From a virus, in the UHGV virus genome UHGV-0173462: a stretch of DNA of 44,341 nt, one strand, 5' to 3'. Positions 1 to 44,341 of this stretch are shown here, piece after piece (the stretch's first letter is position 1; the number at the start of each line of letters is the position of its first letter). Under the pieces are notes generated by a model, which searched no databases, had not been told where the DNA came from, and saw only the letters and a list, made by a program, of their open reading frames with translations. Both the position numbers and the translations under genes were made by a program.

Positions 1-821
1 CCTATATGTTGATATTTATCCGGATTATTTTGAATGTTTTCTGTAAGTTTTTTAGCATTTAAATATTCTTGGTAACTAGGAGAGTTTGGGTCTTGTTGTT
101 CGGATTGCTGATTATTACTTTGTGCTGTTTGCACTTGCTTACCTTGCGTACGTTCATTATTACCATTATTGTCTTGTGATTTGCCATTATCATTTTTAGA
201 TGTGCTTTCTGATTCGTTATTCGCAACATCTTTATTACCTTCTTTTGAACTACTAGCAGAATCGTTTGTAATATCATCTGCTGCAGAATAATCTATGGTC
301 TTTAGTTTACTAATATTTATTTTCTTGGTACCCAGTTTTTTACCCTCTGTGCCTTTAGTAGCTTTAAGTGTCACTTGCTTATCATTTTCTAATTCATAAG
401 TAATAATACCTTTAGCAGTTTTACCTTTCTTAATTACATCATTGTTGTGTTTGTCCCATTCTTCGAATTTACCAGTATTAGGCGTTGGACCAACTTCAAG
501 TTTACTTTCAGTATTTTCACTATCTTGTGTAGTCTCCATCGATGCTATCCAAACATTCATTGGTGTGATTTGTTCGTCCCCGTCTTTGCTTTTAACTTCG
601 TATTTAAAAGCTAATAGTTTCTTACCATTATCCAAATCCTTATCATTAACTAAAAATGTATCTTTTATTTTTAAGACAGCTTGATCTAGGACTAAAGTAT
701 CATTAGTGAATTGTACTTTGTTTTCATCAACGGACGTCGACTTTTTTGAATCGTTATTGTTGTTACTACATGCCGCTAAAACTAAGAAACAGGATAATAA
801 AATAAATAAGACTTTTTTCAT
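1..821 (-). CDS. Phage-encoded lipoprotein, N-terminal and central part (start ATG at 819-821; ORF runs off window start and continues at 44239..44341); ~307 aa total
   Basis: Hand translation of minus strand: RBS GGAG (rc of 833-836) then MKKVLFILLSCFLVLAACSNNNNDSKK... (signal peptide + lipobox LAAC). No stop down to position 1; frame continues across the circular junction. Not in ORF track because it is edge-truncated. Asn/Ser/Gln-rich low-complexity C-terminal half. Confidence 0.65.
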   Translation of the reverse strand, partial: MKKVLFILLSCFLVLAACSNNNNDSKKSTSVDENKVQFTNDTLVLDQAVLKIKDTFLVNDKDLDNGKKLLAFKYEVKSKDGDEQITPMNVWIASMETTQDSENTESKLEVGPTPNTGKFEEWDKHNNDVIKKGKTAKGIITYELENDKQVTLKATKGTEGKKLGTKKINISKLKTIDYSAADDITNDSASSSKEGNKDVANNESESTSKNDNGKSQDNNGNNERTQGKQVQTAQSNNQQSEQQDPNSPSYQEYLNAKKLTENIQNNPDKYQHI

Positions 822-876
822 TTTACATTTCTCCTCTGAATAAATATTTATATTAAAGCGCCACAAAGGACGCTTA

Positions 877-1488
877 TTAAAACAGTTTTTGACTTGCTAC
901 AACTCTACCAATTATTTTAACTTCGTCATCTTCTCCGTAAACTTGAGGTAAATGTTCTGGGTTGTTTGATTCTGGAATTAAGATAATTTGATTCTTGTTA
1001 TATCTAACTCGTTTAACAGTAGCGTTATAACCATTAACCATAACGACGCCTAACTGACCATTTTCTACTATAGAATCTTTTTCGACTACAACTACATCGT
1101 TTTCTTGGAAAATTTTATCCATGCTATCGCCAGACACTCTCAAACCAAATTCTTCTTTGTCAGAATTAAGATTTTTAGTAGCGAAGTATATGTAATCAAC
1201 TAAATTTTCTTCACTATAGATAGGTAATCCTGCAGATATTTTTGAAACAACTGGTATCTTTTTGACTGGTAGGGTTTCTAGTTGAGGTTGTTCGATATCC
1301 ATAATTTCCTCTGGTTTAATATTTAACCCTTTACAAATTTTGATGACATTTTCTACCTTAGCATTAAATACTCCTCTTTCTAAAATAGATCTAACAGTTG
1401 TATAAGCTAAACCAATTTCTTTTGAAAAAGCTTTTATACTCCCAGATTTCAATTCCATAAGTCGTTTTAAATCTTTTTCTTTAGTCAT
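877..1488 (-). CDS. cI-like repressor, N-terminal HTH_XRE + C-terminal LexA/S24 peptidase autocleavage domain
   Basis: 203 aa; HTH near N-terminus (SIKAFSKEIGLAYTTVRSILERG); S24 motifs GDSM (Ser nucleophile) and downstream Lys (VKRVRYNK); divergent from cro. Confidence 0.9.
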   Translation of the reverse strand: MTKEKDLKRLMELKSGSIKAFSKEIGLAYTTVRSILERGVFNAKVENVIKICKGLNIKPEEIMDIEQPQLETLPVKKIPVVSKISAGLPIYSEENLVDYIYFATKNLNSDKEEFGLRVSGDSMDKIFQENDVVVVEKDSIVENGQLGVVMVNGYNATVKRVRYNKNQIILIPESNNPEHLPQVYGEDDEVKIIGRVVASQKLF

Positions 1489-1520
1489 TTTCGTTTACCT
1501 CATTTCTAATTTGTACCTAT

Positions 1521-1549
1521 ATAATACCATGCGAAAAATCGTATATCAA
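1521..1549 (-). promoter_or_regulatory. Candidate leftward (cI) promoter: -35 TTGATA (rc of 1544-1549), 17-nt spacer, -10 TATTAT (rc of 1521-1526)
   Basis: Sequence read on minus strand; overlaps operator copy O3. Confidence 0.4.
1531..1544. promoter_or_regulatory. Operator-like site O3 (GCGAAAAATCGTAT), variant of the ACGAAAATTCGT palindrome
   Basis: Third related copy in the cI-cro intergenic region. Confidence 0.4.
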
Positions 1550-1583
1550 GTAAAAATAAAAATAAAAAATGCGAATTTTAGTG

Positions 1584-1612
1584 TTGACTAAGTACGAAAA
1601 TTCGTATACACT
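1584..1612 (+). promoter_or_regulatory. Candidate rightward (cro) promoter: -35 TTGACT (1584-1589), 17-nt spacer, -10 TACACT/TATACA (~1605-1612)
   Basis: Consensus-like -35; spacer coincides with operator O1. Confidence 0.45.
1593..1606. promoter_or_regulatory. Operator O1: near-perfect 14-bp palindrome TACGAAAATTCGTA
   Basis: Inverted-repeat half-sites ACGAA/TTCGT; identical copy at 1657-1670. Confidence 0.55.
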
Positions 1613-1656
1613 TTAGTTAAGCAATCGGAAAGGTTGCTAAAAATTATAATTTGAAA

Positions 1657-1670
1657 TACGAAAATTCGTA
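1657..1670. promoter_or_regulatory. Operator O2: TACGAAAATTCGTA, just downstream of a TATAAT hexamer (1645-1650) and upstream of the cro RBS
   Basis: Exact repeat of O1. Confidence 0.55.
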
Positions 1671-1684
1671 TTAGGAGGGGTACT

Positions 1685-1900
1685 ATGTTGAAGAATTTCA
1701 ACGATATTAGAAAAGAGAAAAAAGTATCTCTGGTTGATTTAGCAGACTTATTAGAAGTCAGATACCAAACGGTAGCAGATAAGATAAATGGCGTTTCTGA
1801 TTTTAAATTTGGAGAGGCATTACTTATTAAAAATGAATATTTTCCAGAGTATGACATTGAATATCTTTTTGAAAAAGAAAAAGAACACCAAACAACTTAA
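1685..1900 (+). CDS. Cro-like HTH (XRE family) transcriptional regulator
   Basis: 71 aa; HTH VSLVDLADLLEVRYQTVADKING; RBS AGGAGGGG; divergent from cI. Confidence 0.8.
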   Translation: MLKNFNDIRKEKKVSLVDLADLLEVRYQTVADKINGVSDFKFGEALLIKNEYFPEYDIEYLFEKEKEHQTT

Positions 1901-1912
1901 GGAGGAATTCAA

Positions 1913-2077
1913 ATGAAAGAAGAAAAATTAGATACGATTTTAAAAATAATAGAAGGCATGCCTAAATACGAGTGGGACAGAATTGCACATGAAGTTAGCA
2001 AAGCTTACAGCCATAAGACCGTCAAGGTAGAGCTTGACAGTCATAGCTGTAAAACAATTAGAAAATCACTTAGTTAA
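1913..2077 (+). CDS. Small hypothetical protein (54 aa)
   Basis: Strong RBS AAGGAGGAATTCAAATG; below the ORF-track size cutoff; hand-translated MKEEKLDTILKIIEGMPKYEWDRIAHEVSKAYSHKTVKVELDSHSCKTIRKSLS*. Confidence 0.45.
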   Translation: MKEEKLDTILKIIEGMPKYEWDRIAHEVSKAYSHKTVKVELDSHSCKTIRKSLS

Positions 2078-2272
2078 AACTTGAATGAAACTAGGGTGGA
2101 TTCGGTAATTCACATTATCAATTTTAATGTTGATGTAGTTGAAATTGAACAAGTTATCGATTTGTTCTTTATACCAAAGGTTTGCATCTGTATATGTGTT
2201 ATCAATTACAACATCATTTGATTCAGATAGATTTACCCATTCGCCAAGTAAACAAGCATAAATGTTTTTCAT
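2066..2272 (-). CDS. Hypothetical protein (68 aa), opposite-strand moron-like gene with its own promoter
   Basis: Internal start MKNIYACLLGEW... preceded by GGAGGTGATTTT-ATG (rc); upstream on minus strand TTGCAT-18-TGcTATACT promoter (within 2295-2335). Confidence 0.5.
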   Translation of the reverse strand: MKNIYACLLGEWVNLSESNDVVIDNTYTDANLWYKEQIDNLFNFNYINIKIDNVNYRIHPSFIQVLTK

Positions 2273-2321
2273 AAAATCACCTCCTTTTATAAGGAGTATA
2301 GCAGAAAGGAGCATAAACAAT

Positions 2322-3062
2322 ATGCAAGATTTACAAGTATTTAATTTTGAAAAATTACCAGTAAGAAAAATAGAAGTAGATGGAGAACCATATTTTTTAG
2401 GTAAAGACGTGGCAGAAATATTAGGTTACACAAGATCTGATAATGCAATTAGAAATCATGTTGATGATGAAGATAAGCTGACGCACCAAGTTAGTGCATC
2501 AGGTCAAAAACGAAACATGGTAATCATCAACGAATCTGGTTTATACAGCTTAATCTTTGACGCTGCTAAACAAAGTAAAAACGAAAGTATTAGAAAGAAA
2601 GCTAAACGTTTTAAACGTTGGGTAACCGAAGACGTTTTACCTACATTAAGAAAAACTGGAACTTATCAAATATCTAATGATCCAATGCAAGCATTAAAAC
2701 TGATGTTTGAAGCAACGGAACAAACCAAAGAAGAAATAGCGACTGTTAAAGCAGATGTTATTGATATCAAAGAAAATCAAAAGCTAGATGCAGGAGAATA
2801 CGGATTGATAACAAAAACAGTTCACCAACGCGTTGCTTATATCAGACAAATTCACGGACTACCTAATAATAAAGAAGTTAACAAACCTTTATATAGAGAT
2901 ATTAACAGTAACGTAAATACGATGGCTGGTATTAAAACAAGAACACAATTAAAACAAAAACATTTCGATGACGTAATGAATATGATCACAAATTGGTTTC
3001 CATCTCAATCAACAATCTATGTCATCAAACAATTAGAAATGGACTTTGAAAACGAAGTGTAA
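2322..3062 (+). CDS. Phage antirepressor (Bro-N/AntA-like N-terminus + KilA-C-like C-terminus)
   Basis: MQDLQVFNFEKLPVRKIEVDGEPYFLGKDVAEILGY... is a classic Bro-N/ant motif; RBS AAAGGAGCATAAACAAT-ATG; longer ORF-track start at 2262 lacks an RBS. Confidence 0.8.
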   Translation: MQDLQVFNFEKLPVRKIEVDGEPYFLGKDVAEILGYTRSDNAIRNHVDDEDKLTHQVSASGQKRNMVIINESGLYSLIFDAAKQSKNESIRKKAKRFKRWVTEDVLPTLRKTGTYQISNDPMQALKLMFEATEQTKEEIATVKADVIDIKENQKLDAGEYGLITKTVHQRVAYIRQIHGLPNNKEVNKPLYRDINSNVNTMAGIKTRTQLKQKHFDDVMNMITNWFPSQSTIYVIKQLEMDFENEV

Positions 3063-3074
3063 GGAGTGATAGCA

Positions 3075-3284
3075 ATGGAATACATTGGATTTGCGGACGC
3101 TATCGAGTTTGTGAAAATAAGTGGAATTTCTAAAAACGATTTAGAAAAGCACGTTTATAGCAATAAAGAGTTCCAAGAGAAATGTATGTTTAGATTTGGC
3201 AAGAATCATAAACGCTACATCAAGATTAGACCGGCAATTGACTTTATAGAACAAAATTTAATGGTGTCAGAAACGGCACTTTAG
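3075..3284 (+). CDS. Hypothetical protein
   Basis: ORF track 3066..3284; internal ATG at 3075 has RBS AAGGAGTGATAGCA. Confidence 0.5.
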   Translation: MEYIGFADAIEFVKISGISKNDLEKHVYSNKEFQEKCMFRFGKNHKRYIKIRPAIDFIEQNLMVSETAL

Positions 3285-3297
3285 AGGAGGTTTACCG

Positions 3298-3507
3298 ATG
3301 AACAAACTACAACTCATTAAAATAGCACTCCTAATCGTCATCTTGGCGGAGGAGATTAGAAGTGCTAAGAAGAAAACAATTTTATCTTCTTATTACAACC
3401 AAATTACTGTTTATAATGCAAAAAATAAACCAGTTGTAACAATTGATAATACTGAGACACCAATAAATATCAATGATAATTATAAAGTGTCGCTGATACC
3501 TAATTAG
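3298..3507 (+). CDS. Hypothetical small protein (hydrophobic N-terminus)
   Basis: 69 aa, RBS AGAGGAGG. Confidence 0.5.
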   Translation: MNKLQLIKIALLIVILAEEIRSAKKKTILSSYYNQITVYNAKNKPVVTIDNTETPININDNYKVSLIPN

Positions 3508-3731
3508 CCCTTAGGTGGATAAGGATCATTACCGTAACTATTGCGTTCTCGTATTCTACCGTCTCTACCATGAATGAATAACTCTGATTTACTTTTCTTG
3601 GCAGCTTCAGTTCCCCAATTAATTGCATCGCGCTGAGTAGAGAAGTTTTTAGAATTTTTTGAGGACCCTTCGGTTTTAACTCCCCATGAGCCATCGCTGT
3701 TATGGATTACATGTTTATTTGATTTACGCAT
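3504..3731 (-). CDS. DUF2188-like small protein (opposite-strand moron)
   Basis: MRKSNKHVIHNSDGSWGVKTEGSSKNSKNF...FIHGRDGRIRERNSYGNDPYPPKG; RBS GGGGTGAATCAATA-ATG (rc); own extended -10 promoter TGtATAAT on minus strand (~3751-3762). Confidence 0.6.
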   Translation of the reverse strand: MRKSNKHVIHNSDGSWGVKTEGSSKNSKNFSTQRDAINWGTEAAKKSKSELFIHGRDGRIRERNSYGNDPYPPKG

Positions 3732-3796
3732 TATTGATTCACCCCCAATCCAACGCAGTAGCGACAACAACATTATACACGAAAGGAATGGTTTTT

Positions 3797-3901
3797 ATGC
3801 CTGAACATATCCAACAAATGTTATTTGATTTCGCATTAGAAAGAGGATATATCGAAAAACTTTTAAAAATGAAAGAAGAGAAAGAAGAGGATGATAAATG
3901 A
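3797..3901 (+). CDS. Very small hypothetical protein (34 aa)
   Basis: Internal ATG of ORF 3686..3901 with AAAGGAA 10 nt upstream; speculative. Confidence 0.25.
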   Translation: MPEHIQQMLFDFALERGYIEKLLKMKEEKEEDDK

Positions 3902-4041
3902 AATATCTATTAAGTTACATGACGATGTTTATCGCAATGATCATCACATTACTTTTAGGAGGTGGTTTCTTTACGGTAATAGCATTTTCAATGTTAACCC
4001 TTATTTTCAGCAGTTTCTTCTGGGAAAGTGGCTTGAGATAA
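3898..4041 (+). CDS. Candidate 47-aa hydrophobic membrane peptide (alternative to ORF-track 3891..4073)
   Basis: MKYLLSYMTMFIAMIITLLLGGGFFTVIAFSMLTLIFSSFFWESGLR*; RBS AAGAGGATGATAA-ATG; overlaps the 60-aa ORF-track call in another frame, only one is likely real. Confidence 0.3.
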   Translation: MKYLLSYMTMFIAMIITLLLGGGFFTVIAFSMLTLIFSSFFWESGLR

Positions 4042-4134
4042 CAAAAAAGACTGAAACTTGCGCCAACAAGTAACAGTCAGAATCTAATCAAAATATACAA
4101 CTTAATTTAATCAAAATATACGGAGGTAGTCAAG

Positions 4135-4407
4135 TTGAGACACAAATTATTAAAAACGGCCAATGATTTAAATAAATTGATTTTGCATAGTGATGAAAAA
4201 GTGAAAGCAGAATTTCATACTTTTGATAATGGAGAAGTTGGTATTACCTTTTGGCACTATTCTCAAAAATATGAAAGTAATTGTAATCATCTGAATTTCT
4301 ACGAATTTTTCACAGATGAAGAATTACAACAAAAATTTGAACTAGCAAAAGAAGTCATTGCAGGGGAGTGTTTGATTGATGAAAGAAACAGTGACATATC
4401 TAATTAA
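4135..4407 (+). CDS. Hypothetical protein (TTG start)
   Basis: 90 aa; RBS ACGGAGGTAGTCAAG-TTG; preceded by two direct repeats TAATCAAAATATAC. Confidence 0.55.
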   Translation: MRHKLLKTANDLNKLILHSDEKVKAEFHTFDNGEVGITFWHYSQKYESNCNHLNFYEFFTDEELQQKFELAKEVIAGECLIDERNSDISN

Positions 4408-4603
4408 ACTGAAAGACGCTCCTTTCGACCTGTATATCACTAATAAACCTAACAACGAAGAAGATACTTCTTATTCAAGAGATAGACGGAGAGCAAGAGA
4501 ATTTGCAGGACTAGAAGATGTGAGTATCGACATGACTAAGCACAGAGCAATTAAAAAGAAAGTAACAGAAACAACTGAATATGAGGAGGTTGAGTATGAC
4601 TGA
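4376..4603 (+). CDS. Hypothetical protein
   Basis: 75 aa ORF, translationally coupled to the ERF gene. Confidence 0.5.
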   Translation: MMKETVTYLIKLKDAPFDLYITNKPNNEEDTSYSRDRRRAREFAGLEDVSIDMTKHRAIKKKVTETTEYEEVEYD

Positions 4604-5267
4604 ACAACTTAATTTATATCAAAAAATAGCTGACGTTAAAGCTAATATCGAAGGGTTTACGAAAGACACTAAAGGCTACAACTACAGTTACGTAAGTGGA
4701 TCTCAAGTATTACACAGAATTAGAAACAAGATGATTGAACATAATCTATTACTCGTACCAAAAACATCAGATGAAAACTACAAGCAAATCGAGGTTACTA
4801 GATTTAACAAAAAAGCGTCTCGAGAAGTTACAACATCAGAGTTTGTTGTTGAGATGAAATTAACTTATTTATGGATCAATGCAGATAAACCAGAAGAACA
4901 ACTTGAAGTGAACTTTTATTCTGTAGGTCAACAAGATGATGTATCGAAAGCACATGGTACGGCATTAACGTACGCAGAACGTTATTTCTTAATGAAATTC
5001 TTCAATATCCCAACTGATGAAGATGACGCAGACGCAAAACAAAAGCAAGAAAAGTACAACAAAGTAAGTAGTCAAACAGTCGGCGTTCTAAAAGAAGAAA
5101 TACTTAAATTTGTCGACTTGATGAAATCGTTAGGAAAAGAAGTATCTCAACAACAAGCAGAACAAACTTTTGGCATACAAAACTATTCGTCAATGTCAGA
5201 ACAACAAGCAATCAATACAATCAACAAAATTCAAACAATGGCTAAAAAATATACGGAGGCGAAATAA
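4596..5267 (+). CDS. ERF-family single-strand annealing recombinase
   Basis: MTEQLNLYQKIADVKANIEGFTKDTKGYNYSYVSGSQVLHRIRNKM...GTALTYAERYFLMKFFNI matches ERF signature; RBS AGGAGGTTGAGT-ATG; immediately upstream of SSB. Confidence 0.8.
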   Translation: MTEQLNLYQKIADVKANIEGFTKDTKGYNYSYVSGSQVLHRIRNKMIEHNLLLVPKTSDENYKQIEVTRFNKKASREVTTSEFVVEMKLTYLWINADKPEEQLEVNFYSVGQQDDVSKAHGTALTYAERYFLMKFFNIPTDEDDADAKQKQEKYNKVSSQTVGVLKEEILKFVDLMKSLGKEVSQQQAEQTFGIQNYSSMSEQQAINTINKIQTMAKKYTEAK

Positions 5268-5680
5268 TGACTAACTTAACAATTTTGACAGGACGTATCA
5301 CTAAAGATTTAGAACTTAAACAAGCGGGACAAACACAAGTAACTAACTTCTCTATGGCAGTGGACAATCCATTCAAAAAAGATGACACATCATTCTTTGA
5401 CATCGTAGCGTTTGGCAAAACTGCCCAACTATTAAACGACTATTGCGGTAAGGGAAGCAAAGTTTTAATCGAAGGCAACTTGAAGCAAGACCGTTTCCAA
5501 GATAAAGAAGGTAACAATCGTTCAGTAGTACGAGTAATTGCTAACAGAATTGAATTTTTAGATAGCAAAGGTAGTAATCAACAAAATAGTCAATCTCAAC
5601 AACAAAGAGGACAAGCACCAGCAGGCAATAACCCGTTTTCTAACGGCACAGACATAGATAATTCAGAATTACCGTTCTGA
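5267..5680 (+). CDS. ssb: Single-stranded DNA-binding protein
   Basis: OB-fold N-terminus MTNLTILTGRITKDLELKQ..., Gln/Gly-rich linker and acidic C-terminal tip DIDNSELPF. Confidence 0.9.
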   Translation: MTNLTILTGRITKDLELKQAGQTQVTNFSMAVDNPFKKDDTSFFDIVAFGKTAQLLNDYCGKGSKVLIEGNLKQDRFQDKEGNNRSVVRVIANRIEFLDSKGSNQQNSQSQQQRGQAPAGNNPFSNGTDIDNSELPF

Positions 5681-5693
5681 TTGGACTGATTAG

Positions 5694-6368
5694 ATGGTAG
5701 TAATAAAAAACTACATTACAGAAGATGACGGTACAACGACTGTAGTCATCAAAGGAGTAGAACTAGATAACAAAACATCATTGCTTTTAGACAACGGTTA
5801 CGAAGTAGAAGCAGATGTAAGAGTTGTAGATCCATTCAAGATTACAGATAAGCAGCGTAGAAAAGTATTTGCTCTCTGTAACGACATAGAAGCTTACACA
5901 GGACAACCACGCGACTATATGAGGTATTTGTTCATGGATTACGTAGAAGTTCTCTATGGCTATGAAAAACGTCTCTCATTGAGTGATTGCACAAGAGAAC
6001 AAGCTAAACAAGTTATAGAAGTTATTCTCGACTGGGTGTTTCACAACGATATACCACTTAATTATAAGACGAGTGACTTACTCAAAAATGATAAAGCATT
6101 TCTATATTGGTCAACAGTCAATCGTAACTGTGTTATCTGTGGTAAACCACATTCCGACTTAGCACATAGATTTGCGGTAGGACGTGGCAGAGATAGAACG
6201 AAGATCAATCATTTCGGAAATCAAGTGTTAGCTCTATGTAGATCTCATCACAACGAACAGCATCAAATAGGCATGGACGCATTTAATAACAAATATCACT
6301 TAACAGACAGTTGGGTGTCTGTGGATGAACGACTAAACAAAATGCTGAAAGGAGTGAGAGATGATTGA
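5694..6368 (+). CDS. DUF968-like / HNH-type zinc-finger nuclease-like protein
   Basis: CVICGKPHSDLAHRFAVGRGRDRTKINHFGNQVLALCRSHHNEQH (C..C...H...H motif) common between ssb and rep genes in staphylococcal phages; recognition by motif only. Confidence 0.55.
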   Translation: MVVIKNYITEDDGTTTVVIKGVELDNKTSLLLDNGYEVEADVRVVDPFKITDKQRRKVFALCNDIEAYTGQPRDYMRYLFMDYVEVLYGYEKRLSLSDCTREQAKQVIEVILDWVFHNDIPLNYKTSDLLKNDKAFLYWSTVNRNCVICGKPHSDLAHRFAVGRGRDRTKINHFGNQVLALCRSHHNEQHQIGMDAFNNKYHLTDSWVSVDERLNKMLKGVRDD

Positions 6369-7066
6369 AAGAACAACCTAACTATTACTCAATCATTCCA
6401 GCACACGTTAGATATGATAAAGAGTTAAAACCAATGGAAGTTATTATGTATGGCGAATTAACTGCTTTGTCCAATAAATACGGATATTCATATGCTAGTA
6501 ATAACTACTTTGCAGAACTATATAACGTTCATAAAAAAACTGTATCTACTTGGATAAGCAACTTAAAAGAAAAAGGATATATCGACACAGTGGTTATTAG
6601 AGATGAAAACATGACTGTAACCGAACGAAGAATTTATATTACAGCACCCTATCCGTCAAATCATGGAGAGGGGTATCCACAAAAAAGTGGAGACCCTATC
6701 CATAAAAAGACGGAAGAGAATAATACAAGAATTAATAATACAAGAATAAATAGAGACAGTGACGAGACATCAAAATCATTTCAATATATTAGTAATAACT
6801 TAGAAATCATACAAAGTCCATTAAAAGCACAACAACTAGAAGAAGCTATAAAGGATTTTAAAGATAACAAACTAGAGATCGTTACTGTAGCTACTGATTA
6901 CTGCAAAGAAAATAGCAAAGGTGTTAACTACCTTATCAAAGTATTAGAAAACTGGAGTAAAGACGGTGTCGATACTAAAGAGAAAGCAATATCTAAAGTT
7001 AAACCTAGAAACAATAAAGAAGATGATTACCTAGCTAAGAAGAAACAGGAACTATTAGGAGGTTAG
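6365..7066 (+). CDS. Replisome organizer / replication initiator (DnaD-like, phage_rep_org_N-type N-terminus), TTG start
   Basis: YYSIIPAHVRYDKELKPMEVIMYGELTALSNKYGYSYASNNYFAELYNVHKKTVSTWISNLKEKGYI; contains internal tandem iterons (6719-6748). Confidence 0.7.
   Translation: MKEQPNYYSIIPAHVRYDKELKPMEVIMYGELTALSNKYGYSYASNNYFAELYNVHKKTVSTWISNLKEKGYIDTVVIRDENMTVTERRIYITAPYPSNHGEGYPQKSGDPIHKKTEENNTRINNTRINRDSDETSKSFQYISNNLEIIQSPLKAQQLEEAIKDFKDNKLEIVTVATDYCKENSKGVNYLIKVLENWSKDGVDTKEKAISKVKPRNNKEDDYLAKKKQELLGG
6719..6748. repeat. Tandem 15-mer AATAATACAAGAAT(T/A) x2 inside the replisome organizer gene; candidate origin iterons
   Basis: Directly visible tandem repeat encoding NNTRINNTRIN. Confidence 0.4.
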
Positions 7067-7071
7067 ACATT

Positions 7072-7425
7072 ATGTCAATGACTGAACTAGAGGCAATTGA
7101 AATCTTAGAGTTAATAAATAATGTCTACGATATGAAATTCAATAAAATTAAGTACAATCTTTGGGTAGAACAACTCACACAATATGGGGATTTCGACAGA
7201 ACACTACACAAAACAAAGAAATATGTTAGAGAAAGTCGTTATAAACCTACGATTGCACAAATTATTGATCGCAAACCACCAGAAATGAAAAGCGCAGTGA
7301 TACCAGAAGAACAAACTGATAAATATAGAATGCAACACGATAAAGAGTTTAGAGAGAGAAGGCAACAATTAAGAAAACAATGGCAAAAGATGAAAGAGGA
7401 TTGGGGGTTAGATGATGAGTATTGA
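7072..7425 (+). CDS. Putative helicase loader (SPP1 G39P-like position); hypothetical
   Basis: 117 aa between replisome organizer and DnaB helicase; called by position only. Confidence 0.4.
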   Translation: MSMTELEAIEILELINNVYDMKFNKIKYNLWVEQLTQYGDFDRTLHKTKKYVRESRYKPTIAQIIDRKPPEMKSAVIPEEQTDKYRMQHDKEFRERRQQLRKQWQKMKEDWGLDDEY

Positions 7426-8662
7426 TGTGTTGAGTACCGAAGAATCTATTATATCTAACCTCATGCGTAACCCAGAGTTACTAAGTAAATTCAGATTGAA
7501 ACCTGAAATGTTTACTGATGAAAAATTAAGAGTGTTCATTGAGTATGCACTAGAGCAAGGGAAGGTCGATGTAAACCAGATCTACTTTAAAAGTCGTGAT
7601 GATAATGAATTTATATCTACTGACCGATTAGGTCGTTTATACAACTCAGATGGCACTGACAAGGCGTTTTTTATGGACGACCAATTGAACCTATTACAAG
7701 AATACGTTTTGTCACAAGCTCGTGAGAAGCTGACAGAGTATCAATCAATGCCGAATAAAGAAAATTTTAATTATTTGGTAGAGGAATTAGAGAAATTAAA
7801 AGGTATGACAATAAAAAAAGCAGACGCTACTGATAGTTTTCTAGCTGAAGTTGTAGAAAATATTCTATCTGATGAACCAAAACAATTTATTAAAACTGGT
7901 ATTGCTTCTATAGATAACAAAATCATTGGTTTTGAACCAGGTCAGTTGAATGTATTAGGTGCAAGACCTTCGTTAGGTAAAACTTCTCTTGCATTAACGA
8001 TGATGTGGAATATCGCGCAGCGTGGGTACCCTACAACGTTCTTTAGTTTAGAAACTGGAGGTAACAATATCGTTGAGAGATTAGTTGCAACAATAACAAA
8101 TATTCCACTATCTAAAATTAAGCAAGGCAACGGATTAAATGATGATGAAGTTTCATCGGTAATGTCTGCTATAGATCAAATAAAAAAATGTAATTCTTTA
8201 AAGATTGAGGACCAAGCACAAATGACACCACAAGATGTTCGAGAAGTTGCTTCGCAGAAAACAGATAAACCTCACGTTATATTTATTGATTATCTTACAC
8301 TCATGCAATCAGATGTACCTCAACGTGATAGACGGTTAGAAGTTGAAAAGATTTCTCGTGATTTAAAAATTATAGCTAAAGAAACAGGTTGTATCATTAT
8401 CGCGCTATCTCAATTAAGTAGAGGTGTAGAAAGTCGTAGTGATAAGCGTCCGATGATGTCTGATTTAAGAGAAGCAGGAGGAATTGAGCAAGACGCGAAT
8501 ATGATTTTCTTCTTATACCGTGACGATTATTACGACCAAGACCAACAAGACAACATTACAGGCAAGTCGGAAATCGAATTCATTATTTCTAAAAATAAAG
8601 ACGGAGAAACAGGGGTGGCACACCTTGATTTCTACAAGAAAACGCAGAGGTTTTATGGATGA
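7412..8662 (+). CDS. dnaB: DnaB-family replicative DNA helicase
   Basis: Walker A GARPSLGKTSLALTM, RecA-like C-terminal domain (IFIDYLTLMQ, IIIALSQLSRGVESRSDKRPMMSDLREAGGIEQDANMIFFLYRDDYY). Confidence 0.9.
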   Translation: MMSIDVLSTEESIISNLMRNPELLSKFRLKPEMFTDEKLRVFIEYALEQGKVDVNQIYFKSRDDNEFISTDRLGRLYNSDGTDKAFFMDDQLNLLQEYVLSQAREKLTEYQSMPNKENFNYLVEELEKLKGMTIKKADATDSFLAEVVENILSDEPKQFIKTGIASIDNKIIGFEPGQLNVLGARPSLGKTSLALTMMWNIAQRGYPTTFFSLETGGNNIVERLVATITNIPLSKIKQGNGLNDDEVSSVMSAIDQIKKCNSLKIEDQAQMTPQDVREVASQKTDKPHVIFIDYLTLMQSDVPQRDRRLEVEKISRDLKIIAKETGCIIIALSQLSRGVESRSDKRPMMSDLREAGGIEQDANMIFFLYRDDYYDQDQQDNITGKSEIEFIISKNKDGETGVAHLDFYKKTQRFYG

Positions 8663-8880
8663 AAGTTTATGAGTATCAGCAACTTTTAGGTTTTATGTAT
8701 CGAGAGGATTATAAAGAAGATCCGACCATAGCCAAAATATTAATTGAGTCTGGGTGGGCAGTTAAAAGGCTGCTTGATACTAGAACCATTAAACCCTTTG
8801 ACGATTATGAAGAAGTGAAAGAGTTAATCATGAATGAAACGAAGTGGAGGCAACCAGATGGGACTTATCGACGGACTTAA
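8659..8880 (+). CDS. Hypothetical protein
   Basis: 73 aa ORF, ATGA overlap with dnaB stop. Confidence 0.5.
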   Translation: MKVYEYQQLLGFMYREDYKEDPTIAKILIESGWAVKRLLDTRTIKPFDDYEEVKELIMNETKWRQPDGTYRRT

Positions 8881-9103
8881 AAAGCAATACACGTTATATC
8901 AGATTGACGGTTGGAAGATGTGCAGTGTAACGCCGTTAGGAGAAGATACATTCAAACTAGGTAACTATGCAGGCATACACTTTAGAAACACATTCTCAGG
9001 AACAGTAACGAAAGATGAACTAGAAAAACTGAAACGCAAACATAAGCTTTTCAGAAAAGAAGAACTGCAACAGCAAATGACAATTAACGAATTATTATTT
9101 TGA
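8858..9103 (+). CDS. Hypothetical protein
   Basis: Internal ATG with RBS GTGGAGG; ORF track 8834..9103. Confidence 0.5.
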   Translation: MGLIDGLKKQYTLYQIDGWKMCSVTPLGEDTFKLGNYAGIHFRNTFSGTVTKDELEKLKRKHKLFRKEELQQQMTINELLF

Positions 9104-9112
9104 GGTGGAACT

Positions 9113-9529
9113 TTGAGTAAATACAATTCTAAAAAAGTTGAATATAAAGGTGTCGTGTTCGATAGCAAAATTGAATGTGACTTCTACCAGCATTTAGAAC
9201 GTAACTTAGGTAAGAGGTATGACCGTATCGAGTTGCAACCTAAGTACGAATTACAACCTAAATTTGAAAATTTCAGATCTATTAACTATGTAGCAGATTT
9301 TGCTTTATGGAAAGATGGCAAGCTAATCGAAGTGATAGATGTAAAAGGTATGCCTACTCCAGAAGCCAAAATAAAATCAAAGATATTTAGATATCAAAAC
9401 AGAGATATACCACTCACGTGGATATGTAAAGCGCCTAAATACACAGGTCAAGAGTGGATAACGTATGAAGAACTAATCAAGGTACGCAAAAAACGTAAGA
9501 AGGAGAAGATGAAGGATGGTAAAGATTAA
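9113..9529 (+). CDS. DUF1064-like PD-(D/E)XK-type nuclease-fold protein
   Basis: ECDFYQHL...YVADFALWKDGKLIEVIDVKG (D...E.K motif); family common in staphylococcal phage early regions. Confidence 0.55.
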   Translation: MSKYNSKKVEYKGVVFDSKIECDFYQHLERNLGKRYDRIELQPKYELQPKFENFRSINYVADFALWKDGKLIEVIDVKGMPTPEAKIKSKIFRYQNRDIPLTWICKAPKYTGQEWITYEELIKVRKKRKKEKMKDGKD

Positions 9530-9890
9530 AAAGAAAGTTGAAATGACATTACCAGAGTTGATTACATGGGCATGGAAGAATGGAATTAAAAGTGAAATGT
9601 TTTATAGCAATATTGATGGTCATTATGTGCATTTTGATATGGCCGAAAGAGTTTTTATAGAGCATGAAGTTGATAAAGATGAAACTTTCACAGTAGAAAT
9701 TGGAGAAGAGATTACTGAAAATACAAAAATTCCAGAAATGCTTGAGATATTTCAAGATAATGATGCAACGCAATGGTTCGGGAATTCTATTGAACAAGTA
9801 AAAGACGACTTTAGTAGAGAATTCTGGTTAAAAGACGGAAATACAATGACACTCATCTGGAAATATGGCGAATTGGTCGGTGATGAGTAA
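9516..9890 (+). CDS. Hypothetical protein (paralog of 12248..12646)
   Basis: Shares MVKIK N-terminus and ...TLIWKYGELV C-terminal motif with 12248 ORF. Confidence 0.55.
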   Translation: MVKIKKKVEMTLPELITWAWKNGIKSEMFYSNIDGHYVHFDMAERVFIEHEVDKDETFTVEIGEEITENTKIPEMLEIFQDNDATQWFGNSIEQVKDDFSREFWLKDGNTMTLIWKYGELVGDE

Positions 9891-10081
9891 TGGCTAATAG
9901 AGAAGAAACAGTCACAGTCGAAGCAACAATGAAAGTTAGATGTAAGTATCCAGTTTGGGTAAACAATCAAATTACTGCAAGTGATGAAAAGGAACGCATT
10001 TTAGATTTAATCAGTAAGAATCCTGAAAAAGAGTTAATGAGCGAAGATTTTAAACTAATTGAATTGGTAGAGGTGGAGTGA
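9890..10081 (+). CDS. Hypothetical protein
   Basis: 63 aa, translationally coupled. Confidence 0.45.
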   Translation: MANREETVTVEATMKVRCKYPVWVNNQITASDEKERILDLISKNPEKELMSEDFKLIELVEVE

Positions 10082-10441
10082 ATGGAAGCGACAAAAATGA
10101 GAGTTAAAAATAAATACTTCTCTATTACACCAGATGTAGTAGAGAAAATGAAAGAAGCAGATATCAATCCCGATATCTTAAGACAAAGATTAGCTTCTGG
10201 TTGGAAATTTGAAGATGCAATAGAAGCACCTATTGGAGTAAGACGTAGTGAGTGGGATAGTTTAAAACCTAAAGAGGACGAAATCGCTAGTTATAAGGAA
10301 AGAATGAAACAACGAAGATTACAAGAGTTGAAACGTAAGAAACCACATTTATTCACAGTGCCTCAAAAACACCCTCGTGGTGAATGGTGCAAGCATCTTA
10401 TGGAGAATGACATATTCCCTAGAAAGGTGGTTAGATCATGA
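10082..10441 (+). CDS. Hypothetical protein
   Basis: 119 aa, basic C-terminus. Confidence 0.5.
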   Translation: MEATKMRVKNKYFSITPDVVEKMKEADINPDILRQRLASGWKFEDAIEAPIGVRRSEWDSLKPKEDEIASYKERMKQRRLQELKRKKPHLFTVPQKHPRGEWCKHLMENDIFPRKVVRS

Positions 10442-10881
10442 GCGTTAAGGACTTGAGTAGAGGTAACACAATTAGAATGCATGGACTTAACGGTGTGGAA
10501 GTTACAGCAAAGGTTAAAAATGTATATCGTTTAGTTCATTCAAGACGTGGTGCGGCTAAATGGGTTGCTGATGTAAAAGCGATTGATGGGAAAACTTGGA
10601 CTATTGATGATAATTACGATTTTTACTCATTACCAGATGAAAATGAAGAAAACAAAAAGACGTTATATGACAAGATTAACCACCCGTCGCATTATACGTA
10701 TGGAGATATAGAAATAATGGATTTTATAGAACAGGTCACTAAAGATTATAAACCAGAGTTAGCATTTGCGATTGGTAATGCAATTAAATATATCAGTCGA
10801 GCTAATCGTAAGAACGGAAAAGAAGATTTAGACAAAGCGCGTTGGTATCTAAACAGAGCATTTGAGAAGTGGGAGGCATAA
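10438..10881 (+). CDS. DUF3310-family phage protein
   Basis: NHPSHYTYGDIEIMDFIEQ...AIGNAIKYISRANRKNGKEDLDKARWYL matches the DUF3310 signature. Confidence 0.6.
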   Translation: MSVKDLSRGNTIRMHGLNGVEVTAKVKNVYRLVHSRRGAAKWVADVKAIDGKTWTIDDNYDFYSLPDENEENKKTLYDKINHPSHYTYGDIEIMDFIEQVTKDYKPELAFAIGNAIKYISRANRKNGKEDLDKARWYLNRAFEKWEA

Positions 10882-10885
10882 GAAA

Positions 10886-11173
10886 ATGGCATATGATGTG
10901 GACTTTTGGTATCAATCACAAAATGCTTGTCAAATAACTACAACGTTTACTCCGTTTTCTGACGATAAAGAAGAAAGTATTTATATGGATAACGAAGATT
11001 TCTTTGCGATGGTAGATCAATTTAGTGATGCTAGTTTGATGTATGAAGCTTGGAGAATATTAAGAAGTCAATTAGAAGGGGAAAGTAAACAAAAAATGTT
11101 GGAACTCGAAAAAAATTTAGGAATTGATGTAGATAAGGAATTAAAAAATATATACGAAAGGTCAATAGAATGA
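10886..11173 (+). CDS. Hypothetical protein
   Basis: Internal ATG with RBS GGGAGGCATAAGAAA; ORF track 10862..11173. Confidence 0.5.
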   Translation: MAYDVDFWYQSQNACQITTTFTPFSDDKEESIYMDNEDFFAMVDQFSDASLMYEAWRILRSQLEGESKQKMLELEKNLGIDVDKELKNIYERSIE

Positions 11174-11188
11174 TAAGGAGGACTAATT

Positions 11189-11869
11189 ATGGTGTATATG
11201 TATGAACCATTCACTCACACAGTGACTAAGACAGACCTATCTCATTTGCACAACATTACAGGTATTCCACTAAACACACTGTGGTATCAAAAGGAACGTG
11301 GCACATATAACGATAAATTGAAGTGCTTCTTTACTGACACAATGCCGAGAATGAATAAGAAACAGGAGTTTAACGAAAGAGTTGTAGCAAAAGATGAAAT
11401 TTGGAAGTACAGCGAGAAGTATGATCTATACGTAAGTAACTTAGGCAGAATGAAAAGACCTGATGGTAAATATAAATTTGCGAATGGTTGTAACGGTATT
11501 TCCACAGTTATTTATAAGAATAAGAAGTATCGTGCAGCAGATATTGTATATGAAACGTTTATCGGTAACTTAAAAAACGGATCACACGCATATCCGAAAG
11601 ATAGTAGATACAACAACTTTATTGCAGATAACCTATTCCAATCTACATTACAAAAATATAGAGTGTATCGCAGAAATAAAGGTGTATCTAAACCAGTATA
11701 TCTAGTAGATAGCGACAACCAAATTGTTGAAGAATTCGCAAGTACAGTAGAAGCTCAAAAATTATTGTTCATAGACAGACGGAATATCGCAAGGAAGTGC
11801 AACCGTAAACATGTAAGTGACGGATTGATGTATATGTGGGCAGACGAATACGAGAAGATGAACGCATGA
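11189..11869 (+). CDS. Free-standing HNH homing-endonuclease-like protein (NUMOD4 + HNH_3-like + C-terminal DNA-binding motif)
   Basis: WKYSEKYDLYVSNLGRMKRPDGKY (NUMOD4-like); GSHAYPKDSRYNNFIADNL (HNH_3-like H..N..N). Confidence 0.6.
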   Translation: MVYMYEPFTHTVTKTDLSHLHNITGIPLNTLWYQKERGTYNDKLKCFFTDTMPRMNKKQEFNERVVAKDEIWKYSEKYDLYVSNLGRMKRPDGKYKFANGCNGISTVIYKNKKYRAADIVYETFIGNLKNGSHAYPKDSRYNNFIADNLFQSTLQKYRVYRRNKGVSKPVYLVDSDNQIVEEFASTVEAQKLLFIDRRNIARKCNRKHVSDGLMYMWADEYEKMNA

Positions 11870-12063
11870 TACTATCCGACACAATCAACCAAAGATACAG
11901 ATACAACACACAAGGCAAGACACCTACCCAGATACAACAGGAGTTACGACAGATAGGTGTTAAAGGCTTTGTGGTTAAGATAGCAGGAAACAGAGTGACG
12001 ATGAAAGTTAGTGAAAACGATATTAAAAAGAACAGGGAGTGTATAAGGAATGGCAACAGATAA
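11866..12063 (+). CDS. Hypothetical protein
   Basis: ATGA overlap with upstream stop; ORF track 11836..12063. Confidence 0.45.
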   Translation: MILSDTINQRYRYNTQGKTPTQIQQELRQIGVKGFVVKIAGNRVTMKVSENDIKKNRECIRNGNR

Positions 12064-12229
12064 ACAAGTTGAATACGTTTGTAGTTTGCAAGGACAAACG
12101 TCACTTACCGATTATAGTCGTAAAGAAATAAAAGCTATGACGCATAAAGAAGTAAGCAATTTAATAAGTGAATTACAAGATGACATATTATATAACGAGT
12201 TAATGAGTTACGGATTACCTAATCAATAA
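12050..12229 (+). CDS. Small hypothetical protein (59 aa)
   Basis: Hand-translated MATDKQVEYVCSLQGQTSLTDYSRKEIKAMTHKEVSNLISELQDDILYNELMSYGLPNQ*; fills a coding gap; below ORF-track cutoff. Confidence 0.4.
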   Translation: MATDKQVEYVCSLQGQTSLTDYSRKEIKAMTHKEVSNLISELQDDILYNELMSYGLPNQ

Positions 12230-12247
12230 ATAAGGAGTGCATTATGA

Positions 12248-12646
12248 ATGGTTAAAATTAAAGTGACAAAGGAATTTGATTTTGCAGAGTTAATAAATCA
12301 TATCAAAAACACAAGTTATCAACCTAAAGAATATTTAGCGAAAGACGGATCAACAAAGGTTATCGTTGGTAGTTTAGGAAGTATTACGTTTGATAATAAA
12401 AATTTTATATACCCTGAAACTAATTTTCGTATAGAAGTCGAAAAAGAAGTTACAGAAAAAACTGAAATTGATAATTTAGTAGAAATAGTTATTATTGATA
12501 AAAATATACCACACACTTCAGTTTTCTATAACACTAGCATAAACGAAAGATTGTCTATTACCAGATATAGACCGCAAGTTTTCTATATGTTGAATGATGA
12601 TTCAACTATAACTCGAATATGGGAAAACGGAAAATTAGTAGATTAA
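12248..12646 (+). CDS. Hypothetical protein (paralog of 9516..9890)
   Basis: MVKIK...TITRIWENGKLVD. Confidence 0.55.
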   Translation: MVKIKVTKEFDFAELINHIKNTSYQPKEYLAKDGSTKVIVGSLGSITFDNKNFIYPETNFRIEVEKEVTEKTEIDNLVEIVIIDKNIPHTSVFYNTSINERLSITRYRPQVFYMLNDDSTITRIWENGKLVD

Positions 12647-12649
12647 GGA

Positions 12650-13003
12650 GTGTTTACGATAGACATCAACAACTTATACACATACAAAGCAACATGCACC
12701 AATGTTGTTGACGGGGATACGATAGATATTTTACTGGACTGTGGCTTTGATACCTATGCTAAACGTCGCGTGCGTTTGCTAGGTGTCGATACGCCAGAGA
12801 GAGGACAAGAGAATTATAAAGAAGCTGCCGATTTTACTAAATCGTGTGTAGAAAACAAAGATATATACGTTCAGACCTACAAGAGCGATGTGTTTGGTAG
12901 ATACCTAGCTAATGTATGGTACGAGGACGGGAAACGTAGTTTGAATGATGATCTAAGAAGTGCAGGGCTTTTGAAAGAGAATTCTAAATGGAATGAGGGA
13001 TAA
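12650..13003 (+). CDS. Staphylococcal-nuclease (SNase/thermonuclease)-like nuclease
   Basis: VVDGDTIDILL...RRVRLLGVDTPE SNase catalytic motif; GTG start overlaps an AAGGAG and lies 4 nt after the upstream stop (start uncertain). Confidence 0.65.
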   Translation: MFTIDINNLYTYKATCTNVVDGDTIDILLDCGFDTYAKRRVRLLGVDTPERGQENYKEAADFTKSCVENKDIYVQTYKSDVFGRYLANVWYEDGKRSLNDDLRSAGLLKENSKWNEG

Positions 13004-13007
13004 ATAG

Positions 13008-13160
13008 ATGAATGCAGAAGCTAAGTTTGTATCTAGTGTTATGGACGCTAGATTGAAGAAAGTAAAAAGAGAACGTGACAGTTTACTCAAACAACGTGAT
13101 GAATTAATAAAGGATATAGCTGAATTAAGACGGAAACTGGAGGCTTGCAATGGACAATAG
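13008..13160 (+). CDS. Small coiled-coil protein (50 aa)
   Basis: RBS GAGGGATAAATAG-ATG; MNAEAKFVSSVMDARLKKVKRERDSLLKQRDELIKDIAELRRKLEACNGQ*. Confidence 0.4.
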   Translation: MNAEAKFVSSVMDARLKKVKRERDSLLKQRDELIKDIAELRRKLEACNGQ

Positions 13161-13284
13161 AGAGTTTATCCAACACTGTATAGTACCATTTACAGTATTT
13201 CCTAATAAAAGGAAAGCTAAAAGAGTTTTAAAGAAGTTAAATAAAATTGGAGTAGATGATTTTTATTTGCTATCAATTAATTAA
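13150..13284 (+). CDS. Small hypothetical protein (44 aa)
   Basis: RBS GGAGG 8 nt upstream of ATG; overlaps previous ORF by 11 nt. Confidence 0.35.
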   Translation: MDNREFIQHCIVPFTVFPNKRKAKRVLKKLNKIGVDDFYLLSIN

Positions 13285-13315
13285 AATATACATTTAATAA
13301 GGAGAAAAAAATACT

Positions 13316-13552
13316 ATGAAAAAGAAATTTACAATTGAAGTTGAAATGGAAGAAAGATGGGTTAATGAATTTATGTCAATGCTAGATAAGATGGAGTATT
13401 TAGGTGACTTAGGCGCATCAAGAACAGTTTCTATATATGCTGATGGGGATGGTGATTTTAAACCTAAGTTTAAAACAGATGTAGCTTGGACTAGAGTTAG
13501 ACCTAAAGGCGCAGACTATGATTTAAATGATAATCATTATGATGCTGGGTAA
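13316..13552 (+). CDS. Hypothetical protein
   Basis: 78 aa; RBS AATAAGGAGAAAAAAATACT-ATG. Confidence 0.55.
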   Translation: MKKKFTIEVEMEERWVNEFMSMLDKMEYLGDLGASRTVSIYADGDGDFKPKFKTDVAWTRVRPKGADYDLNDNHYDAG

Positions 13553-13640
13553 AACATACAATTTATAAGGAAAAAAATATTATGAAAAGAAATTATTGAA
13601 CTTAATGAAGAAGCAAAAAGCGAAGTAGAAATAAGAGTTT
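13553..13640 (+). pseudogene. Degenerate duplicate of the RBS/5' end of gene 13316 (AACATACAATTTATAAGGAAAAAAATATT-ATGAAAAGAAATTATTGA)
   Basis: High similarity to 13285-13335 (AATATACATTTAATAAGGAGAAAAAAATACT-ATGAAAAAGAAATTT...); reading frame stops after 5 codons. Confidence 0.35.
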
Positions 13641-13699
13641 TAACTTTAGAATAGTAGAAAGTAATTCAAAGAGTTTAGTAGAAAATGGAGGAACAATAA

Positions 13700-14023
13700 A
13701 TGACTAATCAATTAACAGTAGATCAATTAATTAAACAAGTAGAACAATGGAGTAAGGATAAAGATTTGCACAATGGCAATCCGGATAGACAAGCGTTGAA
13801 GTTTTACGAAGAGGCAGGAGAAGTTGGTGCAGCATTATCACGTGGTAATTTAGAGGCTTTAAAAGACGGTATAGGCGATACAGTCGTTACATTAATCATA
13901 TTAGCACAACAACATGATATGACGTTACAGGAGTGTTTACAGTATGCATATGACGAGATTAAAGGGAGAAAAGGAAAGACAATCAATGGAACATTCATCA
14001 AAGAAGCAGACCTTAAAAAGTAA
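13700..14023 (+). CDS. MazG-like nucleotide pyrophosphohydrolase
   Basis: KFYEEAGEVGAALSRGNLEALKDGIGDTVVTLIILAQ matches the MazG E..E..E..D helix motif. Confidence 0.7.
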   Translation: MTNQLTVDQLIKQVEQWSKDKDLHNGNPDRQALKFYEEAGEVGAALSRGNLEALKDGIGDTVVTLIILAQQHDMTLQECLQYAYDEIKGRKGKTINGTFIKEADLKK

Positions 14024-14071
14024 GGACATAGTAGCAGAGATTAAAAGAATACTTGGTAAGGAGTGAATGGA

Positions 14072-14374
14072 ATGGAAGATAAAATCATTCAAATTATACC
14101 AGCACCAGAAAATTTATATGTAAGAATTATTAACGCTAGCAACACAGAAACTGAATATATACCAATAGTATGCATAGCACTAACAAGCCGAGGCTTTATA
14201 GAATTTTGTTATACAAATTTTCTTGGCATAATTTCTGAAATCCCATCAGATTCAGATGATTTAGAACCTCGTATAGTTAGATACAACTCTAAGACAGATG
14301 AATTTGAACAGATTGAGATAAGTAGACCGGGCGCTTTAATTAGAAGTCAAATGACAAGATTTAAACAGGAGTGA
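14072..14374 (+). CDS. Hypothetical protein
   Basis: ATG at 14072 has AAGGAG at ideal spacing; ORF-track GTG 14063 overlaps the SD. Confidence 0.5.
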   Translation: MEDKIIQIIPAPENLYVRIINASNTETEYIPIVCIALTSRGFIEFCYTNFLGIISEIPSDSDDLEPRIVRYNSKTDEFEQIEISRPGALIRSQMTRFKQE

Positions 14375-14378
14375 TACC

Positions 14379-14477
14379 ATGCCACAATTCCTAATCAGAG
14401 AATTCACAGATAGCACAGGTCATATTCACACGGATATAGAGAAAGCACGCACAAACGAAACTCTCTCTCTATTGTAG
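14379..14477 (+). CDS. Tiny ORF (32 aa)
   Basis: RBS GGAGTGATACC-ATG; speculative. Confidence 0.25.
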   Translation: MPQFLIREFTDSTGHIHTDIEKARTNETLSLL

Positions 14478-14522
14478 AGGCAGAGGATAAAGAAGAAGCT
14501 AAGAAGAAAGCGAGTGAACGGA

Positions 14523-14675
14523 ATGAAAAGTAGTGAAGAAGTAATCGTAAAATTAAAAAGTGTAATTAGCGATATTGAAGAAACAAAGCAGGAAGATTCA
14601 ATAACACTTACTTATAAATCAGCATTGGAACATGTTATAGAATATATCGAACACGGAGATGATGTGGATGATTAA
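14523..14675 (+). CDS. Small acidic hypothetical protein (50 aa)
   Basis: MKSSEEVIVKLKSVISDIEETKQEDSITLTYKSALEHVIEYIEHGDDVDD*; weak RBS GAGTGAACGG. Confidence 0.3.
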   Translation: MKSSEEVIVKLKSVISDIEETKQEDSITLTYKSALEHVIEYIEHGDDVDD

Positions 14676-14838
14676 ACGCATATTAAAGATTTGGTTTACT
14701 ATCGCTATGTATGAGTTAGGTAAATGGATTGGTAGAGAGTTGTATTATAAGTTAACTTCAAACGATGAGGTGGAAGTGCCTAAGGACTTCGACGAATACG
14801 ACCACACTCATTTGAATGGCATATACGGAGGTTATTAA
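14668..14838 (+). CDS. Small hypothetical protein (56 aa)
   Basis: RBS GGAGATGATGTGG-ATG; coupled to next gene. Confidence 0.3.
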   Translation: MIKRILKIWFTIAMYELGKWIGRELYYKLTSNDEVEVPKDFDEYDHTHLNGIYGGY

Positions 14839-14839
14839 A

Positions 14840-15238
14840 GTGATTTGGATAAGTTTATTATCGGTAACAATTGTGTTAGTACTGTGTATTTTTGCTATAT
14901 ATAAGTGGATTAAAGCAGAGAAAAGAGTTAATGAGTTACAGGAAGATAAACATGGATTGCAATTAGATAAGTTACATTTAGAAAGAGAGGTATCTTGGTT
15001 GAAAAATAAGGATAATAAAAACAACATAGGCAAATACGTGGTTGAGTTAAAAAAAGGAGTATATTTAGTGAAAAAATATATAGGTAGTTATGGAAACACA
15101 TGCATAATCACTGACAATGTATTTGAAGCTTTATCTTACGACGATTTATATTCAGCTAAAGAAGATGCATGTAGTTTTAACGGACGTGTACTAGAACACA
15201 AACCTAATTTAGAGGTGGTCAAACAATGTGGGGCGTAA
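14840..15238 (+). CDS. Membrane-anchored coiled-coil protein (132 aa, GTG start)
   Basis: N-terminal TM helix VIWISLLSVTIVLVLCIFAIY; RBS GGAGG 8 nt upstream of GTG. Confidence 0.5.
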   Translation: MIWISLLSVTIVLVLCIFAIYKWIKAEKRVNELQEDKHGLQLDKLHLEREVSWLKNKDNKNNIGKYVVELKKGVYLVKKYIGSYGNTCIITDNVFEALSYDDLYSAKEDACSFNGRVLEHKPNLEVVKQCGA

Positions 15239-15366
15239 TAGCAATCATTATATTAGTTTTACTACTATTTGGCTCTATACTTGAACAGAATGATCTAAAA
15301 CATCAGTTAGAAGTGAAAGATTATGAGATTAAGACCTTGAAAGATAAGTTGGAGAATGGAGGGTAA
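15226..15366 (+). CDS. Small membrane peptide (46 aa)
   Basis: RBS GAGGTGG; MWGVIAIIILVLLLFGSILEQ... TM helix followed by coiled coil. Confidence 0.4.
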   Translation: MWGVIAIIILVLLLFGSILEQNDLKHQLEVKDYEIKTLKDKLENGG

Positions 15367-15588
15367 GTGATGTTTTATAAATCCAAGTGGATTAAATTAA
15401 AAACTCTAGTTCTTAGTTTAATTTTGATGATGCAAAACGATAAAGACCGTAGTACCCATGTTAAAATCGGTGAAATTGTAGCTTTAGAAAGTATATTAAG
15501 TAAAATGGATGAATATGACGGCGGTAATGATTTTCAAAATTTAAAGTATGAAGAATACAAAAAGCGAATTAATAAAAAAGGAAACTAA
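15367..15588 (+). CDS. Hypothetical protein
   Basis: 73 aa; RBS AATGGAGGGTAA. Confidence 0.5.
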   Translation: MMFYKSKWIKLKTLVLSLILMMQNDKDRSTHVKIGEIVALESILSKMDEYDGGNDFQNLKYEEYKKRINKKGN

Positions 15589-15605
15589 AGGAATGGAGGG
15601 TAAGT

Positions 15606-16022
15606 ATGATAACGATTGAACGACACGATATAAAGAAACTAGAAGATTATATCAAGAACATAGAGCGTTACAGACGAGAGTTAAAAGTAAGAGAGTATGA
15701 ATTGTTAGAGAACCACGAACCCGAAAATGTAGGTGCAGGTAAAAGTAATATACCAGGTAATCCTATTGAGAGAGAATCAATTAAGAAGTTAAGTGACAAT
15801 CGTTATAACAACTTACGCAACATTGTAAAAGGTGTAGACAAACTAATTTATGAATCAGATGAAGATACGCAAGACTTAATGCGTTTGAGATACTGGGAAT
15901 GTCCAATAGGTTGTAGTGAGTGGGAGGATATAGCTGACTACTTCGGAACAAGTAAGACGAGTATATTAAGACGACGTGACGCGATGATAAATAGATTGGC
16001 AGAATTCATAGGTTATGTGTAG
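15606..16022 (+). CDS. Late-gene transcriptional activator, ArpU/RinA family (sigma-70 region-4-like HTH)
   Basis: C-terminal EWEDIADYFGTSKTSILRRRDAMINRLAEFIG resembles sigma-70 r4; position immediately upstream of terS as for rinA. Confidence 0.65.
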   Translation: MITIERHDIKKLEDYIKNIERYRRELKVREYELLENHEPENVGAGKSNIPGNPIERESIKKLSDNRYNNLRNIVKGVDKLIYESDEDTQDLMRLRYWECPIGCSEWEDIADYFGTSKTSILRRRDAMINRLAEFIGYV

Positions 16023-16295
16023 GGGGTGGACTTTTGAAGTGTGTAAGTCCGTTTATAATCAGTGTATTATGATATTGTAAGAATTACCTCGCAAGACATA
16101 GTGTTTATCCTTTCGCACTATGGTGGGGTATTCAATTCAAAGTGATTGGATAAGTGCTTATCGTCTTTATAGACGTTGCGCATCCGATTGCTTGACTATC
16201 CGTCACAATGGCGGGTAGTTTAATTGAATCTTACAACACGGCTTCCGATACGATGATATGAATACTTGACATGTAATTTTTCTCCTCCCTTAATT

Positions 16296-16328
16296 AGTTA
16301 TCCGTGAGAACGCACGGGTAACTTTTTA
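16296..16328 (+). terminator. Rho-independent terminator T1 (GTTATCCGTG-agaacg-CACGGGTAAC + TTTTTAT)
   Basis: 10-bp stem with one mismatch followed by T-run. Confidence 0.6.
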
Positions 16329-16336
16329 TGTGTTGA

Positions 16337-16357
16337 TGTGACATAGAAGTGTGACAT
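16337..16357. repeat. Direct repeat (G/A)TGTGACAT x2 (16337-16344, 16350-16357) between two terminators; candidate late-activator binding site
   Basis: Visible 8/9-mer direct repeat with 13-bp periodicity. Confidence 0.3.
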
Positions 16358-16396
16358 GAGTACATAAACTCAAATAAATAACAAAACATAATCATT

Positions 16397-16424
16397 AGGC
16401 ACTGTTTACGCAGTGTCTTTTTTA
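16397..16424 (+). terminator. Rho-independent terminator T2 (AGGCACTG-tttacg-CAGTGTCT + TTTTTT)
   Basis: 8-bp stem (one G.U) + T-run. Confidence 0.55.
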
Positions 16425-16467
16425 AAAATATAAAGAGTGCATAACGTAAAGTAGGTGGTAATATACG

Positions 16468-16848
16468 ATGACTAACATGCAAAATAACGCAACATTCGGG
16501 GCGTACTTGGAATTAACTAAGAAGCAACAAGAATATATACGCTTGAAGAACGAAACAGATTTAGCAGAGGGAGAAATAGCTGCTGAAATTGACGTTAACC
16601 GTTCTACTATATCTCGTTGGAAACATAATGATAAATTCAGAGAAGGCTTTAAAGGTTACCAAGCAGAGCATTTGTCTAAGCAGGTACCTAAAGCCTTACA
16701 AACGATGATTAACTTATTAGACGCTAAAAGTGAGCTAGTACGCTATCAAGCCTCTAAAGATATATTGGATCGTACAGGTTATACTCCTGTAGAAAGACAA
16801 CAAATCGAAACGACTGCGACGGTGCATTTCGACGATGATATCAATTAA
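16468..16848 (+). CDS. terS: Terminase small subunit
   Basis: 126 aa, HTH-like N-terminus, immediately upstream of and overlapping terL; RBS TAGGTGG. Confidence 0.75.
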   Translation: MTNMQNNATFGAYLELTKKQQEYIRLKNETDLAEGEIAAEIDVNRSTISRWKHNDKFREGFKGYQAEHLSKQVPKALQTMINLLDAKSELVRYQASKDILDRTGYTPVERQQIETTATVHFDDDIN

Positions 16849-18097
16849 ACTGTCCGAACTGTTACCTAAACACTTTCATAGCTTATGGAAGGCAACTAAG
16901 GATAGAGAGAAACTCAACATAGTAGCTAAAGGTGGACGTGGTAGTGGTAAGTCATCTGACATATCTATTATCATTACACAGTTAATCATGCGTTATCCTA
17001 TGAATGCAGTTGTAGTACGTAAGACAGATAATACATTAGCTACATCAGTGTTTGAACAAATCAAGTGGGCGATAGAAGAACAAAAGGTGTCACACCTGTT
17101 CAAAGTTAAAGTGTCGCCAATGGAAATCACATATGTACCCAGAGGGAATCGGATTATCTTTAGAGGGGCACAAAACCCTGAACGATTAAAGTCGTTAAAA
17201 GATAGTCGGTTCCCTTTTTCTATCATGTGGATAGAGGAGTTGGCAGAATTTAAGACAGAGGACGAAGTTACAACAATTACTAACTCTATGCTACGTGGTG
17301 AATTAGATGACGGATTGTTCTACAAGTTTTTCTTTAGCTACAATCCACCTAAGAGAAAACAATCGTGGGTTAACAAAAAATACGAAACCTCATTCCAACC
17401 GGATAATACATTCGTACATCATTCAACGTACTTAGATAACCCTTTTATATCTAAACAGTTTATACAAGAGGCAGAGAGTGCGAAAGAACGTAACGAACAA
17501 CGTTATCGTTGGGAGTATATGGGGGAAGCGATAGGGAGTGGCGTTGTGCCGTTTAACAATTTACAAATAGAGAAGATACCAGATGAGTTGTACGATAATT
17601 TCGATAATATAAGAAATGGTGCCGATTTTGGTTATGCTGCTGACCCGTTAGCATTTACTAGGTGGCATTACGATAAAAAGAAACGCATTTTATACGCTAT
17701 GGATGAAATATATGGTGTACAAATGAGTAACAGAGAATTCGCTAAAGAATTATGGAAACGCGGTTATCAATCAGATGAAATATATTGTGACTCCGCAGAA
17801 CCGAAGTCAATTGATGAATTAAAAAAAGAACATGGGATTAAGCGTGTCAAAGGTGTTAAGAAAGGCCCTGACAGTGTTGAATACGGGGAACAATGGTTAA
17901 ATGATTTAGACGCTATTGTTATTGACCCTAACAGAACACCTAACATAGCAAGAGAGTTTGAAAATATCGACTATGAAACGGACAAAGACGGTAACGTTAA
18001 ACCGAGATTAGAAGATAAAGACAATCACAGTATCGATTCCTGCAGGTACGCGCTCTCTAGAGACATGAGGCAGAATAAACTTAGCATACTTACGTAA
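16835..18097 (+). CDS. terL: Terminase large subunit (PBSX/Terminase_3-like, headful/pac type)
   Basis: Walker A AKGGRGSGKSSD, Walker B and nuclease motifs; 420 aa. Confidence 0.9.
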   Translation: MISIKLSELLPKHFHSLWKATKDREKLNIVAKGGRGSGKSSDISIIITQLIMRYPMNAVVVRKTDNTLATSVFEQIKWAIEEQKVSHLFKVKVSPMEITYVPRGNRIIFRGAQNPERLKSLKDSRFPFSIMWIEELAEFKTEDEVTTITNSMLRGELDDGLFYKFFFSYNPPKRKQSWVNKKYETSFQPDNTFVHHSTYLDNPFISKQFIQEAESAKERNEQRYRWEYMGEAIGSGVVPFNNLQIEKIPDELYDNFDNIRNGADFGYAADPLAFTRWHYDKKKRILYAMDEIYGVQMSNREFAKELWKRGYQSDEIYCDSAEPKSIDELKKEHGIKRVKGVKKGPDSVEYGEQWLNDLDAIVIDPNRTPNIAREFENIDYETDKDGNVKPRLEDKDNHSIDSCRYALSRDMRQNKLSILT

Positions 18098-18102
18098 ACG
18101 AG

Positions 18103-19539
18103 GTGATTAGCATTAATTGGCCATGGGATAAACCATATCACGAACAAGTGGTAGAACAGATTAAACCGAAGTATGAAACGCAAGAAGAAATGATATTGCG
18201 CTTAGTTAGAGAGCATAAAGAGAATATAGACAATATCACAATGGGTGAAAGATATTATAATCATCACCCAGATATATTAGACGCTCCTTTCAAAAGAGAT
18301 GTGAACGGCGACTATGACGAAACTAAACCAGACTGGCGCATGTATACTAACTACCATCAAAACTTAGTAGACCAGAAAGTAGCTTATGCAGTTGCTAATC
18401 CTGTGACATTTGGTGTAGATAATGACAAAGCATTAAAACAAATACAACACACACTTAATCACAAGTGGGATGACAAATTAGTAGATATATTAACTGCTGC
18501 AAGTAATAAAGGTATCGAATGGGTTCAACCATATGTAGATGAAGAGGGAGAATTTAAAACGTTTCGTGTACCTGCAGAACAAGCTGTACCTATTTGGACT
18601 AATAAGGAAAGAGATGAACTGCAAGCGTTTATACGTGTATATGAATTAGACGGAGCAGAACGTGTTGAGTATTGGACTAAAGATGATGTGACATTCTATG
18701 AGTTGAAAGAAGGACAACTTATCCCTGATTTCTATCGTAGTGAAGATCATATACAACCTCATTATTATCAAGGTAATAAATTGATGAGTTGGGGACGTGT
18801 TCCTTTTATTCCGTTCAAGAACAACCCACAAGAAGTATCTGACTTATTCATGTACAAAACAATCATAGACGCGTTAGATAAGCGATTATCAGACACACAA
18901 AACACTTTTGACGAATCAGTAGAGTTAATCTATATCTTAAAAGGTTATGAAGGTGAAGATATGAAAGACTTCATGCATAACCTTAAATACTACAAAGCAA
19001 TTAGTGTTGCAGGAGAAAGTGGTTCAGGTGTAGATACTATCAAAGTAGAAGTGCCTATCGACTCTGTTAAGGAATACACGAAGATGTTACGTGATTACAT
19101 TATAGAGTTTGGGCAAGGTGTAGACTTCCAACAAGATAAGTTTGGTAATAGCCCTAGTGGTATTGCACTTAAATTTATGTACAGTAACTTAGATTTAAAA
19201 GCGAATAAGTTAAAGAACAAAACACTTACTGCATTACAAGAGTTATTGCAGTACATTATCGACTTCTACAGATTAGATGTGAAAGTGCAAGACATCGAGA
19301 TTACATTCAACTTCAATGTAATGGTTAATGAGTTAGAAAACTCTCAAATTGCTATGAATTCTACAGGCTTATTATCTAAAGAAACTATTCTTTCTAATCA
19401 TTCTTGGGTTGAAGATCCTGTGGCTGAAATGGAAAGAATAGAGCAAGAAAACATAGAACTCAATCAACAACTCCCTGACATTGAGGAGGGATTGAATGAC
19501 GAACAACAAAGACAATCCGAAAATAACCAATCAGAATGA
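18103..19539 (+). CDS. Portal protein (SPP1 gp6-like)
   Basis: 478 aa, position after terL, acidic C-terminus. Confidence 0.85.
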   Translation: MISINWPWDKPYHEQVVEQIKPKYETQEEMILRLVREHKENIDNITMGERYYNHHPDILDAPFKRDVNGDYDETKPDWRMYTNYHQNLVDQKVAYAVANPVTFGVDNDKALKQIQHTLNHKWDDKLVDILTAASNKGIEWVQPYVDEEGEFKTFRVPAEQAVPIWTNKERDELQAFIRVYELDGAERVEYWTKDDVTFYELKEGQLIPDFYRSEDHIQPHYYQGNKLMSWGRVPFIPFKNNPQEVSDLFMYKTIIDALDKRLSDTQNTFDESVELIYILKGYEGEDMKDFMHNLKYYKAISVAGESGSGVDTIKVEVPIDSVKEYTKMLRDYIIEFGQGVDFQQDKFGNSPSGIALKFMYSNLDLKANKLKNKTLTALQELLQYIIDFYRLDVKVQDIEITFNFNVMVNELENSQIAMNSTGLLSKETILSNHSWVEDPVAEMERIEQENIELNQQLPDIEEGLNDEQQRQSENNQSE

Positions 19540-20443
19540 CATAGATAACTACATCGACAAACTGGTTAATCAAGCAGAGAAAGAAATCGAAATACTATTT
19601 GCTAAACGTTTGAAAGAAATCAAACAGATTATTGCGAATATGTACGAAAAGTACGATAGAGATGAACCGCAAGTAACGTGGACTGAATTCAATAAATACA
19701 ACAGGATCAACAAAGAACTTAATCGTATAGGACAGATGTTATCTCAAGACTACAGAGAAGTCGCTAAGGCTATCAAACAATCACAACAGAACGTCTATAT
19801 CGAAAAGTACATGATGAGCCTATTTTTGTATGAAGTAGCAAGTCAAACGTCTATGAGTTTTGATATACCAACCACACAAACGATACAGACAGCTATAGAA
19901 CAACCTATTGAATTTATTAAGTTAGTGCCCACACTACAGAAACATCGTGACGATACGTTGAAACGTATTCGTATGCATATCACACAAGGTATTATGAGTG
20001 GCGAAGGCTACTCTAAGATAGCTAAAGCGTTAAGAGATGATTTAGGTATGTCAAAAGCTCAATCAGTACGTGTAGCTAGAACAGAAACAGGACGTGCATT
20101 GTCACAAGCAGGATTAGATAGTGCAATGGTAGCTAAAGATAATGGACTCGATATGAAGAAACGTTGGTATGCTACTAAAGATACACGCACACGTGATACA
20201 CACAGACACTTAGACGGCACTTCAGTAGATATTGAAGATAACTTTCATTCTAGTGGTTGTGTAGGTCCTGCACCTAAGTTGTTTGTAGGTGTAGCTAGCG
20301 CAAAAGAGAACATCAACTGTCGTTGTAAACTACTTTATTACATAGACGAAGATGAATTACCTACAACGATGAGAACTAAAGAAGATGGCGTAATACCTTT
20401 CACTAACTATAGAGAGTGGGAGAAGAATAAACGTAAGCAGTAA
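19496..20443 (+). CDS. Minor head / head morphogenesis protein (SPP1 gp7 / Mu F-like)
   Basis: 315 aa following portal; RBS GAGGAGGGATTGA-ATG. Confidence 0.75.
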   Translation: MTNNKDNPKITNQNDIDNYIDKLVNQAEKEIEILFAKRLKEIKQIIANMYEKYDRDEPQVTWTEFNKYNRINKELNRIGQMLSQDYREVAKAIKQSQQNVYIEKYMMSLFLYEVASQTSMSFDIPTTQTIQTAIEQPIEFIKLVPTLQKHRDDTLKRIRMHITQGIMSGEGYSKIAKALRDDLGMSKAQSVRVARTETGRALSQAGLDSAMVAKDNGLDMKKRWYATKDTRTRDTHRHLDGTSVDIEDNFHSSGCVGPAPKLFVGVASAKENINCRCKLLYYIDEDELPTTMRTKEDGVIPFTNYREWEKNKRKQ

Positions 20444-20536
20444 ATACTCGACCTTAGCACCGTCGTTAAAAGGCTTCTTTTTTATACAAATCTTTCGTGT
20501 CGTTACACGTAAAAAACGTAAAAGGAGCAATTAAAT

Positions 20537-21130
20537 ATGGACTTATACGCATTATTAGGGCAATTTAAAGACGGTGAAATCGATAAACAGAAAGTGATTG
20601 ACGCTATTGATGAATCGAAATCAGGTATGGTACCACGTTCTCGACTGAATGACAAGAACGCTGAAATCGATGAATTAAAAGCAGAGATTACTAACCGTGA
20701 TGAACAAATTGCCAAATTACATGACTCTGTGAAAGATGATAGCGAGTTACAAAAAGAACTCGATGAATTAAAAGATAAAAACGCAGAGTGGCAAACTAAG
20801 TACCAAGAATCACAATTGAATAACGCTGTTAAGTTAGCTGTTGCGAAAGACGCAAACGACGCTGACGACATTCTAGCTTTCATCAACAAAGATGAACTAG
20901 AACTACAAGATGACGGCAAAGTTAAAGGTTTAGATAAAGCGATTGAATCGTTAAAAGAGTCTAAGCCTTATTTATTTGCTGAAAGTAAACCAAGTGGACG
21001 CACACCAGACGACGGTAAAAACGTAAATGGTGGGATTACACAAGAAGAATTTAACAATATGAGTGTCACAGAGAGAACTAATCTATTCGTTAACGATAGA
21101 AAAACTTACGACACTCTAATAAACAATTAG
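20537..21130 (+). CDS. Scaffolding protein
   Basis: Acidic, coiled-coil rich, immediately upstream of capsid gene. Confidence 0.75.
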   Translation: MDLYALLGQFKDGEIDKQKVIDAIDESKSGMVPRSRLNDKNAEIDELKAEITNRDEQIAKLHDSVKDDSELQKELDELKDKNAEWQTKYQESQLNNAVKLAVAKDANDADDILAFINKDELELQDDGKVKGLDKAIESLKESKPYLFAESKPSGRTPDDGKNVNGGITQEEFNNMSVTERTNLFVNDRKTYDTLINN

Positions 21131-21147
21131 AAAAGAGGTAATAACAT

Positions 21148-21978
21148 ATGGCACAAGGAACAACAACTAAAAGTACACAAATCGTTCCAGAAGTATTAAA
21201 ACCTATGATGCAAGCAGAATTAGATAAGAAATTGAGATTTGCACAATTTGCAGACATTGACAGTACATTAGTAGGACAACCAGGCGACACTTTAACTTTC
21301 CCTGCATTTGTTTACAGTGGTGACGCTACAGTAGTACCTGAAGGACAAAAAATTCCTGTAGACAAAATTGAAACTAACAGACGTGAAGCTAAAATTCATA
21401 AAATCGGTAAAGGTACTGATATTACTGATGAAGCTTTATTATCTGGTTATGGTGACCCTCAAGGCGAAGCAGTACGTCAACATGGCTTAGCCATTGCTAA
21501 CAAAGTAGATAACGACGTATTAGAAGCTTTACGAGGCACGAAATTAACAGTTAGTGGAGATATTGGTACATTAGCAGGTTTAGAAGCTGCTATTGATACA
21601 TTTGACGATGAAGATTTAGAACCAATGGTATTATTCATTAATCCTAAAGACGCTGGTAAATTACGTTCTAGTGCTTCAGATAACTTCACTCGCGCTACTG
21701 AATTAGGCGATAACATTATCGTTAAAGGTGCGTTTGGCGAAGCGTTAGGAGCTGTTATTGTACGTTCTAAGAAATTAGATGAGGGCGAAGCTATTTTAGC
21801 TAAACGTGGTGCAGTTAAATTAATCACTAAACGTGATTTCTTCTTAGAAACTGACCGTGATCCTTCAACTAAAACAACTGCTTTATACAGTGATAAACAT
21901 TATGTAGCATACTTATATGACGAATCTAAAGCAGTTAAGGTAACTAAAGGCGCTGGAACTACAGACTCAGGCGCATAA
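21148..21978 (+). CDS. Major capsid protein
   Basis: 276 aa; position; strong RBS. Confidence 0.85.
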   Translation: MAQGTTTKSTQIVPEVLKPMMQAELDKKLRFAQFADIDSTLVGQPGDTLTFPAFVYSGDATVVPEGQKIPVDKIETNRREAKIHKIGKGTDITDEALLSGYGDPQGEAVRQHGLAIANKVDNDVLEALRGTKLTVSGDIGTLAGLEAAIDTFDDEDLEPMVLFINPKDAGKLRSSASDNFTRATELGDNIIVKGAFGEALGAVIVRSKKLDEGEAILAKRGAVKLITKRDFFLETDRDPSTKTTALYSDKHYVAYLYDESKAVKVTKGAGTTDSGA

Positions 21979-21994
21979 AAGGAGGTAGTGACGT

Positions 21995-22285
21995 ATGTAT
22001 AAAGTAATCGAATACTTCACAGACTTACAAGATAACAACTACGAATATAACGTTGGAGATACGTTCCCTCGTAAAGGTTTAAATGTAAGTAATGAACGAT
22101 TAACTGAACTATCCACAAAAGAGAACCGTCAAAACAAGCCCCTTATTGAGCGTGTAGAGAGCGACAAAGACTTAAAAGGTATGAAAGTATCAGAATTAAG
22201 AGAACTCGCTAAAGAACGTGAAATAGAGGGCTTTTCTAGTATGAAAAAAGATGAACTCATTGAAGCATTAGGAAGTGTTGAGTAA
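21995..22285 (+). CDS. Rho-N/SAP-like domain protein common after capsid genes
   Basis: C-terminal MKVSELRELAKEREIEGFSSMKKDELIEAL resembles Rho N-terminal domain. Confidence 0.6.
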   Translation: MYKVIEYFTDLQDNNYEYNVGDTFPRKGLNVSNERLTELSTKENRQNKPLIERVESDKDLKGMKVSELRELAKEREIEGFSSMKKDELIEALGSVE

Positions 22286-22599
22286 TGAACGCACAAGACG
22301 TTAAATTATTAAACAATCTCTCACTCGATGATACTTCAAATGACGAAACAATCGAATTACTTATTGAAAAGTATCTGAATGTAGCTGAAGAGTATTGTAA
22401 TCAAACATTCAATAGGAAGTCATTACCTAGTAATGTAGAGAAATTCATTGCTAACTGTATTAAACAAGGTACGACTAGCAATATTTCTTCACGTACTATG
22501 GGTACTGTGAGCTACACTTTCGTTACTGATCTACCTAAGGAAACATACGGTTACCTTAAACCATTTAGACGCTTACGTTGGACTGGTTATCATGTTTAA
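22285..22599 (+). CDS. Head-tail connector (gp6-like) protein
   Basis: 104 aa; position and size. Confidence 0.65.
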   Translation: MNAQDVKLLNNLSLDDTSNDETIELLIEKYLNVAEEYCNQTFNRKSLPSNVEKFIANCIKQGTTSNISSRTMGTVSYTFVTDLPKETYGYLKPFRRLRWTGYHV

Positions 22600-22921
22600 T
22601 CCATTAAATGAGTTTCCTCATACAATCGAATTAGGCTCAAGAGAGGTTGTAGGAGAGTATCCGCGTGAACAAGAGCGCTTTAAGAGCGAAAAAACAATAC
22701 AAGGATTTATGGATACGCCTACTTCATCTGAACAACTCAAGTTTCATCAAATGAACCAATCATACGACAGAAACCTATATACGCCGTACAGCCTGCCAAT
22801 AACTAACACAAACTTATTTAAATACAACGGTAAAACTTACGAAGTAGTAGGAGAACCTGTCGACCAAGGCGGACAACAAGAAATCAACTTAACAAGATTG
22901 AGAGAATGTCCTATTGGCTAA
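22592..22921 (+). CDS. Head-tail adaptor / head closure protein
   Basis: 109 aa; position and size. Confidence 0.6.
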   Translation: MFNPLNEFPHTIELGSREVVGEYPREQERFKSEKTIQGFMDTPTSSEQLKFHQMNQSYDRNLYTPYSLPITNTNLFKYNGKTYEVVGEPVDQGGQQEINLTRLRECPIG

Positions 22922-23150
22922 GGTTAAATACGGAAATTGGGATTTAGTTAAGGAACTTGAGGAGTTTGAAAAAGAAACGATTAGATGGGCTAAAAAAGGT
23001 ATAGCCAAGACAACAACAATTATTCACAATTCAATAGTTAGTAACATGCCTGTTGATACCGGTTATCTTAGAGAAAGTGTTTCTATGGACTTTAAGAAAG
23101 GCGGGTTAACAGGCGTTATTAATATTGGTAGTGAGTACGCGATAAAACGT
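22914..23150 (+). CDS. HK97 gp10-like tail-component protein, exon 1 (as an unspliced ORF it runs to 23180)
   Basis: MAKVKYGNWD...NMPVDTGYLRESVS matches the gp10-family motif aPvDTGnLR.S; ORF lacks the conserved C-terminal AQPF..PA motif, which is found 1 kb downstream. Confidence 0.6.
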
Positions 23151-23266
23151 ATGTCGCAATTACTGGCAACAGTAATTTAAAAATCGAGCAAAATCGGTGG
23201 AACTCTTTATATGTGTAGTTGTATATTGATTACGGTACAGGTATAATATACATGAGGTGATTATAT

Positions 23267-23938
23267 TTGAAACGTAATAATAAAGGTCAGTTTGTAAAAG
23301 GTATGAATATTAAAGATAAAACAAATGAGAGGCATGGAAGATTAAAAGTAATTGGAATATCAGATAAAAGGTCCGGCAGAAAAACTTATTGGAACTGCTT
23401 GTGTGATTGCGGTAATAAAGTGACTGTAAGAAGTGATTGTTTAGGTACTACTAAGTCGTGTGGTTGTTTAAAGAAAACGAAAGCACCGCTTAATCTAGGA
23501 AAAACTAATTTGCATGGTTTAACCCACCATCCAGTATATGGAAGATGGAATGCTATGATAAATAGATGCGAAAACCCTAACACGTTAGCTTATAAAAATT
23601 ACGGCGAACGTGGTATTAAAGTATGTGATGAATGGCACGACCTAAAAGAATTCATTCGCTGGAGTGAGGAAAATGGCTTTAACAATAAATTAACATTAGA
23701 AAGAATAGATGTTAATGGCAACTACGAACCATCAAACTGTAAATGGATCCCTATGAAAGAACAGTATTATAATAAACGCACTTCTGTTTATCACACATAT
23801 AATGGAGAAACAAAAACTACAATGCAATGGACTCATGAATTAAATATACCTTTACACAAAGTGTCAAAATACAAGAAAAACAATATACCTTTTGTAGATT
23901 TGATTAGAGAATATAAAGACAACACCGAGGTAACTTAA
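23267..23938 (+). CDS. HNH homing endonuclease (AP2/HNH_3-like), TTG start
   Basis: Zn-ribbon CLCDCGNKVTVRSDCLGTTKSCGC and LERIDVNGNYEPSNCKWIP (HNH/AP2-like); RBS TGAGGTGA; own promoter TTGTAT-17-TATAAT (23220-23248). Confidence 0.75.
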   Translation: MKRNNKGQFVKGMNIKDKTNERHGRLKVIGISDKRSGRKTYWNCLCDCGNKVTVRSDCLGTTKSCGCLKKTKAPLNLGKTNLHGLTHHPVYGRWNAMINRCENPNTLAYKNYGERGIKVCDEWHDLKEFIRWSEENGFNNKLTLERIDVNGNYEPSNCKWIPMKEQYYNKRTSVYHTYNGETKTTMQWTHELNIPLHKVSKYKKNNIPFVDLIREYKDNTEVT

Positions 23939-24009
23939 TAGATTGCGGAAGGCTATTAAGCACCGTAGAGCGTACCAGTTGAATAAATATAATACTGGCA
24001 AGAGTGTTC

Positions 24010-24035
24010 GACAACCAATAACGGTTGTCTTTTTT
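24010..24035 (+). terminator. Rho-independent terminator after HNH ORF (GACAACC-aataac-GGTTGTC + TTTTTT)
   Basis: Perfect 7-bp stem + T6. Confidence 0.6.
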
Positions 24036-24119
24036 ATTGGTTGAAAATGTACGCCGAACTTACAGGTGACTGTAAGAAGTAAAGGATAAAAAGCCTTTAC
24101 GATAACAAGATGATACGTG

Positions 24120-24296
24120 AATTACGGTACAGGGATATACGCAGTCGGTCCAGGTGGTAGTCGTGCAAAGAATATCCCGTGGCGTTACAAAGACGCAGAC
24201 GGACATTGGCACACAACTAAAGGGCAACATGCACAACCTTTTTGGGAACCAGCAATTGATGAAGGTAGAGCGTTTTTCAATAAGTATTTTTCATAA
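24120..24296 (+). CDS. HK97 gp10-like tail-component protein, exon 2 (58 codons, no own start/RBS)
   Basis: NYGTGIYAVGPGGSRAKNIPWRYKDADGHWHTTKGQHAQPFWEPAIDEGRAFFNKYFS* carries the gp10-family C-terminal motif AQPF..PA; same frame as exon 1; spliced product 137 aa. Confidence 0.5.
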   Translation, partial: NYGTGIYAVGPGGSRAKNIPWRYKDADGHWHTTKGQHAQPFWEPAIDEGRAFFNKYFS

Positions 24297-24308
24297 GGTG
24301 GTTAAGAT

Positions 24309-24746
24309 ATGTGGGTATCAGTAGAACGGTATCTGTTTAACAAGATATATAACAAATTAAAGAGCAACCCTATCGTCAGTAAACAACTAGGCGGTAGGGT
24401 TTTTGATTGCGTTCAAAAAGACGCTGTTTACCCATATATCGTTGTGGGTGAAACAAACGTCACTAATAAAGAGACAACGACAAGTATGTTTGAAGATGTA
24501 GGCGTTACATTGCATGTTTATAGCCAAGCTAGAAATAGAGATGAAGCCTCACAAATCATCCAATACTTAGGTTTTGTACTTAACTCTGAAATAGAAATAA
24601 ATAACTATTCATTTATAAAAAGTCGAATTGATACACAAGAAGTGATAACTGACATTGATCAGTACACGAAGCACGGTATCATTCGGCTTATTTTTAAATA
24701 CAGACACAATACTTTACAAAGGAGTGTAACGAATGGCGCAGAATAA
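24309..24746 (+). CDS. Tail completion / tail terminator protein (DUF3168-like)
   Basis: 145 aa between gp10-like and major tail genes. Confidence 0.6.
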   Translation: MWVSVERYLFNKIYNKLKSNPIVSKQLGGRVFDCVQKDAVYPYIVVGETNVTNKETTTSMFEDVGVTLHVYSQARNRDEASQIIQYLGFVLNSEIEINNYSFIKSRIDTQEVITDIDQYTKHGIIRLIFKYRHNTLQRSVTNGAE

Positions 24747-25272
24747 ATATATTGCAGCGTTACAAATCGCTGACAAAGATTTAGCGAGCAAGCTAAAAGA
24801 AGAAGATGCTATTCTGTTAGCTAGTTTAGCTGAGGGTGGACACACAATCAGTAATGACTTAGCTGAAATGATTACAGGTGGCAAAAAAGACTACGGTCGT
24901 AACTCTGTAGAAGAAGAAATCAAGTTAACTGTTGATCGTGTTCCTGGCGACAAAGGTCAAGAAGCTTTAAAAGAGACAGTTAAAAACTTCAAGCAGTTAC
25001 GTTTATGGATTTGGGAAGTTAAGAAACGTGACGGTAAACATCACGGTACTTTCGCTTATGTAATTGTAGAAGAGCACGAATGGTCATTTGATGATGAGGA
25101 TGACAAAATCGAAATCACTGCAAAAGTTAAATTTAACAGTGCAGACGGTTCTGTTGATTCATTACCACCAGAATGGCTCAACCCTAGTGCTGCTGCTCCT
25201 ACAGTTGAATGGGAAGATATGGGAGCTTATACAGACTCATACGAAAACCGTACACCTAGTGCTGGTGCATAA
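24733..25272 (+). CDS. Major tail protein
   Basis: 179 aa; followed by strong terminator and G/G-T chaperone genes. Confidence 0.75.
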   Translation: MAQNKYIAALQIADKDLASKLKEEDAILLASLAEGGHTISNDLAEMITGGKKDYGRNSVEEEIKLTVDRVPGDKGQEALKETVKNFKQLRLWIWEVKKRDGKHHGTFAYVIVEEHEWSFDDEDDKIEITAKVKFNSADGSVDSLPPEWLNPSAAAPTVEWEDMGAYTDSYENRTPSAGA

Positions 25273-25279
25273 GTTTTAC

Positions 25280-25306
25280 GAGGGCATTAAGCCCTCTATT
25301 TTTTTG
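25280..25306 (+). terminator. Rho-independent terminator/attenuator (GAGGGC-attaa-GCCCTC + TATTTTTTT)
   Basis: Perfect 6-bp GC-rich stem + T-run. Confidence 0.65.
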
Positions 25307-25333
25307 TACAAAATAACAGAAAGAGGTTAAAGA

Positions 25334-25828
25334 ATGACTGAAAATACAATCAATCCTATTACTACATTAGAGTTCAACGGAGAAGAAGTAGAGGCAAAAG
25401 CTACTTTCTTATTTGATAAAACTGCTAAGAAATTTGCTAAGGACGAGCAAGACGAAAATGGTAAAACAACTAAAGTGTCTGGTTTCAATGCTATCTATAA
25501 TGGCATTTTAGAACGTGATCCAATCGCAATTGCTGACTTTTGGGAATGTGCAACGGCTTATTTAGGTAAAAATGCACCTAAACGTGAAGATATCGAAAAA
25601 ACACTAATGGAAATTATTGACGAAAAAGAAGACTCTATCGAATTATTACAAGGTGCATTGCGAGTATTAAATCATAGTGGTTTTTTCAAGCAGAAATCAC
25701 GTCTATTCTGGACACAAATGAACTCGGCTCCATCTATGGTGAAAGAAGAAGAAAAAGAATCTACGAAGAACGGAATCGAGTTCATGAAGAACAATTACAA
25801 AGAAATCATGGGCGAACTACCTTACTAG
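25334..25828 (+). CDS. Tail assembly chaperone (gpG-like)
   Basis: 164 aa, acidic, between major tail and tape measure genes. Confidence 0.75.
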   Translation: MTENTINPITTLEFNGEEVEAKATFLFDKTAKKFAKDEQDENGKTTKVSGFNAIYNGILERDPIAIADFWECATAYLGKNAPKREDIEKTLMEIIDEKEDSIELLQGALRVLNHSGFFKQKSRLFWTQMNSAPSMVKEEEKESTKNGIEFMKNNYKEIMGELPY

Positions 25829-26193
25829 ATTATTCAGAAATACGGCAGATAACCAGTCAATACATAGGCTATCTTCCTTATGATGAATTAATGAGTTTGA
25901 CGCCTAATGAATGGAAAGACTGGGTTGTAGGTCGTAGATTGGCGTTACTTGATGAACAAGAAACTTTATTATTTGGTGCTCAAGCTAACGGTCTTGTGCA
26001 AGCTGGTAAATCACTTAAACGATTACAGAAGCAATTAGAACGTGCAAGATACGAGGTACGTGGACAGTCAGAAGAATACGAACGTATGAAAGAACGTAAG
26101 TTAGCACATAACAAACGCATTAGAAATGTTCAGAAACAAGGTACACGACGCTTTATGAATTCATTACGCAATACTAGTCAAAAAGGAGGTTAG
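25678..26193 (+). CDS. gpT-like -1 frame extension giving the G-T tail chaperone fusion by programmed -1 frameshift at T_TTT_TTC (25681-25687)
   Basis: The -1 frame is closed by TAG at 25675-25677 and opens exactly at the slippery heptamer, then stays open to 26193 (ORF-track 25891..26193 is its ATG-delimited tail). Confidence 0.6.
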   Translation, partial: WFFQAEITSILDTNELGSIYGERRRKRIYEERNRVHEEQLQRNHGRTTLLDYSEIRQITSQYIGYLPYDELMSLTPNEWKDWVVGRRLALLDEQETLLFGAQANGLVQAGKSLKRLQKQLERARYEVRGQSEEYERMKERKLAHNKRIRNVQKQGTRRFMNSLRNTSQKGG

Positions 26194-26195
26194 CC

Positions 26196-29100
26196 ATGAA
26201 TAAAAACTTTATGGCTCGTATATCGGCGATCATTACAGATTTCCAACGGAATATCAGAAAAGCTCAACGTATGGCAAAAACTGAAATACCCGATGAAATC
26301 GAAACACAAGTCGACGCCAACATAAGTAAATTTAAACGAGCCTTAAATACTGCTAAAGCAATGGCTCAACGTTGGCGAGAACATACCGTTGATATAGACG
26401 GTAACAACAACCCTATCAAACGAGCAATTGCAGTAGTTAAAGAGAAATTACAGCAATTAAGAGATAAAGAAGTAGACATAAAAGGGAATAACAATCCCTT
26501 AAAACGTTCAGTATTAGGTGCTAAGGCTATGTTGGCAACCTTACATGATAAAACGGTAAAAGTTAACTTTGATACAAGGGGAATGACAAGAGCTCAAGTA
26601 TTAACTAGAGCTTTAAGTCAGTCTTTAGATGAATACGGCGACAAAATGGATAGATTAGCTACTCGTATTCGTACATTTGGTACTGTGTTTGGACAACAAA
26701 TCAAAGGTGTGCTAATCGCTAGTTTTCAAGGTCTTATTCCTATTATAGCTGGTTTAGTACCCGCCATCATGGCAGTAGCTAACGCATTAGGCGTAGTTGC
26801 TGGTGGTGCATTAGGTGTAGCTGGTGCATTTGGTATTGCTGCAAGTGGTGCGTTTGCATTTGGTGCTATGGCAGTAAGTGCAATTAAAATGTTGAATGAC
26901 GGAACATTACAAGCCACTGCACAAACAAGAAGATATCAAGCGTCTTTAGAACAAGTTAAGTCAACTTGGGAAGGCATTATCAAGCAAAATCAAGCACAGA
27001 TTTTCAACACACTATCTAATGCTTTAGATACAGTTAACGTAGCTTTAGGGCGTATGAAACCATTCTTAGCAGGTATCTCTAAAGGAATGGAACAAGCGTC
27101 ACAGAGTGTCTTAAAATGGGCTCAAAACAGTCAAACTGCTAGCAAATTCTTTAACATGATGAATACAACAGGTGTTAAGACATTCAACACATTATTAAGT
27201 GCTGCAGGACGCTTTGGTGACGGACTTATTAATGTATTCACTCAATTAGGTCCACTATTTTTATGGACTGCTAAAGGCTTAGATAATCTAGGTAAAAAGT
27301 TCCAAAACTGGGCTAACAGTGTAGCAGGTCAAAATGCTATTAAATCTTTTATTGAATACACTAAAACTAATTTACCTAAAATAGGTCAAATATTTGGCAA
27401 TGTATTCATGGGTATTGGTAACTTGATGAAAGCATTTGCTCAAAACAGCTCTAATATCTTTGATTGGCTAGTTAAAATGACTGCTAAGTTTAGAGAATGG
27501 TCTGAACAAGTTGGTAAATCTGAAGGATTTAAAAAGTTTGTTCAGTATGTACAAGAGAATGGTCCAGTCATTATGGATCTAATCGGTAATATCGTAAGAG
27601 TTTTGGTTGCATTCGGCACTGCAATGGCGCCAATAGCAAGTGTGATATTAAAAGTAGTAACAGCATTAGCTGGTTTCATAGCTAAGTTGTTTGAAACACA
27701 CCCAGCTATAGCTCGAATGATTGGTATAGGTATGATACTCGGTGGTATGTTGTGGGCTTTACTAGCACCAATCATCGCAGTAGGTACATTATTAGAAACA
27801 TTCTTTAGTAGTAGTCTATTCAAAGCTATGACTAAAATGTTAGCTTTTGCTAGAAACACTCAAATACTTAGAAGCGCGTTAAACCTAGTGAAAATCGCAT
27901 TTAGACTTCTCATGAGCCCTATTAGTACAATTATGCGTATCTTACCTATGTTAAGTGGTGCATTCCAAGCGTTAGGTGTAGCTATAGGTGCGATTTCATG
28001 GCCTGTATTGGCTATCATAGGCGTTATCGTTGCTTTAATAGGTATTATTGTTTGGTTATGGAAAACGAACGAGAATTTCAGAAAAACTTGTGTTGAAGCT
28101 TGGAACACAATTAAAGATACGATAATGAACGCTGTAAAAACAGTGATTAACTGGTTTAATCAGTTCAGAGCGTCTATCGAACAAACGCTCCAACCAATTA
28201 TGCCTATCTTACAAATGTTAGGACAAGTTGCAAACCAAGTTCTCGGCTTCTTATTCATCAGCCTCATCAATGGTTTAGTAACTGCTTTCCAATCTCTTTG
28301 GACTGTGATTTCAGTAGTATTCACTGCGATAGGTGGAATACTACAAGCTGCTACGCAATTGATTTTCGGTTTGTTTACTGCATTAATACAGCTCCTTACC
28401 GGAGATTTTTCTGGCGCTTGGCAAACTTTACAAACTACGATTTCTAATGTAATGACTACGATTTGGAATACCATATTGTCAATTTGGGGCCAAATTTCTA
28501 ACTTCATATTCAATGTTTTGAACAGAATACTTGGTACTAATATTACAAGTTGGAACCAAATTTGGTCTGCGATTTCAGGTGCAGTTACTAGAATATGGAA
28601 TACAGTATCAAGTTGGTTTTCACGTGTAGTTTCAACTGTTGCTCAAAAAATGATGCAAGCACTAAGTCGTATCATTTCTGGTGGTGCTCGTTGGGTTTCA
28701 AGTATTATTTCTGCGATGAGTAGATTTGTTCAAGGCGTGGTTAGTGGTTTTGTTAGAGTTGTATCACAAGTGGCTTCTGGTATGGGTAGAGCTGTTTCTA
28801 AAGTCAGAAGTTTCTTCGGTCGTTTTACAGAAGTAGGGAGATACTTAATGCAAGGACTAGCTAACGGAATCATGAAAGGTGTTAGTTGGGTAGTTAAAGC
28901 AGCTAAAGGCGTAGCAGAACGTGCAGTAAATGCAGCGAAAAGTGCGTTAGGCATTGCATCACCTTCTAAAGTGTTTAGAGGAATTGGTGAATATGTATCT
29001 CAAGGTTTAGGTATCGGTATCGTGAAAGATGGTAACAGAGCTATTAATGCCAGTCGTCGTTTAGCGAAAGATGTAACTAACGCATTTAGCCCTGATTTAA

Positions 29101-29300
29101 ACACTGATTTAACATCAGACTTAACAGGTGGATTAAATAGCGATGTGAATGCGCATATGAGTAAAGACGTGCGCCATAGCATGCAAGAGAACAATAAACC
29201 TATCGTTAATGTGACTGTTCGCAACGAGTCGGATATACCAGCTATTAAATCTTACATTGAAGATTCCAACTCAAAAGACGCAAGTTTCGGATTATTTTAA
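26196..29300 (+). CDS. Tail tape measure protein
   Basis: 1034 aa, Gly/Ala-rich hydrophobic central segments, coiled-coil N-terminus. Confidence 0.9.
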   Translation: MNKNFMARISAIITDFQRNIRKAQRMAKTEIPDEIETQVDANISKFKRALNTAKAMAQRWREHTVDIDGNNNPIKRAIAVVKEKLQQLRDKEVDIKGNNNPLKRSVLGAKAMLATLHDKTVKVNFDTRGMTRAQVLTRALSQSLDEYGDKMDRLATRIRTFGTVFGQQIKGVLIASFQGLIPIIAGLVPAIMAVANALGVVAGGALGVAGAFGIAASGAFAFGAMAVSAIKMLNDGTLQATAQTRRYQASLEQVKSTWEGIIKQNQAQIFNTLSNALDTVNVALGRMKPFLAGISKGMEQASQSVLKWAQNSQTASKFFNMMNTTGVKTFNTLLSAAGRFGDGLINVFTQLGPLFLWTAKGLDNLGKKFQNWANSVAGQNAIKSFIEYTKTNLPKIGQIFGNVFMGIGNLMKAFAQNSSNIFDWLVKMTAKFREWSEQVGKSEGFKKFVQYVQENGPVIMDLIGNIVRVLVAFGTAMAPIASVILKVVTALAGFIAKLFETHPAIARMIGIGMILGGMLWALLAPIIAVGTLLETFFSSSLFKAMTKMLAFARNTQILRSALNLVKIAFRLLMSPISTIMRILPMLSGAFQALGVAIGAISWPVLAIIGVIVALIGIIVWLWKTNENFRKTCVEAWNTIKDTIMNAVKTVINWFNQFRASIEQTLQPIMPILQMLGQVANQVLGFLFISLINGLVTAFQSLWTVISVVFTAIGGILQAATQLIFGLFTALIQLLTGDFSGAWQTLQTTISNVMTTIWNTILSIWGQISNFIFNVLNRILGTNITSWNQIWSAISGAVTRIWNTVSSWFSRVVSTVAQKMMQALSRIISGGARWVSSIISAMSRFVQGVVSGFVRVVSQVASGMGRAVSKVRSFFGRFTEVGRYLMQGLANGIMKGVSWVVKAAKGVAERAVNAAKSALGIASPSKVFRGIGEYVSQGLGIGIVKDGNRAINASRRLAKDVTNAFSPDLNTDLTSDLTGGLNSDVNAHMSKDVRHSMQENNKPIVNVTVRNESDIPAIKSYIEDSNSKDASFGLF

Positions 29301-29315
29301 AGGAGTGATTGTTAA

Positions 29316-30254
29316 TTGATATTACATGATGTTGAAGTTTACAAAAATAAAGAACGTTTGCGTATCAGTGACAATCGCTTCACTGGTACTGCGTTGAGAG
29401 TTGTTTCTTATGATGTTAAAGGTGCTGGCTATGACCGTAAATTTGATGAAATTGATCGTGTTAACGGTAGATTCCATAACGCTACTAAAGAAGAAAAGAA
29501 AAGCATTTCAATGATTGTGAGATACGATGTGGAAAAGATAGCTTATGCTTCTCATTTAAAAGCGAACATACAAGCCATGCTAAGAGGTCATTTTTATCTT
29601 AGAGAATTAGCAGCGTCTGAAAGTGAAATTAAATTCGAGAATATATTCGAACCTAAGGAACAATCTTTTGAACTAGAATATGTTGACGGTAGGCAGATAC
29701 TTGTTGGCTTAGTTAATGAAGTGTCATTCGATACTACTAAAACGTCAGGTGAATTCACACTAGATTTCGAAACAATTGAATTACCATACTTTGAGAGTAT
29801 TGGGTATAGTACAGATTTAGAAAAAGAGAGTGGTAATTTGAATAAATGGGGTATTCCAGACAAAAACCCGTTCAACACATCTCATAAAGAACGTAGATAC
29901 ACATTCTATGACACTAAAGTGGGCGATGTATATTACGGTGGTACAGCTGAAATTAACCAATTCAACCAAGATAGTGTTGTAGAAATGACACTTGGAGAAA
30001 ATGTCAGTAAAAATGATAGCGACGGTTTTAACTTCTATATGACACATAGTGACATTATGAAAATAAGTGGATTAGAATTGAGAGCCGGTGACGTTATCAA
30101 ATTTGACGGCATTCATGTATATCGTAATAACTTACGTATTGATGATTACAACAAGACGAAGCAACAACCTGTGTTAATGCCTGGTTGGAATACTTTCCAT
30201 ACTACTAAGAAACTTCAAAAAATCACGTTTAAACATAAAAGATATTACTTGTAA
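29316..30254 (+). CDS. Distal tail protein (Dit, siphovirus tail family), TTG start
   Basis: 312 aa directly after tape measure; RBS AAAGGAGTG. Confidence 0.75.
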   Translation: MILHDVEVYKNKERLRISDNRFTGTALRVVSYDVKGAGYDRKFDEIDRVNGRFHNATKEEKKSISMIVRYDVEKIAYASHLKANIQAMLRGHFYLRELAASESEIKFENIFEPKEQSFELEYVDGRQILVGLVNEVSFDTTKTSGEFTLDFETIELPYFESIGYSTDLEKESGNLNKWGIPDKNPFNTSHKERRYTFYDTKVGDVYYGGTAEINQFNQDSVVEMTLGENVSKNDSDGFNFYMTHSDIMKISGLELRAGDVIKFDGIHVYRNNLRIDDYNKTKQQPVLMPGWNTFHTTKKLQKITFKHKRYYL

Positions 30255-30267
30255 GGAGGTTGCTTAA

Positions 30268-32124
30268 TTGCCAATATTATTAAAAACGTTACAGGGCATT
30301 GGGCAATCCCTACCTGTAGAAACAAAATTAAACGAGAAATTAAATGAAGATGGCTCCTTAGAAATAGAAATGGTAGAAAACAAAGCTACATTTGACGCTA
30401 TAGGGGCTATTACTAAAATGTGGACGATTACAGGCGTTGGTGGTGCTGATGACCTGAACGAATACCGTATCGTTATGTTAGACAAAACAACTGTAGGTCA
30501 AAAGGAGAAGTTAACAATCAAAGCGCGTCCTGTCGAATTAGATGATCTAAACAATTTAAGAGTATACGAAGTATATAACGGTAGTTTTACAGGAAAAAGC
30601 TACTTCGATTTAGTTTTTAAAGATACCGGTTATAAGTATGAATTACACGCTAAGGTTTCATCTTCCAAATTTGAAAATCTAGGTAACCACGATACCAATT
30701 TAGAATTATTCAAAAAAGGTTTGGAAAGATATAACTTAGAATATGAATATAACGCCAAAACAAAGACATTTCATTTATATGATATTGTTCAAAGAAAAGC
30801 TAACTATTACATTAAAGCAGGTGTCAATGCTAATAATGTAAAAGTCCAAGAAGATGCTTCTAAGTGTTACACATACATCAGAGGTTATGGTGGCTTTGAT
30901 GAGCAACAAACTTTCAACGAAGCCAGCTTGCAATATGAGTATACACACCCCTTAGCTGACTTAATAGGCAAACGCCATGCACCACCTGTTATAGATGGAC
31001 GCATAACTAAAGGGGATACACTGAAAAAAGCTATGGAGTTAGTTATACAAGAAAGTTTAAAAACATCTGTAACACTAGATTTCATTTCTTTACAAAAACA
31101 TTTTAAAGAAGCTGTCCCTAGAGTCGGGGATATTGTGAATGTAATTGATGATTTAATAGGTTTAAATGAGTTTGTTAGAATTATAGAAATCACTACACAA
31201 CGAGATATTAACAACAAGATTATCAAACAAGACGTAGTACTTGGGGAATTCAGATTACAAGATAGATATATGAAAGCAGTAAATACTGCTGCAAATTATG
31301 TTAAAGCTATCAAGTCTAACAAATCTGATCCAGCTAAAGACTTAAGGATGATTCAAGCTCAAAACAACGCAAATACTAAGACTGCACAAGATTTGCAGAA
31401 GAAAACCGATGAAATAAAAAGAAGATTAGAAAGCGCGCATGCTAAGAGTGTTACAACTGCAAACGGTACTATTGTTCACGACTTTACACCTAAGTCTAAG
31501 ATTAGGAAAGTTAAAACAATAGGTACTATTGGAGATTCTGTCGCTAAAGGTACTGGTGCTAAAACTAATTTTACTCAAATGTTAGCTAAGAAGATAAAGG
31601 CTAAATCAACAAACTTAGCTGTTAGTGGTGCGACAATGAGCACAAACAAAGATAATAGCATTTATGAACAAGCGACCAAAATTAAATCTGATTTAATCAT
31701 TGTGCAAGGTACAGATGATGATTGGACTAATGATATTAATATAGGCACTGATAAAACGGATACTAAAACGTTTTACGGTGCCTTTTATAGTGCTATCACT
31801 AAAATCAAGAGTAATAACCCTAACTCTAAAATAATTGTTATGACACCTACTAAACAATGTTATATAAAAGACGGCAAAACCGTAAGAAAAGACACTACTA
31901 AGAACGATTTAGGTCACACTTTAGCTGATTATGTAGATGTTCAAATAGACGCTTGTAACGAACTGGATATACCTGTTTATGACGCTTATCATTCAACACA
32001 ATTCAAACCCAATATACCTTCGTACAGAAAATCGAGTATGCCTGACGGGGTACACCCTAATGAAAAAGGGCACGAGGTCATTATGTACGAATTGATTAAA
32101 AACTTTTATGGTTTTTATGGCTAA
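30268..32124 (+). CDS. Tail-associated protein (Tal-like) with C-terminal SGNH/GDSL hydrolase (esterase) domain
   Basis: C-terminal IGTIGDSVAKGTG (GDS block I), ...DGVHPNEKGH (DxxH block V). Confidence 0.75.
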   Translation: MPILLKTLQGIGQSLPVETKLNEKLNEDGSLEIEMVENKATFDAIGAITKMWTITGVGGADDLNEYRIVMLDKTTVGQKEKLTIKARPVELDDLNNLRVYEVYNGSFTGKSYFDLVFKDTGYKYELHAKVSSSKFENLGNHDTNLELFKKGLERYNLEYEYNAKTKTFHLYDIVQRKANYYIKAGVNANNVKVQEDASKCYTYIRGYGGFDEQQTFNEASLQYEYTHPLADLIGKRHAPPVIDGRITKGDTLKKAMELVIQESLKTSVTLDFISLQKHFKEAVPRVGDIVNVIDDLIGLNEFVRIIEITTQRDINNKIIKQDVVLGEFRLQDRYMKAVNTAANYVKAIKSNKSDPAKDLRMIQAQNNANTKTAQDLQKKTDEIKRRLESAHAKSVTTANGTIVHDFTPKSKIRKVKTIGTIGDSVAKGTGAKTNFTQMLAKKIKAKSTNLAVSGATMSTNKDNSIYEQATKIKSDLIIVQGTDDDWTNDINIGTDKTDTKTFYGAFYSAITKIKSNNPNSKIIVMTPTKQCYIKDGKTVRKDTTKNDLGHTLADYVDVQIDACNELDIPVYDAYHSTQFKPNIPSYRKSSMPDGVHPNEKGHEVIMYELIKNFYGFYG

Positions 32125-32138
32125 GGAGGTCAAAAAAT

Positions 32139-34805
32139 TTGAAATTAGATAACTTAATTACGAAACTTCACTCGTACTTTAGTCAAAAGTTTGTAAGTCA
32201 ACTTGAGAATAACTTCGAACAAATAAAATACTGGACTAATAAAAGTGATGATAGCTTTAACGAGCATTTAACCACTCAAAAAAATGCGCATACAACTGAT
32301 CAAATCAAACACAAAACTACAAAAGGTAAAGATGTCGTATTATCTAATCATGAAAATTATCAAGATGAACTTATTGAACATCTTGTGTTAGGTCATAACG
32401 GTGATGGCAATAACGAATTAAAAGCTAGTCACACATCAATGGACGCTCAAAGTTTCGATTCTTTACACCAACGTCTATATCACGACTTTTTAAGAGAAAG
32501 TAACGCTAGAGAAGAACTAAGAGCCGACTTAACTAAGAAAATACAACGTATTGTTAACGTTGATGATTTTGGAGGAGATCCAACAGGACAAAAAGACAGT
32601 ACAAAGGCATTTCAGGACGCATTAGGTAACGGTAATGTACAGGTAACTATGAGTGGCGGTACTTACCTTACAACAGGTATTAAAATGCCTAACAACTCTC
32701 GTTTGGTAGGACAAGGTAAAGACATTACTACTATTAAGCTAATGGATAAAACACCAGCAGAGAACATAGGTATCACTAACTTAAAAATGAGTGGCGGAGC
32801 TGAAAACATTTCTTTAGAAAGTTTTTCATTCAATGGAAATAAGTTTAGACAAAATAAAACACTTAAAGCTACCGGTGGCTCTCGTTCATCTAACATTAGA
32901 TTTGCCGGTGTGACTAATGGTTATATCTATAACGTTAAGTCGTATGACGCTTTGTTACATTGCATCGATGTAACATATGCAAACGATAATTATTACTACG
33001 AGGGTGATGGTAATCGCGTCCCTTATTCATTAGAAAGTAAACATATATTTATCGATAATTGTGAGGTATATGGTTGTGGAGATGACGGTATTACTACCCA
33101 TCACTCTCGTTACATTACAATTTCTAATTGTTATGCACATACACCAACAGGTGGAAGTAATAACAATGGTATAGAAATTGACGATGGCTCACAATATGTA
33201 TTCTTATCAAACAATAGAACCAAAGGTAACTTCGGTGGTTTAGAGATCAAAGCGCACTCAAATGCAAATGCAGCAAGTGGCGTATTCGTTAACGGTCACG
33301 TATCAATCGAAGATACAAGAGCTTACAACATTCGACACATCGGTCATCATAGAGCTAAAACGGACAATAAAAGTTTGACTGCTTATGACGTGGTGCTAAA
33401 TAATTGCTTAGCTTTAAACCCTAAATACAATGGTGTGTATCCAGGCTCAACACCTAGAGCATTATTAATCAGTGCTTATAGAAATGTTTCTGTAAATAAC
33501 TTTACAGCTATAGGTGATAGTGATTTCGGAAAATTAGAAGGTGGAAAACTAGATAAAAAACAACCAGCAATAGCCATCCAATTCATGTCCGAAAACATCT
33601 CGCTTAATAATATTGATGTGCGTAACTTTAAAAATGCAGAAGTAGATATTAGATTATTTGGCGGAGATAATAGACCGTCTAGAGTATCACTAAATAACAT
33701 AAATATTTGGAATTCATCTAACAATATCGGTATCGGTGTTGGAAGTAAAATATACGACACTAAAATAACTAATTGTAACTTACACGGCAATGGTTCAGGT
33801 ATAGGATTACGTTTGACAAATAACCACGCTATGATTAGCGGCGTCACAGCTGATAATTATTCAACTTCTGCATGGATAGCAGGAGAAAAGTACGACACAC
33901 CACCTACAGTAGGAAAAGGCGGCGCTAGTATAGCGTCTACAGGAAGTGCTGGTGTAGCAAACGCTAGTGCAGTTATTGCATCTACAGGTGGTTCGAAAGC
34001 ATACAGTAATCGTAGCTTTGTATTAGGTTCTGGTGCTAACTCCAAATCTTATGGTTCACGTAGCGGTATTATCAATTCACTTAATTCTGAAACTGATAAA
34101 AAAGGCCATACACAACTGATTATGAATAGTAATCGTGTTAAGTCACCTGGTAACTATCATGTTGTCGCTGGATATGGTTCTAGTGGTAATGCTTCTACAT
34201 CTAACATTAAATTTGATTTAAGCACTTATTCAGGAAACTTAACTTTAGCCGGTCAACTTAAACAAGATAGTGCCGATATCGCAGAGTTATTTGAGTCACA
34301 AAATGGATTAGCAATCGATTTAGGAACTATCGTTACATTAGACGGCGATAAGATAAGAAAAGCGCAACCTAATGACACACCAATTGGCGTTATATCTGGA
34401 ACTGCTGCATTGGTAGCAAATGAAAAAACATTCCACCATAAAGATAGATTTTTAAAAAATGAGTATGGAGTAACGATTACAAACAGAAAACAAGTTGAAT
34501 TTGTAGACGATGAAGGAAATGTTTCTTTCGAATGGCGTGACATACCAGTAGAAAACCCTGAATATAACGACAAAATCGATTATCAATCACGTTCAGAACG
34601 ACCTGAATGGAATGTAGTCGGATTATTAGGTCAAATCTACACGAACATTGAAAAAGACGTTATACCAGGCGACTATATCAACGGTAGAGCAGGTGTAGGA
34701 TATAAAGATAATGTGAATGGTAAAGGTCGTGTCATGAAAATAACTTCTGAATACACTGAAGAACGTGGATGTGCAATAGCATTAGTATTGTGGGGTGCTA
34801 AATAA
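32139..34805 (+). CDS. Receptor-binding / tail fiber protein with right-handed beta-helix (pectate-lyase-like) domain and ASTG-repeat C-terminal region
   Basis: GDPTGQKDSTKAFQDALGNGNVQVTMSGGTYLTTGIKMPNNSRLVGQG and NCEVYGCGDDGITTHHSRYITISNCYAH are typical beta-helix glycosidase/lyase signatures. Confidence 0.7.
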   Translation: MKLDNLITKLHSYFSQKFVSQLENNFEQIKYWTNKSDDSFNEHLTTQKNAHTTDQIKHKTTKGKDVVLSNHENYQDELIEHLVLGHNGDGNNELKASHTSMDAQSFDSLHQRLYHDFLRESNAREELRADLTKKIQRIVNVDDFGGDPTGQKDSTKAFQDALGNGNVQVTMSGGTYLTTGIKMPNNSRLVGQGKDITTIKLMDKTPAENIGITNLKMSGGAENISLESFSFNGNKFRQNKTLKATGGSRSSNIRFAGVTNGYIYNVKSYDALLHCIDVTYANDNYYYEGDGNRVPYSLESKHIFIDNCEVYGCGDDGITTHHSRYITISNCYAHTPTGGSNNNGIEIDDGSQYVFLSNNRTKGNFGGLEIKAHSNANAASGVFVNGHVSIEDTRAYNIRHIGHHRAKTDNKSLTAYDVVLNNCLALNPKYNGVYPGSTPRALLISAYRNVSVNNFTAIGDSDFGKLEGGKLDKKQPAIAIQFMSENISLNNIDVRNFKNAEVDIRLFGGDNRPSRVSLNNINIWNSSNNIGIGVGSKIYDTKITNCNLHGNGSGIGLRLTNNHAMISGVTADNYSTSAWIAGEKYDTPPTVGKGGASIASTGSAGVANASAVIASTGGSKAYSNRSFVLGSGANSKSYGSRSGIINSLNSETDKKGHTQLIMNSNRVKSPGNYHVVAGYGSSGNASTSNIKFDLSTYSGNLTLAGQLKQDSADIAELFESQNGLAIDLGTIVTLDGDKIRKAQPNDTPIGVISGTAALVANEKTFHHKDRFLKNEYGVTITNRKQVEFVDDEGNVSFEWRDIPVENPEYNDKIDYQSRSERPEWNVVGLLGQIYTNIEKDVIPGDYINGRAGVGYKDNVNGKGRVMKITSEYTEERGCAIALVLWGAK

Positions 34806-36337
34806 TGGAATTAGAAAAAGTAGGTAAACTTGATTTAAACGAAGAACCATATTTACAACCGATATCTAATAGAGGTATCGGTTTTTATAATCTCGATAAA
34901 AACACTGCTAAATTTCAATTTGTAGTACAAAAAGACAACAAACCTTTGTTAATCAGCGATAAGAATGTTAAAGGTTATGCTTTCTTTAAAGCTGCGAACG
35001 GAACAGAAGAAAAACGACCTAGTACATCAGGTGTATTAGACGTAGAATTCATTGATCCAATGAAAGGATTAATAGGTGTTACGGTACCTCAATGGTTTCT
35101 GAAAAACGTTGTCGATTCTGAAGTGTTGGGTGAAATTTACTTATCACTCAACGATGTAAACAACGTAGGAAAAGACGACACTGTTGTGTTAGGCACTTTT
35201 AAATTCACGGTACGCGACAGTCTTATCAATCAAATCGAAAGTGATATCAAAGTATCTTATATTCGAATGTTTGATGAATTGCGTTCGGAATTAGAAAAGA
35301 AAGTGCAACAACTTAAGCAAGATATAGGCGATACACAAACGTTGATTGAATCTATTAAGCAAACAGCTGAAGAATACCTCATTAAAATAAACAAGGCTCA
35401 AGCAGACGCTATTGTTTCAATTACAGACGCGTTAATATCGTCTAACCAAAGCATTGACCTAGAGAGAGAAGAAGCTTTAAGACAAATTGATGCTAAACGT
35501 GACGCTATCAAAACGGATTATGATTTAGCTTCAGATACATTCCAAAAAACTTATGATAGCAATGTGGACGCTTTTAATTCAAATGTTAATCAAGCTAACA
35601 CAACAATTGATGAAAAGCTACAAATATTTAATGAAACCCTTGAAAGAGATGGCTTTACTACTCCTGAATATGTAGAAAGTAAGTTTACAGAAAAGGATTG
35701 GCAAAAATTTAAATTAACAAATGATGATGGTACTAATTTTTATGATGCCAACCTACAAATAGATTTCGACAATAACGAACAATTAATGTCTTTACCGATA
35801 GGAACTAGATATGTTGTTCTTACTTTGAACAATCCAGCTGGAACAAATAATAATGGGTGGTTAACAAAGTACAAAAGAAATGGAGATGCTGTTCTAATAC
35901 AATACCAACCTTACAATTCAACTGTAATCTACCAAAAAAGATTTTATAAGAGTTGGAGCAAATGGGAACGTGTTGGTTCAGATGTTGTAGATACTGGTTG
36001 GATTGATTTACAACTAGTGAACAGTGCGTCGCCTCATAACGACTTAGTTTCCAAAGGTGGATTTACTAGTGCGTACAGAACAATCACACAGAATGGAGTT
36101 ACTAAGAAAATGTTACGCATTAATGCTACAACTATCAAACATGGACAGACTATTGCACTTTTACCTAAAGAATTCGTCAAAAACTTAATGTTTTTCTCAA
36201 TAAGTGCACCTAGAAACAAAAACAGCGGACGTATTTCGTTGAACACATCAGGAACAGTGAATTTTGACGCTACTGTAGATCCATCAGCGTGGACTGATAC
36301 AGATTATATTTACGGTCAATATGAATGGACGGAGTGA
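34805..36337 (+). CDS. Baseplate upper protein (BppU-like N-terminal domain) / minor tail structural protein
   Basis: 510 aa, central coiled coil, C-terminal beta-rich domain. Confidence 0.6.
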   Translation: MELEKVGKLDLNEEPYLQPISNRGIGFYNLDKNTAKFQFVVQKDNKPLLISDKNVKGYAFFKAANGTEEKRPSTSGVLDVEFIDPMKGLIGVTVPQWFLKNVVDSEVLGEIYLSLNDVNNVGKDDTVVLGTFKFTVRDSLINQIESDIKVSYIRMFDELRSELEKKVQQLKQDIGDTQTLIESIKQTAEEYLIKINKAQADAIVSITDALISSNQSIDLEREEALRQIDAKRDAIKTDYDLASDTFQKTYDSNVDAFNSNVNQANTTIDEKLQIFNETLERDGFTTPEYVESKFTEKDWQKFKLTNDDGTNFYDANLQIDFDNNEQLMSLPIGTRYVVLTLNNPAGTNNNGWLTKYKRNGDAVLIQYQPYNSTVIYQKRFYKSWSKWERVGSDVVDTGWIDLQLVNSASPHNDLVSKGGFTSAYRTITQNGVTKKMLRINATTIKHGQTIALLPKEFVKNLMFFSISAPRNKNSGRISLNTSGTVNFDATVDPSAWTDTDYIYGQYEWTE

Positions 36338-36341
36338 TGAA

Positions 36342-36680
36342 ATGAAAGTAGTTTATTTATGGAAAAATGGACAAGCAATTATTGTTCACAAAAACGAAGA
36401 AGATGAATATGTTTATCCTGATGAAAAATGGACTGAGAACCAACCTCCTCAAGGTATTATCTTACCTTGCTATTATGACGGTAAAAAATGGGTTGGACAA
36501 ACTCAAGATGAGCTAGAAAAGATGTTGCCCGAAGTGGAAATTCCTGTTGATGACAAAGATATTGCTATAGCTAAATTAACGAGCTTAGTTGTCGATTTAC
36601 AAGAAGAGGTTATGAGTTTGAAGCAGAACATCGCACTAATAACTGAAGAACAAGCAAATCAAAAATTGGGGGAAGTATAA
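36342..36680 (+). CDS. Hypothetical tail-module protein
   Basis: RBS GGACGGAGTGATGAA-ATG. Confidence 0.5.
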   Translation: MKVVYLWKNGQAIIVHKNEEDEYVYPDEKWTENQPPQGIILPCYYDGKKWVGQTQDELEKMLPEVEIPVDDKDIAIAKLTSLVVDLQEEVMSLKQNIALITEEQANQKLGEV

Positions 36681-36681
36681 T

Positions 36682-36822
36682 ATGGACAAAGTAGTAATCG
36701 ATTTATATAAGAAAAAATTATACACTGACGAAACTTTCAAAAAGTTTGTTAGAGTTGGTTGGATTACTCCGGAGCAATTCAAAGAAACTACAGGTAAAGA
36801 TTACGAACCACAAGTTAAATAG
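36682..36822 (+). CDS. XkdX-family small phage protein (46 aa)
   Basis: FVRVGWITPEQFKEITG-like motif typical of XkdX; RBS GGGGAAG. Confidence 0.45.
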   Translation: MDKVVIDLYKKKLYTDETFKKFVRVGWITPEQFKETTGKDYEPQVK

Positions 36823-36862
36823 CTTGTGGTTTTATTTTTTGAGTAAAGTGGGTGTATTAACC

Positions 36863-37270
36863 TTGAAGAAAATAAACACATCAGACTTAATGTCCAACCT
36901 TTTACTTTTATTGTTAGCTGTTACAGGTGGAATAAGAAGCTTAGAGTGGATTGATAAAACGGTAGATGAACTAGAAAAAATATCTCCTTTGTATACCAAA
37001 ATAAGTCTTTATTTTGACGTTCAGACTATGGGTTGGTTTATGTTAATAGGTTCATTCATTCTTGCTGCAGCGATGTTCTTAGATGGTAAAACATATGCTA
37101 TATTCATCATTTTAGGTAATAGTTTAAGTGGTTTCATCCATATACTTTTCGGTTTATTGTCAGTAAGTGGTGCAGAGATGTTTACGACATATTATATTAA
37201 TTTGAGTGTTGGTATCATACAAATCATCTTGGTTGCAATTGGAGTTTTGATTTTATGCAAAAAACAATAG
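36863..37270 (+). CDS. Multi-pass membrane protein (start uncertain: TTG 36863 or ATG 36890)
   Basis: Several TM helices (LLLLLLAVTGG, FMLIGSFILAAAMF, AIFIILGNSLSGFIHILFGLL, GIIQIILVAIGVLIL); possible holin-like/accessory membrane protein. Confidence 0.45.
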   Translation: MKKINTSDLMSNLLLLLLAVTGGIRSLEWIDKTVDELEKISPLYTKISLYFDVQTMGWFMLIGSFILAAAMFLDGKTYAIFIILGNSLSGFIHILFGLLSVSGAEMFTTYYINLSVGIIQIILVAIGVLILCKKQ

Positions 37271-37701
37271 AAGAACAAAGAATTACTAGCTTAGAAAAAC
37301 GTATGGATAAAGCCGAAACTAATATAGATAAAACGACTGAAAAGTTATACAAAGTTGATGAAAAACATGACGATAGATATACGGAAACGATACAAGTTAT
37401 TACAGAATTAAAAGGTACATCTGCTAACACTGAAAAAAACACGGATAGAATGGCGAATAGTATAGAAGGACTCGTGAAAGAATTGAGACAATCAAATTCT
37501 AATACAAATAGGCGTTTTGAAGAAGTTAACGAAGAAGTAAGGGATATCAGAAAAACATTAGATAACAAGATTGAAGATAAGCAATTTATATTGGAAGAAA
37601 AGAAATTATCTAATAAAACTTTAGGCGCTATACTTGTAGGTGCATTCGCACTGTTAGAAACATTAAGTAAAGTAATTGCCCCTTTGCTATTTGGAAACTA
37701 A
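37255..37701 (+). CDS. DUF2951-like coiled-coil protein with C-terminal TM anchor
   Basis: 148 aa; family typical upstream of tail lysin genes in staphylococcal siphoviruses. Confidence 0.55.
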   Translation: MQKTIEEQRITSLEKRMDKAETNIDKTTEKLYKVDEKHDDRYTETIQVITELKGTSANTEKNTDRMANSIEGLVKELRQSNSNTNRRFEEVNEEVRDIRKTLDNKIEDKQFILEEKKLSNKTLGAILVGAFALLETLSKVIAPLLFGN

Positions 37702-37751
37702 GTCGGTACTTATGTATCGGCTTTTTATTATGCCAGAAATGAGGTGGATAT

Positions 37752-37865
37752 ATGGGATTACCTAGCCCTAAAAAAAGAAAACCTACTGCTTCGGAAGTTG
37801 CAGCATGGGCAAAAAGAATGATTGGCAGAAGAGTTGATGTAGATGGTTATTATGGCGCCCAGTGT
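37752..37865 (+). CDS. Tail-associated cell-wall hydrolase (CHAP + glucosaminidase), exon 1 (38 codons ending ...GAQC)
   Basis: MGLPSPKKRKPTASEVAAWAKRMIGRRVDVDGYYGAQC then in-frame stop 2 codons later; RBS TGAGGTGG; contains the CHAP catalytic Cys. Confidence 0.7.
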
Positions 37866-38111
37866 TGAATCTAGCACCTTTGATGAGTAATCATCATAGC
37901 AAACTCCTCTAATTCATGGGAACCCTAAACAAGTTATGTTGTAGGCAATCATGAGCGAAGCCTATAAATAGGAACGTGCAACGACTAGTCGAAAGACGTA
38001 CACTCAAGCGAGTGGAAACGGGGAGCAACCTAATAGGTTGATGATATAGTCTGAACATTCATAGAAATATGAAGAAGGTGACAAGTGGCGATTGTCATCG
38101 TAACAAAATTG
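37866..38111 (+). ncRNA. ORF-less group I intron (~246 nt; boundaries +/-2 nt) in the tail-lysin CHAP domain
   Basis: R-like GUGCAACGACUAGU (37974-37990) and S-like GAUAUAGUCU (38043-38053) P7 elements; GNRA hairpins TGATGA-GUAA-TCATCA (37881-37896) and TTCATA-GAAA-TATGAA (38058-38073); 5' exon ends in U, intron ends in G; removal restores GAQC|WDLPNY. Confidence 0.75.
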
Positions 38112-39899
38112 TGGGATTTACCAAACTACATTTTCAATAGATATTGGCATTTCAAAACAACAGGAAATGCGATTGCTATGGCGTGGTATAGATATCCTAA
38201 AGGGTTCAAATTCTATAGGAATACTAGAAACTTTGTTCCGAAACCTGGTGACATGGCAGTTTGGGGAAAGGGTTCCTTTAATAACGGTGTTGGTCACACA
38301 GCTGTTGTAATTGGTCCATCTACTAAAAGTTACTTCACTAGTGTGGATCAAAATTGGATTGGTGCAAATAGTTATACAGGCTCACCTGGCGCGAAAATTA
38401 AACATAGTTATAACGGTATAAGCGGATTTGTCAGACCTCCCTACCACGCAGAAACTAAGAAACCATCGAAACCAAGTAGTACACCGTCCAAACATTCTAA
38501 TGACAACGCTCCTAAAAACACAAAAGAACAAACAAAACCTATAACTAAAGAGATTACCAAAGTTTCCTATACATCATTCGCATACGATTTAGACGATGAT
38601 TTGGAATATATTTATCATTACATGGTTGAAGGACAAAAGTTGATAGGGAAGGTAAAAGGTATATATATCAAAGAGAGTACACATATGCGTTCTGTTGAAG
38701 AATTGTATTTACAACGTAATAAATATGTGAATGAAGATGAATACCCTCATGTATATATTGACCGTGAGCGTGTATGGACACCTAGACCTGATTCAGAAGA
38801 AGCACCAGAACATCCAGGTTGGCTTGTTATGGAAGTTTGCGGAGGACAAACGGATAGTAAACGCCAATTCATGCTCAATCAAATCAGAGCGTTAATCTAC
38901 GGCGTTTGGTTACTAAGTTGGAGTAAGGTAAAACTTTCTGAATCGTCAATCAAAGCAGATCCTAACATATGGCGTTCTATGAAAGATTTAATCAATTACG
39001 ACTTAATCAAAAATGGTATTCCTGATGAAAGTAAATATAAAGAAGTCGAGAAGAAAATTATCGGTTTATATTTGAAAAGAGATAAATTACTTACAGAAAC
39101 AATTACTACAACAACTACAAAGACAACGATAAAAATTAAACCTAAAACTTCGGTCGACAATCCTTCACAGAACGATAAGTCGACAGGCAAAACGACAAAC
39201 AGAACTTCAAATAAACCTCGTGTAGTTGTAGAGAAAAGTAAATATACTTTCCAACAAGCGCTTAATGCACAAATGGCTCATGGCATGCCTCAAAAATCTT
39301 ATAGTTGGGGTTGGGGCAATGCTTCTAGGTCACAAACAAGTAAGTATATGAATCCTAACACTATATGGAATAGTTCAACTCAACGCTATCAAATGCTAGA
39401 TTTAGGAAAATATCAAGGTATATCAGTAAGTAAGTTGAATAAGATACTTAAAGGTAAAGGCACTTTATCTGGACAAGGTAAAGCTTTTGCAGACGGTTGT
39501 AAGAAGTACAATGTAAATGAAATTTACTTAATCGCTCACGCTTTCTTAGAGAGTGGATATGGCCGTAGTAACTTTGCTAGTGGACGTTATGGTATCTACA
39601 ACTACTTTGGTATTGCAGCTTACGACAACAACCCTAACGCTTCTATAGCATACGCTAGACGTCAAGGGTGGACGAGTCCACGTAATGGTATTATAGGTGG
39701 CGCTAAGTTCGTTAGAAAACAATTCTTCAACAAAGGTAAAAACACATTATACAGAATGCGTTGGAACCCTAAAAACCCTGGACATATGCAATACGCTACT
39801 GCGATTGAATGGTGTAACTTCCAAGCTACAACTATTAGTAGCTTATACAAAAAAGTAGGTGCAAAAGGTATGTACTACATTAGAGATAAATATAGATAA
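38112..39899 (+). CDS. Tail-associated cell-wall hydrolase, exon 2 (rest of CHAP domain + C-terminal glucosaminidase domain)
   Basis: WDLPNYIFNRYW...GHTAVVIG (CHAP His) ... YLIAHAFLESGYGRS...YNYFGIAAYD (glucosaminidase). Confidence 0.8.
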   Translation, partial: WDLPNYIFNRYWHFKTTGNAIAMAWYRYPKGFKFYRNTRNFVPKPGDMAVWGKGSFNNGVGHTAVVIGPSTKSYFTSVDQNWIGANSYTGSPGAKIKHSYNGISGFVRPPYHAETKKPSKPSSTPSKHSNDNAPKNTKEQTKPITKEITKVSYTSFAYDLDDDLEYIYHYMVEGQKLIGKVKGIYIKESTHMRSVEELYLQRNKYVNEDEYPHVYIDRERVWTPRPDSEEAPEHPGWLVMEVCGGQTDSKRQFMLNQIRALIYGVWLLSWSKVKLSESSIKADPNIWRSMKDLINYDLIKNGIPDESKYKEVEKKIIGLYLKRDKLLTETITTTTTKTTIKIKPKTSVDNPSQNDKSTGKTTNRTSNKPRVVVEKSKYTFQQALNAQMAHGMPQKSYSWGWGNASRSQTSKYMNPNTIWNSSTQRYQMLDLGKYQGISVSKLNKILKGKGTLSGQGKAFADGCKKYNVNEIYLIAHAFLESGYGRSNFASGRYGIYNYFGIAAYDNNPNASIAYARRQGWTSPRNGIIGGAKFVRKQFFNKGKNTLYRMRWNPKNPGHMQYATAIEWCNFQATTISSLYKKVGAKGMYYIRDKYR

Positions 39900-39954
39900 C
39901 AAGGCTATTCACTGTGAGTGGGTAGCCTTTAATAACTAGAAAAGGTGGTTTCTA

Positions 39955-40464
39955 ATGCTAATAAATGTACTTAATTTAAATGACTCACAAGACGGCAATC
40001 GCATTAAACAAGGTGACTTATCGCACATGCGATACATCTTGTCTGACACTAACAACGATGATTTAAAACTAGATGGATTACCTGCAAAAGTTTTTCTCAC
40101 TGACAGTACAGGTGTCAAATATATCTACGACACTACAGTTAGGCAATATGACAATGCCTATGTGTGCGATGTTGTAATCAATCAGATTATTCCTGCAAAC
40201 ACGTATTCATTAGAAATATGGGTGGATAACAAGTATGTATTCCCGTCTGACAATAAAGCGAAAATTCAAGTGACAGAGAGTGTGATTGGTAGACAATTAA
40301 TCAACACACAAAACCATGATTTATGGCAAGAAATGATTGAATACGGTGTAAAAAACGGATTAATTAAGAACCAAACTGAAAGCGAAGAAAATTTTGTCAT
40401 TGGAGAAAACGAACCGACTGACACAACTAAAATTTGGATTGACACTACTGGAGGTAATGAATAA
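39955..40464 (+). CDS. Hypothetical tail/baseplate-associated protein
   Basis: 169 aa, RBS AAAAGGTGG. Confidence 0.5.
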   Translation: MLINVLNLNDSQDGNRIKQGDLSHMRYILSDTNNDDLKLDGLPAKVFLTDSTGVKYIYDTTVRQYDNAYVCDVVINQIIPANTYSLEIWVDNKYVFPSDNKAKIQVTESVIGRQLINTQNHDLWQEMIEYGVKNGLIKNQTESEENFVIGENEPTDTTKIWIDTTGGNE

Positions 40465-41003
40465 TGAAAGCTATACCTAAAATTTTTGACAAAGAAAAAG
40501 GACAATGGATTGAATTAATGGCTAAACCTATAGCAGATGAAGTGGTTAAAATTATGAAAGAAGATTGGTTGAAAACAAAAGGACAACTTGATTGCTTGCT
40601 AATAGAGGCAAGTACACAATACGATGATGTTGTTCGTGTTGCCATATTTTATAATACAGCTCAAAAAGGTACTGACATCGTTGATAACCAAAAAAATTAT
40701 AAAATCAGTTTAGAAACACATCTAAAGAATATTGTAGAAAAGTTATCTTCATTCAAAAACTTCAATTTAAATGATTTTATAGAAAAATTACAGATTTACA
40801 ATGTTATGCCAGACACTTTCAATCTAAATGTTCAAATTGAAGATAGTGAAGGTAATTTTATAGTTGTTCCAAAAGTGAATACTATTACAAACAACTCCGA
40901 TATAACGAATGCATTAATTGAGGAAGGTTCAAAATTAGAGACTAGATATATCTATAACGATAATCCAATCGAAGAATACAAATACGTCAAAGCTAACCAA
41001 TAA
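40464..41003 (+). CDS. Hypothetical protein
   Basis: 179 aa, ATGA-coupled to previous gene. Confidence 0.5.
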   Translation: MKAIPKIFDKEKGQWIELMAKPIADEVVKIMKEDWLKTKGQLDCLLIEASTQYDDVVRVAIFYNTAQKGTDIVDNQKNYKISLETHLKNIVEKLSSFKNFNLNDFIEKLQIYNVMPDTFNLNVQIEDSEGNFIVVPKVNTITNNSDITNALIEEGSKLETRYIYNDNPIEEYKYVKANQ

Positions 41004-41042
41004 CGGTTGGCTTTTTAATTTAACTAAAAGGAGCATAAATAA

Positions 41043-41339
41043 ATGAAAGCAAAAGTAATAACTAGATATGCGGTATTAGTTTTAGCATTAATCAATCAGT
41101 TTTTAGCAAACAAAGGTATTAGTCCGATTCCAGTAGATGAAGAAACGATTTCGTCTATCATCTTAACTGTCATAGCTTTATATACAACGTATAAAGACAA
41201 TCCAACTACGAAAGAAGGGCGTTGGGCTAATCAAAAACTTAAAAAGTACAAAGCAGAAAAGAAATATCGTAACGCAACAGGTCAAGCACCAATTACAAAC
41301 GAAAACGTAGAACCTACGAATTTAGACGAATTAGGGTAG
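41043..41339 (+). CDS. Holin
   Basis: 98 aa, two TM helices (AVLVLALINQFLA; SIILTVIALYTTY), charged C-terminus, directly upstream of endolysin; RBS AAAGGAGC. Confidence 0.8.
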   Translation: MKAKVITRYAVLVLALINQFLANKGISPIPVDEETISSIILTVIALYTTYKDNPTTKEGRWANQKLKKYKAEKKYRNATGQAPITNENVEPTNLDELG

Positions 41340-42812
41340 GTGGCACATATGTTAATGACTAAATCTCAAGCGGAAAAATGGCTTGATAATTCAGAAGGTA
41401 AACAATATAACTTTGACAATTATGCAGGTTTTCAGTGTTACGATTACGCAAATGCATTTTTTAATGCAGTCACAGGTGCTAGATTAACAGGTTTATATGC
41501 GAAAAACATACCATTTGATAATGAAAAGGTAATAAGCAAATATGCAAAAGTGATTAAAAACTATGATTCTTTCTTACCTCGAAAAACTGATATAGCAGTG
41601 TTTAACGGTGGCTATGGCGGTGGTGCTGGTCACGTTGCACCAGTAACGCGAGCAACACTCACACAATTTGAAGTGTTAGAGCAAAATTGGAACGGACAAG
41701 GTTGGACGAATGGTGTAGCGTCTCCAGGTTGGGGACCAGAGAGAGTGACAAGACGTTGGCATTATTATGATGATCCTATGTACTTCATTCGCTTTGACTT
41801 CCCAAGTAATATCAATGCAGGTAAGAAAGCAAAAAAAATCATCAAGAACGCAGTATCTAAAAATGAGAAAGCAAAAGCTAAAATTAAACCTAAGAAAATT
41901 ATGATTGTTGCAGGCCACGGATATAGTGATCCAGGAGCGGTTGGAAATGGTACAAACGAACGCGATTTCATTCGTAAAAACATCACACCTCATGTTGCGA
42001 GTTATTTACGACAAGCAGGCCACGAAGTAGCTTTATATGGTGGTACTAAACAGTCGCAAGATATGTATCAAGATACTGCTTACGGTCAGAATGTAGGTAA
42101 TAGGTCAGATTACGGTATGTATTGGGTTAAAAAACAGAAATACGATATTATAGCAGAATTCCATTTGGACGCAGCAGGTGCGTCTGCGTCGGGCGGTCAT
42201 GTTATCATCTCTAGTGCGTTCAGTGCAGATAGAATTGATAAAGACATACAAAAAGTGATTAAAGATAATGTAGGTCAGATTAGAGACATCACACCAAGAA
42301 ACGACTTACTAAACGCTAATGTTTCGGCAGAAATCAACATGAATTATCGTTTAACTGAATTAGGTTTTATCACTAACAAAGCTGATATGGATTGGATTAA
42401 GAAGAATAGTAAAAAGTATGCTAAGTTGATAGCTGGAGCGATTCACGGTAAGCCTATCGGTGGTGTGGTCGCTAGTAGTAAGAAACCTAAACCGAAAGAT
42501 GAAAAGAAACCAGTTGTACCAAATGGCTATGTGTTAGATAAGAATGGTGTACCTTACAAAAAAGAGAGTGGCAAATATACAGTTACGACTGTTAAAGGTA
42601 ACAACGTAAGAACATCATACAATACGACTGCAACAATTACAGGTGTATTACCGAATGGCACATCTATTATCTATGACGGTGCTTATTGTATAAATGGTTA
42701 TCGTTGGATAACTTATATTGCGAATAACGGTAAACGTCGTTATATAGCAACAGGCGAAGTAGATAAAGACGGCAAACGTTTAAATAGTTTTGGTAAATTT
42801 AGTGCAGTTTGA
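41340..42812 (+). CDS. Endolysin: CHAP + Amidase_3 (MurNAc-L-Ala amidase) + SH3b cell-wall binding domain (start GTG 41340 or ATG 41349)
   Basis: CHAP: GFQCYDYANAFF ... GHVAPV; Amidase_3: KIMIVAGHGYSDPGAVGNGTNERD...; C-terminal SH3b-like YRWITYIANNGKRRYIATGE. Confidence 0.9.
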   Translation: MAHMLMTKSQAEKWLDNSEGKQYNFDNYAGFQCYDYANAFFNAVTGARLTGLYAKNIPFDNEKVISKYAKVIKNYDSFLPRKTDIAVFNGGYGGGAGHVAPVTRATLTQFEVLEQNWNGQGWTNGVASPGWGPERVTRRWHYYDDPMYFIRFDFPSNINAGKKAKKIIKNAVSKNEKAKAKIKPKKIMIVAGHGYSDPGAVGNGTNERDFIRKNITPHVASYLRQAGHEVALYGGTKQSQDMYQDTAYGQNVGNRSDYGMYWVKKQKYDIIAEFHLDAAGASASGGHVIISSAFSADRIDKDIQKVIKDNVGQIRDITPRNDLLNANVSAEINMNYRLTELGFITNKADMDWIKKNSKKYAKLIAGAIHGKPIGGVVASSKKPKPKDEKKPVVPNGYVLDKNGVPYKKESGKYTVTTVKGNNVRTSYNTTATITGVLPNGTSIIYDGAYCINGYRWITYIANNGKRRYIATGEVDKDGKRLNSFGKFSAV

Positions 42813-42837
42813 TATAATTAAATTACCACGTCATTAT

Positions 42838-42872
42838 ACAAGGGGAGTCGCTATGACTACCCTATTTTTTAT
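42838..42872 (+). terminator. Rho-independent terminator after endolysin (AGGGGAGTC-gctat-GACTACCCCT + ATTTTTT)
   Basis: Hairpin with one bulge + T-run. Confidence 0.55.
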
Positions 42873-42955
42873 TGTATAATATTCTTTGTTCCTGATTTCA
42901 AACTAATACTATATTCTAAACCGCGTTCTTTATGAGCGTGGTTTTTTGTGTACAC

Positions 42956-42975
42956 GTGTCAAATACGTGTCAAAA
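42956..42975. repeat. Direct repeat copy 1: GTGTCAAATACGTGTCAAAA (candidate integrase arm-type sites)
   Basis: 18/20 identical to copy at 43118-43137. Confidence 0.45.
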
Positions 42976-43117
42976 TAGTTATAATCTTTTAGTTCTATTT
43001 AGAAAATAAATCTTTTAAAACACTGTACTTATGGCTATTTAGTTTTATTTAGAAATTTATTTTTATCCCTCCGTTTCCGTACTATACCGTTGATATGACG
43101 GGATTTCGAGAGAGTAA

Positions 43118-43137
43118 GTGTCAAATAAGTGTCAAGA
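43118..43137. repeat. Direct repeat copy 2: GTGTCAAATAAGTGTCAAGA (overlaps int stop codon)
   Basis: See copy 1. Confidence 0.45.
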
Positions 43138-44181
43138 GAATATTTCTCTGACACGTTGACCTTGCTCTTTTTTATGTTCTTCTAATAAATGTGAATACGT
43201 GTCTAGCGTTTGTGATATAGTAGCGTGACCTAAACGTTTACTTATATACTCGATTGGTATGCCTTTAGATAGTAAGTAAGATGTGTGCGTATGTCTGAGT
43301 GAATAGGGAGTTATATTATTATCGTTTAATCCTATCACTTCTTTTGCTTTTCTAAATGCTTTACTTACTGATGTATGACTAACCGAGAATAGCTTGCCAT
43401 CAATTCTACGCGGCATTTTAGCTAATTTTGAATTTATGTGCATGATATCTTTTGAATTAACTTCTACATCACGTTTTGAATTCTTTGTTTTCGTTCCAGG
43501 CAAATGAATTATGCCATTCGCTTTGTTTAGATCTTTGTAAGTCATATTGATGACATCGCTATATCTTGCGCCAGTAATGCCTAATAGATATAGCAAAACA
43601 TAACTTTCTTCATCTCTTTTCTTAAAATAATCTAGCAAGTTTAAATAGTCTTTTATCGTAATAAACTTAAATTTCTCATCTTTAGCTTTTTCAGTCCCTT
43701 TGATATTTACATTATAAGTAGGGTCTTTCTTCAAATAGCCATCGTATAACGCGTCTCTAATACATCTAGCAAGACAACCGTGAACTTTTCTTACTGTTTC
43801 ATCAGTGTGACCTTGTGCGTATTGATTTAAAAACTTTTGATACTCACTACGTGTGATATTTTTAACTAACATATTTTCTCCGAAATACTCACTGAATAAT
43901 TTAATCGATCTTTCATACCAGTAGAATTGTTTGCTAGACAACTGTTTCTTGTTCTTAATTTTTATCCAGTCATCGTAGTAGTCAACGAATTTTTTATTAT
44001 CTTCAATGTTGTTGCCATCTTCTAAATCTCTAATAAATTGTTGTGCTGCGTTTGTAGCCTCAGCTTTTGTTTTGAATCCAGATTTACGTTTTTTGCCAGA
44101 TTTCAAACTAGGGTGTTTAACATCGTATTGCCATGATGAGCTTGTCTTATTTTTGCGTTTTGTTACTGTAAATGTTGCCAT
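43132..44181 (-). CDS. int: Tyrosine site-specific integrase
   Basis: 349 aa; catalytic motifs ...R...HxxR...Y (LRHTHTSYLLSKGIPIEYISKRLGHATISQTLDTYSHL); RBS GGAGG (rc). Confidence 0.9.
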   Translation of the reverse strand: MATFTVTKRKNKTSSSWQYDVKHPSLKSGKKRKSGFKTKAEATNAAQQFIRDLEDGNNIEDNKKFVDYYDDWIKIKNKKQLSSKQFYWYERSIKLFSEYFGENMLVKNITRSEYQKFLNQYAQGHTDETVRKVHGCLARCIRDALYDGYLKKDPTYNVNIKGTEKAKDEKFKFITIKDYLNLLDYFKKRDEESYVLLYLLGITGARYSDVINMTYKDLNKANGIIHLPGTKTKNSKRDVEVNSKDIMHINSKLAKMPRRIDGKLFSVSHTSVSKAFRKAKEVIGLNDNNITPYSLRHTHTSYLLSKGIPIEYISKRLGHATISQTLDTYSHLLEEHKKEQGQRVREIFS

Positions 44182-44197
44182 TTTAAGTGTTCCTCCC

Positions 44198-44236
44198 TAA
44201 AAAAGTAAAAAATAATAAGGGTACTAGGTACCCATA
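44198..44236 (-). terminator. Rho-independent terminator of the lipoprotein gene (GGGTAC-cua-GUACCC followed by U-rich tract on minus strand)
   Basis: Palindrome GGGTACTAGGTACCC at ~44219-44233; on minus strand followed by TTATTATTTTTTACTTTTTT. Confidence 0.5.
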
Positions 44237-44238
44237 AA

Positions 44239-44341
44239 TTATTGTTGTAATGCTTGTGACTCATTTCTTGCTTTAGTTACGTCTTGTTTGAAACTATCAT
44301 ACGATTGGTTAGGACTAGATAATGCCATACCAGGCCCACCA
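44239..44341 (-). CDS. C-terminal 33 codons + stop of the same lipoprotein gene (wrap-around part)
   Basis: rc of window end reads ...GGPGMALSSPNQSYDSFKQDVTKARNESQALQQ* in the exact frame left open at position 1 (2 nt + 1 nt complete a GGT codon). Confidence 0.6.
   Translation of the reverse strand, partial: GGPGMALSSPNQSYDSFKQDVTKARNESQALQQ

Follow-up and report, generated by a model that had tools for sequence, protein, structure and literature searches.

I-HmuI is an intron-encoded HNH nicking endonuclease that recognises mainly 3′-exon sequence, and a sporadic distribution is typical of mobile introns. An endonuclease gene likewise lies inside a phage group I intron in the case of I-PfoP3I (PMC3428280), and subgroup IA2 of such introns is characterised by a pair of stems, P7.1 and P7.2, that follow the P7 5′ strand and precede P3′ (PMC3428280). 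Regulation of the endonuclease is exemplified by I-TevI of the T4 td intron, where autorepression acts through a homing-site-like operator that is 15/20 identical (PMC2988022). Group I introns also occur in late and structural genes of siphophages, where they are sporadic among close relatives (PMC6507118; see also PMC3706429).

The window considered here is the whole stretch of 44,341 nucleotides analysed, from UHGV virus genome UHGV-0173462. Positions 23144..24112 very probably constitute a mobile group I intron within the HK97-gp10-like gene of a Rockefellervirus, a siphophage of Staphylococcus epidermidis. The intron is a known kind of element, unannotated here, in a family that Rfam misses. 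The literature searched, which excluded Kwan et al. (2005) on 27 S. aureus phages, makes no mention of an intron in the gp10/tail-completion gene of these phages. An initial annotation of the same DNA had proposed a probable group I intron with an endonuclease gene, a reading now supported by the P1/P10 pairings, a covarying core and guide changes in a sister intron at a second site.

The interrupted tail gene

The uninterrupted homologue is ph11 of PH15, annotated as an “HK97 gp10 family protein”; relative to it, the window locus contains exactly 969 additional nucleotides. The exons, intron and splice-site pairings are as follows.

22914..23143, plus strand: exon 1 of the HK97-gp10-like tail-completion gene (SPP1 gp16.1-like position), from PF04883 and collinearity with PH15 ph11; last base U23143
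23144..24112, plus strand: predicted group I intron, 969 nt, from the exact insertion relative to PH15 and core covariation; first base A23144, last base G24112
24113..24296, plus strand: exon 2 of the gp10-like gene (…YVNYGTG…QHAQPFWEPAID…FS and stop), from the junction comparison with PH15
23139..23157, plus strand: P1 hairpin, from an unconstrained single-sequence fold and compensatory changes in the PG-2021_90 site-2 intron
23147..23152, plus strand: P10 5′ strand ACGUAU, read from the sequence; pairs with AUACGU (24113-24118), the first six bases of exon 2

The 88-aa ORF 22914..23180 matches PF04883 (HK97-gp10_like) at 28.6 bits against a Pfam cutoff of 21.4, and the in-frame stretch from 24117/24120 to 24296 carries QHAQPFWEPAID; the initial annotation had correctly seen in these the N-terminal part of a gp10-family protein and a tail with the family C-terminal motif. 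Its insert length of 969 nt and its 137-aa product also hold, matching the length difference from PH15 ph11. Removal of 23144..24112 yields a protein with 136 of 137 residues identical to PH15 ph11 (…EYAIYVNYGTG…), full-length collinear with the family, and intron removal similarly restores full-length gp10-like proteins in ROSA and phiCDKH02. The conserved motif at the junction is ...EYA(I/V)YVNYGTG..., of which YVxYG is cut internally by the insert.

The predicted joined exons read GCGAU/AUACGU, giving the DNA junction GCGAT/ATACGTG (…GAGTACGCGAT/ATACGTGAATTACGG…), the junction-spanning protein segment …SEYAIYVNYGTG…, the tryptic junction peptide GGLTGVINIGSEYAIYVNYGTGIYAVGPGGSR and the C-terminus …EYAIKRMSQLLATVI; the intron-less PH15 allele is …GCAGTGTACGTTAACTACGGTACAGGG… at the same point. 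The exons are 99% identical to those of functional phages and contain no frameshift or stop. They differ from PH15 at 11 positions over 1186 nt, with 6 of the 11 falling between -6 and +9 of the junction.

The boundaries 23144..24112 are placed as the only pair that restores the conserved ...EYA(I/V)YVNYGTG... and is backed by P1/P10 pairing. P1 comprises 6 bp, formed by exon GCGAU plus A23144 (23139-44) with UGUCGC (23152-57), and its U23143·G23153 wobble marks the 5′ splice site. Both exon ends find their complement in the guide sequence 23147-23157, which provides P1 and a 6-bp P10. At the other end of the intron, a G at the position equivalent to 24112 is terminal in all 16 aligned relatives, in which a conserved GAUAACAA..G tail directly precedes the 3′ splice site.

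RNA core and intron family

Downstream of P1 the intron contains helices in the order P3-P4-P5-P6-P7-P7.1-P8-P9-P9.1, with a P3/P7 pseudoknot, which is group I topology.

23158..23177, plus strand: P2, 8 bp with a GCAA tetraloop, from the single-sequence fold
23184..23190, plus strand: P3 5′ strand, pairs with 24005-24011; 7/7 pairs compensatory in 47 sequences, also in RNAalifold
23194..23199, plus strand: P4 5′ strand, pairs with 23923-23928; RNAalifold and pair counts
23204..23211, plus strand: P5 5′ strand, pairs with 23912-23919; single-sequence fold of an ORF-deleted construct
23929..23964, plus strand: P6, 23929-31 with 23962-64 and 23934-41 with 23953-60
23968..23974, plus strand: P7 5′ strand, G23968, bulged A23969 and GCGUA 23970-74; pairs with 24050-24055
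23975..23998, plus strand: P7.1 hairpin, 5 bp (23975-79 with 23994-98); 5/5 pairs compensatory
24012..24043, plus strand: P8, CAACC 24012-16 with GGUUG 24039-43; extendable to 10 bp
24059..24076, plus strand: P9, 7 bp with a GUGA tetraloop; covariation alignment and single-sequence fold
24079..24100, plus strand: P9.1 with conserved loop GAUAAAAAGC; covariation alignment and single-sequence fold

The unconstrained fold of the single sequence shows P1, P2, P4, P5, P7, P9 and P9.1, and RNAalifold independently predicts P3, P4, P6, P7.1, P8, P9 and P9.1. All 53 consensus pairs are canonical in the window copy. Across 16 sequences 97.1% of cells pair and 39/53 pairs are compensatory, with 33-42% of cells pairing in slid controls; in a set of 47 sequences less than 85% identical the figures are 95.3% and 44/53, a result matched by none of 500 shuffles, slid controls giving 31-42%. 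The GNRA-capped hairpins noticed at both ends of the insert by the initial annotation are P2 (23158-23177, GCAA) and P9 (24059-24076, GUGA). It had found no canonical GACUA/UAGUC P7 strands; P7 is nevertheless present, as GCGUA (23970-74) and UACGC (24050-54). Within this helix G23970-C24054 is invariant in 47/47 sequences and is a candidate guanosine-binding pair, the bulged A23969 is A or C in relatives, and covariation of the outer pair takes the forms G-C, A-U and C-G. The 14-nt loop of P7.1 is conserved as UGAAUAAAUAUAAU (23980-93), with an extra insert in a few relatives (PT1-1, TPWB06). The terminator originally called at 24010-24035 was recovered by a scan, as a hairpin at 24010-24029 followed by a U-run (24030-24038), but it lies inside ribozyme helix P8, to which it is an alternative fold; it could in principle truncate the pre-mRNA. 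Two repeats were set aside: one between P2 and the P7.1 3′ strand (23161-73/23993-24005) is not kept in relatives, and an exact 15-nt repeat (23420-34/24066-80) is 13/15 in PG-2021_93, unconserved and taken as coincidence.

By its extra stem between P7 and P3′ the intron resembles subgroup IA. This stem is a single P7.1, as opposed to the P7.1 and P7.2 of IA2, and because one covarying stem is present and not two the intron is termed IA-like and no IA2 assignment is made. A family profile showed marginal similarity to T4 td in P3-P4-P5 (nhmmer, E 0.003 in a 9-kb search), too marginal for a subgroup to be assigned from sequence. A group I model scan over the intron, suggested in the initial annotation, yielded nothing with Rfam RF00028 at E≤10, and seven relatives gave no match in a scan at E≤1. 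The same model scores T4 td at 40.3 bits (gathering score 50) and, at 93.8 bits, a second intron in the window, an ORF-less one in the lysin gene (37855-38074). The RF00028 miss is a limit of one model and no structural criterion. The sole Rfam match, RAGATH-12 within the endonuclease ORF, scored 23.7 bits where the gathering score is 75, and was taken as chance.

An intron at the window site is found in only two records, BE28 and PG-2021_93, and is absent from more than 20 Rockefellervirus genomes, relative to which the window is again longer by exactly 969 nt; it is thus sporadic among relatives sharing more than 95% identity. BE28, whose deposit describes a phage of S. epidermidis from human skin, is 98.9% identical and arranged in the same way. 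A sister intron with a different endonuclease occupies a second site 24 nt downstream in PG-2021_90 and BE20, and its guide matches its own exons (GGGGU with GUCCC in P1, GUGUAU with AUACGC in P10). In the Clostridioides difficile phage phiCDKH02 a related intron interrupts the same gp10 protein motif. Other relatives interrupt TerL, helicase, ATPase and DNA polymerase genes, many of them lacking an ORF and having a short P5 at the same position. Members of the family occur on at least 120 IMG/VR contigs, and it spans phages of Firmicutes, Bacteroidota (crAss-like, in TerL genes), cyanobacteria and actinobacteria, the non-coding intron RNA of about 300 nt being conserved across these very diverse phages, ORF-less copies included.

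Could the locus be read otherwise? The initial annotation placed the boundaries at 23151..24119, which likewise enclose 969 nt preceded by U and closing with G, so that its length and terminal bases stood while its positions were 7 nt off. The implied cDNA junction, …AAACGT/AATTACGG…, and junction peptide, ...YAIKR/NYGTG..., would put KR in place of the YV conserved in PH15, ROSA and phiCDKH02, and the peptide is wrong once the boundaries move to 23144..24112. U23150 would fall in the P1 loop and P10 strand, outside any P1 U·G pair, and all 16 aligned relatives stop at the G equivalent to 24112; an intron with these boundaries is scarcely credible.

The alternative named in the initial annotation was a split gene with two separately expressed fragments; on this proposal a free-standing endonuclease gene has divided the tail gene into two separately translated parts that assemble post-translationally, “genes in pieces” in the manner of mobE in nrdA of phage Aeh1. 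The BE28 GenBank record is annotated in this way, with one CDS for an 88-aa “tail completion” protein and another for a 59-aa hypothetical protein, the Rfam group I model is without a match, and an in-frame GTG is available at 24117. The Shine-Dalgarno pairing of this GTG, however, is the region's weakest (-3.2 kcal/mol), and exon 2, judged by its sequence, is without a usable independent start. The break would also lie inside the conserved YVxYG, and the covarying group I-topology RNA found in unrelated phages and ORF-less copies, the P1/P10 complementarity to both exon ends and the compensatory changes at site 2 would all be left unaccounted for, making the proposal highly improbable. Very unlikely too is a group I intron by descent that has lost splicing, the tail gene then being a pseudogene in a decaying prophage or trans-complemented. 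Splicing is here inferred from sequence, a terminator-like hairpin lies within P8, and prophage copies do exist, since an identical endonuclease protein is present on bacterial-size contigs. Yet the 53/53 core pairs, P1, P10 and terminal G are all intact, the exons are 99% identical to functional phages and free of frameshifts and stops, and phage BE28 shares the arrangement at 98.9% identity. A mobile, splicing-competent group I intron at 23144..24112 therefore remains the preferred reading.

Endonuclease gene, putative promoter and target copy

The open reading frame within the intron and its upstream region comprise three features.

23267..23938, plus strand: endonuclease gene of the intron, TTG start and 223-aa product, preceded by the Shine-Dalgarno sequence GAGGTGA (23254-60)
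23219..23247, plus strand: putative endonuclease promoter TTGTAT-17-TATAAT, given by its coordinates; fails a consensus scan
23229..23245, plus strand: copy of 3′-exon sequence and candidate operator, 16/17 identical to 24121-24137; overlaps the promoter spacer and -10

The gene is complete and has its own Shine-Dalgarno sequence, as initially described, with the strongest pairing in the region (-13.8 kcal/mol). It is assigned to the P5 loop because the P5 3′ strand, 23912-23919, is inside the 3′ end of the ORF; the stop codon lies within P6. The earlier “HNH/AP2-type” label fared less well. Pfam gives no match to HNH, nor to AP2 at E≤1, and returns only a CapR-like zinc ribbon below cutoff (23.6 bits versus 24.2), NCBIfam and PDB sequence searches found nothing, and the HNH name comes from PHROG 374 (“HNH endonuclease”), matched at 4.6e-70, where it is an annotation label only. 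By fold the protein matches the HNH enzyme PacI only weakly. It is read as an N-terminal CapR-like zinc ribbon followed by what may be a variant ββα-metal-like domain. In a manual alignment the usual HH position reads ER, such that the first His of the HNH motif appears to be replaced; with this and the lack of a Pfam HNH domain, catalytic competence is only putative.

The proposed promoter of the initial annotation keeps its perfect -10, and TATAAT is retained in all Staphylococcus gp10 introns, but its -35 is weak (3/6), and in the consensus scan the region has no more promoter-like sites than chance would give. Overlapping it is a copy of 3′-exon positions +9..+25, a location that 3′-exon recognition of the I-HmuI kind would fit. 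The score of this copy is reached by 0/500 shuffles and ranks first among the phage's 955 windows of 45 nt; the PG93 copy is also reached by 0/500 shuffles, and that of ROSA has p 0.004. In phiCDKH02 the copy is 18/22 identical to that phage's own, different exon and overlaps TGGACA-17-TATAAT. The copy was rejected as a family-wide feature: the C. perfringens TerL intron has none, the results for PT1-1 (p 0.05) and for site 2 (p 0.04) are borderline, and only 3/20 ORF-bearing IMG/VR members exceed the 95th percentile of cross-comparisons, two of the three being C. difficile-type gp10 introns. As RNA, the copy could pair with exon 1 near 23050, though only with moderate strength (-16.8 kcal/mol). 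By analogy with I-TevI, the copy over the promoter may be an autorepression operator.

In the mechanism proposed, the guide 23147-23157 of the late pre-mRNA would pair with the end of exon 1 (P1, including U23143·G23153) and the start of exon 2 (P10). The core, built from the P3-P8 and P4-P6 domains with the invariant G-C beside the bulge of P7, would then catalyse two transesterifications, ligating the exons for translation of the normal 137-aa protein. The endonuclease gene, housed in the P5 loop, would be translated from a Shine-Dalgarno sequence and probably transcribed from a promoter of its own. The enzyme would cleave or nick alleles lacking the intron close to where it inserts, and repair would copy the intron together with a few flanking bases; sporadic presence and the junction-clustered substitutions are indirect evidence suggestive of such homing. 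The promoter-overlapping copy of +9..+25 may in turn permit self-repression resembling that of I-TevI. Taken jointly, a widespread, structurally distinct group I lineage missed by Rfam and a working autorepression operator in gp10 introns with a non-GIY-YIG endonuclease make a tentative reading, rather doubtful as a whole; the marks of distinctness would be the single P7.1 with its near-invariant 14-nt loop and the P9.1 loop. If the operator reading is true, the copy has been kept matched to the exon in both Staphylococcus and Clostridioides lineages, and I-TevI-style self-repression would be a convergent, general solution for intron-borne endonucleases.

These observations affect existing records. 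BE28, ROSA, IME1365_01 and phiCDKH02 are deposited as a truncated tail-completion gene and an orphan endonuclease, with exon 2 an orphan fragment or missing, when the correct product of the split gp10 gene would be one spliced 137-aa protein. Phage intron surveys based on RF00028 undercount, since this family is invisible to that model, and its alignment could seed a new one. The locus also supplies three natural experiments. One intron RNA occupies two sites separated by 24 nt, with its guide retargeted and its endonuclease different; phages of Staphylococcus and of C. difficile have been hit at one and the same conserved protein motif; and the target copy that overlaps the promoter tracks the exon. 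Through them, both the retargeting of the intron and self-regulation by the endonuclease can be put to the test in Gram-positive phages.

Comparison with described systems

Among late-gene introns, those of staphylococcal lysin genes (phages 85, G1) and of Cluster J mycobacteriophage capsid and tail genes belong to the same class, although the lysin-gene intron of the window is ORF-less and detected by RF00028, whereas the gp10 intron carries an endonuclease gene and belongs to a family to which Rfam is blind. I-PfoP3I shares the intron-encoded endonuclease within a phage group I intron. The 223-aa protein differs from HNH enzymes of that type in having no Pfam HNH match, an apparently replaced first His and an N-terminal CapR-like zinc ribbon; a similar zinc-ribbon module occurs in newly described phage intron endonucleases (PMC12350094). 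In Aeh1 nrdA/mobE, too, the halves of an essential phage gene are separated by an endonuclease gene, but here the endonuclease gene is inside a conserved ribozyme and the downstream half is without translation signals of its own.

Among the closest parallels is T4 td/I-TevI (IA2). In both, a phage protein gene is split by a group I intron with an endonuclease ORF in a peripheral loop, a U·G at the 5′ splice site, a terminal G, P10, an extra stem between P7 and P3′ and a GUGA loop on P9, and weak sequence similarity is detectable in P3-P4-P5. They differ in that the ORF is in P6a in td and in P5 here, td has P7.1 and P7.2 and the gp10 intron one P7.1 with a conserved 14-nt loop, RF00028 gives 40 bits for td and none for the gp10 intron, the endonuclease is GIY-YIG in td and of an unrelated family here, and the host gene serves nucleotide metabolism in td and is structural in this phage. 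In both systems a copy of the homing site, putative in the gp10 intron like the promoter itself, overlaps the endonuclease promoter, identical at 15/20 positions in td (PMC2988022) and at 16/17 in the gp10 intron.

The interrupted tail gene and the ends of its intron

The window comes from a siphophage of Staphylococcus epidermidis (genus Rockefellervirus) and is 98.9% identical to phage vB_SepS_BE28 over a 2.2-kb region. An HK97-gp10-like tail-completion gene is interrupted there as follows.

22914..23180: gp10-like 5' ORF, 88 aa (Pfam HK97-gp10_like, 28.6 bits, cutoff 21.4)
23267..23938: 223-aa ORF, the endonuclease gene
~24117..24296: gp10 frame, which picks up again at ~24117 and ends at 24296

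In more than 20 close relatives (PH15, CNPH82, IPLA5/7, E72 and others) the flanks match at 92-99% and exactly 969 nt are absent, and the PH15 counterpart is a single unbroken 137-aa gene labelled "HK97 gp10 family". The initial annotation excised 23151..24119, giving …EYAIKR|NYGTG…, whereas PH15 has …EYAVYVNYGTG…. Moving both ends 7 nt upstream, to 23144..24112 (still 969 nt), yields …EYAIYVNYGTG… and a protein identical to that of PH15 at 136 of 137 residues; U23143 then closes the 5' exon and G24112 the intron. Inside the intron, the guide sequence ACGUAUGUCGC (23147-57) is complementary to both exon ends: P1 pairs UGUCGC with GCGAU|A and includes U23143.G23153, and P10 pairs ACGUAU with AUACGU, the first six bases of exon 2. 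The exons differ from PH15 at 11 positions over 1186 nt, and 6 of these fall at -6 to +9 of the junction, a clustering that fits selection for P1/P10 pairing, co-conversion from a donor, or a combination of the two.

A conserved RNA core

With the insert as query, sensitive BLAST matched its non-coding parts in unrelated phages at ~70-75% identity. Related elements lie in the TerL genes of Sextaecvirus phages SA2 and F1 (the latter element ~200 nt and ORF-less), a C. perfringens phage and crAss-like phages, in a crAss-like helicase gene, an ATPase gene and a cyanophage DNA polymerase gene, and directly upstream of an Arcanobacterium phage tape-measure gene. At least 120 contigs came from a motif search of IMG/VR, and nhmmer finds the full core in every one of them. 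The family is represented by loci L005, L006, L007, L013, L014, L015, L017 and L018 and by these contigs (L021-L140); RF00028 detects none of the members on which it was run. Two family copies sit near each other on single viral contigs in L070 (223-441 and 6633-6870) and L081 (2177-2383 and 3468-3682). Those of a third contig, L083 (26-313 and 535-810), are only ~220 nt apart, which suggests that one gene holds several introns.

A core alignment of 16 sequences was folded with RNAalifold after the ORF-bearing P5 loops had been swapped for an artificial GAAA. P3, P4, P6, P7.1, P8, P9 and P9.1 were predicted unaided, 37 of the 47 pairs being compensatory, and P7, which is pseudoknotted with P3, was added to this structure. 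In P7 the outer pair covaries (G-C, A-U or C-G); next come a bulged nucleotide (A or C) and an invariant G-C pair. For the full structure, 97.1% of cells are paired and 39 of its 53 pairs are compensatory. Slid controls reach 33-42%, and none of 500 shuffles matches the observed values. In a larger set, comprising the window and 46 IMG/VR members picked at <85% identity, 95.3% of cells are paired, 44/53 pairs are compensatory, and compensatory cells number 613. In the window's own copy, each of the 53 consensus pairs is canonical.

The strands run P3, P4, P5, P5', P4', P6, P7, P7.1, P3', P8, P7', P9, P9.1. As modelled, this order, the pseudoknot, the A-rich J3/4, the GNRA loops (noticed initially, and located on P2 and P9), the U.G pair, the terminal G and P10 are features of group I introns. 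Subgroup IA has an additional stem between P7 and P3', the position that P7.1 occupies in the window intron. Subgroup IA2 is defined by P7.1 plus P7.2 (PMC3428280); the single stem here, with its near-invariant 14-nt loop, does not lead to an IA2 assignment.

The Rfam group I model RF00028 gave no match to the window element at E<=10, nor to seven relatives at E<=1, and the window intron is not a formal RF00028 member. The same model detects a second, unrelated group I intron in the window at 93.8 bits (37855-38074, + strand; full-length, ORF-less, ~220 nt), which splits the endolysin gene into exon 1, from ATG 37752, and a remainder from ~38075 to 39899. The bona fide td intron of T4 scores only 40.3 bits, under the gathering score of 50. 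These controls indicate that the negative result reflects the reach of the model and not an absence of group I structure.

Could the gene instead be split into two separately translated fragments? This is contradicted by the conserved ribozyme and by a break that falls inside the YVxYG motif. Moreover, the sole in-frame start for the second fragment, GTG 24117, has no ribosome-binding site (-3.2 kcal/mol; neighbouring genes range from -6 to -13.8). A dead intron is unlikely because the pairings are intact and the exons clean. The evidence favours a real group I intron at 23144..24112 carrying a homing-endonuclease gene, as was correctly suspected initially; splicing, cleavage and repression are inferred. 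The intron is unannotated in public records, and its kind is well known.

Sister introns at two neighbouring sites

The site-1 intron, inserted as in the window, also occurs with an identical guide sequence in ROSA (S. aureus), IME1365_01 (S. haemolyticus) and PG-2021_93, and conceptual splicing restores a full-length ROSA protein. In PG-2021_90 (L011, 669-1671) and BE20 (L012, 1-989) an intron interrupts this gp10 gene 24 nt downstream of that position (site 2), in the context …ACAGGGGU|AUACGCAG… (flanks also given as after …ACAGGGGT and before ATACGCAG…). Its 3' core is ~90% identical to that of the window; its endonuclease differs, at just 42% identity. P1 there is GGGGU with GUCCC and P10 is GUGUAU with AUACGC, changes that compensate for the new exon context, so that the guide sequence is retargeted.

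C. difficile myophage phiCDKH02 (L004, 871-2007) harbours a related intron (3' part 74% identical, endonuclease 38%) in the same gp10 motif (EYA|xYVEFG), one nucleotide off in the codon alignment. Its conceptual splice product reads …EYASYVEFGH…; GenBank shows only the first exon, truncated, and a "hypothetical protein".

The endonuclease gene and its putative promoter

The endonuclease ORF fills the P5 loop, its final 27 nt encoding P5', P4' and the start of P6. TTG 23267 has the strongest Shine-Dalgarno pairing of the region (-13.8 kcal/mol). The BE28 record (L002, 1212) begins the CDS 36 nt later, at an internal ATG equivalent to 23303 with a weak Shine-Dalgarno; the N-terminus gained from TTG 23267 (…RNxKGQFxKG…) is kept across the family. 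More than 7900 homologues exist, nearly all labelled "hypothetical". Among the invariant residues are four zinc-ribbon cysteines, H83, C101, C120, C158, R146, Y153, N157, Q166 and N169. Of the "HNH/AP2-type" label proposed initially, HNH is plausible from a PHROG 374 ("HNH endonuclease") match at 4.6e-70; AP2 is unsupported. Pfam returns a CapR-like zinc ribbon alone, sub-threshold, and NCBIfam and PDB sequence searches gave no match. Recent work on phage intron endonucleases identified CapR-like modules as DNA-binding domains (PMC12350094).

In staphylococcal gp10 introns the P8 insertion can fold into a hairpin of 7 bp with a U-run behind it (GACAACC/GGUUGUC, kept in all of them; 24010-24038 in the window). 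The terminator read here initially is present as hairpin and U-run, but inside the P8 insertion, where it and the long P8 are mutually exclusive; it may end endonuclease transcripts or just extend P8. An exact 15-nt direct repeat, GTGACTGTAAGAAGT, at 23420-23434 (endonuclease ORF) and 24066-24080 (P9 3' strand), is probably coincidence, being just 13/15 in PG-2021_93.

Upstream of the endonuclease, 23229-23245 (ATTACGGTACAGGTATA) is identical to 3'-exon positions 24121-24137 at 16 of 17 bases. Among 955 45-nt phage windows this 3'-exon copy is the leader's top match, equalled by 0/500 shuffles; the 5' exon has no comparable match to the leader. The copy covers the spacer and -10 of the initially proposed promoter, whose TATAAT (23242-47) is perfect and whose -35 is weak. 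Equivalent copies occur in PG-2021_93 (0/500 shuffles) and ROSA (p 0.004). In phiCDKH02, TAGGTAGAATATGGACATAGAA matches that phage's own, different exon TATGTTGAATTTGGTCATAGAA at 18/22 and overlaps the -35 of TGGACA-17-TATAAT, and two C. difficile-type IMG/VR relatives show a copy too. Each fits its own lineage's exon and not the other's. Across the intron family such a copy is no general feature, being seen in 3/20 members and weak at site 2. The exon-like element (23227-23250) can pair with 23050-23075 in exon 1 (PVDTGY-coding) in a duplex of moderate stability (-16.8 kcal/mol).

The interest of the intron is modest and lies in a widespread family missed by Rfam, in guide-sequence retargeting between two neighbouring sites, and in a promoter-overlapping target copy that follows the exon sequence. 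For an exon-like target copy at an endonuclease promoter, I-TevI is the documented precedent, and by analogy the enzyme here may repress its own gene. Alternatively, the copy could be left over from invasion of a target-like site by the endonuclease gene, as reportedly described by Loizos et al. in 1994.

Follow-up and report, generated by a model that had tools for sequence, protein, structure and literature searches.

In the stretch analyzed here (the window, virus genome UHGV-0173462; 44,341 nucleotides), the baseplate- or tail-associated cell wall hydrolase gene (hyd) of a Rockefellervirus-like S. epidermidis siphovirus is interrupted by an ORF-less, self-splicing group I intron of the subgroup IA type, located at positions 37866 to 38111, a reading to which we assign a probability of approximately 0.93. 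The intron itself is not new, having been described in phage PH15 (2007) and phage E72 (2021), and the phage of the window is a Rockefellervirus (PH15/phiIPLA5-like). One point that goes beyond the literature that we found is the form of the allele; judged from sequence comparisons, it looks like a recombinant in which the intron and short flanks of one CHAP class lie inside a gene of the class that is usually intron-less.

The assignment to group I is based on a match to Rfam family RF00028, on helix covariation that includes the pairing of exon and guide sequence in P1, and on exact restoration of the reading frame by comparison with intron-less alleles. In the covariance-model search, the RF00028 score was 93.8 bits (E = 5.2e-23; gathering threshold, 50 bits), and the full model (positions 1 to 253) aligned to positions 37855 to 38074, a result that bears out the group I intron proposed in a preliminary description of this DNA. 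Together with the MFE fold (z = -3.3), in which every helix except the pseudoknotted P7 was recovered, this score excludes a chance origin of the match.

The boundaries were set by the alleles of phiIPLA7 and vB_SepS_48, which lack the intron, read CAGTGT|TGGGAT without interruption, and are exactly 246 nt shorter. Because TG is repeated at both intron ends, three placements of the 246-nt block are possible; however, only 37866 to 38111 combines U at exon position -1 (U37865) with a terminal intron G (G38111), since one of these two bases is lost when the block is shifted by +1 or +2. G38111 is the omega-G and is invariant across 10/10 aligned homologues. The preliminary description had named these two terminal bases and had placed an intron of about 246 nt at 37866 to 38111, give or take 2 nt, and these coordinates prove to be correct to the base. 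The Rfam alignment stops at G38074, but a 3' splice site at this base was rejected: it would give an out-of-frame join, 37 nt short of 38112, and the intron-less alleles fix a 246-nt deletion.

Removal of positions 37866 to 38111 yields a 1902-nt ORF that is collinear with the uninterrupted phiIPLA7 and phage 48 genes (DNA identity, 97 to 98%); exon 1 is 96.5% and 98.2% identical, respectively, to the first 114 nt of these genes. The product spliced in silico has 633 amino acids, is 98.1% identical to phiIPLA7 Hyd and 98.9% identical to phage 48 Hyd, and reads ...VDVDGYYGAQCWDLPNYIFNR across the exon junction, so that the joined exons do give the contiguous CHAP motif that had been anticipated. 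Likewise, the description of the gene as encoding a tail-associated CHAP-glucosaminidase lysin is upheld by Pfam matches to PF05257 (CHAP; residues 31 to 119, 36.3 bits, cut-off 26) and PF01832 (glucosaminidase; residues 495 to 615, 47.7 bits, cut-off 30.2). In an alignment with LysK, Cys38 matches the catalytic Cys54 and a GH motif matches His117; replacement of either LysK residue by alanine (C54A in the case of the cysteine) abolished activity (PMC4126393). The proposal that the gene is split exactly at the catalytic cysteine codon is correct with respect to the residue; however, the intron lies directly 3' of the Cys38 codon (TGT|TGG, phase 0) and not inside it. As had been noted, a short ORF (37752 to 37868) encodes MGLPSPKKRKPTASEVAAWAKRMIGRRVDVDGYYGAQC and then stops at a TGA, which as RNA is the in-frame UGA with which the intron begins, and the long downstream frame, listed from the GTG at 38085, reads ...KLWDLPNYIF and becomes meaningful from WDLPNY, which begins at 38112. 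The coordinates of all features are collected in Table 1.

Table 1. Features of the interrupted hyd locus in the window
Feature	Position	Strand	Basis
Terminator-like hairpin, 10-pair stem followed by T-run TTTATTAT	37700..37723	+	Consensus match only
Shine-Dalgarno-like GAGGTGG, 4 nt 5' of the hyd ATG	37741..37747	+	Read from sequence
hyd exon 1, 38 codons, ending ...GYYGAQC (Cys38 = CHAP nucleophile)	37752..37865	+	ORF, intron-less alleles, LysK alignment
Tract identical to phage BE21, 471 nt (91 nt of exon 1, intron, 134 nt of exon 2)	37775..38245	+	
P1, exon GUGU and intron UG with guide sequence UAGCAC (37872-37877)	37862..37877	+	Covariation
ORF-less group I intron, 246 nt, subgroup IA type	37866..38111	+	RF00028, intron-less alleles, covariation, fold
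P3 (37904-37909/38020-38025), enclosing P4, P5-P5a and P6	37904..38025	+	Covariation
P4	37914-37919/37949-37954	+	Covariation
P5-P5a	37924-37945	+	Covariation
P6	37955-37977	+	Covariation
P7 (37983-37987/38047-38051; R/S pairing), pseudoknot with P3, enclosing P7.1, P7.2 and P8	37983..38051	+	
P7.1	37988-37997	+	
P7.2	38001-38014	+	
P8	38027-38039	+	
P9 (38058-38073; GAAA loop) and P9.1 (38077-38099; loop contains GTG 38085)	38058..38099	+	Covariation
hyd exon 2, WDLPNY... to the rest of CHAP, linker, glucosaminidase and stop	38112..39899	+	

The covariation test used 70 hand-drawn pairs in a hand-made alignment of 10 homologues (9 distinct rows), with P10 left out. For helices P1 to P9.1, 96.0% of the cells were paired over the 10 homologues, compared with 35 to 46% in slid-partner controls, and compensatory changes were present in 31 of the 70 pairs. 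The U37865·G37874 wobble, which marks the 5' splice site, is invariant in 9/9 distinct sequences, and three P1 pairs covary with differing 5' exons (GUGU/GCAC, GAGU/GCUC, and GCAU/GUGC). Pairing is 100% in P3 and P4, with compensatory changes in three pairs of P3; P7.1 and P7.2 have such changes in 3/3 and 4/5 pairs, respectively. P7 is invariant in the alignment, so that covariation is uninformative for this helix, and its support comes from sequence conservation and the Rfam alignment only. Its strands lie within the R-like GUGCAACGACUAGU (37976 to 37989) and the S-like GAUAUAGUCU (38043 to 38052), both of which had been picked out in the preliminary description, as had the GNRA-capped hairpins; the loops are GUAA in P2 and GAAA in both P7.1 and P9. 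The presence of P7.1 and P7.2 between the P7 5' strand and the P3 3' strand, seen as a 29-nt insertion in the Rfam alignment, is typical of subgroup IA. P10, the helix by which the 3' splice site is chosen, is short and has two candidates: GGAUU (38114 to 38118) with AAUCU (37868 to 37872), or UGGG with UCUA.

The following splicing pathway can be proposed. The primary transcript would fold to form P1, in which the internal guide sequence pairs with four bases from the end of the exon and two from the start of the intron, placing U37865·G37874 at the cleavage site; an external guanosine would attack after U37865, and the freed 3'-OH of the exon would then attack after the terminal G38111. The ligated message, ...GGC GCC CAG TGT|TGG GAT..., would encode the 633-residue CHAP and glucosaminidase protein. 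On unspliced RNA, ribosomes would halt at the UGA at the start of the intron and make a 38-residue peptide only, so that the full-length enzyme, with both Cys38 and the His of the CHAP dyad, would depend on splicing. We infer that splicing occurs in this particular phage from the structure and from the experiment on PH15.

In PH15, the corresponding gene, ph24 (DQ834250/NC_008723), was deposited as a two-piece join around an intron that is 98% identical; ph2 and ph24 are the only joined genes in that record. Splicing of both PH15 introns in vivo is reported to have been shown (Daniel, Bonnen & Fischetti 2007, according to its citation in PMC7235722). The ph24 intron occupies the same QC|WD site of the same hydrolase gene, is also 246 nt in length, has no ORF, and is identical at 241/246 bases; none of its five substitutions falls at a conserved core position. 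The substitution at intron nucleotide 2 changes UGA to UAA and the P1 G·U pair to A-U, and the others are at nucleotide 55, at nucleotides 169 and 170 (where the innermost P8 pair is opened in PH15), and at nucleotide 222 in the P9.1 loop. Unlike the window, PH15 has a flanking CHAP exon of the other allele class and carries an endonuclease-bearing terL intron. The hyd gene of vB_SepS_E72 (MW364975), in which a "noncoding intron" was noted (Fisarova et al. 2021, PMC8125051), was likewise deposited as a two-piece join, around an intron identical to that of the window. Introns that are 100% identical are found at the same site of the same gene in phiIPLA5, BE01, BE21, E72, and E72m5, and a 98.4% identical copy is found in PG-2021_89. 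The records of phiIPLA5, BE01, BE21, and PG-2021_89 contain the intron without annotating it, and the phiIPLA5 genome paper makes no mention of it.

It is in the exons that the window departs from these phages. Outside the tract shared with BE21, the window belongs to the CHAP allele class from which the intron is usually absent: over exon 2 nucleotides 101 to 300, it is only 78 to 81% identical to phiIPLA5, E72, and BE21 despite the 100% identical intron, and over nucleotides 101 to 400, it is 95% identical to intron-less alleles but approximately 80 to 82% identical to intron-bearing ones (only about 82% for E72, phiIPLA5, BE01, BE21, and PG-2021_89). A pattern search of IMG/VR gave 26 matches, 2 of them by chance, leaving 24 intron-bearing contigs, compared with 9 hyd-type contigs that lack the intron at the same fixed site. 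Among the contigs of the Rockefellervirus type, the other exon class was found in 13/15 that bear the intron, whereas the class of the window was found in 8/9 that do not. Related phages without the intron include phiIPLA7, phage 48, CNPH82, and others, and the intron-less target sequence at the insertion site is GGTTATTATGGCGCCCAGTGTTGGGATTTACC. Close relatives are polymorphic for the intron, which appears to pass from one hyd allele to another by recombination through the exons on either side.

More distant homologues were found at the same QC|WD position, also without an ORF, in hyd genes of the coagulase-negative staphylococcal phages StB12, IME1323_01, and IME1318_01, the HOB 14.1.R1 record, and a contig in S. 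petrasii CCUG 62727 (87 to 90% identity over 237 to 244 nt). The host genes are far more divergent and come from other phage groups; StB12, IME1323_01, and IME1318_01 belong to the Azeredovirinae, and StB12 hyd has a second intron farther downstream. The S. petrasii copy was the single match in a scan of genome contigs that covered one genome per species and so says little about frequency. In Herelleviridae, ORF-less introns in the tail-tube genes of Kayvirus 812/PM36 and Silviavirus qdsa001 are 75 to 77% identical over the whole ribozyme and share its helices, P7.1/P7.2 and P9.1 among them, as well as its 3' end (...CGUAACAAnnUUG); they differ from the window intron in host gene and exons, with the guide sequence altered to match, and in lying in tandem, in up to three copies. 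These tail-tube introns correspond to those of the multi-intron orf142 gene of Twort, of which the I2 ribozyme has a crystal structure. The 2014 intron of DW2 (PMC4124061) is also ORF-less and interrupts the same catalytic motif in the same kind of gene, a tail hydrolase with CHAP and lysozyme-type domains; however, it belongs to a different lineage, is 349 nt in length, and is inserted 6 nt upstream (GA|QC). An HNH-bearing relative of the DW2 intron is found in the hyd genes of the S. epidermidis phages BE28 and PG-2021_93, and in BE28 it measures 983 nt, carries an HNH-AP2 ORF, and is likewise inserted 6 nt upstream, at GA|QC. Two unrelated group I introns occupy sites 6 nt apart in one CHAP motif.

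Could the insert be a dead, nonsplicing remnant, with the locus making a 38-residue peptide and a 604-residue protein that starts at GTG 38085, lacks the nucleophile, and is a purely structural component of the baseplate? The GenBank records of phiIPLA5, BE01, and BE21 do annotate the gene as separate pieces with a GTG start, a GAAGG/GGTG-like stretch precedes GTG 38085, and the phi11 hydrolase is, according to work cited in the DW2 paper (PMC4124061), dispensable for replication and mainly structural. We nevertheless consider this very improbable. The GTG was rejected as a genuine start codon: it is not conserved, most homologues (PH15 and StB12 among them) having GTA instead, and its place is the loop of P9.1. 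Even the tail-tube-gene introns keep the purine-rich stretch that precedes it, which marks this stretch as ribozyme sequence rather than a ribosome-binding site. Furthermore, compensatory changes maintain all of the helices (P7 itself being invariant), which would be unexpected of a remnant, and the 98% identical PH15 copy is reported, in the passage of PMC7235722 that cites it, to be spliced in vivo. Somewhat less improbable, but still unlikely, is a functional intron retained as a regulator, in which the balance between full-length, active Hyd and truncated or no Hyd would follow from splicing efficiency, itself dependent on the level of GTP, on translation, or on timing. All hyd copies have an in-frame stop (UGA or UAA) as the first codon of the intron, and a review (PMC3984707) points to a need for coordination between splicing and gene expression and to the possibility that introns are not neutral. 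However, close relatives such as phiIPLA7, phage 48, and CNPH82 manage without the intron, a sensor element is not evident, and the presence of the intron follows recombination history and not any phage property that we could discern.

Given a splicing intron, the manner of its spread is a separate matter. The preliminary description found the maintenance of an intron with no endonuclease gene interesting. The structural part of that statement holds; on the sense strand, ORFs of 25 amino acids or more are absent from 37866 to 38111, and the claim that the intron contains no ORF needs qualification only for the antisense strand, which has mechanical ORFs of 49 (37909 to 38058) and 26 amino acids, for the longer of which no Pfam match was found. 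Since ORF-less copies also occur in other hyd genes and in Kayvirus and Silviavirus tail-tube genes, however, the maintenance puzzle is a general and known one and not a feature of this locus. We somewhat favor passive inheritance, with movement only by ordinary homologous recombination between coinfecting phages or prophages and with no endonuclease involved: these phage genomes are heavily mosaic, and no endonuclease- or ORF-bearing version of the 246-nt intron was found in INPHARED, among the 24 IMG/VR contigs and the GenBank copies, or in the sole genome-contig match. The recombinant pattern in the window could have arisen in this way between coresident prophages rather than by a homing-like process. 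The BE21-identical tract fits plain recombination; it fits homing-like conversion as well, because it is short and centered on the insertion, as break-initiated gene conversion yields, although this is not proof. We regard as a less probable but still credible alternative that the intron is mobilized in trans ("collaborative homing") or kept because it breaks an endonuclease target, with the HNH enzyme of the BE28/PG-2021_93 hyd introns or the products of the HNH genes of the window (11189 to 11866 and 23267 to 23938) as candidates. The window also holds a putative second intron (23144 to 24112), of a class that Rfam does not detect. In T4-like phages and cyanophages, ORF-less introns are known to home in trans (PMC3984707), and the neighboring site in the CHAP motif is occupied both by an intron with an HNH-AP2 ORF (BE28) and by an ORF-less one (DW2); the short, conversion-like tract would also fit this mechanism. 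The case for the present intron, however, is one of analogy. A bolder version is more doubtful still: the hyd intron may be currently mobile, the window representing a fresh transfer, driven by or selected through trans-acting endonucleases, into the usually intron-less class together with exon flanks of approximately 90 nt (5') and 130 nt (3'), and it may compete with the BE28-type HNH intron 6 nt upstream, each blocking the CHAP target of the other.

The practical consequence concerns annotation. The correct form of the gene is join(37752..37865,38112..39899), whereas the records of phiIPLA5, BE01, and BE21 start the hydrolase at the internal GTG and thus describe an enzyme without its nucleophile, an error that matters for the cloning of these virion hydrolases as enzybiotics. 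Otherwise, this is one more phage group I intron placed where its host gene is most conserved, among codons essential for catalysis, an expected pattern that opens no new question. Some research value lies only in the population-level signal that an intron lacking its own endonuclease moves between hyd alleles and in the two introns 6 nt apart, which would provide a convenient natural system for studying trans-homing or intron competition in temperate staphylococcal phages. Upstream of the gene, the terminator-like hairpin sits between an ORF of 148 amino acids and the hyd ribosome-binding site.

The preliminary description placed a group I intron without an ORF, of about 246 nt, at about 37866-38111, within a tail-associated cell-wall hydrolase gene (hyd), and comparison with intron-less alleles showed that this placement is exact. 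An ORF at 37752-37868 encodes 38 residues ending in GAQC, followed by TGA, and the long ORF farther along continues as ...KLWDLPNY, with WDLPNY from 38112 onward. The phiIPLA7 and vB_SepS_48 (phage 48) alleles are uninterrupted, with GGCGCCCAGTGT joined directly to TGGGAT(T/C)TACCAAAC, and are shorter by exactly 246 nt. The block has TG at each end, a repeat that allows three registers; group I chemistry needs a U ending the 5' exon and a G ending the intron, and only the register 37866-38111 provides both. The group I assignment was borne out by an Rfam search of the whole 44 kb, which gave a single above-threshold match, to RF00028 (group I intron; 37855-38074, 93.8 bits, E 5e-23), spanning the full model.

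Spliced in silico, hyd is 1902 nt and encodes a 633-aa protein that shares 98.1% identity with Hyd of phiIPLA7 and 98.9% with that of phage 48; this product carries a CHAP and a glucosaminidase domain. Cys38, the final codon of exon 1, aligns with CHAP Cys54 of LysK, and a downstream GH motif aligns with LysK His117; alanine at either LysK position abolished activity (PMC4126393). The gene had been described as split at the catalytic cysteine codon: the intron does adjoin the Cys38 codon, but it lies directly 3' of it (phase 0) and not within it. This is the sole refinement to an otherwise accurate description, whose observation is confirmed and whose interpretation is supported.

The window is 88 to 98% identical, in a mosaic pattern that covers both the surroundings of hyd and the remaining sequence, to temperate siphoviruses of Staphylococcus epidermidis in the genus Rockefellervirus (PH15, phiIPLA5, phiIPLA7, E72, BE01, BE21, and others). 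Their records name the gene hydrolase, cell-wall hydrolase Hyd, or tail-associated cell-wall hydrolase, and it has tail-fibre genes on one side and the holin/endolysin cassette on the other. A terminator-like hairpin with a T-run (37700-37723) directly separates the ribosome-binding site of hyd from a 148-aa coiled-coil ORF upstream, which suggests that hyd expression depends on read-through or a separate start.

The intron helices (see the table) were hand-drawn, with the sequence and the Rfam alignment as guides. Covariation was assessed in ten homologues (nine distinct rows). Four of these lie in tail-tube-gene regions, in Kayvirus, Silviavirus, and the unclassified Twortvirinae phage PG-2021_10, and the others are the hyd introns of the window, PH15, StB12, IME1323_01, IME1318_01, and HOB 14.1.R1. 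Standard pairs filled 96.0% of 627 cells, compared with 35 to 46% when the 3' partners were slid by 1 to 3 columns; both sides changed in 31 of 70 pairs, and none of 500 shuffles reached these pairing and covariation values. The splice-site U·G is invariant across the alignment, and the guide sequence covaries with the exon (GUGU/GCAC, GAGU/GCUC, and GCAU/GUGC). As P7 is invariant in the alignment, covariation has no bearing on it. The presence of P7.1 and P7.2 places the intron in subgroup IA, the usual type in phages. The unconstrained minimum free energy fold recovered all helices except the pseudoknotted P7 (z = -3.3). In that fold, exon bases CCCA (37858-37861), just 5' of P1, pair with UGGG at the start of exon 2 (38112-38115). 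This pairing may be coincidental, or it may be a contact between the exons that helps to align the splice sites.

Coordinates of features of the two interrupted genes (window positions unless residues are stated)
Feature	Position	Remarks
CHAP domain	Hyd residues 31-119	spliced product
Glucosaminidase domain	Hyd residues 495-615	spliced product
P1	37862-37867 / 37872-37877	
P2	37881-37896	GUAA loop
P3	37904-37909 / 38020-38025	
P4	37914-37919 / 37949-37954	
P5-P5a	37924-37945	
P6	37955-37977	
P7	37983-37987 / 38047-38051	
P7.1	37988-37997	GAAA loop
P7.2	38001-38014	
P8	38027-38039	
P9	38058-38073	GAAA loop
P9.1	38077-38099	
HK97-gp10-like tail gene, residues 1-77	22914-23144	
Insert in HK97-gp10-like gene	23144-24112	969 nt; U precedes insert, G is last base
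HK97-gp10-like tail gene, residues 78-137	24114-24293	

The rival reading allowed for in the preliminary description, that a protein initiated at GTG 38085 (the listed start of the long downstream ORF) is the real product, was rejected: this GTG lies in the P9.1 loop and is unconserved, with GTA in its place in PH15, StB12, and the majority of the other homologues. Conservation of the purine-rich bases 5' of it extends even to introns of unrelated genes, which identifies them as ribozyme sequence. Furthermore, the first three intron bases form an in-frame stop codon in every hyd copy (UGA in the window and UAA elsewhere), so that ribosomes on unspliced RNA terminate at the splice site.

The hyd intron finding is correct and was already known, since the PH15 and E72 genes are deposited as joins around this intron. 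That of PH15 (ph24, "hydrolase," a two-piece join) matches the window intron at 241 of 246 positions, and that of E72 is 100% identical. Exactly two genes are joined in the PH15 record, ph24 and ph2, the latter a large terminase with an intron that holds a SegB-like endonuclease; in contrast, the large terminase gene of the window (16838-18094) is uninterrupted, so that these close relatives differ in intron content from one gene to the next. An identical intron is present in phiIPLA5, BE01, and BE21, yet their hydrolase is annotated from an internal GTG or as fragments, and the phiIPLA5 genome paper makes no mention of any intron. The intron was missed in the deposits of phiIPLA5 (L001, 3220-5043), BE21 (L006, 1554-3701), and BE01 (H8/H38); the CDS starts at the intron-internal GTG in phiIPLA5 and inside exon 2 in BE21, and the fragment-split form also occurs among these three. 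An antisense "hypothetical protein" within the BE21 ribozyme is probably spurious.

The hyd intron is polymorphic: a 5'-junction pattern search found 24 genuine intron-bearing IMG/VR contigs, and a strict intron-less junction pattern found 25, 9 of them with Rockefellervirus-type hyd exon sequence. In all hyd copies it is inserted between the codons for QC and WD; this holds also for a Staphylococcus petrasii contig and for the highly divergent hyd genes of other phages of coagulase-negative staphylococci. The CHAP-coding nucleotides 101 to 400 of exon 2 fall into two allele classes with approximately 80% identity between them. Within the GenBank set, the first class comprises phiIPLA5, PH15, E72, and BE21, all intron bearing, and the second comprises the intron-less phiIPLA7 and phage 48, BE28, and the window; in IMG/VR, the first class was found in 13 of 15 Rockefellervirus-type intron-bearing contigs and the second in 8 of 9 intron-less contigs. 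The window is exceptional in that 37775-38245 (the intron with flanks of 91 nt and 134 nt) is identical to BE21, whereas the sequence beyond belongs to the "intron-less" class. A recent intron transfer with short co-converted flanks would look like this, and ordinary recombination would give the same picture; the recombinant allele is a modest lead. ORF-less introns are mobilised by trans-acting endonucleases in other phages (PMC3984707), and by analogy such an enzyme is a candidate mobiliser here.

A different group I intron, of 983 nt with an HNH-AP2 ORF, lies 6 nt upstream, between the codons for GA and QC, in hyd of BE28 (L005, 1644-2626) and PG-2021_93, whose records show it only as individual small ORFs and an "HNH endonuclease." Staphylococcus aureus phage DW2 carries a 349-nt ORF-less form at the same site (L076, 377-725; RF00028, 80 bits). 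The CHAP catalytic motif is thus the target of two intron lineages, at sites within 6 nt of each other. Between its CHAP- and glucosaminidase-coding parts, StB12 hyd carries a second intron of group I (L007, 2960-3227; RF00028, 94.8 bits); its record divides the gene into three "peptidoglycan hydrolase" CDSs. The tail-tube gene region of Herelleviridae contains two or three tandem ORF-less introns homologous to the hyd intron, with 75 to 77% identity (Silviavirus qdsa001, L014, 1223-2019; Kayvirus PM36, L010, 1447-2054); in qdsa001, the exon between two of them is a mere 18 nt long (1749-1766), and the only annotation in the record at this place is a "truncated capsid protein."

A second split gene in the window (22914-24293) encodes an HK97-gp10-like tail protein homologous to PH15 ph11 and E72 gp12. 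Its insert gave no Rfam group I match, even at E <= 1. The same gene holds homologous cores of approximately 210 nt in ROSA and in one Clostridioides phage; others lie in the terL genes of a Sextaecvirus and of crAss-like phages and in a helicase gene of crAss-like type. A P3-P4-P6-P7-P7.1-P8-P9-P9.1 structure that includes a P3/P7 pseudoknot was drawn by hand; compared over the Staphylococcus, Clostridioides, and crAss-like phage homologues, it was 98.4% paired, and 33 of its 48 pairs were compensatory. P1 (GCGAU/GUCGC), which contains a U·G wobble, covaries with the differing exons. Given this structure and the covarying P1, the insert is a group-I-type intron of a class that the Rfam model does not see, which we regard as a modest lead. 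The product of the insert ORF (23267-23938; 223 aa) shares 36% identity with the HNH protein of BE28, and the records of BE28 and ROSA give this protein the name HNH endonuclease; in Pfam, the window copy has only a sub-threshold CapR match. The ORF is located in the P5 loop and has its own promoter-like and terminator-like signals.
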